From a virus (lineage: Duplodnaviria > Heunggongvirae > Uroviricota > Caudoviricetes), in IMG/VR virus record IMGVR_UViG_3300030055_000004: 37,724 nt of DNA; one strand, given 5' to 3'. Numbering within the stretch: position 1 is the stretch's first letter; the number at the start of each line of letters is the position of its first letter. Both the position numbers and the translations under genes were made by a program. The notes under the pieces are model-generated. The model did no database searches, had not been told where the DNA came from, and worked only from the letters and a program-made list of their open reading frames with translations. This document shows, piece after piece, positions 1 to 37,724 of the stretch.

Positions 1-356
1 TTTTCAACATGTAATACCATTTCAGAAATCCATCTATCAGCAATTTTTCCTTCAAGAAGATCACCTTCTTGATAAGGGCAACTAATAGATTCTAAAAATT
101 CTTTATTTTCAATATTTATATCAAAATCTATTTCATCAAATTGTACAATTATTGTGTCATGATTATAAGCACCAGGATTAGTTTTAGTTGAACTACCACT
201 ATAAGTATCATCTATTAAAGAATAACAATAAGAACCATAATATTCAACAGTTATGTTAAACATCTTAAGATCAAATAATTTCTGCCAATCAGTTTTTGTT
301 TCTAAATAAACAACAATTTTCTTGTTATTTTTAAGTTGATTAAGAGTGTATCTCAT
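1..356 (-). CDS. Hypothetical protein, runs off the window edge (MRYTLNQLKNNKK...)
   Basis: Open frame from ATG at 356 to position 1; start coupled to the upstream stop by an ATGA overlap. Confidence 0.75.
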   Translation of the reverse strand, partial: MRYTLNQLKNNKKIVVYLETKTDWQKLFDLKMFNITVEYYGSYCYSLIDDTYSGSSTKTNPGAYNHDTIIVQFDEIDFDINIENKEFLESISCPYQEGDLLEGKIADRWISEMVLHVE

Positions 357-463
357 TTATTTACAATATAAGAATGATCAAAAACTACAGGTTGTTTAAC
401 TTTTTTAGTAGTTATACAACTCATTAAAAATAACATGAGAAATAAAAAGAGAATTTTCTTCAT
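353..463 (-). CDS. Small putative lipoprotein (36 aa, MKKILFLFLMLFLMSC|ITTKK...)
   Basis: Basic N-terminus, hydrophobic core and lipobox-like LMSC; ends in TGA overlapping the next ATG. Confidence 0.6.
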   Translation of the reverse strand: MKKILFLFLMLFLMSCITTKKVKQPVVFDHSYIVNK

Positions 464-745
464 ATGATTTATTTTTTTAAATTTAATATTAATAAACAAG
501 GCTCTTTACAATTTGCAAATATAATATTAATGGGCTAGTCTAAGTTTAACTTATACGTACCAAACTAATCGTTAAAATATTCAAATTTCTGCAAGTCTTA
601 ATACATCAGAGTGAATTTAATCCGTTAAATGTATTCAGGGCTGTAATGTGACACCTACTTGTTTATCTAATAAAAATTACTCCTTCTTATTTCATTAGTA
701 TCAGCATTGCTAGGGACTAATAATAATAAGAGAAGCAAATTTAAG

Positions 746-812
746 CGAGTATTAGGGAATCGAACCCTATCTCCCCTCTTCGGAGTGCCCTAACCAATTA
801 GACGAGTTACTC
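746..812 (-). tRNA. Degenerate tRNA-like element, anticodon not assignable
   Basis: Reverse complement GAGTAAC TC GTCT AATTGGTTA GGGC A CTCCGAAGAGGGGAGA TAGGG TTCGATT CCCTA ATACTC G: good D-arm and T-arm, shortened anticodon and variable region. Confidence 0.6.
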
Positions 813-896
813 TACTTACAATGATCAGTCGTAAGTGCAGGATGAAAGTCGACTTTCTTACCCTATACAGAATCACACTTAAGTAAGTTCTGTGTT

Positions 897-968
897 GTTC
901 TCCACACAGGATTCGAACCTGAATTTTTATTGCTTTACAATAATGTCCTACCATTAGACGAAAGAGAT
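897..968 (-). tRNA. Degenerate tRNA-like element with aberrant anticodon loop
   Basis: Reverse complement ATCTCTT TC GTCT AATGGTA GGAC A TTATTG TAAAG CAATAA AAAT TCAGG TTCGAAT CCTGT GTGGAGAAC: D-arm and T-arm present, 6-bp stem with 5-nt loop in place of a normal anticodon arm, imperfect acceptor stem. Confidence 0.6.
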
Positions 969-1581
969 AAGTATTGGTGGTAAAAGTCCTCTTTAGACTT
1001 ATTTTCAACAGAGTGTATTCTGTGACCACGAGAATCAATGATTCCAATACTAATTAATTTGAATGTTCATGATTACTCATCAACATCGACGAAAACTCAC
1101 ATAATATCCATTGACATTATACAAATTCTATCGTACAATTATATCTTACTCATATAATTTTCTGTTTATACCAAGAGTAAGTTGGTATTTATCAGAATTA
1201 CCTTTATAAAGGTTTTTATTAATCCATTCTTGGTTCGCATGTAGGATATTACATACCGACGACTCTAGCTTTAAAACATTTACGTCTATACATTATTTCC
1301 ATAAAAAGCTAATGCAACAATGGCACCGTTTAAAATTGAAATAATGTCTTTTTCTTTTTTCTTCTACACGAAGAGTGTATACCGACTCCAACGTTAATAC
1401 TACCGCTGTAGTATTATGGAGTGACGTGTTGACAGAACAACTGGCATTGGATACTATGCTATTAATTAATTGAAGAGCTGCCTTTATCAGTTCGATTACA
1501 TTGATGAGTAATTGCCTTTGGTATTTTATTGTGATAAATCACGCAATATATCTCAATTCTTTACAGTTTCAATTAATTCAT

Positions 1582-1863
1582 TTATTTTTGTTTTTTAATA
1601 TGTGTTGTTAACCAATCTAATCTTGGTTGTTTACTACCATGTGCCCAATAATAACCTGAATGTTTATCAGCTTTACTATAATGTTTTTGATACCATTTAG
1701 GTCGATTTGTTTGAATATAATTATATAATAACTTATATTCAGAAAAATTAAGTTTATCTTTTAGAGATAAATAATTTACAGTAGCGCATAAACCAAATTC
1801 AAAATTTTCATCTGCGTTTATTGTAATCCACAATAAACATAATAATTTTTTTAAACTTCTCAT
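1582..1863 (-). CDS. Hypothetical phage protein (GLC...YYW...RLDWL)
   Basis: ORF track; start moved to ATG 1863, which is ATGA-coupled to the upstream ORF. Confidence 0.75.
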   Translation of the reverse strand: MRSLKKLLCLLWITINADENFEFGLCATVNYLSLKDKLNFSEYKLLYNYIQTNRPKWYQKHYSKADKHSGYYWAHGSKQPRLDWLTTHIKKQK

Positions 1864-2030
1864 ACAAACCAAGAGATTACACAAATGATAAAAAATGTAA
1901 TTTTGAAGATATCATTATAATACAAATTAAAAGAACGTTTATGTGTTATAATACCTGGAATTGAAATAATAATAACTATTCCCCATAATATGGAGAATAG
2001 TTTTAAAAAAAGAATACAAAGTTGTTCCAT
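1860..2030 (-). CDS. Small two-TM membrane protein (56 aa, MEQLCILFLKLFSILWGIV...)
   Basis: Manual translation; TAATG overlap upstream and ATGA overlap downstream. Confidence 0.6.
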   Translation of the reverse strand: MEQLCILFLKLFSILWGIVIIISIPGIITHKRSFNLYYNDIFKITFFIICVISWFV

Positions 2031-2227
2031 TATTTCAATTGTTTATGAAACCAATGATCAAATTTAATTATTCCAAAAATAGAAGAATAAAGAAAACCAA
2101 CAATCATAAAAGGCCAACAAACTACTCCATACCAACTACCATGTAGTACTGTATATAGAGAAACAGAGAGAATAGTCACTATAATTAAAATCATAATTAC
2201 AATGATAATAGATTTGATTAATTTCAT
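2030..2227 (-). CDS. Small two-TM membrane protein
   Basis: Two hydrophobic stretches; AACTCAAAA motif upstream. Confidence 0.7.
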   Translation of the reverse strand: MKLIKSIIIVIMILIIVTILSVSLYTVLHGSWYGVVCWPFMIVGFLYSSIFGIIKFDHWFHKQLK

Positions 2228-2382
2228 TTGAATTTTGAGTTAAGTAAATTTAATAACTATGATTAAAGAAAAATAAAGTCATTCCGTGTATTTCATTTTG
2301 TTTTTTACCCCAATCATATCTCTTGTTAACATAGAGCTAACTGTTCATGAATTGGACCCCCACTTTCGGTTATTGAATAACT

Positions 2383-2658
2383 TTATTTTATAGTATCATT
2401 TCTATTGTATGTTTTTAATAAATATTCTGTTAATGGATTTCTACCTCGAAATATAATAATTGAATCATTATGTTGCATAATTACAACTTGTTCAGTTACT
2501 CCATTTTCAAAAGTATAATCTTTTAATATTAACGGAGATGGTATTGCATTAAAACGTTGAAGTTCAGTTTGAATAACTAATAAATGTTCTTTTTTACCAC
2601 TTTGAGAAGTACAAGAAAGAGTTAATACAATTATAAGAAATAATATAAGTTTTTTCAT
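2383..2658 (-). CDS. Putative lipoprotein
   Basis: MKKLILFLIIVLTLSC|TSQ signal peptide II / lipobox pattern. Confidence 0.7.
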   Translation of the reverse strand: MKKLILFLIIVLTLSCTSQSGKKEHLLVIQTELQRFNAIPSPLILKDYTFENGVTEQVVIMQHNDSIIIFRGRNPLTEYLLKTYNRNDTIK

Positions 2659-2861
2659 TAGTCTAATTTTTGTTGATTAAAAAGAATTGATAGTTTATCT
2701 GCTTTTAAGTTTAAACTTGAAGCAATCAAACGAAGACTACAAGAAACATCAGCTAAATGTCCTTTATTACTAATTGTAGTATGAATTAGATTATCAATAT
2801 CAGTTGCTAATGCTTGTTGAATTTCTGGAAAATTAACTAAACCATTTTGAATTGTTTTCAT
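2658..2861 (-). CDS. Hypothetical protein
   Basis: ORF coupled to neighbours at both ends. Confidence 0.65.
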   Translation of the reverse strand: MKTIQNGLVNFPEIQQALATDIDNLIHTTISNKGHLADVSCSLRLIASSLNLKADKLSILFNQQKLD

Positions 2862-3244
2862 CTGCGATTTGTGCGTTTATGATTCTTTGGAATGAATTCC
2901 TTTTTTGAATAGAATTTACAATCATTATATCCTTGCATTGGATTAGTAAACATTAAAGGGATCAATGATATATCATCACCTAATCTTTCTAAATATGGAT
3001 CAGATATTGAATTCTGAGAAGTATCAGATCTAACATCTTTTGATATCCAATAATACCATTCAAGTTTATGTTCTGGATCTTGATATTTAACCCAGTTTTC
3101 ACTGTATTGATTACCAACTACGCAACCATCTTCATACTCAATAAGGTTATTATCATTTATAAATGCATATTCTTCAGGTGAATAATATTCATTACAAACT
3201 TTATGACCTTGTTGCATTGCTAAATATGCTTGATTTTTATTCAT
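2858..3244 (-). CDS. Hypothetical protein, N-terminus weakly Tad2/DUF2829-like
   Basis: MNKNQAYLAMQQGHKV resembles the MxFxEAxxAxKxGxKV start; ends in TGA with ATGA overlap. Confidence 0.6.
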   Translation of the reverse strand: MNKNQAYLAMQQGHKVCNEYYSPEEYAFINDNNLIEYEDGCVVGNQYSENWVKYQDPEHKLEWYYWISKDVRSDTSQNSISDPYLERLGDDISLIPLMFTNPMQGYNDCKFYSKKEFIPKNHKRTNRR

Positions 3245-3307
3245 GATTAAGAGTTTTAATTAAGTTTCCGCACCACATTTATGTGGATTGGAAACTCAAA
3301 AAATATA

Positions 3308-3736
3308 TTATTTACAACCATTCCAAGATTCTAAATCACATGTTAATTTACTCACACATGGAATTCTAAATGATTTTTCAGCACGGAAATCATCACGAGA
3401 ATAATAATCTCTACCTGTTTTATTAGAAACAGCTAAATCATATGAATTAGATTCTTCGGCAATTTCTTTTGTATCAAAATACAATGTTTTACTTTCAGTT
3501 GAATCATACTCATAAGTTACTTTTTCAGTATATTTATCAAATGATTTAAAGCGGCAAATTTTGGATGATCCTTGAGGATAAATAGATGTTTTAGAAATAT
3601 CAGGAACTTCATATACATTCATAAGAGTTTCAACTGCAATGACTGCATTTGGAGTTTGATTGATAACTTCCATTAATGCTTCAATTTCAATTCCTGGGAA
3701 TTTGTTCTGTAATGCGATACGAATAATTTTGTTCAT
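3308..3736 (-). CDS. Hypothetical protein
   Basis: ORF track; likely start is ATG 3736 (MNKIIRIAL), after AAACTCAAAAA. Confidence 0.75.
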   Translation of the reverse strand: MNKIIRIALQNKFPGIEIEALMEVINQTPNAVIAVETLMNVYEVPDISKTSIYPQGSSKICRFKSFDKYTEKVTYEYDSTESKTLYFDTKEIAEESNSYDLAVSNKTGRDYYSRDDFRAEKSFRIPCVSKLTCDLESWNGCK

Positions 3737-3755
3737 TTTGATTAAGTTTTTGAGT

Positions 3756-4355
3756 TTAAATTTCTTTAGCAATTATTTGAGAAAGATTTAATTCATTTAA
3801 AATTTGCTGCTTATCATAAGATAAATTATTTTTCATATATGTTACATATACACAATAATTATCAATTTTAGATAAAATAGCTAATCCAGATAATGTTTTT
3901 AAAAACATTAAATGATTTTTATCGGGAATATTATTACCTTCAGGTATACATATTTCTTTTAATAAGAAATAAGGTAAATCAGAATCAATTAAATATTCAC
4001 TTCTTTCTTTAAATCGAGATAAAAAATGTTCAGATATAAAAAAACAATGTTGTTCAGTAAAATTTATTAAAACATATTGTTTTTTATTATTTTTTATATA
4101 TGAACATAAATGATTTGCTCCTAAATTATCAATATTATCAGAAGCATAAATAATTAAATAATTATTGTTTCTTTTTGATATTATTGTTTCAGATGTTTTA
4201 AAAATTATTGGATAATTAAAAGTTTTACGCTTTCTTACAAATACTTTAGTTATACTATGAAATACTGTTGAATGTAAAGTTTTTTGTATTAATTCTTTTG
4301 TATCTAATAGTATTTCATCAACTATTTCTTTTCTAGACATTGTTTCAGTAATCAT
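3756..4355 (-). CDS. Hypothetical protein (HFLSRFKER motif)
   Basis: ORF track; likely start is ATG 4355 (MITETMSRKE), after ACTCAAAAA. Confidence 0.75.
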   Translation of the reverse strand: MITETMSRKEIVDEILLDTKELIQKTLHSTVFHSITKVFVRKRKTFNYPIIFKTSETIISKRNNNYLIIYASDNIDNLGANHLCSYIKNNKKQYVLINFTEQHCFFISEHFLSRFKERSEYLIDSDLPYFLLKEICIPEGNNIPDKNHLMFLKTLSGLAILSKIDNYCVYVTYMKNNLSYDKQQILNELNLSQIIAKEI

Positions 4356-4734
4356 AATAAGTATTTTTGAGTGTAATACATATATATTTCGTCCAGTCTC
4401 ATCAGACACTATTTTATAAGATTAAATGTGCTTGCACATTTGATCTAAACTCTCCTGGTTGAGTTTAATAAAAAATCACTGTTTCACTTCGCATTATATT
4501 AGTGATAAACCCCGCTTTTAGAGTTAAAAAAAGAAATGTAATACAGGCTTCGGACTATTATACACCGCATGCAACACCTTCAAGAAGGCATAAACTGATT
4601 ACATTTCTTTTTAAATTATTATTCTCTATATTATTTTCAATCGCTTTCTTTATAATACCTCTATTATAACAGTTCAGAAATTCAATAATCAGATAAACAA
4701 TTTTGGTAAATCGTCTATTTTTCGAGAATATATT

Positions 4735-4971
4735 TTACAATGATATACAATAACTAGTAATGAATTCACCTGCATTATCGTTAAAAAGAAAAATGATTTG
4801 TCTTTCATCATTACCAAAATAACATTTACTAATGGTATTATTAACCATTAAATCTACAAAATTAGGCAAAGATAATTCTTTTTCTAATTTATCAATAAAT
4901 TGATTTTGTAATGTAGTATTAAGATTAAGGATCTTAATTCTAATAAGTTTGAAATTAGTTATAACGTGCAT
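4735..4971 (-). CDS. Hypothetical protein
   Basis: ORF preceded by tandem AACTCAAA motif. Confidence 0.65.
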   Translation of the reverse strand: MHVITNFKLIRIKILNLNTTLQNQFIDKLEKELSLPNFVDLMVNNTISKCYFGNDERQIIFLFNDNAGEFITSYCISL

Positions 4972-5055
4972 ATAATTTGAGTTTTTGAGTTTTAAAGATT
5001 ATACAATTAAGTTTAAATTAAAGGAATAATAGATTACTATTCCCTTGATAAATGT

Positions 5056-5499
5056 TTAACAATTTTCATACTTAATTACTGGGCGTTGAAGTTTATATCC
5101 ATTTGCTTTTAACAATGCAATTGCTTCTTCAATTGGATCTATAAAATCTATAATTTCTGAGTTTGAAACTATATCTCCAAAAGAATTTTGAACCAATTCG
5201 GGTTTACCTTTGTACTTTTTGGTATAATCTAATTGATTAGTAGCACATTCATCAAGACCTTTTTGAATAGTCTTGTAATATACTGGAGCATCATAAGCAA
5301 AAACATATTCTCTTTTTTTGAATTTTACAATCATTCCAGTTTTTTTAAGAATACTGAATACAAATTGAGAATAAGGACAACCAGACATTTTCAAAGCATG
5401 AGATAATGATATTCCTGTAAATGCTGATTTTTGTTCTTTTAATTCATTGATAATTGCAACAGCTTTTTGAGCTCTTATTAAAGATAAAGATTCTTTCAT
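5056..5499 (-). CDS. Hypothetical protein, possibly winged-helix DNA-binding
   Basis: 147-aa ORF with helix-helix-wing-like pattern (LKKTGMIVKFKKREYVF); tandem upstream motif. Confidence 0.65.
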   Translation of the reverse strand: MKESLSLIRAQKAVAIINELKEQKSAFTGISLSHALKMSGCPYSQFVFSILKKTGMIVKFKKREYVFAYDAPVYYKTIQKGLDECATNQLDYTKKYKGKPELVQNSFGDIVSNSEIIDFIDPIEEAIALLKANGYKLQRPVIKYENC

Positions 5500-5896
5500 A
5501 ATATTTGAGTTTTTTTGAGTTTAAGCATCGCTATGGATCTAAACCTTATCGAAATGATAAGATCAATATTTACGAATTGTAAACATTTGCACTCTGCAAT
5601 AATAAAAAGAGATTGGTAAGATTTTGCGTTTCGAGGTTATACAAAGTTGTGAATTGGAATTGGAAAAAGTTCTGGAAAGGGTAGTTTGGTTTACGTTTAG
5701 AAGAAAGGCTTAGGCAGTTCTCATTCATCACTCACCTAAAATTCTCATAATATTATCATTAAAAGCCAAAGACTTACTTTCATAAATCTTCGACTATTAA
5801 TTTAGGACCTCTTGTCCAGGTATAATGCATTTGTAAACACTTTTGAAATCTAGCATTATCCTTTCTCGAATTTTGAGTTTTGTAGAAAGAAATTTA

Positions 5897-6097
5897 TTAA
5901 ACATAAACAAAATCATTAATTATCCATCCGATCTTATACTTTACCAACTTAAAATAGCAAAGCTTTCCAGATAGTTGTGGCTCATATAAATTATCCCAAA
6001 TACCAACTTGATAATCTTTATTGCGAGAATGTAGTAAACATCTACCAATTAAACGACCTCGAACAATTTTAATAGCTAGTACTTTATTGATATACAT
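5897..6097 (-). CDS. Hypothetical protein
   Basis: ORF track, co-oriented with the arm. Confidence 0.5.
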   Translation of the reverse strand: MYINKVLAIKIVRGRLIGRCLLHSRNKDYQVGIWDNLYEPQLSGKLCYFKLVKYKIGWIINDFVYV

Positions 6098-6255
6098 TTG
6101 GGAATCGATTAGAAATTTGCGAGAATAACTGAGAAGTTTGTTAGTATATCCATTTTGGTATACATTCGGGTATCTGTGATTGAATAACAGTTATCATTAC
6201 TATTTCTCGAATAGGAGAATAGTTAATTACCAATGCTATTTCTCTGGTTGTAAAG

Positions 6256-6291
6256 AATTGAGAACCCTACGATTATGTAGAGTTCTCAATT
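6256..6291 (-). terminator. Stem-loop (terminator or processing site) after 6299-6802
   Basis: AATTGAGAAC-C-CTAC gattat GTAG-A-GTTCTCAATT directly after the stop codon. Confidence 0.55.
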
Positions 6292-6298
6292 AATTAAT

Positions 6299-6802
6299 TT
6301 AGTCAGCAAGCAATGCTTCTTGTACACCAGCAATTACAAAGTAATTAACAGACTTTGGTGCACAAAGAGAAGAAGCTTCAATAGAACGAACACGTTTACC
6401 TTTGACTTCAACATAAGTAGGCATATTTACAATAGTCTTTTGAACCATAGCAGTTTTACCTGAAAGCAATGCAATGATAGTGGCGAAACCTAATCCTGAA
6501 AATTTAGGATTGATTGGAGTACCAGCATAATCATTACGAGTAAATTGAGAAAATGCAATTTCTTTACCATCAACAGTTACAACAGAATTGTAAGGTTTAT
6601 CATTGAAGAATTTTTCAGTGATTGGAATGATAGTAGGAAATGTAAGGATTTGACCGGCTTGTAAGGTTTCGATTCCATTAAAAGAATTAGCGAAACTTGG
6701 ATCAAGTAAAGCACGTGCTTCAAGTGATTCCAATGTTACAACACGATCAAGATAAGTTTTAGGAGCAACAGTTTCAGTTGCAACATTTTTGTTTTCAGCC
6801 AT
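6299..6802 (-). CDS. Hypothetical protein, first gene of the leftward arm
   Basis: Clean 167-aa ORF with A-rich leader; function not recognised. Confidence 0.85.
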   Translation of the reverse strand: MAENKNVATETVAPKTYLDRVVTLESLEARALLDPSFANSFNGIETLQAGQILTFPTIIPITEKFFNDKPYNSVVTVDGKEIAFSQFTRNDYAGTPINPKFSGLGFATIIALLSGKTAMVQKTIVNMPTYVEVKGKRVRSIEASSLCAPKSVNYFVIAGVQEALLAD

Positions 6803-7097
6803 AATAAGTTTTTTTATTTGTTTATATTTAGTGAACAGAGGACGAATTTTCTACGAATTCATTTTACTCTCCTTAAGGCTTGGGGGAGTAAAGACCAACA
6901 GCTCTCACCTGTAAAAAATATATATAAAATTTTTTTTCAATCTCCTTAGCAAATCAATCTATAATCATCTTAAGGGGGGCACTAAAATTCCTAACTAAAA
7001 TTATACATATATAAAAAATTTTTTATTTTTCTTGAGGAAATTTCGAAGAAAATTCCTAGTAAGTATAATTATATAAGTATAAGTAAGTATAGTTAGA

Positions 7098-7155
7098 GGG
7101 TACTTTTTGCACGCATCGGGGTACATTTTGCACACCCTTGGGGTATTTTTTGCAC
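7098..7155. repeat. Three 15-bp direct repeats (iteron-like), putative replication origin
   Basis: GGGTACTTTTTGCAC (7098), GGGTACATTTTGCAC (7119), GGGTATTTTTTGCAC (7141); 21-22 bp period; adjacent AT-rich AAGTA repeats. Confidence 0.75.
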
Positions 7156-7222
7156 AACCTCTATGCAAAAACTTTCACTATGAAAATTAAAGTATTAAAA
7201 TATGTTAAATTTACACTATTTA

Positions 7223-7254
7223 TTTGCACTATCCAAAAAATTTTATTACCTTTG
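7223..7254 (+). promoter_or_regulatory. Bacteroidota primary-sigma promoter (-33/-7)
   Basis: TTTG (7223-7226), 20-nt spacer, TACCTTTG (7247-7254), upstream of ATG 7279. Confidence 0.75.
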
Positions 7255-7278
7255 TATTAGAAATTAAAGTAATAGAAA

Positions 7279-8025
7279 ATGGAATTAGAAAATAAAAGGC
7301 ACGTACAACTTCCAAATAATATGACAGTCGATGATAAACTATCTTCTAAGGATCTTTTAATTTATGTTTCAATAAGAAGATATATGAATTCAATAACCAA
7401 AGAAGCATTCCCATCATTGGAAACTATTATGGGGCATGCAAGTGCATCAAAACCAACTGTAAGAAAGTGTATTGAGAATTTAAAATCTCTTGGTTATATA
7501 ACAGTAACAAAAAAAGGAAGAAATAATTTATATAAATTTAATCCTCATAAAAAATTTGAACCATTTTCATATGATTTTTTAGATAAAGAAGATCTATCCT
7601 CAAATGAAAAAGCATATTTAATTGCTACTCAACAATATATGTTTAAAGAAGGTGGTTATGGTAATGTAAGTTATAGTGATAGAAAATTAGCAGACATTAT
7701 TAATATGTCTCCTCATTCAGTTACAAAATATAATAAATCTTTATTAGAGAAAAACTATCTATCTATTATTAAAACAGATAAGAAAGATATGGAAACTGGA
7801 TTAATGATTAATGAAAAAATGTTTCATCTTAATGAATTAGAACAAGCAATAGTATTTACTCTTCAGAAACATGAAGATAGATTAAATGAAACAGATGAAC
7901 GTTTAAATTCTTTAGAAGATACTTTTAATAAGACTATGAATTTAGTATTAAAAGAAAACGTAAAACTACAACAACAGTTAAAAGAATCAAAAGAATTAGA
8001 ATATAAACCAATAGAGATTATATAA
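7279..8025 (+). CDS. Tandem winged-HTH protein, replication initiator-like
   Basis: LLIYVSIRRY...AFPSLETI...SKPTVRKCIENLKSLGYI...GRNNLY HTH pattern, a second HTH, C-terminal coiled coil; lies beside the iterons. Confidence 0.7.
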   Translation: MELENKRHVQLPNNMTVDDKLSSKDLLIYVSIRRYMNSITKEAFPSLETIMGHASASKPTVRKCIENLKSLGYITVTKKGRNNLYKFNPHKKFEPFSYDFLDKEDLSSNEKAYLIATQQYMFKEGGYGNVSYSDRKLADIINMSPHSVTKYNKSLLEKNYLSIIKTDKKDMETGLMINEKMFHLNELEQAIVFTLQKHEDRLNETDERLNSLEDTFNKTMNLVLKENVKLQQQLKESKELEYKPIEII

Positions 8026-8298
8026 ATGTTATACTTAATAAAATTAGATTAAACTTACAAAATAGGTTTCTCAGAAAATATAGAAAAAAGATTCAAGCAA
8101 TTTGAGTCAACTCATATTAATGTAGAGATAATAGCTTTAAGAGAAGGTGGAATAAGGGAAGAAAAAATTTTACAAAAAGTTTGTAATGCATATCATTTAA
8201 AAAATAAATTATTTGAAATAAATGAATGTATAGTAAATATTTTTAAAACTTATATATTAAAGTGTAATAATATAGATATTCCAGAAGATTTAAATTAG
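8026..8298 (+). pseudogene. T5orf172/GIY-YIG-like endonuclease pseudogene
   Basis: MLYLIKLD*TYKIGFSENIEKRFKQF...EEKILQ; in-frame TAA at 8050-8052. Confidence 0.65.
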
Positions 8299-8346
8299 TA
8301 ATTAAAGTTTGTGTAAAAACTATTAACTAATTTAAAAATTAAAATC

Positions 8347-8514
8347 ATGTGAGGTAAAAAGAAAAAACAAGTTGTATATCCAAGTATATATAAAGATAGA
8401 TATAAAGATTTAATAAAGCAAACATTAGACATTGTTAATTCAATGGAAATAACTATTGATTTACTAGAATTTAAAATAAAACAATTACAAGAAACAATCC
8501 ATCAAAAATATTAA
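8347..8514 (+). CDS. Small hypothetical protein (TGA=Trp at codon 2)
   Basis: ATG TGA GGT AAA... gives MWGKKKKQ..., 55 aa, filling the gap between genes. Confidence 0.5.
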
Positions 8515-8516
8515 TA

Positions 8517-8861
8517 GTGAAAAATAAAATAGAATATATAAATAATGAATTAGTAAATAATTTAAATAGTATCTTTGGTAAAGAATATTTTATATTTACT
8601 TTATGTAAAATACAAGAGTCTTTAAATGAATATAAAACAATAGCAGATTTAATATTTACCCCAACTAAACATAGTATATTAACAATAAAACAAACAGTAC
8701 CTACTGATGAAGATATATATGATGAAGTAATAAAAGAATTTAATAAAGAACTTTTAAAAAATATTCTATTTAGTCTTCCAACTTATGGAGATATAGTAGA
8801 TATGTGGGGTAGAGAAATAAAAACATTTGCTGATTGTAAATTACAAATACTTGAAAAATAA
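8517..8861 (+). CDS. Hypothetical protein
   Basis: ORF track, tightly packed operon. Confidence 0.7.
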   Translation: MKNKIEYINNELVNNLNSIFGKEYFIFTLCKIQESLNEYKTIADLIFTPTKHSILTIKQTVPTDEDIYDEVIKEFNKELLKNILFSLPTYGDIVDMWGREIKTFADCKLQILEK

Positions 8862-9064
8862 TGGATAATACTTATAAATATCAAAAATTAACTATAGAAT
8901 TAATTAAAAGTAAATTAAAAGATATATTTAATGATAAATTAGATTACCCAAAGTATCATGAGGATGGATTATATGAAATATCTAAAGGATGTTTCACTAA
9001 CAAACAAGGATACAAACAATTTGAAGATGTGCTAAGAAAACAATTAAAAAACTATGGAAAATAA
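8861..9064 (+). CDS. Hypothetical protein
   Basis: ORF track, TAATG coupling. Confidence 0.65.
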   Translation: MDNTYKYQKLTIELIKSKLKDIFNDKLDYPKYHEDGLYEISKGCFTNKQGYKQFEDVLRKQLKNYGK

Positions 9065-9203
9065 TGTTAAAAAATAAAATAGAATTAGCAAATAGTTTAG
9101 GTTATAAAGTAACATTAATAGATAATATATTTAAAGTACCAAATACAAATACTTATATTCATATAGATGATAAATTTAATATAACATCAATAATAAAACA
9201 ATA

Positions 9204-9419
9204 ATGGAAAATAAATATTACCATCCAAAATATATAAATGAATGTGAAGGTTTAAGAAACTATTTTAAATTAAAGACTTCAGGAATTGCTATACAAGATT
9301 TAAGTCATGAAACTTCTGAACCACCTACAAAATTTTATGACAATTGGTACTTCTATACAGAATATAAAGAAAAATCAAAAGATAGTTTTCCATTTGAAAT
9401 AAAATATGTATCTTTGTAG
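9204..9419 (+). CDS. Hypothetical protein
   Basis: ORF track. Confidence 0.6.
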   Translation: MENKYYHPKYINECEGLRNYFKLKTSGIAIQDLSHETSEPPTKFYDNWYFYTEYKEKSKDSFPFEIKYVSL

Positions 9420-9638
9420 ATAATTAAAAACATAAATACATGTATATAGAAGATGAATTACTACTAGAAGAAGAAATTGGATTTCTTAATTTTACTAAAG
9501 TTCAAAAAGAATTAAAAAATAAAGTTAAAACTTTAAAAATATTAATAGGTAGTAATACACCAAATGAGATTAATAGTCTTTTAAAAGAGATTGAAAATAT
9601 ATTAGAATGGTATTGTTAAAATACCCAACCAACAAAAT

Positions 9639-10454
9639 ATGAAAACAGAAATTGAATTACAAGAAATAAGAATTATAGCATTAATAGATAAACTTAATAT
9701 GTTATATAATCAAGAAAACACAGAAAATAAATATACATTTGAAGTTGTGCTTTTAGAAGATTCAGCAAGTGTAGATGCTATAGATTTAGATTTAGATCAT
9801 TATAGAATTGATACTTTCCCAGGTCTTCCAAAAATAACACTACCTAAAGTAGAAAGTTTATTAACTAATATAATAAATGAATTTATATATTTTAATACTA
9901 AACTTAATCATATAACTAAACAAGAAGAAGCTGTTAAAGAAGAAATAAAACAAACAGAAGAAGCAGTATTAGAAATAGCAGATGCACAAAAAGCAAAAGG
10001 ATTTGAAATTAATGAAGAATTCTTAAGTGACTTCAGTAAGATGTGGAAAGAAGCTACTAGTGATATATTTGAAAAGAAACCTGAACAAGGATCTGATCAA
10101 CAATCTTTATTTGAAAGTTTAGTTAATATGTTAGAAGAAATAGAAAAAATTAATTTCTCACAAGAAGAAGTATTACTTCCACCAGAAAAAACAATTGAAT
10201 ATCCAACTCAACTTATAAAGTCATATGATCCTACAGAATATAATAGTGATAAAAGTTTATCATATATTCAAATTACTACTCCTCATGAACAACCAGTTAT
10301 TGAACAAGAATTAGAAATTCTTAAACCTTTAATGACATTTGAAGAATGGAAGGAAGAAGGAAAAAGAATTCTAGTTGAAAAAGGAAATATCCTAATGAAA
10401 GAAGCAGATAAAATTAAAGATTTATATTTATTATTAACAACTATTAATGATTAA
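9639..10454 (+). CDS. Acidic hypothetical protein
   Basis: 271-aa Glu-rich ORF. Confidence 0.8.
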   Translation: MKTEIELQEIRIIALIDKLNMLYNQENTENKYTFEVVLLEDSASVDAIDLDLDHYRIDTFPGLPKITLPKVESLLTNIINEFIYFNTKLNHITKQEEAVKEEIKQTEEAVLEIADAQKAKGFEINEEFLSDFSKMWKEATSDIFEKKPEQGSDQQSLFESLVNMLEEIEKINFSQEEVLLPPEKTIEYPTQLIKSYDPTEYNSDKSLSYIQITTPHEQPVIEQELEILKPLMTFEEWKEEGKRILVEKGNILMKEADKIKDLYLLLTTIND

Positions 10455-10716
10455 AATATTAAAGTTCCAAGCAGATTGATGCAACCCATGTAAAACTCTT
10501 TCACCTATAATGAAAGAGTTAGCATTGGAGTTTGATTTAGAAATAAAAGAGATTAATATTGATGAAGAAGATGATCTAGTAGAACAATACGAAATTCGTA
10601 GTATACCAACACTAATCTTTTTTAAAAATAATATACAAGTTTTAAAAACAACTGGAAGCAAAAGCAAGGAACAGTTGAAAGTATTAATAAATAAAATAAA
10701 AAATGGAAATGATTAA
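10447..10716 (+). CDS. trxA: Thioredoxin (TGA=Trp)
   Basis: MIKILKFQAD[TGA]CNPCKTLSP...YEIRSIPTLIFFK; TGA 10477 occupies the W of the WCxPC active site. Confidence 0.92.
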
Positions 10717-11083
10717 ATTACCATATATGGTTTTCCCAAGCCAACAAGAAACAATAGAAGTATCACCAGGAGATGTATACGGAGGAGCACATTACTATTT
10801 AGTAGAAATGTCAAAAGGATTTAATAACGGAACTACAGAATATACTGAAACTAAAATTGCTATTCCTTTTGTAAAGAAAAATGATGATGGTACAATGGAA
10901 GCTGGAATACAATCAGAACAATTAGCATATGTACTTTTAGATAGAACTATTAAATTAAATAATAGATTTCCTTCTGAACAAAATGAAAAAATGATAGAAG
11001 GATTAACAATGTTTATTGAAGCTTGTGTTGATAGAGTAGAAGATAGACTACTTCGTGGTGTTATGGGGGATCTTAAAAAATAA
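10703..11083 (+). CDS. Tad1/Acb2-like nucleotide-signal sponge (anti-defence)
   Basis: GGAHYY...GIQSEQLAYVLLDR...LNNRFPSEQN...I..L......RVEDRLLRGVMG matches my recollection of the Tad1/Acb2 family pattern. Confidence 0.65.
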   Translation: MEMIKLPYMVFPSQQETIEVSPGDVYGGAHYYLVEMSKGFNNGTTEYTETKIAIPFVKKNDDGTMEAGIQSEQLAYVLLDRTIKLNNRFPSEQNEKMIEGLTMFIEACVDRVEDRLLRGVMGDLKK

Positions 11084-11087
11084 AAAT

Positions 11088-11327
11088 ATGTTATATAGAA
11101 AACTACCAGTAGTAATACAAGCAGAACAATTAACAAAAGATAATCAAGATGTTATAGTAAAATTTACATATGAAAAAGCTCTTCCACAAAAGAATGGTAC
11201 ATTAATAATCCCTACATTAGAAGGTGGAATGTTAGCATCAGTAGGAGATTATATTATACAAGGAGTTAGTGGAGAATTTTATCCATGTAAACCAGATATA
11301 TTTATAAAAACTTATGAACTAGCTTAA
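11088..11327 (+). CDS. Conserved phage protein, KKPVVIEA/TLEG/GEFYPCKPDIF family (possibly Acb4-like sponge)
   Basis: YRKLPVVIQAEQ...IPTLEGGMLASVGDYIIQGVSGEFYPCKPDIFIKTYE; start moved to ATG 11088. Confidence 0.65.
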   Translation: MLYRKLPVVIQAEQLTKDNQDVIVKFTYEKALPQKNGTLIIPTLEGGMLASVGDYIIQGVSGEFYPCKPDIFIKTYELA

Positions 11328-11496
11328 TGGAAAATCCTACATTAGAATTTTTAGATGAAATACTAGCTCGCCTAACAACAGTGAGAGATGGGTGGCAACA
11401 TAAGTCTAAATGGAATCAAGAATTAGGAACTGACTTCTTAAATTTATATATAGAAGATTATAAAAAAAGAATAGATAAACTATTAAACAAATAAAA

Positions 11497-11853
11497 ATGA
11501 AAATAGAATTAGATACAATAAAGAAAACAATACTTCTAAATGATAAAGTAAATATTGGAGAACTTTATGATATGTTTGCAGAATTAGGATTAGATGTTGA
11601 TGAATGGACTTTACTTTCACATCCACAAATAACTATTAGTTCACCTTGGTATCAACCCTCCCCATCAGTGAAAACTCTTGAATGGGTTCATCCAGATTTT
11701 ATTAGGGGATCAAGTAATCCTTATACTATTAATGGTGGTATACTAACTACAAGTGAAAATGGTATAATAAGTGGTAATGGTAATATTTCAACAGGAAATA
11801 CAAGTGGTAATACTACAAATTTCAATACAGAAAACTGTACACCTACAAAATAA
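11497..11853 (+). CDS. Hypothetical protein with low-complexity T/N/G tail
   Basis: ORF track. Confidence 0.7.
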   Translation: MKIELDTIKKTILLNDKVNIGELYDMFAELGLDVDEWTLLSHPQITISSPWYQPSPSVKTLEWVHPDFIRGSSNPYTINGGILTTSENGIISGNGNISTGNTSGNTTNFNTENCTPTK

Positions 11854-11863
11854 AAATAATATT

Positions 11864-12073
11864 ATGATAAATGAATTATTAGAAAGAGGTTTTCATCAAA
11901 TAGGAAAATCCAATGATTATGTTAAATCAGACTGGACTGTAAGATTAGATAAAGATACTATTGAAGTATTTAATAATCCAGATAAAGCATCAGGATATTA
12001 TTATATTTCTCCAATAAAGAAAGTGGATATAGAAGTCCTCTTAGATGAAATAGATGAATTCATTTTAGATTAA
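11864..12073 (+). CDS. Hypothetical protein
   Basis: Likely start at ATG 11864 (MINELLERGF). Confidence 0.7.
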   Translation: MINELLERGFHQIGKSNDYVKSDWTVRLDKDTIEVFNNPDKASGYYYISPIKKVDIEVLLDEIDEFILD

Positions 12074-12285
12074 TATGACAATAACAGAATTTCAAAATAT
12101 ACTAATAACATTAATTAGAAATGCCACATACCCAACTGGTAATATTTTCTATATAACTATAGAAGATAAATCTAAATTAAGATACTTTCTTGAAAGTATA
12201 GAAGTTGGAGAAAATGAATATCAATATATAGGTAATACTATATTTATAAATTAAAGTTTTAGGAGATCTTTCAAACTCCTAATAT

Positions 12286-12357
12286 ACCTTTGTAGTGTAA
12301 TGGTAGCACGCAAATCTTCAAAATTTGTAAGTCAGGGTTCGAGTCCTTGGGAGGGTG
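12286..12357 (+). tRNA. Opal-suppressor tRNA-Trp(UCA)
   Basis: ACCTTTG TA GTGT AATGGTA GCAC G CAAAT CT-TCA-AA ATTTG TAAGT CAGGG TTCGAGT CCTTG GGAGGGT G; anticodon TCA 12318-12320; A1-U72 and G73 as in bacterial tRNA-Trp; CCA not encoded. Confidence 0.92.
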
Positions 12358-12375
12358 CAAATAATATATGATAAT

Positions 12376-12948
12376 ATGATAATAGAAAAAGAAGAATTAG
12401 AGAAATTAATCTTAACAGATAATTTATCTTATGCAAAGATTGCAAAACTATATAAAGTATCTGATGTAACAATTAGAAATACTGCAATAAAACTAGGTAT
12501 TACTTTACCTGTAAGAAAAAATAAAATAAATAATAAAATATGCCCTAGTTGTGGGAAAGATTTTAAACCTACTGATAGTAATGGTGGATATACAGAATGT
12601 TGTTCTGTACAATGTGCAGGAAAATTAAGATCTAAAAATCATTATGAAGAATATAAAATAGATAACTCTATTGCATCTGGTCAACAAAACATGGGTAATT
12701 ATAAAAAATTCTTTCTCATAGAACAAAATAATAAATGTACTATCTGTGGAAATTTAAATATCTGGAATAATATAGAATTAATTTTTATATTAGATCATAT
12801 AGATGGTGATGCAGATAATAATGAAAGAACTAATCTAAGATTAATATGTCCTAACTGTGACTCACAATTAGATACCTATAAATCAAAAAATAAAAATTCT
12901 GCTAGAGCAAAATATAGACAAACTTTAAAAGTGGAGGATTGTAAGTAA
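12376..12948 (+). CDS. HNH endonuclease with HTH and Zn-finger segments
   Basis: CTICG...LDHIDGDADNNERTNLRLICPNCDSQ; CPSCGKDF...CCSVQC. Confidence 0.88.
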   Translation: MIIEKEELEKLILTDNLSYAKIAKLYKVSDVTIRNTAIKLGITLPVRKNKINNKICPSCGKDFKPTDSNGGYTECCSVQCAGKLRSKNHYEEYKIDNSIASGQQNMGNYKKFFLIEQNNKCTICGNLNIWNNIELIFILDHIDGDADNNERTNLRLICPNCDSQLDTYKSKNKNSARAKYRQTLKVEDCK

Positions 12949-13127
12949 TGACAGAATTAGAAACTAAAATAATTGAAGCAAGAAAAGATGGATTAAGTTA
13001 TGGAAGTATTCAATTACGATTAGGTAATCCATCCAAAAAATTTATAAAAGAAGTTCTATTAAAATATGAACCAACACTTCTAGGAGATGTAGTTAAGAAC
13101 TATAATAAATTATATCATAAGTATTAA
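12948..13127 (+). CDS. Small HTH-like protein (59 aa, MTELETKIIEARKDGLSYGSIQLRLG...)
   Basis: Manual translation, TAATG-coupled to the HNH gene. Confidence 0.55.
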   Translation: MTELETKIIEARKDGLSYGSIQLRLGNPSKKFIKEVLLKYEPTLLGDVVKNYNKLYHKY

Positions 13128-13492
13128 AAAAGAAAGGATTTAAAATACATCAATTAGTAGCAATAGCTTTTTTAAATCATATTCCTTGTGGTTATGATGT
13201 AGTTGTAAATCACATAGATGGAAATAGAAAAAATAATAATGTTGAAAATTTAGAATTAATAACTTCAGCAGAGAATGTAGTAGATGGGTTATTAAGAAAT
13301 AATACTAAACCTATTGAAATAAAAAATAATATTAAATACATTTCTCCAAAACAATTTGAAGCTTATTATACTTATAATGAGGAACAAATTTTAATTGGAT
13401 CTTTTGAATCCATTAAAGAATGTACTATTGTTATTGAATCAGTAAACAAAATAGTTAATATAATTAAAACAAAAAATCCTGTATCAAATTAA
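13121..13492 (+). pseudogene. 5'-truncated HNH homing endonuclease remnant
   Basis: Start-less frame: KIHQLVAIAFLNH...VVNHIDGNRKNNNVENLELITSAEN. Confidence 0.7.
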
Positions 13493-13508
13493 GATACAGG
13501 ATTTTTTT
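13471..13508. terminator. Bidirectional intrinsic terminator
   Basis: AAAAAATCCTGTATC aaattaa GATACAGGATTTTTTT between convergent units. Confidence 0.85.
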
Positions 13509-13552
13509 GTACAAATTAATGTATCGGGCATTTTTATTTAATACATATATTT

Positions 13553-14875
13553 TTATAAGTGGTAGATGTAATTATTTAAATATTGTATATTATCCATACT
13601 TGGATCTACAACATATTTTGTTAATTCACCTTTAGTTATAATTGGATTTCCTACTCTATCTAATAAATTCAAACCTGCTTTCTTTATTGGATTTATTAAT
13701 AGTTTTTTTAATGGGGAATCTAATGAATTACGTTCTCATTTATTCATATAATCTTTAGGATTATATTTTCAAATATCTTGTTTTTGAGTAGTAATAAAAT
13801 TATCACCTTGATTAACTATATATTCTAAATGTCCTCCAGCATCTACTCCTCCTAAATCACCTATTATTTCTCCTTCCATACTTCTTATTCCAGTAGTTGG
13901 ATTAAAATCCTTTTTTCTACTATCAATATTAACTTGACGTACAGGTTTTATACTAGGTTCATCTGAAGAAGATGTTGAGAATGTTCTTATATTATTTTTT
14001 TTAGTAGGATAATTTTTATTTATATAATCATTATGAATTCCAAAATCGTTTGTTTTAATTTCACGAAAATCTGTAGGTTTATTTCTACCTAAAAATATAT
14101 CTACATAATCCCCTTTATTTAAATCTGCTGGATTACTTGAACTATATTTAATACTACCATTATAATCATGAATTGCTTTATTAGAAAAAGGTACTTCTCT
14201 AGAACCTGCAGTCTTTAATATATTTTCATCACCAGTTAATAAATATTTATGTGTACTAGAATCAAGAAGAGTATGTTTTAATTTATCCACATTAAAGTCC
14301 CCAGCTCTTAATCCAATCTCTGCTATTTTTCTATCTAAGTTTGTTGCGACAGCTCCTGCTGTTCCTCCAAGAATATATCCAGGATTAGTTAATGCACCAA
14401 TCCCTGGATATTTTGGTAATACATTTTCACCTCATGATTTACCAGTTAATTTCTCGCTAACTTTATCAACTGTTCTACCGCCAATCTCACTACCAATCAT
14501 AGCAGGAAGGGTTCCAGTTATAGTACCAACTAATCCCATAGCAGCATATGGGGCAACTTTTAATTCTCGTTCTTTATCAATACGTTGTTCTTCTGTAAAT
14601 TTAGCCAGACGTTCTCTAGTATTGACATTTTCTTCAGCAATTTTTTTAGATTTTAAAGATTCACCTAATGGTTGTTGTCTTAGAGTTTGATGTATTTGTT
14701 GTGGAGTATTTAAAGATCCAAAGTTTTTAAAATTATATTGTTGCTGCTTAGTTAAAGGTATAGTATTAACTTTCATTTTAATTGGTGCAACTTTAGTATT
14801 ATCATTCCTCTGAATTGCAATCCCTTGTTGTGCTTTTAATATAGAACTTTGTAATTTCTGTATATTCAATCTCAT
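13553..14875 (-). CDS. Leader-bearing putative virion/cargo protein, 440 aa (3 TGA=Trp)
   Basis: Joins track ORFs through TGAs 14432, 13769, 13736: TGKS[W]GE...TNPGYILGG...DAGGH...QDI[W]KYNPKDYMNK[W]. Confidence 0.8.
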
Positions 14876-14877
14876 TA

Positions 14878-15258
14878 TTATTGCATATTTAATTTAGACA
14901 TTCCTAAATATTGTGCACCTAATTGTTGTGGAGTTTTACCTGGATAGTTTTTAGCAAACTCAATACTATTAGTTCTCATTACTCCCCTAGTTCTAGGATT
15001 AACATAATCCATACTATCTACTCTTGTAGGAGTTACTGGATTAGCCATTATAAATTTATTAGCAGCTTCATGATAAGGTCCTCATTTATTATCTGTTATC
15101 ATACCCATTGAATTCTGTGGAGTACTATTCATTTGACCAGCAAATTTACTTAATTGTAATGGATTCTTTTTAAAGTAATCTATAATAACTGGGTTATCTA
15201 CTGAGTTAATAGGGCGGATAACATTACCCATTTGTAATTTTTGTGGATTGTATTTCAT
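14878..15258 (-). CDS. Leader-bearing hypothetical protein, 126 aa (1 TGA=Trp)
   Basis: MKYNPQKLQMGNVIRP...DNK[W]GPYHE...; missing from the track; fills the gap exactly. Confidence 0.75.
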
Positions 15259-15279
15259 TTAATTTATTTATTAATATAT

Positions 15280-16455
15280 CTAGAAAAAAGTTTTTTGAAA
15301 TGCAGCTGTTCGTGTAGGTAATTGAGGTCGTACACTTTCCTTTAACATACCTTGTTTATTATTAGCAATTGCATCTTTTATAAATGCAGGAAAACCTGCT
15401 ATTCCTTTTTTAGTATTTAAATGTAAATCTAACATTGCATATTTAGTTGAATCTGGTAACTTATCATAAGATCCAGTTCCATAATTTTTATTCAGATAAG
15501 ATTTAATTTGTAATTGACCAGCTGCCATTCTATTTTTTAATTCAGCAGCAGCTTCTTGATCAGTAACTCCAAGTTTAGCTCTCTTATCAAACTCAGGATT
15601 TATACCTAACTTTAATCCATAAGCTACTGTATCAGCTCCTTTCTCTATACTTGGATAAGGATGCCATACTTTTTTATTTGGATCTCATCCTTTCTTAATA
15701 CTATTTTCTTGATTTGCTCAATAATTTAAAAATGTATTTTCATCTACTACTTTAGAAGTATTTGGGTTATTTATAATTCCCATGTTATTAAATGTTGGTT
15801 TAGGTAATACTGGATTAATAAGATTAGGTCTAGGTGTATTTAAATCTGTAAAAGAAAAATTAGTCATACCATCATCAGTAAGTGGTTTAACTGTATTGTT
15901 TTGAAGATTAATACCACTTTGTCCTTTTATAATACCGCCTTTTAAAAACATTTTAAAATTATTTTTTGTGGATGGAATTATATTAACTAGTTTTATATTT
16001 GTATTCTTTTTATAATCTTGTTTTGCTTCTTGTAAAACTTCAGGACGTTGATTTAATTTATCACCAACTGTAGTATAATAATCTGCAAAATTTGCATCCT
16101 TACCCATATTAATTACTTCTTTATTTTTAATTGCAGAATTTAATGCATCTTTTCAATTAGAAAAATAAGTTAATTTATTTTGCCCAGGCAATTGTTGGAT
16201 TTGTGGAAATGCTAATTGATTACCTTGTTTATCATCTGTATAAGATGTTAACATAGTACCATATACTCCTTCTTGATTATCTTCAGGTTTAAATTTATAT
16301 TTTAATTCATTGCCAGTATTATTATTTTGTCTTGATATCCAATTTAGATTTTTATTTTTATCATTTAATTGTACTGCTCTATTATAGAAACCTGTAGTAT
16401 CAACTTGTGGTTTAAATATTCCACCTACTTGAAGTTTTTCAATATTTAATCTCAT
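15280..16455 (-). CDS. Leader-bearing modular protein with C-terminal phage lysozyme-like domain, 391 aa (3 TGA=Trp)
   Basis: Three track ORFs in one frame; QENS..KG[W]D..KKVWHPYPSIEKGADTVAYGLKL...GVTDQEAAAEL...YAMLDLHLN...GFPAF. Confidence 0.78.
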
Positions 16456-17009
16456 ACTATATTCATTAAGTTATTTAATAAAGGAGATCTATATTCAATT
16501 ATTCCTCCTTCTTTATGATGTCATTTTTTACTATTCTGTGCAAAGATAGCTCTTTTTTTTGTAAGAGTATTCTTACTATGTGTAAGTGCTTCTGTACTTT
16601 TACCTAATCGTTTTTTAGTTGCAGTAAATTTTCCTTTATTAGCTGGATTAATTTTTATACCTGATGCACCAGATTGATTTTCTCCTGAATATTTATCAGT
16701 ATCTAATGTACCACCTGATTGATCCTTTTTTAATCCTGGGTATTTACGATATACTGCTGATTTTATACCACTAGGATTAGGAGCATTATGTGCTAAACTT
16801 AATGCAGACTTTGCATGTTTTAAATCAGGTATTGGGTATGATCCTTTAGGTGCACCACCAGAAGGACCTGCATATGGGCCAGTTCTTTTACTACCATCAG
16901 CAAATGTTGCCTTTCCAACATTAGATCCACCTGGTTTTTTATGAGCAGCTTCAATATACTTCTTTGAGAAGTGTCCTCCTGCTTTTAATATTTCAATATT
17001 TATTTTCAT
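16446..17009 (-). CDS. Leader-bearing basic two-module protein (TGA=Trp)
   Basis: Modules GPSGGAPKGSYPIPD..HAKSAL and IKINPANKGKFT...KRAIFAQNSKK[W]HH; ends at TAA 16446 or at TGA 16452. Confidence 0.78.
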
Positions 17010-17058
17010 ATGGTTTAATTAATTTAGTTTTTACAGACTTTAAAAATTATGATTAATG

Positions 17059-17259
17059 TGTAAAATTACTAATAAATAATGACATATAAAACAAAAAATA
17101 GTTTTTTATATAAACATTTGATTAATATTATAATAGGTATAAATTATATAAATTTATATTATATATAATACTAAAATAACTTTTTAATATTATTTTTAGA
17201 AGTTTATTTTTAATATTTACTATATATCTTTTTTTAATCATTATTTATTAGTATCTTTG
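17059..17259. promoter_or_regulatory. Divergent promoter pair with shared motif
   Basis: TCATTATTTATTAGTA on + (17238-17253, continuing TCTTTG) and on - (17082-17067, continuing ATTTTA); both run into TAnnTTT(G/A). Confidence 0.6.
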
Positions 17260-17343
17260 TACAATATGTAAATAATACGAAGAATGTCCATAAGTTAAAA
17301 GAAATAAACAAAAAGTTTGTAAAATAAAGTAAAAGAAAAGCGC

Positions 17344-17739
17344 ATGGATGTAAATGCATTATTAGTACCTGCTGGAACTATAATTATTCCACTAGTAGTA
17401 GGATTGAGTTCATACTTGTTTGGGAGACGTAAAAGTACTGCTGATACTAAAAAAATAGAAGCAGAGACTGACAAAATTGATATTGAAAGAAGATTAGAGG
17501 AAGTAGAATTATTTGAAAGAATAAATAAAGCTTTAGAAACTCAAAATGCAAGACTTGAAATCCAAATTAAACAGTTAGGAATAAGAATTCAAGAATTAGA
17601 GATTATAGTAGATAGACAAAATGCAGAACGTTGTTTAGGAGATAACTGCCCTACTAAAATAGCTTACAATAAAATTATGGTAAGTAGAGCAAAAAGAAAA
17701 AAGAAAACAACTGTAATAACAGTTGTACCAGAAGTATAA
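17344..17739 (+). CDS. Membrane-anchored coiled-coil protein (holin/lysis-associated candidate)
   Basis: One N-terminal TM, RRK, coiled coil, C-x4-C. Confidence 0.55.
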   Translation: MDVNALLVPAGTIIIPLVVGLSSYLFGRRKSTADTKKIEAETDKIDIERRLEEVELFERINKALETQNARLEIQIKQLGIRIQELEIIVDRQNAERCLGDNCPTKIAYNKIMVSRAKRKKKTTVITVVPEV

Positions 17740-17747
17740 AAATTTAA

Positions 17748-18665
17748 ATGATAATGAAAATGGGAATGAAAGTAGATAAAGAAAATGATAGTGTACAATA
17801 TAATGATAAAGAACATTTATATATTGATAAAAAATCTGGATTAAAGTGCATATCAGTCACAACTCTAATTGAAAAATTTGCACAACCTTTTAATGAACAT
17901 TTCTGGAGTTCAGTAAAAGCACTTGAAGAACTTGTAGGTGCTGGTATATTTGCTGATACTAAAAAGAAATTAATGATAACTAAAAAATTTGATGCAAAAT
18001 ATGTTGCACAATTTAATATAGAAGCCAAAGATTTTATTAAGAAAAAAGCAGAAATTCTTCAACTATGGAAAAATAAGAATGTTGAAGCATGTGAAAGAGG
18101 GACTATTATCCATAAAATGCATGAAGATTTAAACTTAGGTGGAAGTTCTAAAGAATTAAAACGTTATGGATTAGGAGGTAAATTCAAATGTTATACTAAT
18201 AATGTATTAAAAATTGGAGATCAAGGAATCTACCCAGAATTATTATTAAGTAGAATATCAGAAGATGGAATATTTAGATTAGCTGGACAAGCTGATTTAG
18301 TTATTATAGATGGTAAGGATGTTTACATATTAGATTACAAAACCAATAAAGCTATAAATAAATCTTCATATTTTGATATAAATACAAAGAAAAAACAAAT
18401 GATGCAATATCCTTTAAATACATTGCAGGATTCAAATTATTGGCATTATGCAGTACAACTATCTACTTATGCTTGGATGATTCAAATGTTAGATCCTACA
18501 TTAAATATTGCAGGCTTAATGTTAATTCATTATGATCATGATAATAAAGAAACAATTTATGAATTGGATTATTTAAAAAATGATGTTGAAAGAATGTTAG
18601 GTTATTATAAGGGAACATTAATAAAAGAAAAAGCATATGAAAAACTTAAACCCATTGTATATTAA
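17748..18665 (+). CDS. PD-(D/E)XK nuclease
   Basis: SVTTLI...ACERGTIIH...E...AGQADL...ILDYKTNK...YAVQLSTYA. Confidence 0.85.
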   Translation: MIMKMGMKVDKENDSVQYNDKEHLYIDKKSGLKCISVTTLIEKFAQPFNEHFWSSVKALEELVGAGIFADTKKKLMITKKFDAKYVAQFNIEAKDFIKKKAEILQLWKNKNVEACERGTIIHKMHEDLNLGGSSKELKRYGLGGKFKCYTNNVLKIGDQGIYPELLLSRISEDGIFRLAGQADLVIIDGKDVYILDYKTNKAINKSSYFDINTKKKQMMQYPLNTLQDSNYWHYAVQLSTYAWMIQMLDPTLNIAGLMLIHYDHDNKETIYELDYLKNDVERMLGYYKGTLIKEKAYEKLKPIVY

Positions 18666-19371
18666 AATAGGTATTGGAATATTAATTATAGTATCCATAC
18701 TTTTTAATTTTAAACAATGTAATGATAATAAAATTGCAAAAAGTAATATCATTACGTTAACTGATACTTTAAAAACTTCAAAAAATAAACTTGGAGATGA
18801 AGTTAAATCTAAACAGATACTATTAATGAATATAGATCAATTAAAAAATACTAATAGTGAATTGACAAAAGACATTAATAATTTATCTGTTAAAGATAAA
18901 AAGAATTTAATAGATATTAATCATTTAAATTTAACTATTAATTTATTAAAAGATAGTGTATTAATTTTAAATCAAGATGGTACAGAAGTAGTTATAAATG
19001 ATTCAACAAAAATGTATCCATATACATTTGCACAAACTGATAAGTTTAGAGATATTCAAGGAATAATAAAAGTAACAGCAGATAAAAAACCACAATCAGT
19101 TGTAGGTTTAATAACAGAAGATAAAGTATTTGCTGAAATAGTAATTGGCAAAAAAGAAACAACAAATGGAATTGAAGTATTTGCAACTTCTTCAAATCCT
19201 GCTGTATCAATAACAAATATTCAAGGCAGTATTATAGATCTTACTGCATATAATAAATATCAAAAATCAAAACCTTTCGGAATTGGTTTACAAGTAGGAT
19301 ATGGAATTGGTGGAAGTGGTCTTACCCCTTTTATTGGAATTGGAATTTCATATAACATCATTAAATTTTAA
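18637..19371 (+). CDS. Putative spanin-like envelope/lysis protein
   Basis: N-terminal TM, coiled coil, C-terminal amphipathic beta-hairpin FGIGLQVGYG...PFIGIGISYN. Confidence 0.5.
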   Translation: MKNLNPLYIKIGIGILIIVSILFNFKQCNDNKIAKSNIITLTDTLKTSKNKLGDEVKSKQILLMNIDQLKNTNSELTKDINNLSVKDKKNLIDINHLNLTINLLKDSVLILNQDGTEVVINDSTKMYPYTFAQTDKFRDIQGIIKVTADKKPQSVVGLITEDKVFAEIVIGKKETTNGIEVFATSSNPAVSITNIQGSIIDLTAYNKYQKSKPFGIGLQVGYGIGGSGLTPFIGIGISYNIIKF

Positions 19372-19375
19372 GAAT

Positions 19376-19663
19376 ATGTTAGGACAAGTAAAACAAATAG
19401 TAACAGGTCATATAAACGAACTTCTAAATTTAGAAAAAAGATTATATAAAAAAAGAAAACCAATATGTAATGCTTGCAAATTAAAAACAATAGTAGAAGT
19501 AATGGGAATACAGACTGAACTCTGTAATCCCAAACTTTACTTAAATGTTAACACCAATCAAACATCTGAATATCCTAAAGAAGGATATGTAAAAGGATGT
19601 GGTTGTAGAGTTGAAGCAAGTACAAGAGTAAAAGATAAAAAATGCCCAGTAGGGAAATGGTAA
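19376..19663 (+). CDS. Cys-rich Zn-binding protein
   Basis: ICNAC...LCNP...GCGC...R.KDKKCPVGKW; start moved to ATG 19376. Confidence 0.75.
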   Translation: MLGQVKQIVTGHINELLNLEKRLYKKRKPICNACKLKTIVEVMGIQTELCNPKLYLNVNTNQTSEYPKEGYVKGCGCRVEASTRVKDKKCPVGKW

Positions 19664-19672
19664 TAATTAAAA

Positions 19673-21133
19673 ATGATAATGACAATGAATGTATTATTTG
19701 ATGACAATGCAAAGACTCCACTTATAACAGGAGTGAAATTAATAGGGGATGCAGTAGCAACAACTTTTGGACCTAATGGCAAAAACGTTATAATTAAAAA
19801 TAGAACTGGTATTCATGTTACAAAAGATGGGGCAACAGTTGCTAAGTATGTAAATCACAATGATCCTGCTGTTAGTATGGGTATAGATGTAATAAAAGAT
19901 ATTGCAGTTAAAACTGCTAAAGATGTTGGAGATGGTACAACTACTGCAACTATATTAGCTAGAGAAATTGTTTTAAGTTTATCTAAATCTACTAAACATC
20001 CAATAGAAATATTAAGAATATTGACAGATGATTTAAAAAAGGTAACAGAATATTTAGATAAAAATAAAATAGAAATAAGTACACAAGAAGATTTACTTAA
20101 AGTGGCAACACTTTCTGCTAATAACGATCCTATTCTAGGACAGTTAATCTCTGATACTTATTATAAAGTTGGAAAAGATGGCAGTGTAAATATGGAAGAA
20201 TCTTCAGATATAAATAATTCAGTTGTTTTTTCTGATGGTTTACAAATTGATTCAGGTTTTAGTTCCCCATATTTTATTAATACAGATAAAAATACATGTG
20301 AATTAAATAATGTATTAGTTGCTATTTTTAATGAAAAATTAGTAGAATTAAAACAAGTAATTGATATTTGTAATCAAGCTATTGATGAAAAAAAAGAATT
20401 ATTAATTATAGCTCCAGATATTGCATCTAATATTCTTAGAATGTTATTATTAAATAAAGGTAGTAAGTTAGAATCTTGTACTGTTATATCCCCAGGAAAT
20501 GGAATATATAGAGATACATTATTAGAAGATATTAAAGTAACATTAGGACAAACAATGACTTGTAATAAAGTAATTGTAACTAAAGACACAACAACATTCA
20601 TCGGTTGTATAATAGATGAAACAATAAAACAAAATAAAGTAGAGTCTATTAGATCTTTATTATCTGGTAATGGATTAAGTGAATTTGAAATGCTATTCCA
20701 TAAAAAGAGATTAGCTAATTATTATGGTGGTGTTGCTACTATATTAGTTGGAGGTTATTCTAAAGTAGAAGTTTTAGAAAAGAAAGATAGAGTTGAAGAT
20801 GCTATTGCTGCTGTTAAAGCTGCTTTAGATGGTGGAGTTCTCCCAGGTGGAGGAGTTGCATTACTTCATGCAGCAAGAGATTTGGATTTAGTATTGTTAG
20901 ATAAAATTATTCAAGTACCATTTAATATATTATGGAAAAGTGCTTGTTCTCCTGAAATTTCTCTTAAAGAAGAATTTTGGAATGGATATGATTTTAAAAA
21001 TATAGTAAATGGTAATATGTATGAGATGGGAATTATTGATCCGTTCTTAGTTACAAAGACCGCTTTAGAGAATGCAGTTACAGCAGCATCTTTAATTCTA
21101 ACAAATGGCTGTTCAATAATAAATATGGATTAA
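19673..21133 (+). CDS. groEL: Phage chaperonin GroEL-like
   Basis: TFGPNGKNV, VTKDGATVA, VGDGTTTAT, EKKDRVEDA, GVLPGGG, GIIDP. Confidence 0.95.
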   Translation: MIMTMNVLFDDNAKTPLITGVKLIGDAVATTFGPNGKNVIIKNRTGIHVTKDGATVAKYVNHNDPAVSMGIDVIKDIAVKTAKDVGDGTTTATILAREIVLSLSKSTKHPIEILRILTDDLKKVTEYLDKNKIEISTQEDLLKVATLSANNDPILGQLISDTYYKVGKDGSVNMEESSDINNSVVFSDGLQIDSGFSSPYFINTDKNTCELNNVLVAIFNEKLVELKQVIDICNQAIDEKKELLIIAPDIASNILRMLLLNKGSKLESCTVISPGNGIYRDTLLEDIKVTLGQTMTCNKVIVTKDTTTFIGCIIDETIKQNKVESIRSLLSGNGLSEFEMLFHKKRLANYYGGVATILVGGYSKVEVLEKKDRVEDAIAAVKAALDGGVLPGGGVALLHAARDLDLVLLDKIIQVPFNILWKSACSPEISLKEEFWNGYDFKNIVNGNMYEMGIIDPFLVTKTALENAVTAASLILTNGCSIINMD

Positions 21134-21142
21134 TAAATAAAA

Positions 21143-21499
21143 ATGAATATGAAAAAAGAAATAATGCCCTTATATACAAATGTAATGATTTTACCTTATG
21201 CTTCTAATCCTTATGCTGCATTAACAACTAAAAGTGGATTAAAATTAACTGAAGGTGAATTTGATAGTCAAGATTCTGGAGAACATGAAATACTAGATAA
21301 TTTTATCAAGTGTGCTGAAGTAATTGAAGTAGGACCTGGAACACAATATGTACAAGTAGGGGATGATGTATTTTATGATACTAGATCAGCTAGACCTGTA
21401 CCATTTTTAAGACAAGGATTTTGGAATATTGCAGAACAAAATTTAGTATCTATAATTAATGATAATTTAACAACAAGATTTACAAATGAACGAATATAA
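21143..21499 (+). CDS. groES: Co-chaperonin GroES-like
   Basis: IMPL...TKSGL...AEVIEVGPG..YVQVGDDVFY...IAEQNL, directly after groEL. Confidence 0.8.
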   Translation: MNMKKEIMPLYTNVMILPYASNPYAALTTKSGLKLTEGEFDSQDSGEHEILDNFIKCAEVIEVGPGTQYVQVGDDVFYDTRSARPVPFLRQGFWNIAEQNLVSIINDNLTTRFTNERI

Positions 21500-21722
21500 T
21501 ATGGATAAAGTATATTTCTTGCCAGGTGACAGAGTACAACTGAAACAAGATATACCTAATAAACCGGTTATGATAATTGTTAAGAAAAAAACTATGACAA
21601 TTAAACCAAAAGATGAAGATAAAAGTACTTACTTTCAAGGTATGTTATGTATGTGGTTTACTACTACAGGAGAATTACTAGAACATGTATTCTCAACTAA
21701 AGACTTACAGAAACTTAAATAA
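21486..21722 (+). CDS. YodC/DUF2158-like small beta protein
   Basis: PGDRVQLK...PVM...CMWFT..G.L...F...DL. Confidence 0.6.
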   Translation: MNEYNMDKVYFLPGDRVQLKQDIPNKPVMIIVKKKTMTIKPKDEDKSTYFQGMLCMWFTTTGELLEHVFSTKDLQKLK

Positions 21723-21731
21723 AATTTATTA

Positions 21732-23060
21732 ATGAAATATTTAAATAGAAAATATCAACAAGGAGGTGCTGCACCTGCAGAAGGTCAACAACAACAAATA
21801 GCACAACAAGTAGCTAAAGCATTACAAAGTGGTGCACAACCAGAAGAAGTATTACAAGAATTAGTAAAACAAGGTATGCCTCAAGAACAAGCTTCACAAA
21901 TGATACAATCAATTATGCAACAATTAAAAGGTGGAACTCCTTCTGCAAAGAATGGCGCTAAATTAGAATTTATACAACGTCTTCAAAAAGGTGGAATGTA
22001 TGTTAGACCTGCAGCAAAAGATGCAACTAATGTTTCATCAAAAGAACCTGTAAAACCTATGTCCAGACCAACAAATGGAAGTATTAGTTCATGGGAAGAA
22101 CGTACTCCTGCAGTAGGAACAAAAGCAAATCCAAAACAATTACCAACAGTAACTGTAACTGCTAAAAAAATAGTAGCTAAACCTACAGGATCTACACCTC
22201 CTCAACAAACTAAAGTAGTATCTAAAACAACTGTAAAATCTGCAGTTAAACCTTCTCAACCTATTGATAATGTTCATTCACCTGTAGAAGCAAATAATGC
22301 TAATTTAACTCCTGATCAAGTTAAATGGGTTCAAATCCATTTAAATAGTTTAGGACATAATTTAGTGGTAGATGGTAAATTTGGTAAAGAAACTATGAAA
22401 GCAATTGGAGAAATTCAAGCAACTGCTGGATTACAACCAAATGGTAAATGGGATGAGGCAACTAGAGATGTATTTAAAACTTTAGATCGTACTGCAAGAG
22501 ATGCAAAACAATCTTATTTAAATACAATGCAACAAAATATTTCTGCAGGAGAAATACCAGAAAATCCATCAGTATTACCAGAAACAATAACTACACAACC
22601 AAGTATTTGGGAAGGTGCTACATTTGCTAAAAAAGGTGGTTATCTACAAAAAGGGGCTAAAGTGACTAAACCTATCCCAGTTTTAAAAGGTAAACCAAAT
22701 CCTGTATCAGATGATGCTGTACCTACTAAAAATGAAGGTGGAACTGATATGAATCCAAAAGATTGGAAAAAAGGTGTACCAAATACTTCTAGTAAAGATA
22801 AAAATATACCATCTGATGATAAACAACTTACTCCTTGGAAAAAAGAAAAAGGTGGTTATTTAAAAAATAAAACTAAACCAAAAGTTGATCCAATTGTAGA
22901 AAAGAAAGATATGTCTACAATGATTAAACCTAAAATGGCTAAAGGTTCTAAAATGAAAGCTAAAAAATGTTTAAAAGGATGTGGATGTGGTACTAAACTA
23001 CATAAAAATGGTGGAATTCTATCAACAGTATGTTCATGCTGTGGTGGTCAATGTAATTAA
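21732..23060 (+). CDS. xxGG-motif modular protein with peptidoglycan-binding domain
   Basis: Repeated QQGG/LKGG/QKGG/KKGG; VKWVQ..LN.LG..LVVDGKFG.ET..AI...Q...GL.PNG; Cys-rich C-terminus. Confidence 0.75.
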   Translation: MKYLNRKYQQGGAAPAEGQQQQIAQQVAKALQSGAQPEEVLQELVKQGMPQEQASQMIQSIMQQLKGGTPSAKNGAKLEFIQRLQKGGMYVRPAAKDATNVSSKEPVKPMSRPTNGSISSWEERTPAVGTKANPKQLPTVTVTAKKIVAKPTGSTPPQQTKVVSKTTVKSAVKPSQPIDNVHSPVEANNANLTPDQVKWVQIHLNSLGHNLVVDGKFGKETMKAIGEIQATAGLQPNGKWDEATRDVFKTLDRTARDAKQSYLNTMQQNISAGEIPENPSVLPETITTQPSIWEGATFAKKGGYLQKGAKVTKPIPVLKGKPNPVSDDAVPTKNEGGTDMNPKDWKKGVPNTSSKDKNIPSDDKQLTPWKKEKGGYLKNKTKPKVDPIVEKKDMSTMIKPKMAKGSKMKAKKCLKGCGCGTKLHKNGGILSTVCSCCGGQCN

Positions 23061-23077
23061 TATTAAAAAATAAATAT

Positions 23078-23659
23078 ATGCTAAAATTATTTTCTTATGA
23101 TAATATGAAGAAGGAAGTAGTTATTAATGAAGCGGACGTCCTTTTAATTAAGGAGTTCGCTGATTTATGAACTAATGAAAGAAATGAAACTAAAAAAGAT
23201 CCTACGGGTAAAAATAAAACTAAAGCATTTAGAGAATTTACTTATATATATTGTGCTATTGATTGGAGTTCTCCATATGCTAAATATTCGGAACAAGAAA
23301 GGCACGAAGAAGCTTTAAGAGACGGTGGTTTAGAACAAGAAGAATTTGATGATGAAGTATTCAGATGTGCTTGTAGAAAATACAAACTAATTCAAGAAAC
23401 TTCTAAGATTGGTAAATTATTACAATCACAAAAAAATATGGTAGATAGAATGACTATCTATTTTGATAATCTTGATTTTGATGAAAGAGATACTGTAACA
23501 GGTAAACCTATATTTAGAATGAAAGATGTTCTTGATGAAATGTCAAAAACTGGAAAAGCTTTAGAAAATATAGAAATATTAGAAGAATCTTATAAAAAAG
23601 AACAAGAAAAAGAAAGTTCACTTAGAGGTGGTCGCATCGGAGGACGATTTGATTCATAA
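23078..23659 (+). CDS. Conserved pre-terminase protein, 193 aa (TGA=Trp; small terminase candidate)
   Basis: MLKLFSYD...LLIKEFADL[W]...AFREFTYIY..IDWSSPY; TGA at 23168; function by position only. Confidence 0.75.
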
Positions 23660-23661
23660 TT

Positions 23662-26016
23662 ATGGCTACTAAAAAAGAATTAGAAATAGCTGCAAAAGCT
23701 GCAAAAAAAACAATAGTTATAGGAAAAAAAGAAGTAGAAAAAAAGAATTTTGAGAAACAACTCAAAATAATTGAAGCAACTATCCCTACTATTATAGAAG
23801 AAGAGGAAGTTAATGAAGTAAAAATAATTAAAACTAAAGCTCAATTAGAAGTTGAGGAAATTGAATTACTTCGAGAACAATTAGAACTGGATAAGAAAAA
23901 AGAAAAACTTAGACGTAATAAAAATGAATGAGATGTAAAATTAGGTGAACCAATTGTATTTTTTGATCCTGAATTATCTTATGAACTTACAGGTTATAGA
24001 CCTATTACAATGACTAAAGGTTTGGATTTTGTATCAGCACCTTTTACAGAAGCTGGTAGAATCTATGATGAAACTGGAAAATATAGTACATTTAGAGAAG
24101 GTTCTAAATTATATGATGAATTCTGGGATACTCAAATGGAGAGATGTAAAGATGGATATACTGTTGGAAAATATACAATAACTGGAGATAATTATTTCTG
24201 GTTAAATTTTTATAGATTACTTAATGTAACTAATATTCAAAAAGCTGCAGAAGGTCGCCTTGAAACATTCCCAGATTTCTTTTCTAAACAATATGAATAT
24301 TTTCATTATATAGATCTTTGTGAAAAATCTGGATTTGATGTTGGATCATTAAAAGCACGTGGTGTTGGTTTTTCAGAAATTGCTGCATCTTTAGGAGTAC
24401 GAGTTTATACTACAGTTGCTAAATCAAGATGTTTATATGCTGCTGCTGCTGAGGGATTTGTAAGAGATGTACTTGATAAAGCTTGGTTACAATTAGAGTT
24501 TCTAAATACTGAAACACAAGGTGGTTTTGAACATGTTAGAATGAAGAAAGATTCAGACATGAAAAAACGTGCTTCTAAAGTAACTACAGAAGGGACTGAA
24601 TTTGGTTGGATGGCTACTTTAGAAGGTAAAGTTGTAGATAAACCTCGTAAATTACGTGGTGGACGTTTAGAACGTTTGTTCCTTGAAGAAGCTGGATCTA
24701 ATCCTATATTAGTAACTTCTTATAATCAATCTGAAGCCTTAGTAAATATTTTAGGTAAACGTATTGGTTCAAGATTTGTTTGGGGTACAGGTGGTGATGA
24801 AGGACCTCAATTAGCAGGTTTAGCTGGTATGTTTTATAATCCTAGTGAATATAATATGTTACCATATTACCATAATCATACTGAAAATGGTCAATATGTA
24901 TATACAGGATTTTTTATTCCAGCATATACAATGCATATTCCTTCATGTGATTCACGTGGAGTTTGTAATGAAATAGATGCTAAAATTTATTATAATTCTA
25001 TAAGAGTTAAAAAATCATCTAATGCAAAAAACTTACTTGAATATAAATCAGAGTATTGTTTTACACCAGAAGAAGCACTTATTAGACAAGGGGATAATAG
25101 ATTTGATACTGAGTTATTAGCTGAACAAATTGCTAATATTGAATTACATAAAACAGTTGAACTTCCTAAAATGGCTAAATTAAATTGAGAATTTAGTAAA
25201 GAAATAGGTGGAGCTAATAGACAAAAAGCACCCTCTCTTGAATACACTGATAAAGGTTTAATTACTATAGTTGAAGAACCTTGAACAGATGAAAATAATA
25301 TACCTTATAATAATTTATATGTAGCTGGTATTGACTCTATTGATAGTGATGAAACTTCATCTACAGGTCAAAAAGATGTATCATCATTTTGTATTGTAAT
25401 TAAACGTAGACAATTTGGATTAAAAGATCCTAAATATGTAGCTATGTATAAGTATCGTCCTAAAGATGTACGTGATGCATATGATACTGCAATGAAACTT
25501 TTAATGTATTACAATTGTAAAGCAGTAATTGAAACTTCTCGTGTATCTTTAATAACACATTTTAAAACTGAAAAAAAATTAAATTTACTTTTTTTACGAC
25601 CTCGTGCAACAACAAGTGATGTAAATAAAGCAAATACTAGAATGTATGGTTGTTCTGCAACTGTACCAAATATTAATCATTATCTTGATTTAGTTGAAAA
25701 CTATGTTAGTGATTATTGTCATGAAATAACTATTCTTGATATGTTAAATGAATTAATTAAGTATTCTTTTTTAAATAAAAGAAAATTTGATATTGTAGCA
25801 GCAATGGGAATGTGTGAATTAGCAGATGAAGAATTAATGGGAAATGCTCCAAGATCATCTACAAAAGTCAATAAAGAATGGCAAGATATTGGTTATTATA
25901 CTGATGAAAATGGTTATAAACAATTTGGAGTTATTCCTAAAGTTTTACCACAACATAATCCAAATTTTACTCAACCTAATTATTCTTGAATGAACAATGA
26001 CAACACTAGAAACTAA
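23662..26016 (+). CDS. terL: Terminase large subunit, 784 aa (4 TGA=Trp)
   Basis: One frame through TGAs 23929, 25186, 25282, 25987; LKARGVGFSE (Walker A), LFLEEAG (Walker B), YVAGIDSID nuclease motif lying between the track fragments. Confidence 0.93.
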
Positions 26017-27016
26017 AATATTTGATTTTATAGAAGACAGTTATGATGCTAAATTTCTAGGAAAAGTTAAAGTAGATATTACAGGTGAAGATAAAGTAAT
26101 TACTACTACAACAACAACTGATGTTGTTACTAGTACTAATCAAGGTATTAAATATGGTAGACTTTATAATTGATATGCTATAACTGATCCAAGAGAAATT
26201 GCACCAATAGGATGGCATGTACCGACAACTGAAGAATGAGGTACTCTTATTAATTACATAGGTGCTACTCCAGAATCTTTAGGCAAACTTAAGGAAACTG
26301 GCACTACCTATTGATCTGACCCTAATATAAATGCTACAAATGAAACTGGTTTTAGTGCATTGCCTGGTGGATATCTTACTATATCTAATTATAATAATCC
26401 AAATTATCCAGATAGTGCTAATTTCTATAATTTAGGAGAAAGTGGTTTCTGATGGAGTTCTTCAAAGTATGATAAACTAAATGCATGATATATATCTATA
26501 CATAATATTATTAATTCTAATAATATACCTAGAAATAATTCTGATATACAAACAGGTTTGTCTGTACGTCTTATTAAAAATACTTCTATAAATGAAGGAG
26601 ATATAATAATAGATGGAGATACTTATAATACAGTAACTATTGGAGATCAAATTTGATTAAAACAAAATTTAGCAACATTACATTATAGAAATGGAGATTT
26701 AATTGGCACTAATACTATGAATAGGACTGAATCTGTTAGTACTTATGTTAATGATGAATCAAATGTTTACAAAATTATAACTACTACAACTCCAGTTACA
26801 ACTACAACTACAACTATAATACCTGTATTAAAAGAATATTGCTTATTAATTACTTTAAGTAATTATATGATACCATTGCCAATTTGTATACAATGTTTAA
26901 GTGATAATGATTTTTTTACATATATATGTAAAGAATTAAATACCAGGAATTTTCCTGTAGTAAAATATTTTAAATTAATAAAAAACGATACTAACGATGA
27001 TAAAGACATTATTTAA
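25997..27016 (+). CDS. Protein with inserted FISUMP (Fib_succ_major) domain, 339 aa (6 TGA=Trp)
   Basis: YGRLYN[W]YA...APIGWHVPTTEE[W]...ATNETGFSALPGG...GF[W]WSS...GLSVRLIK, between poly-Thr linkers. Confidence 0.85.
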
Positions 27017-29213
27017 AAATAGTGATGATAAAAATAGCGATGATTATTTAATTGCTCATTGTGATACAGCTATTGCTGAATTAGTGTTTGATAAAGTTTC
27101 ACTAGTAAAAGCATTTAATTATTATCATGGTGTAAGAGATAGATTTCAATTTGCACATTTAGAACATAATTATGGAATTGGTAATCCGACTTCTATTGAA
27201 TTTATTCCGCTTGTAAGAAAACATATTGATGCACTTGTAGGAGAATATCTAGCTACAAATATTACACCTAAAATATCTTGTAAAGATAAAGGAACTTTAA
27301 CTAATATGTTTAGAGATAAACAATTGGCTATTTCTGGTAATATAGCTAAATTAATTAAAACACATTTAACTAATTCTATGTTTTCTGCACTTAAAGGAGA
27401 TAATTCTGGAAAAACAATGGATAGTGATATTGCGAAACAATTACAAGAAATTTCTGATTCAACAGATAGAAATTTTATTTCAGAATATGAGATTGCCGCT
27501 CAAAATATTATTCAATATTTAATGAATTCTCGAGATGTAGATTTCAAAAATAAAATGAAAGACCTAATAATTGACCTACTGATAGCAGGTGAGACTTATT
27601 TTAAAGTCATTCCTACTACTGGAGGTACAAATATTAATATTGAAATTGAAAATCCTTTAAACACATTTGTTGATAGAGATTTTAAATCAGCCTATATGAA
27701 GAAAGGTTATCGCAGTGTAGTTAGAAAATGAATGACAAAATCTGAAATATTAGTTAAATATGGAGATAAACTTTCTAAAGATGATATTAAAGAATTAGAT
27801 ACTATTAAACCTGAATACAGTTCTAATAATTTAATGTTAATAAATGCTGTTAATTCTAGAACTGGGGCATTATTAACTGATGGTATTATGGCAGGAGTAG
27901 AAGCAACTCCAATGTATAATCAATACTCAACAGGAAATTTAAAATTATTACCTGTATTTGAAACAGAATGAATTGATACAGATATAGTAAAAGGACAAAA
28001 ACCCCTTGAAAATAGATATGAAGTTATAAGAATAGGTGCATCTATGTATATTTTAAATGGAAAAGATGAAGATGTAGTTAGAAGTATTGATACTCCTAAT
28101 GAATGTAATTTATCTGTTAATGGATTATATTATACTGACAGAACAGGTACACCATATTCTTTAATGTTAGCAACTGCTAATTTACAAGATAAATATGATA
28201 TTTTACATTTTTTCAAAGATAATGCTATTGCAACTAGTGGAAGTATGGGAAGTCATGTAGATGTTGCACATTTACCAGAATTTTTAGGAGCAACTATGCC
28301 AGAAAGATTAGTTAAATATTTAGCTTATAAAAAATCAGGTATTGCACCATTTGATTCTTCACAAGAAGGGCAAGTTATAAATCAAACTTTTGCAGGATAT
28401 GATGATACTATTAAAGTAACAACTATTCAAGCTATTGATATGGCTATACAAAGAATAGAAGAAACTGCTTCATCAATTACTGGTGTATTTAGAGAACGTC
28501 TAGGAGGTATTCAACAAAGAGATGCTGTACAGAATGTAGAAATGGGTATGCAAATGTCTTATGTTATTACTAAACAGTATTATCAAGGAATGGATACACT
28601 TGTAAGAGAGATGTTAACTGATTCTTTAAATGTTGCTAAAAAAGTATTTAAAAAAGGTATTACGGGATCTACTATATTAGGAGATAATAGAAGACAATTA
28701 TTTACTGCTTTACCAGAACATTATACTGTTACAGATTTTGATGTACATATAATTGATAGTGCTACTGTAATTAAAGAACAAGAGTTAATTAAACAAATTG
28801 CAATGGAACTTACTAAAGGTGGTCAATTTGATCCTGAAATGCTAGTAATTATTTCTACATCAAGAAGTTTAACTGAAATGAAAGAAAATGTTTTAGCAAC
28901 TCTTAAATCTAAAAAAGAAGAAAATAATCAATTACAACAAATGAATCAAGCTTTACAACAAGCTCAACAAGCTCAAGAACAAGCACAAAAAGAACTACAA
29001 ACTGCCACTACAAAATTAAATGGATATAGTGATGCAGAAATGCAATTGAAAAAACAAGAATTACTACAAAAAGGAAATCTTGAAAATAGACAAATGGATA
29101 TCAATAGTGATTATAATACTAATAAACTTTTATGAGAACAAAAACGTGTTCAATTAGAAGGTGTGCAATTATTTGATCAAAGTAATAAAAACGATAAAGT
29201 GAGGGAAGATTAA
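26997..29213 (+). CDS. Portal protein, 738 aa (3 TGA=Trp)
   Basis: One frame through TGAs 27729, 27969, 29133; follows TerL; FIPLVRKHIDALVGE, SITGVFRERLG, C-terminal Q-rich coiled coil. Confidence 0.85.
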
Positions 29214-29214
29214 T

Positions 29215-29487
29215 ATGTTTAAAAGAATAAAAATCAAATATAGAAAATTAAAAATTACATATTCTTTAATAAAAATTAGATGGAATGCAGCAACTCCAGT
29301 ATTTTGACAAAGAATAAAAGCAATTTCTATAAAATTAGGTATTAGTGCTGCATCTGTAATAGGTGTTGATAAATTTTTTGATTTACAGACTTATGGTGTT
29401 CCTCAAATAATATTCACAATTGCAGGATATATTATTGTAGTATGTGCTACTTTAGGATTAGCTGCTCAAATAACAAAAGAAAAATAA
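29215..29487 (+). CDS. Putative holin, 90 aa (TGA=Trp)
   Basis: RWNAATPVF[W]QRIK + two TM segments + AQITKEK; absent from the track because of TGA 29305. Confidence 0.65.
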
Positions 29488-29488
29488 T

Positions 29489-30061
29489 ATGATATCAATT
29501 AATTTATTAAGAATATCGCCAGATAGTCAATATTTAGAATTTAGTATAGCTTGTCCAACAGGATATAAATTTAATACATTAAATATTAAAAAATATGATT
29601 TTGTACCTGATTCAAATATTGTAGATGATGATGGTTGGCGAGATTGTTCAAATATATATGCATCTAATCCTGATGCAATTACTCAAATAATGAGAATTAA
29701 TGTCAATGCATTAAGTAAGGATACTGATCCTATTAGAAGTACAATGTTTTATGTTGAATTTGGTGTTACACCTACTATAGGTACAACTGAGATACCAAAT
29801 GTAATGGCATTAGTATCTGATGTAAATAAAGTATATGATACATTAAAAAATCATATATTAAATTTAGATGCAAATTGTATTTCACAAATAGATTTTCAAA
29901 CTCTTATAAAACATTATATGTTTTTATATGCACATATAGAATCAATGAGATTAGAAAGATTTGATGAAGCTGAAATGTATTATAATATATTAAAAAAATA
30001 CTTTACACTTTGTGGAAATTCTCAAAATAAACCTATTAATAATACTTGTAATTGTAAATAA
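29489..30061 (+). CDS. Putative virion structural (neck/ring) protein
   Basis: 190-aa ORF in the morphogenesis block ending CNCK; role inferred from context. Confidence 0.55.
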   Translation: MISINLLRISPDSQYLEFSIACPTGYKFNTLNIKKYDFVPDSNIVDDDGWRDCSNIYASNPDAITQIMRINVNALSKDTDPIRSTMFYVEFGVTPTIGTTEIPNVMALVSDVNKVYDTLKNHILNLDANCISQIDFQTLIKHYMFLYAHIESMRLERFDEAEMYYNILKKYFTLCGNSQNKPINNTCNCK

Positions 30062-30062
30062 A

Positions 30063-31052
30063 ATGAGTGATATAAAACTTACTATATTACAATCAATAGA
30101 TAAATACACAAATAATTTACAATACTTGGCACAAGAAAATCCAAGTATTGTAAAAAGTTTAACTCTTCTATTAATTGTAGATGAAATATTCGATTGAGCT
30201 AATTGGTATAATGCACCACAAAAAGAACAATTAAAATTACAAGAATTTAGAAAACAAATAATTCGTTGTAATAAAGAAATAGAATTAGTAAATATACCAT
30301 CTAATAAATATTATAAGAATGTTAGTTTACCTCAAACTATAGACACTTGGCAAAGATTATATGATAATCCAAATGTTTATACATCAGAAGATTTATCAGA
30401 CCCAGTAATAATAGTACCTCCAACAACAAATATAGAATCTATAAAATATGGTCGTCTATATAATTATTATGCTTTAGTAAATTCAAAAAATATTGCACCT
30501 ACTGGTTGGCATATTCCAACTGATGCTGAATGAAGAACATTAATAGATTTTGCTGGCGGAGATGTATTTGCAGGGGGTAAATTAAAAGAAATTGGAACTA
30601 CTCACTGAATTGAACCTAATGTAGGAGCAACTAATGAATTTGAATTTACTGCTCTACCTGGCGGAGTAAGATTGGGCACACAAACTTCATTTGAAAGTCT
30701 TGGAAATACTGGTTCTTATTGAGCCTATCCTGCAAATGTTAATGCAGCAAATACTGTTATTAATATAATGAATTCAGAAAGTGCATTATCTTCTAGTCAA
30801 GAAGTATTTAATACTAATTATGCTCACAGTGTTAGATTAATTAAAGATAATATTATAGATGATGGAAATTTAATCGATTTTGATGGTAATGTTTATAATA
30901 TAGTTACAATAGGTGGACAAATATGGACAAAACAAAATTTAGCAACAAAACATTATAGAGATGGTTCAATTATTGGGACTGTTTTTGATGATATTGAAGG
31001 AATGGCAGTTGCTTATAATAATGATGAAGCAAATGTTTACAATTATGCTTAA
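30063..31052 (+). CDS. Structural-region protein with C-terminal FISUMP domain, 329 aa (4 TGA=Trp)
   Basis: TGAs 30195, 30531, 30606, 30720; YGRLYNYYA...APTGWHIPTDAE[W]...FTALPGG...SVRLIKD...DGNVYNIVTIGGQIW. Confidence 0.85.
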
Positions 31053-31067
31053 ATAAAAATATAATAA

Positions 31068-34000
31068 ATGGAACAAAATATATTACTAGATAGTACAGAA
31101 TCAATTACTTCTGAAGAATTAATAAGTACACCTACTATACAAAAAAATATAGTAGAAAATAATATATTACTTAGTGATATAGACTCTAATACTTTTATAA
31201 TAAAACCTATTATAAAAAGTGATGTAATTAATACTAATCTTTTACTTAATGAACAAACTTTAAATACTATTACATTAAATCCAGTAGAAAGTCATAAAAA
31301 TATTATACAATCTAGTATATTAATTAATAATTTAGAAACAACAATTAGTTCTATTATTCCAATTAAAGATGTAGATAATGTACCAGTGAAAGAAAATATA
31401 TTATTAAATCAAATTGAAATACCTGTACATGATAATCTTATAACAACTTCAAGACCACTCAATACAGATTCAATAAACAATGATGATTTAATTTCTGGAT
31501 ATGAAAATACATTTATTCCTTCAGTTAATTTGACAGATGGTAATTATTTTCCATCTGACCCAGAACAATTACCAAGGATAACATCTTTAGAAGAATTATT
31601 AAAATATTTATCAGAAATAATGATAAGATTTAGTACTTCTCCTGATTATTATCAACAAGATGATTTTGCAATATTTATAAAAACTATTACTAATGCATTA
31701 ATTGATTTATATCTTAGAACTCCTGTTTCAGATGGTGAATTACAAAGTTTACTAAATTTATTATATACTAAAGTTGATAAGATTGAAGGTAAAGAATTAA
31801 GTACTAATGATCTTACAAATGAATTAAAAGAATTATATGATTTAGCTTATAGTCAAACTCATACTCATGATAATAAATATGCATTAGATTTAGTTGAAGG
31901 TTCAAATAAAGGGGATCAAGATTTAAGTAATTTAGTAACTAAAGATGAATTACCAGTAATACCTTCTTTAGATGGATATGCTACAGAATTATTTGTTACA
32001 AATATAACAGATACTAAAGAAGATAAAGGAGTTGCACAAATATTAATTACTGATTTACATTTAGGAGAAATAATTACTCATAATTCAAATGAGTTTGCTT
32101 TAATACTTACAGAAGATGAAAATTATGTTACAGATATTGAAAAAGTAAATCTTCATAATCCTCATTCTGATGATCAAGATCTAAGTGGATTAGTAGTTAA
32201 AGTTGAAGGAAAATCTCTTATATTAAATACTGAAATAGAAAGGTTAACTACTTTACACAATGTAGATATTAGTGGAAAAGTTGATAAAGTTGAAGGTAAA
32301 AGTTTAATACTTGATAGTGAGATAACTAGATTAACTTCAGTTTATAATGTTGACATAACTGGAAAAGTAGATAAAGTTGATGGGAAATCTTTAGTATTAG
32401 ATACTGAAATAGCAAAAATACATTCGTTACATGCTGATGATCAGGATTTAACTCCATATCAATTATTATCAGAAAAAGGTATTAATAATGGATACACTCC
32501 ATTAGATTCTGGCGGTAAAGTTGCATTACAATATTTACCATCAACATTATTAAAATATATAGGAACATGAGATATTATTAATAATGATCCTATTTTAATA
32601 TCACCTGATTTAACTAAAGTTAGTAATGTATATACAATAGTTGGCACTGGTACTAGATTTGGTATTAATTTCAAACCAGGAGATTGGTTAATATATAATT
32701 CAGATGGTATACCAGAAAAATCTGATAATTCAGATGATGTAACTATGGTAAATGGACAAACAGGTATAGTAACTATTACTAAATCTGATGTAGGTTTATC
32801 TTTAGTAGATAATACTACTGATTTAAATAAACCAATATCTAATGATACACAATTAGCATTAAATTTAAAAGTTGATAAAGTAATTGGAAGTAGATTAATA
32901 ACAACTGCTGAATCAGTTATATTAGGAAATACATCAAATATAAATACTGGTGATCAAACTTTAACTAGTTTAGGTGCACAAGCAGAACTTAGTGGTCATG
33001 GCTATGTTCGATTCATTGGAAAACTAGCAATATATGATGAATCATTATTTTCTAATACTATTGGAAATTACAATACTGCATTGGGTTATCAATCATTGTA
33101 TGCCAATACAATTGGTAGTGGTAATTTAGCCATAGGCTATCAAGCAATGTTCAAAAACATTGATGGTGGAACTAACTTAGCCTTTGGCAATTTGTCATTA
33201 TTCAATAACTTATCAGGTACAAATAATTTTGCAATAGGTAATAATACATTATATGCTAATACAATTGGTACAGATAATTTTGCATTAGGTAATTATGCAT
33301 TGTACAATAATACTGATGGTATATCTAATATAGCTATCGGTACTAGTGCATTAGGTGTAAGTACATCTACAATTGGAAATACTGCAATTGGTACTAATTC
33401 AATGTCTAATGCTACTTTCGGTAGTCATAATACTGCAATTGGAGCTATGAGTTTAATTGCAAATACAACAGGGACATCTAATGTATCAATCGGATATCAA
33501 AGTCTTTATACTAATACAGAAGGTAGTTATAATGTTGGTATAGGAGATACAGTGTTAAACAATAATGTTTTGGGTGGCTATAACATTGCATTAGGTGATA
33601 TGGCAGCCTCTTACTGTGATAATGGTGTAAATCTTCTTACTAACATTGATCATTCAATTTTTATAGGTGGTCTAACTGAAGCATTACATAATAACAGTAC
33701 AAATGAAATTGTTATAGGTTACACAGCAAAAGGTTCAGGTTCAAATACAATAACATTAGGTAATAATGATGTACTAAAAACAATGTTACGTGGTGACATT
33801 TATGTAAATGGTGTTCTATTATCTACTCTGTACAGTTCAATTGCAAATGCTTTTCCTGGGTTTGGTACTACACATGTATTATCAGCTTATGGTGATCATT
33901 TACATACTGGTGTATACCAACCAGTAGGAAATTATTTGACATCATTTACTGAGACTGATCCAGTATTTACTGCATGGGATAAAAGTACAGGCATAACTAT

Positions 34001-36236
34001 AACTAAATCACAAATAACTGATTTTCCGACTATTCCATCTTCACAAGTTCAAACAGATTGGAATGCTACATCTGGAATAGGAGTATTACTAAATAAACCT
34101 ACTCAGTTATCCCAATTTACAAATAATTTAGGTAATTACGGTAATTGGATAACAGGCATTAGTAGTGGAATGGTAACTACCGCATTAGGTTATACGCCCT
34201 ATAATTCAACTAATCCATCAGGTTATATTAATTCTCTTTTAGGTGCAGTATTAACAGATCAATCCACCCAACAAATAATAGGGTCAAGTGCAAGTCGATT
34301 GGGTAAATTGTGGGGTAGTGATGTTGATGTATCGGGAAATATAAAGATAAATGCTTCCGCTCCATTTATAAATATGTACTCGACTTTATGGAGTACGTCA
34401 ACATTTATTCAAACAGGGGTTAATGTAGGAGCTACTGATGGTGGTGATTATTTTAATATCTATAATCCAGCAGGAAAGGGATTTTCATATACGAGAGGTG
34501 GAGTAGTTGACTTATCTATTAGCCCATCAGGAATAGTAAACTTTTTAAATACCCCAACTATTGCAGGAGTGTCTTTAGATTCTAAGTATATCCAAAACAA
34601 CCCATCATCTGTTCAAAGTGGTAGTGTGTGGGTGGATGGAAGGATAATAGGCAATCGAATAGATAATTACGACCCCACCTTAACAGCTGGCGATGATATA
34701 GCATATTCAATAGGCAAACAATTCGGGAGTGGAACTTCTGGGTTTCTTGGTTGGAGAAACAACTCAGGAGTACCTTATATGTATATTGAGACATACGGAG
34801 GAGTAACTCCAATCAGTATTTTTGGTAGCAATTTTAATGTCAACGCATTAGGAGCAGCAGTCTTTACATCAACAGTTACAGCAACTCAATTTAATGCCAA
34901 TAATTTTATTGTTGCAGCTTCATATCTTGGTGATTCAAAATTATATTTAGGAGGAATTCCAGATATTTCTTGGGGTTATACTATAGATACTTTATCAAGT
35001 GGTTTAAATTTTAAATCAACAAACGGTGCATCTAAATCAATTAAATTTGATGATAGTGGGAATATAAACACAGATGGAACAGTTACAGCAACTCAATTTA
35101 ATGGTAGTGGTGCTGGTTTAACAGGAACTGCTAGTAGTTTATCAGTTAATTATGCTAATAGTGCAGGAAGTATTTCAAATTTCACTGTAAGAATTGATAG
35201 GTCAGATAGTAATGTTTATAACTTAGCTGGTAGAGGAACTGGTATATATGCAATTTCAGATTATGGTGGTGATGGTCCTGGTGCAATGTATTTAAATTTG
35301 TTACATATGACAAATGGTGGTGATGTTGCATTTCAGATTGCTGGTGGATACACAAGTGATAATATGTATTTTAGAGGTACAAGTAATTTAGCTGGTGGGG
35401 ATAGTTATACACCATGGAGAACTGTAATACATAGTGGAAATATTGGTAGTCAGTCAGTAAACAACGCTAGTTACTCCAATAACGTTATTATGCATGCTAA
35501 TAGAACAGATGGAGCATTTTATCAGGTACTATGGGGTACCGATAGTAATGTAAGTTCAATGTATTCTTGTGCAGGTGTTCAAATTCAATCTAGCACTGGA
35601 ACAATCAAAGCAACAGTTTTTTCAACAGGTTATATTCAAATTGTTGAAAAGCAAATTAATGAACCCGCTACGAATGCCACCTCTGCTATTGCCTACAACT
35701 ACACTGGTTATGCAGGCGGGACTACCCAGTTCAGAAACTTTGACGTATTTAATGGTAAAATGGAACACATAGTAACTTTCAGAGGAGAAGATTTAGCTAC
35801 AATTTATTATGGTCCTGGATATTTTAATCAAGGTGATGATAGTACTGGTGGTAGTTCAGGAGCACTTCAAGTATCTGGAGGTATTTATGCATCTGGTAAA
35901 TGTTGGATTGATTCCACTCTTCATGTTGATGCTGATACATTTATAGCTGGCATTATAACAGCAACTAATTTTATAATGCCATCTGATATTAAACTTAAAA
36001 CTAACATAACACCTATCACTAAAGATTATTCTAATATTCAATTTAAAGAATATGAATTCAAAAATAAACTTGGTGAAAAAAGATATGGTGCTATTGCACA
36101 AGAGTTATTAGAATCAGGTAATGATGAATTCGTATCAGGTAATGAAGAAATAGGATATTCTGTAAAGTATATAGATTTACTTATTGCAAAAATATCTAAT
36201 CTAGAAACTAGAATTAAACAATTAGAAAATAATTAA
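31068..36236 (+). CDS. Tail fibre / receptor-binding protein with C-terminal S74-type intramolecular chaperone, 1722 aa (1 TGA=Trp)
   Basis: Joined at TGA 32568 (KYIGT[W]D...GDWLIY); KVDKVEGKSL repeats; 14-aa NTxGxxNxAxG beta-roll repeats; SDIKLKTNI...YGAIAQEL...coiled coil. Confidence 0.88.
34871..35103 (+). repeat. 26-bp exact direct repeat inside the tail fibre gene
   Basis: AACAGTTACAGCAACTCAATTTAATG at 34871-34896 and 35078-35103 (TVTATQFN). Confidence 0.85.
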
Positions 36237-36237
36237 T

Positions 36238-36768
36238 ATGTCAGTACCAAATACAATAACTTTCAGTTTACAAGATGTTACTAAAGAAGTTTTTGGTAGT
36301 ACAGTTGTCACTGGAGATTTACAATCATGTTTTACTAATGCTACTGGTATATTTGATTCTAATTATGTAGGTAATAAAAATAGTCTATTAAATTTCAGAA
36401 ATTATAATCGAAATGCACTAACTTATTTTTCTTATGCAATAGTAGATCATACTAATAATACAGATGCAAGTGGTGATTTAAGTTGCATGATTAATTATAC
36501 TGATAGTAGTGTTTGGAATTATTTATGAAAGTTTTATACAACTTATTTATCTGCTAATGGATCAATGTACCTAGGAGGTATTGTAATATACATAGTATGT
36601 AGACCAGTAGTAGGATATACTGGTACTTTAGTAATCAAAGATAATGGTACTATTATATACAATACAACAACTTCAGGTTCTGTATATACAAACATACTTG
36701 GTACTAACTACTACAAACTTACCATACAATCTGGTCATACTTATGACATGACATTTACTTATTCATAA
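36238..36768 (+). CDS. Tail-fibre-associated protein, 176 aa (TGA=Trp)
   Basis: Two track ORFs in frame across TGA 36526; N-terminus TFSLQDV...SLLNFRNY. Confidence 0.7.
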
Positions 36769-36799
36769 ATAATACAAATAACAATTTAAATTAAAAATT

Positions 36800-37123
36800 A
36801 TGGCATTAACTAAAAAAATTGACTTCGGAAATGGAGTTGTAACAAATGAAGCTTATATTATTATAAGCAATATAAACATAAATTTTGAGAATGAAACAGT
36901 AAATTTTACTGTAAAAACATATCTTAATAAAACAGTAAAAGACTCTAAATTGAGTACTATAATTTCAGATAAACAATTTGGCATTAATACTTATCCTAAT
37001 ATAGGAAATACTAATGTTACTGAAAATTTATTTGAAAAATACATTTTAACTGGCAATATTTTACAAAATCTTGAATTATATCTAATTACTTTAGATGATT
37101 ATAAAGATGCAACAATAATTTAG
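36800..37123 (+). CDS. Small tail-fibre accessory protein (putative)
   Basis: MALTKKI...G....AY..I pattern, downstream of the fibre genes. Confidence 0.55.
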   Translation: MALTKKIDFGNGVVTNEAYIIISNININFENETVNFTVKTYLNKTVKDSKLSTIISDKQFGINTYPNIGNTNVTENLFEKYILTGNILQNLELYLITLDDYKDATII

Positions 37124-37273
37124 ATTTTACTTATCTATATTATATAAATATTTATTGTATAAATTAATACATTTTAAATTTAAAATAAATCTAATTTCAT
37201 TTATTTTTTACTCAAAAATGTATTAATTTTGTACATAAATAAAAATATGAACTAATATGAAAAAATAAAAATT

Positions 37274-37724
37274 ATGGCAGTAGATACTAATGATTACGAT
37301 ATTAATTTAGATAATTATCCAGTAGTAGAAAATAATGATGATATTGATGATCCTTTTTTATCAGAAATAGATAAACAAGATGATACAATACCATCAGAAA
37401 CAACTACTGATACTTTTTTAGATACAGAAACAGAAAAAGAAAGCAATAATGTAATTGCATCTTTACTTAGTCAAAAAGGAATTGTAGATTCTTCTAAGAT
37501 TCAATTTCAAAATGAAGAAGGGGAATTAGAAGAGATAAATTTTAATGATTTATCTTTAGAAGAACAATTAGCAATTCTTTCAGAAGAAACATCAACACCT
37601 GAAATATCAGAACATGAAATGGATGTTTTAAATTTTATGCGTGAAAATAATGTTACTTTTGACGAAGTAATGCAATATGAAAAAGAAAAAGCAATTGCAG
37701 AATATATTGAACAAAATAAAGAAA
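37274..37724 (+). CDS. Acidic protein, partial (scaffold-like / pre-capsid gene candidate)
   Basis: Open to the window end: MAVDTNDY...LLSQKGIVDSSKIQFQNEEGELEEINFNDLSLEEQLAIL; TAATTTTG at 37224 upstream. Confidence 0.7.
   Translation, partial: MAVDTNDYDINLDNYPVVENNDDIDDPFLSEIDKQDDTIPSETTTDTFLDTETEKESNNVIASLLSQKGIVDSSKIQFQNEEGELEEINFNDLSLEEQLAILSEETSTPEISEHEMDVLNFMRENNVTFDEVMQYEKEKAIAEYIEQNKE

Follow-up and report, generated by a model that had tools for sequence, protein, structure and literature searches.

A probable mosaic of structured RNA modules with tRNA-like folds in an ORF-free gap of a crAss-related phage

The early arm of this phage genome is packed with genes, with the exception of about 1.1 kb at positions 488-1578, for which a preliminary description made from the letters alone proposed one giant ornate RNA with embedded tRNA-like domains, belonging to the class of GOLLD and ROOL or to a new one. 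The question raised by this locus, hereafter the island, is whether it encodes a single large RNA, the remains of a tRNA array or several RNAs lying side by side. The window, that is, the whole stretch of 37,724 nucleotides analysed here (IMG/VR record IMGVR_UViG_3300030055_000004), places the island on the minus strand of the early arm. It lies between a 93-aa hypothetical gene coding for an orphan protein (1582-1863, minus), which sets its 5' boundary, and two downstream genes, a small one for a putative 36-aa lipoprotein with a lipobox-like LMSC motif (353-463, minus) and a 320-aa hypothetical gene of which the 5' part is included (1-356, minus). None of the ten proteins encoded near the island, that of the downstream gene included, has a Pfam match over the cut-off.

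The source phage, also assembled as a 168-kb contig, is crAss-related: its terminase is around 30% identical to those of named crAss phages and 45-58% to those of IMG/VR phages of up to ~190 kb. It probably belongs to the Zeta group within the crAss-like phages, an assignment drawn from general traits and not from a tree, since the size, the recoding and the many tRNAs of its relatives fit that group (PMC7886860, PMC12386605); the 20 related records mostly carry 16-34 tRNAs each. TGA read-through is needed to obtain full-length late genes (frames of 796 aa for TerL, 743 for the portal and 1722 for the tail protein). This recoding of TGA to Trp covers the late and structural genes at 13553-36768 (TerL 23626-26016, portal 26982-29213, tail 31068-36236), and the early arm requires none. 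As context, a tRNA with a UCA anticodon, probably an opal suppressor (Trp), is present at 12286-12358 (plus), and a suppressor tRNA occupies a similar position after the rep gene in two relatives (L112 and L115).

Some other features of the window deserve mention. The gene arms diverge at 6810-7275, upstream of a DnaD-like rep gene, where short repeated G/T-rich motifs and hairpins mark a candidate replication origin. The stretch at 8026-8260 is ORF-free by start-codon listing and resembles by eye a T5orf172/MUG113-like remnant; in another relative (L141) the same position after rep is taken by an intact PF10544 gene. A frame at 13121-13492, which has no start codon and overlaps a 59-aa ORF where that ORF ends, carries an HNH_3 endonuclease domain (E 1.7e-10) and probably represents a homing endonuclease gene disrupted by breakage or a frameshift. 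The phage also encodes a GroEL-like chaperonin (19673-21133; PHROG 5725, E 3e-99). Finally, two regions outside the island fold strongly: a tail-gene tile at 32127-33217 (z ~-9, from 12 shuffles only), possibly on account of internal repeats, and an intergenic gap at 37140-37250 with a very long AT-rich hairpin of ~45 bp (tile z -8), which is possibly a late promoter, a processing site or a DNA cruciform.

The island does not appear to code for protein, in agreement with what was first described, whether it is read under code 11, with TGA as Trp or with TAG as Gln. Only two start-to-stop frames of at least 45 aa touch 488-1578, both opening on TTG: a 48-aa frame at 353-499, of which the real ATG start lies at 463, outside the island, and an 85-aa frame at 790-1047 that traverses both tRNA-like folds. 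Small ORFs under recoding were considered and dropped, as the TGA=W and TAG=Q frames are not credible. The same gap is left uncalled by gene callers in four other assemblies (L105, L106, L138 and L151; 0-1 differences from the window), so that the island is not an assembly artefact. These strain variants are near-clonal, hence uninformative for conservation.

The helices listed in the preliminary description are present, with the minus strand giving the best reading. The pairing of 1578-1568 with 1474-1464 (P 0.97) is the 11-bp closing helix of a 5' domain (1464-1578, minus) with a weakly folded interior (z -1.8), and that of 492-500 with 658-666 closes a domain here called E. Also present are the hairpin 1422-1385 (P 0.97-0.99; z -4.4 to -5.7) and the junction 1051-970 (P 0.96). 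A long rod rich in A and T, with a U run behind it (674-741, minus; z -6.0 for 738-677), is possibly a terminator or an RNase III-type processing stem; no intrinsic terminator was called inside 488-1578. Compared with dinucleotide shuffles the whole region folds better (minus strand, z -3.9 to -4.1), but five adjacent 1091-nt tiles full of genes are nearly as low (z -2.4 to -3.3), which makes folding energy alone weak evidence and the picture of a region tiled almost end to end with helices an overstatement: pairs with P>0.5 hold 47% of bases, against 31-50% in controls. For pairs with P>0.9 the fraction is 0.27, more than in any other of the 17 tiles compared. The folding signal comes from the rod, from 1051-1260 (z -4.2) and from the hairpin at 1386-1421; taken singly, 488-670, 742-970 and 1464-1578 reach z values no better than ~-1 to -2. 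The possible long-range 12-bp pair (1072-1083 with 1501-1512) exists but lies within chance, since a pair of this kind turns up in 7.5% of shuffles and 5 of the other 33 real tiles, and is covered by no diverged homologue. A 14-nt end-to-end pair consists of A and T only and is broken by a SNP in one strain (L104). Perfect palindromes are not enriched across the island.

Direct searches for diverged relatives of the island were negative. No homologue was found by blastn of the island and of the L139 and L140 segments (see below) against the phage collection, and contigs from viruses, metagenomes and genomes scanned for DNA patterns gave nothing or chance matches; the pattern used for domain E matched the short L139 spacing only. 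Covariance models of the conserved hairpin module called A and of the D6+T1 segment, both described below, retrieved ordinary tRNAs only (49 IMG/VR relatives; 788 kb of tRNA arms), and the modelled modules are absent beside distant orthologues of the rep and 116-aa genes (L109-L117, L141, L142 and L152). As these searches failed, synteny was used instead. Orthologues of the 320-aa gene (44-46% identity) led to two 2-kb contigs, L139 and L140, with ~600 nt available upstream of the gene in each. L139 is cut at its 5' end, and modules missing from either contig may lie elsewhere in the respective genomes. Each module has one diverged homologue, so that covariation can be judged between two sequences only, and these sequences also served in part to derive the structures.

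L140 keeps a 290-nt cassette at ~70% identity, matching 769-1029 of the window and beyond, in which a multibranch domain (D6), a first tRNA-like fold (T1), three hairpins and a second tRNA-like fold (T2) follow one another in the same order. The strongest covariation is found in T2 (745-812, minus) and the spacer hairpin H2: all 26 pairs are kept in an ungapped MAFFT alignment, nine of them through double changes, a level reached in 2 of 500 shuffles, with 0-2 in slid controls. The anticodon arm of T2 is short, with 4 bp and a 5-nt loop in both phages; its D and T arms are 18 nt apart, against 22-25 in canonical class I tRNAs, and its acceptor and T stem together make up ~11 positions, mismatches among them. 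In T1 (897-968, minus), the only Rfam match in the window even at E<=10 (a marginal tRNA, 30.3 bits), the anticodon arm is aberrant, with a loop of 5 nt in the window and 8 nt in L140, and the acceptor stem is imperfect or broken in the window, where L140 has 8 bp and a T stem of 4. The D6 domain (970-1051, minus) has a core three-way junction (977-1029) with 13 of 13 pairs kept and one double change. D6 and T1 together keep 93% of cells with three double changes, which 57 of 500 shuffles equal, so that this segment is not significant alone. The spacer (813-896, minus) carries palindromes in its hairpins H2 and H3: GUCGAC of H2 becomes GUUAAC in L140, the two being offset by one alignment column, and the H3 loop palindrome UGAUCA is invariant. 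On this pairwise sequence evidence, the cassette is shown to be maintained as a folded RNA.

Both T1 and T2 retain the tRNA elbow in both phages, with a D-loop GG, a T-loop UUCRA and paired arms. Neither has the canonical anticodon arm, a 7-nt loop with U33 on a stem of 5 bp, and neither encodes CCA, which many phage tRNAs also lack. Decoding by T1 or T2 is unlikely because of their non-canonical or variable anticodon loops together with the missing CCA, and conserved elbow bases combined with variable anticodon loops are what one would expect if shape were selected and decoding were not. Neither Rfam nor ARAGORN with default settings detected T2, and look-alikes with a short anticodon arm score at or below the standard tRNA thresholds. 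The type recurs, with single copies of such look-alikes in three distant relatives (G009, G011 and G012). Truncated-anticodon-arm look-alikes were also seen in distant relatives at L132:16050-16270, preceded by ~150 nt of hairpins, L128:4770-4850 and L163:9215-9295, and others with 6-nt loops in L121 and L127.

The other relative, L139, keeps a different part of the island. Module A (1357-1474, minus) consists of four hairpins, one of them with a bulged stem of 15 bp capped by an AGCG loop; its match (1359-1473) is 93% identical, against 68% and 85% for the flanking genes, and the L139 frames over it gained a stop codon or show solely non-synonymous changes. With one double change and one broken pair among 28, a result equalled by 242 of 500 shuffles, its pairing gives no significant covariation. 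Domain E (492-666, minus), a closing helix with ordered conserved blocks, is present in L139 in a minimal form of 89 nt, which shares the closing helix and several of the blocks in their order and aligns with a global score of 37.6 (1000 shuffles: mean -1.7, sd 5.9, maximum 25). A and E follow each other in the order of the window, ~200 nt apart, and the tRNA-like cassette was not found between them. The minimal E stands in front of the counterpart of the lipoprotein gene, and in both phages E is preceded by a TAnnTTTG box of Bacteroidetes type, which is weak evidence. Neither A nor E is present in L140 from the upstream gene to the 306-aa gene, and the lipoprotein gene is missing as well, so that E and this gene co-occur. 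The pairwise comparisons thus show that A and E are conserved in a relative other than that of the cassette, and that the modules occur without one another. No diverged homologue covers the rod, which is absent from L140, most of 1475-1578 within the 5' domain, or 1052-1356 (minus), a row of ~8 AT-rich hairpins seen in this phage only, with no significant match in L139 or L140. At the same locus, L139:133-290, closed by a 12-bp helix, and L140:130-300 are relative-specific non-coding segments with no significant match to the window, and are candidates for further modules.

What is supported is a non-coding RNA that is structured, under selection and equipped with tRNA-like domains. We consider its architecture to be probably that of a modular island, favoured because L139 and L140 each keep a different subset of modules. 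Given this architecture, a role of the tRNA-like RNAs as decoys or ligands is quite conceivable, though we hold it somewhat short of an even prospect. The full reading, that of separately inherited structured RNAs including a tandem tRNA-elbow mimic, probably processed and serving as a decoy or ligand, is one to which we give about even chances. The island would be transcribed together with the early arm. Cleavage by RNase P and trimming of the 3' end are established steps of tRNA biology, and host RNase P and 3'-end nucleases could in this way excise the cloverleaves and yield stable tRNA-shaped RNAs. These would act by shape on proteins that recognise the elbow or the acceptor, such as tRNA-targeting defence nucleases or sensors, or modification enzymes, a defence decoy being the most plausible. 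The cloverleaves may double as processing signals that free their neighbours D6 and the spacer, the palindromic hairpins of which might, more speculatively, dimerise the cassette. A and E could be further small RNAs or leaders.

The main competitor is a single large RNA of a new class, with A (plus the 5' domain) and E as conserved ends and the cassette and hairpins as variable inserts of a linker; its palindromic loops would drive assembly into homo-multimers. A and E do flank the cassette, and L139, where they stand in order at a short distance, is well explained by a single RNA with a variable linker. The high share of confident pairs in the island fits this reading, as do the switch of the H2 palindrome beside an invariant H3, reminiscent of the kissing loops of GOLLD and OLE (10.1101/2024.12.08.627333), and the possible presence of a pseudo-tRNA inside GOLLD (PMC6582537). 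However, the L140 cassette stands without A or E and so must work alone, E tracks the lipoprotein gene, and no cross-module helix lends it support, the 12-bp pair being at chance level and the 14-nt pair AT-only and broken by the SNP. The offset of the H2 palindromes, the lack of palindrome enrichment, the modest folding excess and the lack of an Rfam match count against it too, and we regard it as possible but rather unlikely. Its more elaborate version, an ornate class of ~1 kb in which A/E ends hold an exchangeable non-decoding tRNA-mimic cassette and which self-assembles through kissing loops into an anti-defence scaffold of elbow decoys, is unlikely.

That A, E or the cassette are mainly cis-acting leaders (riboswitch- or attenuator-like, or processing signals) of the lipoprotein and 320-aa genes is suggested by the structured RNA lying directly upstream of the same gene in all three loci, by the restriction of E to loci with the lipoprotein gene and by the L140 cassette, which directly precedes the gene, T2 ending ~30 nt before the start codon. 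Different modules occupy this position in different relatives, though, no riboswitch of Rfam matches at E<=10 and no competing fold that would mask the start codon emerged, so that such leaders seem a decidedly unlikely explanation of the island. A decaying tRNA array, with T1 and T2 as pseudogenes and the hairpins as terminators or processing leftovers, has in its favour the ORF-free gaps of 600-1600 nt packed with tRNAs in relatives, the damaged T1 acceptor, D arms resembling those of phage tRNA-Glu and tRNA-Asp, and neighbouring tiles that fold nearly as well. The covariation of T2 nevertheless contradicts neutral decay, the same shortened arm being kept in both phages, and module A is more conserved than both genes beside it; for T2 and A this explanation is largely refuted, and for the island as a whole it is improbable. 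A self-cleaving ribozyme (theta/HDV-like or hammerhead) or an intron tied to the tRNA-like folds is highly improbable. Theta ribozymes do follow tRNAs in recoded gut phages (PMC10879173) and Zeta phages are rich in introns (PMC7886860), but searching the window, L139 and L140 with a home-made descriptor, used without a positive control, turned up neither HDV-like nested double pseudoknots nor a CUGANGA core. Rfam gave no ribozyme or intron match, and the island interrupts no gene.

Should the cassette prove to be a tRNA mimic that is under selection and does not decode, RNAs acting by shape and not in translation would be part of phage tRNA islands, which bears on why phages keep tRNA-like genes and on how tRNA-targeting defences are countered. 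With modules A, D6 and E, three RNA motifs absent from the catalogues are added. The locus also calls for caution, since a long, ORF-free and helix-rich gap in a phage genome can be a mosaic and is not necessarily one giant RNA.

Several known systems were compared with the island. The proposal of a structured RNA with tRNA-like domains outside any Rfam family stood; membership in GOLLD or ROOL did not, as neither covariance model matches. GOLLD is a single transcript of 400-800 nt or more that forms a homo-multimeric cage. The island resembles it (RF02032) in being phage-encoded and long, in its tRNA-island setting and in containing tRNA-like folds, a trait paralleled by the linker of GOLLD, which may hold a tRNA or pseudo-tRNA (PMC6582537). 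Its spacer palindromes, judged here from sequence alone, recall the self-complementary kissing loops with switching palindromes reported in GOLLD and OLE (10.1101/2024.12.08.627333). The 3' domain of GOLLD is, however, conserved in all its members, whereas E is shared with L139 and absent from the L140 locus, and the island modules are inherited separately. Neither the window nor L139 or L140 matches the GOLLD model, whether at gathering threshold or at E<=10, and a search of relatives that lacked a positive control was empty. For ROOL (RF03087), likewise a large structured phage RNA near tRNA islands, no match was obtained at E<=10 in the same three sequences, nor in any of 24 relatives (again without a positive control). 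The island has no demonstrated pseudoknot network, and we know of no description of ROOL as containing tRNA-like folds. tmRNA, which has a split tRNA-like domain around a tag ORF, was rejected, as none was called in the island by ARAGORN or Rfam and both folds are contiguous cloverleaves. Resemblances seen by eye to RNase P, group I introns, cobalamin riboswitches and 6S RNA were dropped for want of Rfam support, as were a DGR template repeat, the window having no self-match, and a CRISPR-like array, no repeats being present. Like theta ribozymes, the island belongs to a recoded phage and has conserved structure immediately 3' of its tRNA-like folds, but no HDV topology was found in it, the spacer being made of three simple hairpins.

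The tRNA islands and pseudo-tRNAs of Zeta crAss phages offer a closer setting, with tRNA-derived folds and an opal suppressor in the same arm (PMC7886860, PMC12386605). The arms of T1 and T2 differ in being shortened or aberrant yet maintained, and in being joined to conserved non-tRNA domains; no such cassette was found in the literature searched. YrlA-type Y RNAs mimic tRNA through their D and T arms and do not decode; in these a T-to-D-arm stem takes the place of an acceptor stem, and Ro60/Rsr is encoded next to the RNA gene (PMC4201824). In contrast, the arms of T1 and T2 follow the canonical order of D, anticodon and T, and no Ro60/Rsr (TROVE)-like gene occurs among the ten nearby proteins. 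By the tests run, the island belongs to none of GOLLD, ROOL, YrlA, tmRNA and theta ribozymes; it resembles GOLLD in context and YrlA in its tRNA mimicry.

Follow-up and report, generated by a model that had tools for sequence, protein, structure and literature searches.

Short peptides that guide proteins into a protein shell are known from phages and beyond. In bacteriophage T4, internal proteins IPI-III and Alt share a short N-terminal capsid targeting sequence and are packed in the head and injected; the targeting sequence, which acts via the scaffolding core, is cleaved off at L/I-x-E by the prohead protease gp21. In the giant phages phiKZ and SPN3US, a dedicated prohead protease recognizes a defined motif and cleaves the long propeptides of ejection and inner-body proteins there, and the cargo-loading peptides of encapsulins, which are short, conserved and contain glycine, dock diverse cargo inside an HK97-fold shell and remain uncleaved. 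Crassvirales, the most abundant human gut phages, hold megadaltons of cargo protein in their particles, cargo (or ejection) proteins being those that travel within the particle and are driven into the host before the DNA. For instance, cargo protein 1 of PhicrAss001, gp45, has been detected in virions by mass spectrometry and cryo-EM, a single chain of it has been modelled from the tail to the capsid, and its N-terminal part has been located in the tail (Bayfield et al., 2023, PMC10172136; PDB 7QOG, 7QOI, 7QOJ, 7QOL and 8CKB; Pfam PF25725, crAss_CARG1).

We analysed a window of 37,724 nucleotides (the whole stretch of DNA under study) from a distant, uncultured crAss-like gut phage, in which five genes, A to E, begin with the motif K-[LYF]-Q-x-G-[GN] (Table 1). 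This leader is probably an address tag, previously undescribed, on proteins that are likely to be packed and injected; we found no paper describing a shared cargo-protein tag. Like the T4 targeting sequence, it is a short N-terminal peptide common to unrelated, here putatively packaged, proteins and portable in principle, but the crassvirus leaders lack the L/I-x-E consensus and no S78 protease was found in MT835470.1 or crAss001. With the propeptides of phiKZ and SPN3US it has in common the presence of an N-terminal targeting part on a variety of (here putatively) packaged proteins, yet here the motif comprises 10-13 residues and also recurs internally. The encapsulin peptides may be the closest analogue of a retained docking tag, although they are C-terminal, follow another consensus and belong to a non-viral compartment in which the shell is the receptor. 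The likeness to gp45 is twofold: gene A has two gp45 modules and gene B one module of a gp45 homologue, and gp45 itself begins with a basic stretch in which hydrophobic-x-x-G-G falls at residue 20, and carries numerous further copies inside the chain where modules meet. Unlike in gp45, the modules are here divided among several small genes that form a separate inverted cassette, the motif is more sharply defined, as K-[LYF]-Q-x-G-G with constant spacing from the Met, and not one but at least nine unrelated proteins carry it. The paper on the gp45 structure does not mention a shared motif (PMC10172136).

Recoded genes and their N-terminal tag

The late genes of this phage, whose genome has a GC content of about 27%, read TGA as Trp. 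Under translation table 11 the cassette falls into eight ORFs, and under table 4 the minus strand of positions 13553-17009 carries four genes, A to D; the four tandem genes were recovered because TGA was taken as Trp. All five shared N-termini lie where the earlier note had placed them. The Trp codons of the cassette genes are TGA in nine cases and TGG in two, and the terminase and portal genes are alike in this respect; the usage common to the cassette and the late structural genes may, as regards timing, support the reading of the cassette products as cargo. A tRNA with anticodon TCA is likely to be the opal suppressor that permits translation of the TGA-containing cassette and late genes. 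Gene E, in which none of the Trp codons is TGA and six are TGG, is not recoded, which we count against its reading as cargo.

The inverted A-D cassette lies ~7-10 kb upstream of the terminase gene (23662-26016) and gene E just upstream of it, with one small gene (23078-23659) in between. The cassette had been credited with a promoter and a terminator of its own; the terminator was confirmed, and promoter-like sites were at chance level in a sigma-70 scan, the coverage of which excludes Bacteroidota promoters.

Table 1. Positions of the tagged genes, their tags and neighbouring signals in the window
Feature	Position	Strand	Description
tRNA	12286..12358	+	anticodon TCA, 73 nt, tRNA-SeC by ARAGORN; context, outside the tag
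Intrinsic terminator	13471..13507	-	15-pair stem, then T run; closes the A-D cassette
Gene D	13553..14875	-	440 aa, 3 TGA; longer 18-residue tag variant, Q-Q-G end
Tag of gene D	14822..14875	-	codons 1-18, longer variant
Gene C	14878..15258	-	126 aa, 1 TGA; tag variant with G-N end
Tag of gene C	15223..15258	-	codons 1-12
Gene B	15280..16455	-	391 aa, 3 TGA; tag at residues 1-12
Tag of gene B	16420..16455	-	codons 1-12
Gene A	16446..17009	-	187 aa, 2 in-frame TGA; tag, then two small modules
Tag of gene A	16974..17009	-	codons 1-12
Gene E	21732..23060	+	442 aa, no TGA; tag at residues 1-12
Tag of gene E	21732..21767	+	codons 1-12

The tag ends at residue 11-18 and is unique to A-E among window ORFs of at least 60 aa. 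A strict form of the pattern, [LFYIMV][QK]xG[GN] inside the first 16 residues, was matched by four of these 51 ORFs against 0.32 expected (Poisson P = 3e-4), and all strict matches begin at residue 8. The second Gly is frequently replaced by N, S or Y, or missing (G-N, Q-G, N-S-G, T-G-Y). Synonymous codons differ between the leaders of A-E, which are therefore not recent DNA copies of one another, and the Gly codons of the tag are not A-rich. When nine tagged proteins of the phage, five in the window and four outside, were compared without their first 20 residues, none matched another at E <= 0.01, so that the description of the sequences downstream of the leader as unrelated was borne out. 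Residues 1-22 of one of the outside proteins (454 aa) are disordered in an AlphaFold2 model (pLDDT below 50). Predicted disorder and occurrence on unrelated folds suggest that the tag behaves as a free linear motif.

Payload modules and their relation to gp45

Two of the five genes are homologous to proven or gp45-type cargo. The modules of gene A match gp45 residues 273-428 (tblastn E = 1e-7; blastp E = 6e-12), including the chain 7qog_M, 'Cargo protein 1 gp45', in the PDB (phmmer E = 2.2e-7), and gene A has 1678 phmmer matches in 1.84 billion representatives. Homology in gene B covers the C-terminal half (183-376), which matches a portion of the gp45-type cargo protein whose gene immediately follows that of the muzzle in phage cr128_1 (tblastn E = 4e-6; blastp E = 2.6e-10); the lysozyme-like payload proposed earlier corresponds to a weak match of gene B to phrog_4290 (E = 0.0017). 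Homology to the gp45 family through modules other than CARG1 was found for genes A and B only, genes C, D and E having no match to gp45 modules. The portal-binding CARG1 domain (PF25725), which is strong on gp45, cr128_1 C1 and IAS gp060 (E = 2e-66 to 5e-48), was detected neither in A-E nor in tagged proteins of 454, 1322 and 620 aa from the same phage.

The remaining payloads are diverse. The body of gene C had no Pfam match and no tblastn match in phages, its sole PHROG match being weak (phrog_1123, E = 0.024). Gene D, which has 16 relatives, contains a glycine-rich segment at about residues 110-180 that possibly inserts in the membrane. Its homologue in the syntenic cassette of MT835470.1 (blastp E = 1e-6) is a tagged protein of 983 aa with a Glucosaminidase domain (PF01832, E = 3e-9), of which gene D corresponds to the N-terminal half; in the same cassette, a 123-aa ORF begins with the gene D variant of the tag. 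The peptidoglycan-binding payload foreseen from the window is solid in gene E (PG_binding_1 at 195-246, E = 1.6e-12), the protein also having five further K-x-G-G motifs in low-complexity linkers and a Cys-rich C-terminus. At the gene E position of MT835470.1, where the flanking genes are orthologous, there is a gene with the tag at its start and an unrelated body.

The internal motifs listed in the earlier note are present and exceed expectation: GG occurs internally 19 times versus 10.9 in composition-preserving shuffles (P = 0.01), and [KQH]x0-2GG 13 times versus 4.8 (P = 0.0004). As to their supposed position at domain boundaries, this holds for the two copies in gene A (GG at residues 99 and 168), which mark module ends and align with GG motifs of gp45. 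Across the same phages, hydrophobic-x-x-G-G reaches 0.5-0.75 per 100 aa in cargo-type families versus 0.08 in a nozzle-like structural family, and in other crassvirus families it is dense in gp45-type but not in gp46-type proteins.

Distribution of the tag in the phage and its relatives

The window phage was extended via contigs that are 99.96-100% identical across their overlaps. Directly downstream of its muzzle gene (PF25731), which is the canonical cargo position, it has tagged genes of 454, 106, 1322 and 620 aa. Genes for DUF192, Peptidase_M15_3 and homing endonuclease, all without the tag, are interspersed among them, and a protein of 2873 aa, likewise untagged, comes next. The tagged proteins of this phage thus number at least nine, five in the window and at least four outside it. 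Genes A-D and E themselves sit in two satellite loci, outside the block that directly follows the muzzle gene and precedes the virion RNA polymerase genes, whereas the four other tagged genes and those of 80 related loci do occupy this cargo block.

Orthologues in MT835470.1 keep the tag at a body identity of 22-47%. In the 80 related loci, the tag stands at the start of 163 of 467 cargo-block ORFs (35%) against two of 429 upstream structural ORFs (0.5%); after dereplication, the counts are 47/163 versus 2/142 (Fisher P = 2e-12). Tagged payloads reach lengths of 1322-1554 aa, and no tag is present on the giant proteins that occupy the polymerase position. From this distribution, the tag appears to mark cargo proteins, the giant leaderless proteins at the polymerase position excepted.

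Competing readings of the tag

The explanation to which we give about an even chance is that A-E are cargo proteins sharing a retained docking or ordering tag that is bound in trans by one virion component. Genes A-D and E would belong to the cargo protein set of the phage and, to judge from homology, their products are presumably present in virions. Each of these proteins begins with a short, disordered, basic peptide that typically ends at about residue 11-13, and the same type of motif punctuates the module junctions of gp45-type cargo proteins across Crassvirales. As a short linear recognition motif, the tag would be bound by a common component, most likely in the portal or the tail channel, flagging the protein as cargo and setting its N-terminus for early exit. 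The tagged set may act on the envelope, given its peptidoglycan-binding, lysozyme-like and glucosaminidase modules and its glycine-rich, putative membrane segments. Of the ordered segments of gp45, one (425-552) begins at A-F-G-G and the other (214-245) comes after S-A-Y-G-G at 206-210; both thus begin at or just after a GG motif, which may link the motif to docking. Against this explanation, A-E lie in the satellite loci and have no Pfam-defined CARG1 domain, and at least nine tagged proteins would oversubscribe a site of only six or 12 copies.

Alternatively, the tag and the internal G-G could be cleavage sites, in the manner of the T4 internal proteins and the giant-phage propeptides: a protease of the phage, such as the zincin-like domain reported in crassvirus virion proteins, or one of the host would take off the leader and divide multi-module cargo into units. 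The leader is indeed short, of fixed length and ends in small residues, its terminal Gly-Gly fitting a cleaved propeptide, and modules fused in gp45 are separate genes in the window phage, each with its own leader. Furthermore, a p-crAssphage protein annotated with a zincin-like protease begins with the tag, and a published proposal that some crassvirus virion polyproteins are cleaved names a zincin-like protease domain (10.1101/2020.03.07.982082), which keeps cleavage in play and qualifies the essentially correct remark that the window has no recognisable protease. However, the variable second Gly (N, S, Y or absent) would be more in keeping with a tight turn than with a protease that strictly requires G-G, and gp45 motif 425-428 is intact within the continuous modelled chain 425-552 of the mature virion, where one chain runs from tail to capsid (PMC10172136). 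The protease search, run in relatives, recovered neither Peptidase_C39 (PF03412; control positive in seven genomes) nor S78 (PF04586) or ClpP (controls worked) from MT835470.1 and the complete crAss001 genome, nor C48 (PF02902) from MT835470.1; S77 (PF03420) matched neither of these two genomes nor the control genomes, and the 2873-aa protein of the window phage has no HExxH motif. We therefore favour docking or ordering over cleavage, which we judge unlikely. The earlier interpretation accordingly divides: a portable N-terminal tag on interchangeable virion payloads is supported by homology and synteny, and GG-directed cleavage is not directly supported.

The motif could also be a built-in tight turn or hinge at the start or end of a module, aiding unfolding and refolding through the tail with no common partner. 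Two-residue turns typically read G-G, G-N or S-G, the G-G often runs straight into a conserved hydrophobic strand of the module that follows, and one copy of the motif lies inside the folded CARG1 domain. Yet the residues upstream of G-G (K, an aromatic residue or Leu, and Q) are the same before unrelated bodies and stay conserved as the bodies diverge, and the leader is not packed onto the body in AlphaFold2, which makes this reading a somewhat improbable one. The short N-terminal peptide with its G-G end and the peptidoglycan-acting payloads superficially recall a bacteriocin-type export signal, by which lysis or envelope factors would be secreted via a host ABC transporter with a C39 domain. 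Such leaders have 15-30 aa, an invariant G-G end and hydrophobic residues at -4, -7 and -12, whereas the tag has 10-13 aa, Q or K at -4 and N, S or Y for the second G; besides, the payloads reach 1322-1554 aa and include homologues of a virion cargo protein, and neither MT835470.1 nor crAss001 yielded a C39 domain. This leader class is disfavoured, and export of this kind is very improbable. With double-glycine (C39/PCAT) leaders and Ulp1/adenain sites the tag shares only a peptide ending in G-G and lacks their defining features, so that the analogies drawn earlier with these systems fall away. That chance or composition created the motif at A-rich gene starts, in a genome of low GC content where Lys/Asn-rich N-termini are common, is barely conceivable, given the single register and excess of the motif in the window, its Gly codons, the orthologues that keep it and its strict positional specificity; the distribution over the 80 loci refutes it.

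Taken together, these observations lead to a proposal that we put forward tentatively, at somewhat less than even confidence: K-[LYF]-Q-x-G-G is either a general, portable packaging-ejection signal of large crAss-like phages that one receptor, located in the portal or the tail channel, recognizes, or the substrate motif of an unrecognised virion protease. Such a receptor would direct the envelope-acting cargo to the tail lumen, from which it would leave first, and any protein to which the tag is fused would be loaded as well. A tag of 10-13 residues conserved on unrelated cargo proteins over hundreds of phages makes the choice of cargo, its storage in capsid or tail and its ordered release accessible to simple experiments, and provides a sequence rule to locate cargo genes outside the canonical block, such as the cassette of the window. 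If portable, it could be used to load proteins into phage particles directed at Bacteroidota and, if either form of the proposal is true, crassvirus cargo would have its first described sorting code.

A recoded cassette and its shared leader

The window has a GC content of about 27%, and its terminase (23662–26016, with TGA read as Trp) is most similar to that of MT835470.1, an uncultured human-gut phage (51% identity), the next best matches being to Crassvirales (27%–30%). The terminase of a second relative, MT835539.1, matches in three separated pieces (contig L004, 30009–34241), which suggests introns, inteins or inserted mobile genes. Recoding of TGA as Trp matters here because it defines the genes and puts the cassette in one group with late genes of the virion type. 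The minus strand at 13553–17009 yields eight ORFs under table 11 and four genes under table 4. Among the Trp codons of the cassette, nine are TGA and two TGG, a habit common to the terminase, portal and neighbouring late genes; the early genes and gene E use TGG only, and no gene employs TGA as a stop codon. A tRNA with the anticodon TCA is encoded in the window. On L016, a contig of the same phage beyond the window, an in-frame TGA lies inside the leader of a gene for a 454-aa cargo protein (7129–7161, K-K-Y-Q-W-G-G), the translation of which would halt within the leader without a suppressor tRNA. The earlier note assigned the cassette its own promoter motif and terminator: the terminator, a strong one, was confirmed 3' of gene D, and a sigma-70 scan, which does not cover Bacteroidota promoters, gave nothing above chance.

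The products of genes A to E share a basic start peptide ending in K-[LYF]-Q-x-G-[GN], hereafter the tag, which opens none of the other ORFs of at least 60 aa in the window. Within the first 16 residues, the strict pattern was seen four times versus 0.32 expected from its internal frequency (P = 3e-4), and it always starts at residue 8. The codons of the leaders differ at synonymous sites among the tagged genes; the leaders are therefore not recent DNA copies. Once the first 20 residues are removed, no pairwise similarity is found among the tagged proteins. The internal K/Q-x-G-G motifs listed previously are indeed present, and more abundant than in shuffled sequences. The tag is a real and strongly selected feature.

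Features of the window and of the cargo block that follows the muzzle gene on overlapping contigs
Feature	Position in window	Strand	Product	Tag
tRNA, anticodon TCA	12286–12358			
Gene D	13553–14875	-	440 aa	18-residue variant
Gene C	14878–15258	-	126 aa	tagged
Gene B	15280–16455	-	391 aa	tagged
Gene A	16446–17009	-	187 aa	tagged
Gene E	21732–23060	+	442 aa	tagged
Cargo block, place 1			454 aa	tagged
Cargo block, place 2			DUF192	untagged
Cargo block, place 3			Peptidase_M15_3	untagged
Cargo block, place 4			106 aa	tagged
Cargo block, place 5			homing-endonuclease-like	untagged
Cargo block, place 6			1322 aa	tagged
Cargo block, place 7			620 aa	tagged
Cargo block, place 8			2873 aa, position of virion polymerase proteins	untagged

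Kinship with crassvirus cargo proteins

Residues 39–168 of gene A match residues 273–428 of gp45, the cargo protein 1 of PhicrAss001 (tblastn, E = 1e-7; blastp, E = 6e-12), a relationship also recovered with the PDB chain 7qog_M, ‘Cargo protein 1 gp45’ (phmmer, E = 2.2e-7), and its two internal G-G motifs align with those of gp45 at 332 and 427. Relatives of the gene A modules number 1678 and come in many architectures; about one in four begins with hydrophobic-x-x-G-G, and a G-G often stands immediately before the conserved first strand of a module. Gene B (residues 183–376) matches the gp45 homologue of the phage cr128_1, whose gene directly follows the cr128_1 muzzle gene; a related-locus search with gene B returned no match, an AlphaFold2 model of residues 225–391 built without an alignment reached a pLDDT of 44.5, and the case for a lysozyme-like protein is weak. 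Genes A and B are related to cargo protein 1 of crassviruses, but the domain that defines it in Pfam is absent from both. In tblastn searches against phages, genes C and D had no match and gene E matched through its peptidoglycan-binding domain (PG_binding_1) only. Gene D matches the N-terminal half of a tagged 983-aa protein with a glucosaminidase domain, encoded in a syntenic inverted cassette of MT835470.1. The genes flanking gene E are orthologous to their MT835470.1 counterparts, and the gene at its position there has kept the tag on an unrelated body.

Several further properties of these genes and their surroundings deserve mention. The final 36 residues of gene E (3' end, 22980–23060), which follow a highly basic tail, contain about eight Cys and may form a metal-binding or disulfide knot. 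The glycine-zipper region of the cr128_1 cargo protein 1 (P0006, residues 102–155) resembles Pfam Bacteriocin_IIc below the cut-off (E = 1.9e-5), which fits a membrane-inserting segment in gp45-type proteins, and similar Gly-rich stretches occur in genes D and F. Two membrane-anchored proteins, one with an N-terminal hydrophobic helix and a coiled coil and the other with DUF6808, lie between the cassette and the chaperonin (17344–17739 and 18637–19371) and could be lysis or spanin-like genes. The chaperonin itself, GroEL-like (19673–21499 region; Cpn60_TCP1, E = 3.8e-43), is located just upstream of gene E; it was considered as a reader of the tag and dropped, as it had no match in MT835470.1, where tags persist. 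The small gene that follows at the co-chaperonin position has no Pfam match and does have an orthologue in MT835470.1.

On metagenomic contigs that show 99.96%–100% identity wherever they overlap the window or one another, the same phage could be followed through the genes for the capsid, the ring, a nozzle-like protein (646 aa) and the muzzle (PF25731, 1415 aa) into the cargo block, which brings its tagged proteins to at least nine. All four post-muzzle tagged proteins have a tagged orthologue in MT835470.1, with body identities of 22%–47%. In this lineage the muzzle appears to be divided between two genes (L014, 10528–16718), the 646-aa protein having a conserved nozzle-type N-terminus and the 1415-aa protein the Pfam domain crAss_MUZ; a corresponding pair occurs in MT835470.1 (1143 aa and 1590 aa). 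Here (L016, 8483–9539 region), the first tagged gene is directly followed by a DUF192 (COG1430) gene; the same arrangement recurs in most of 80 related loci, and the DUF192 product could be a chaperone or reader of the tagged proteins. The homing-endonuclease-like gene (L016, 10001–10417), inserted between two tagged cargo genes, has a faint NUMOD-type Pfam match.

Most of the 704 relatives of the 454-aa protein open with a run of basic residues, after which comes K-Y-Q-x-x-G, K-K-G-Q-G-G or a similar motif; K-Y-Q-N-S-G is another variant of the tag. In 80 viral contigs retrieved with this family, the tag pattern opens 64% of the orthologues and, at the second to fourth places downstream, 32%–52% of the ORFs, the latter percentages being too low because simple ORF calling took in spurious frames, versus 2 of 429 ORFs across the six places upstream; after dereplication, the counts are 47/163 on the cargo side and 2/142 upstream (Fisher P = 2e-12). 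In the same phages, hydrophobic-x-x-G-G occurs 0.5–0.75 times per 100 residues in cargo-type families and 0.08 times in the nozzle-like family; the motif is dense in the gp45-type proteins of p-crAssphage, crAss002, IAS virus and cr3_1, but not in gp46-type proteins. We are fairly confident that tagged proteins of the A–E type are cargo-class proteins with a common selected tag.

Docking, cleavage or a hinge

Mass spectrometry and cryo-EM have established gp45 as a virion cargo protein, with one part attached to the portal within the capsid and another bound in the tail barrel, the N-terminal part residing in the tail lumen (PMC10172136). The proposal of the earlier note that the leader is an address tag is plausible in light of this homology and of synteny. 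The main rival, in which the tag and the G-G motifs are cleavage sites, would account for the fixed length of the leader and for the occurrence here, as separate tagged genes, of modules fused in gp45, and polyprotein processing with a zincin-like protease domain has been proposed for crassvirus virion proteins (10.1101/2020.03.07.982082). However, the second Gly varies, the modelled gp45 chain 425–552 begins with an intact A-F-G-G, and the published model traces a single gp45 chain from tail to capsid (PMC10172136). Proteases of the C39, S78 and ClpP families were not found in the relatives searched, crAss001 and the possibly incomplete 117-kb MT835470.1, nor was C48 in MT835470.1; in a search for the zincin-like protease, HExxH occurred neither in the 2873-aa protein nor in residues 1–452 of the giant protein that follows, and no Pfam or PHROG match was obtained. 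We consider cleavage improbable. Across the window, the one sign of a peptidase comes from a 1722-aa protein (31068–36236) that weakly matches Peptidase_S74, a tail-fibre chaperone domain that cleaves itself.

That the motif is only a structural hinge or turn, a reading hard to tell from docking by computation, seems rather unlikely. The tag might correspond to the unassigned 14-residue peptide present six times at the PhicrAss001 muzzle, though a peptide containing a helix agrees poorly with the turn-like G-G/G-N pattern. In function the tag is like the capsid targeting sequence of T4, the propeptides of giant phages and the loading peptides of encapsulins, but on its features it does not appear to belong to any of these, nor to the C39-type or Ulp1-type leaders; we found no description of the motif in the literature.

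Conserved before unrelated bodies, disordered in a model based on 54 sequences and confined to one functional class, the tag behaves as a short linear motif read in trans. A docking or ordering signal is favoured because both ordered, virion-bound gp45 segments of PhicrAss001 start at or just past such a motif, the tagged proteins of this phage look envelope-acting and the giants at the polymerase position are untagged. With about even odds for the statement as a whole, the tag would mark proteins as cargo and set their N-termini for early exit from the particle.
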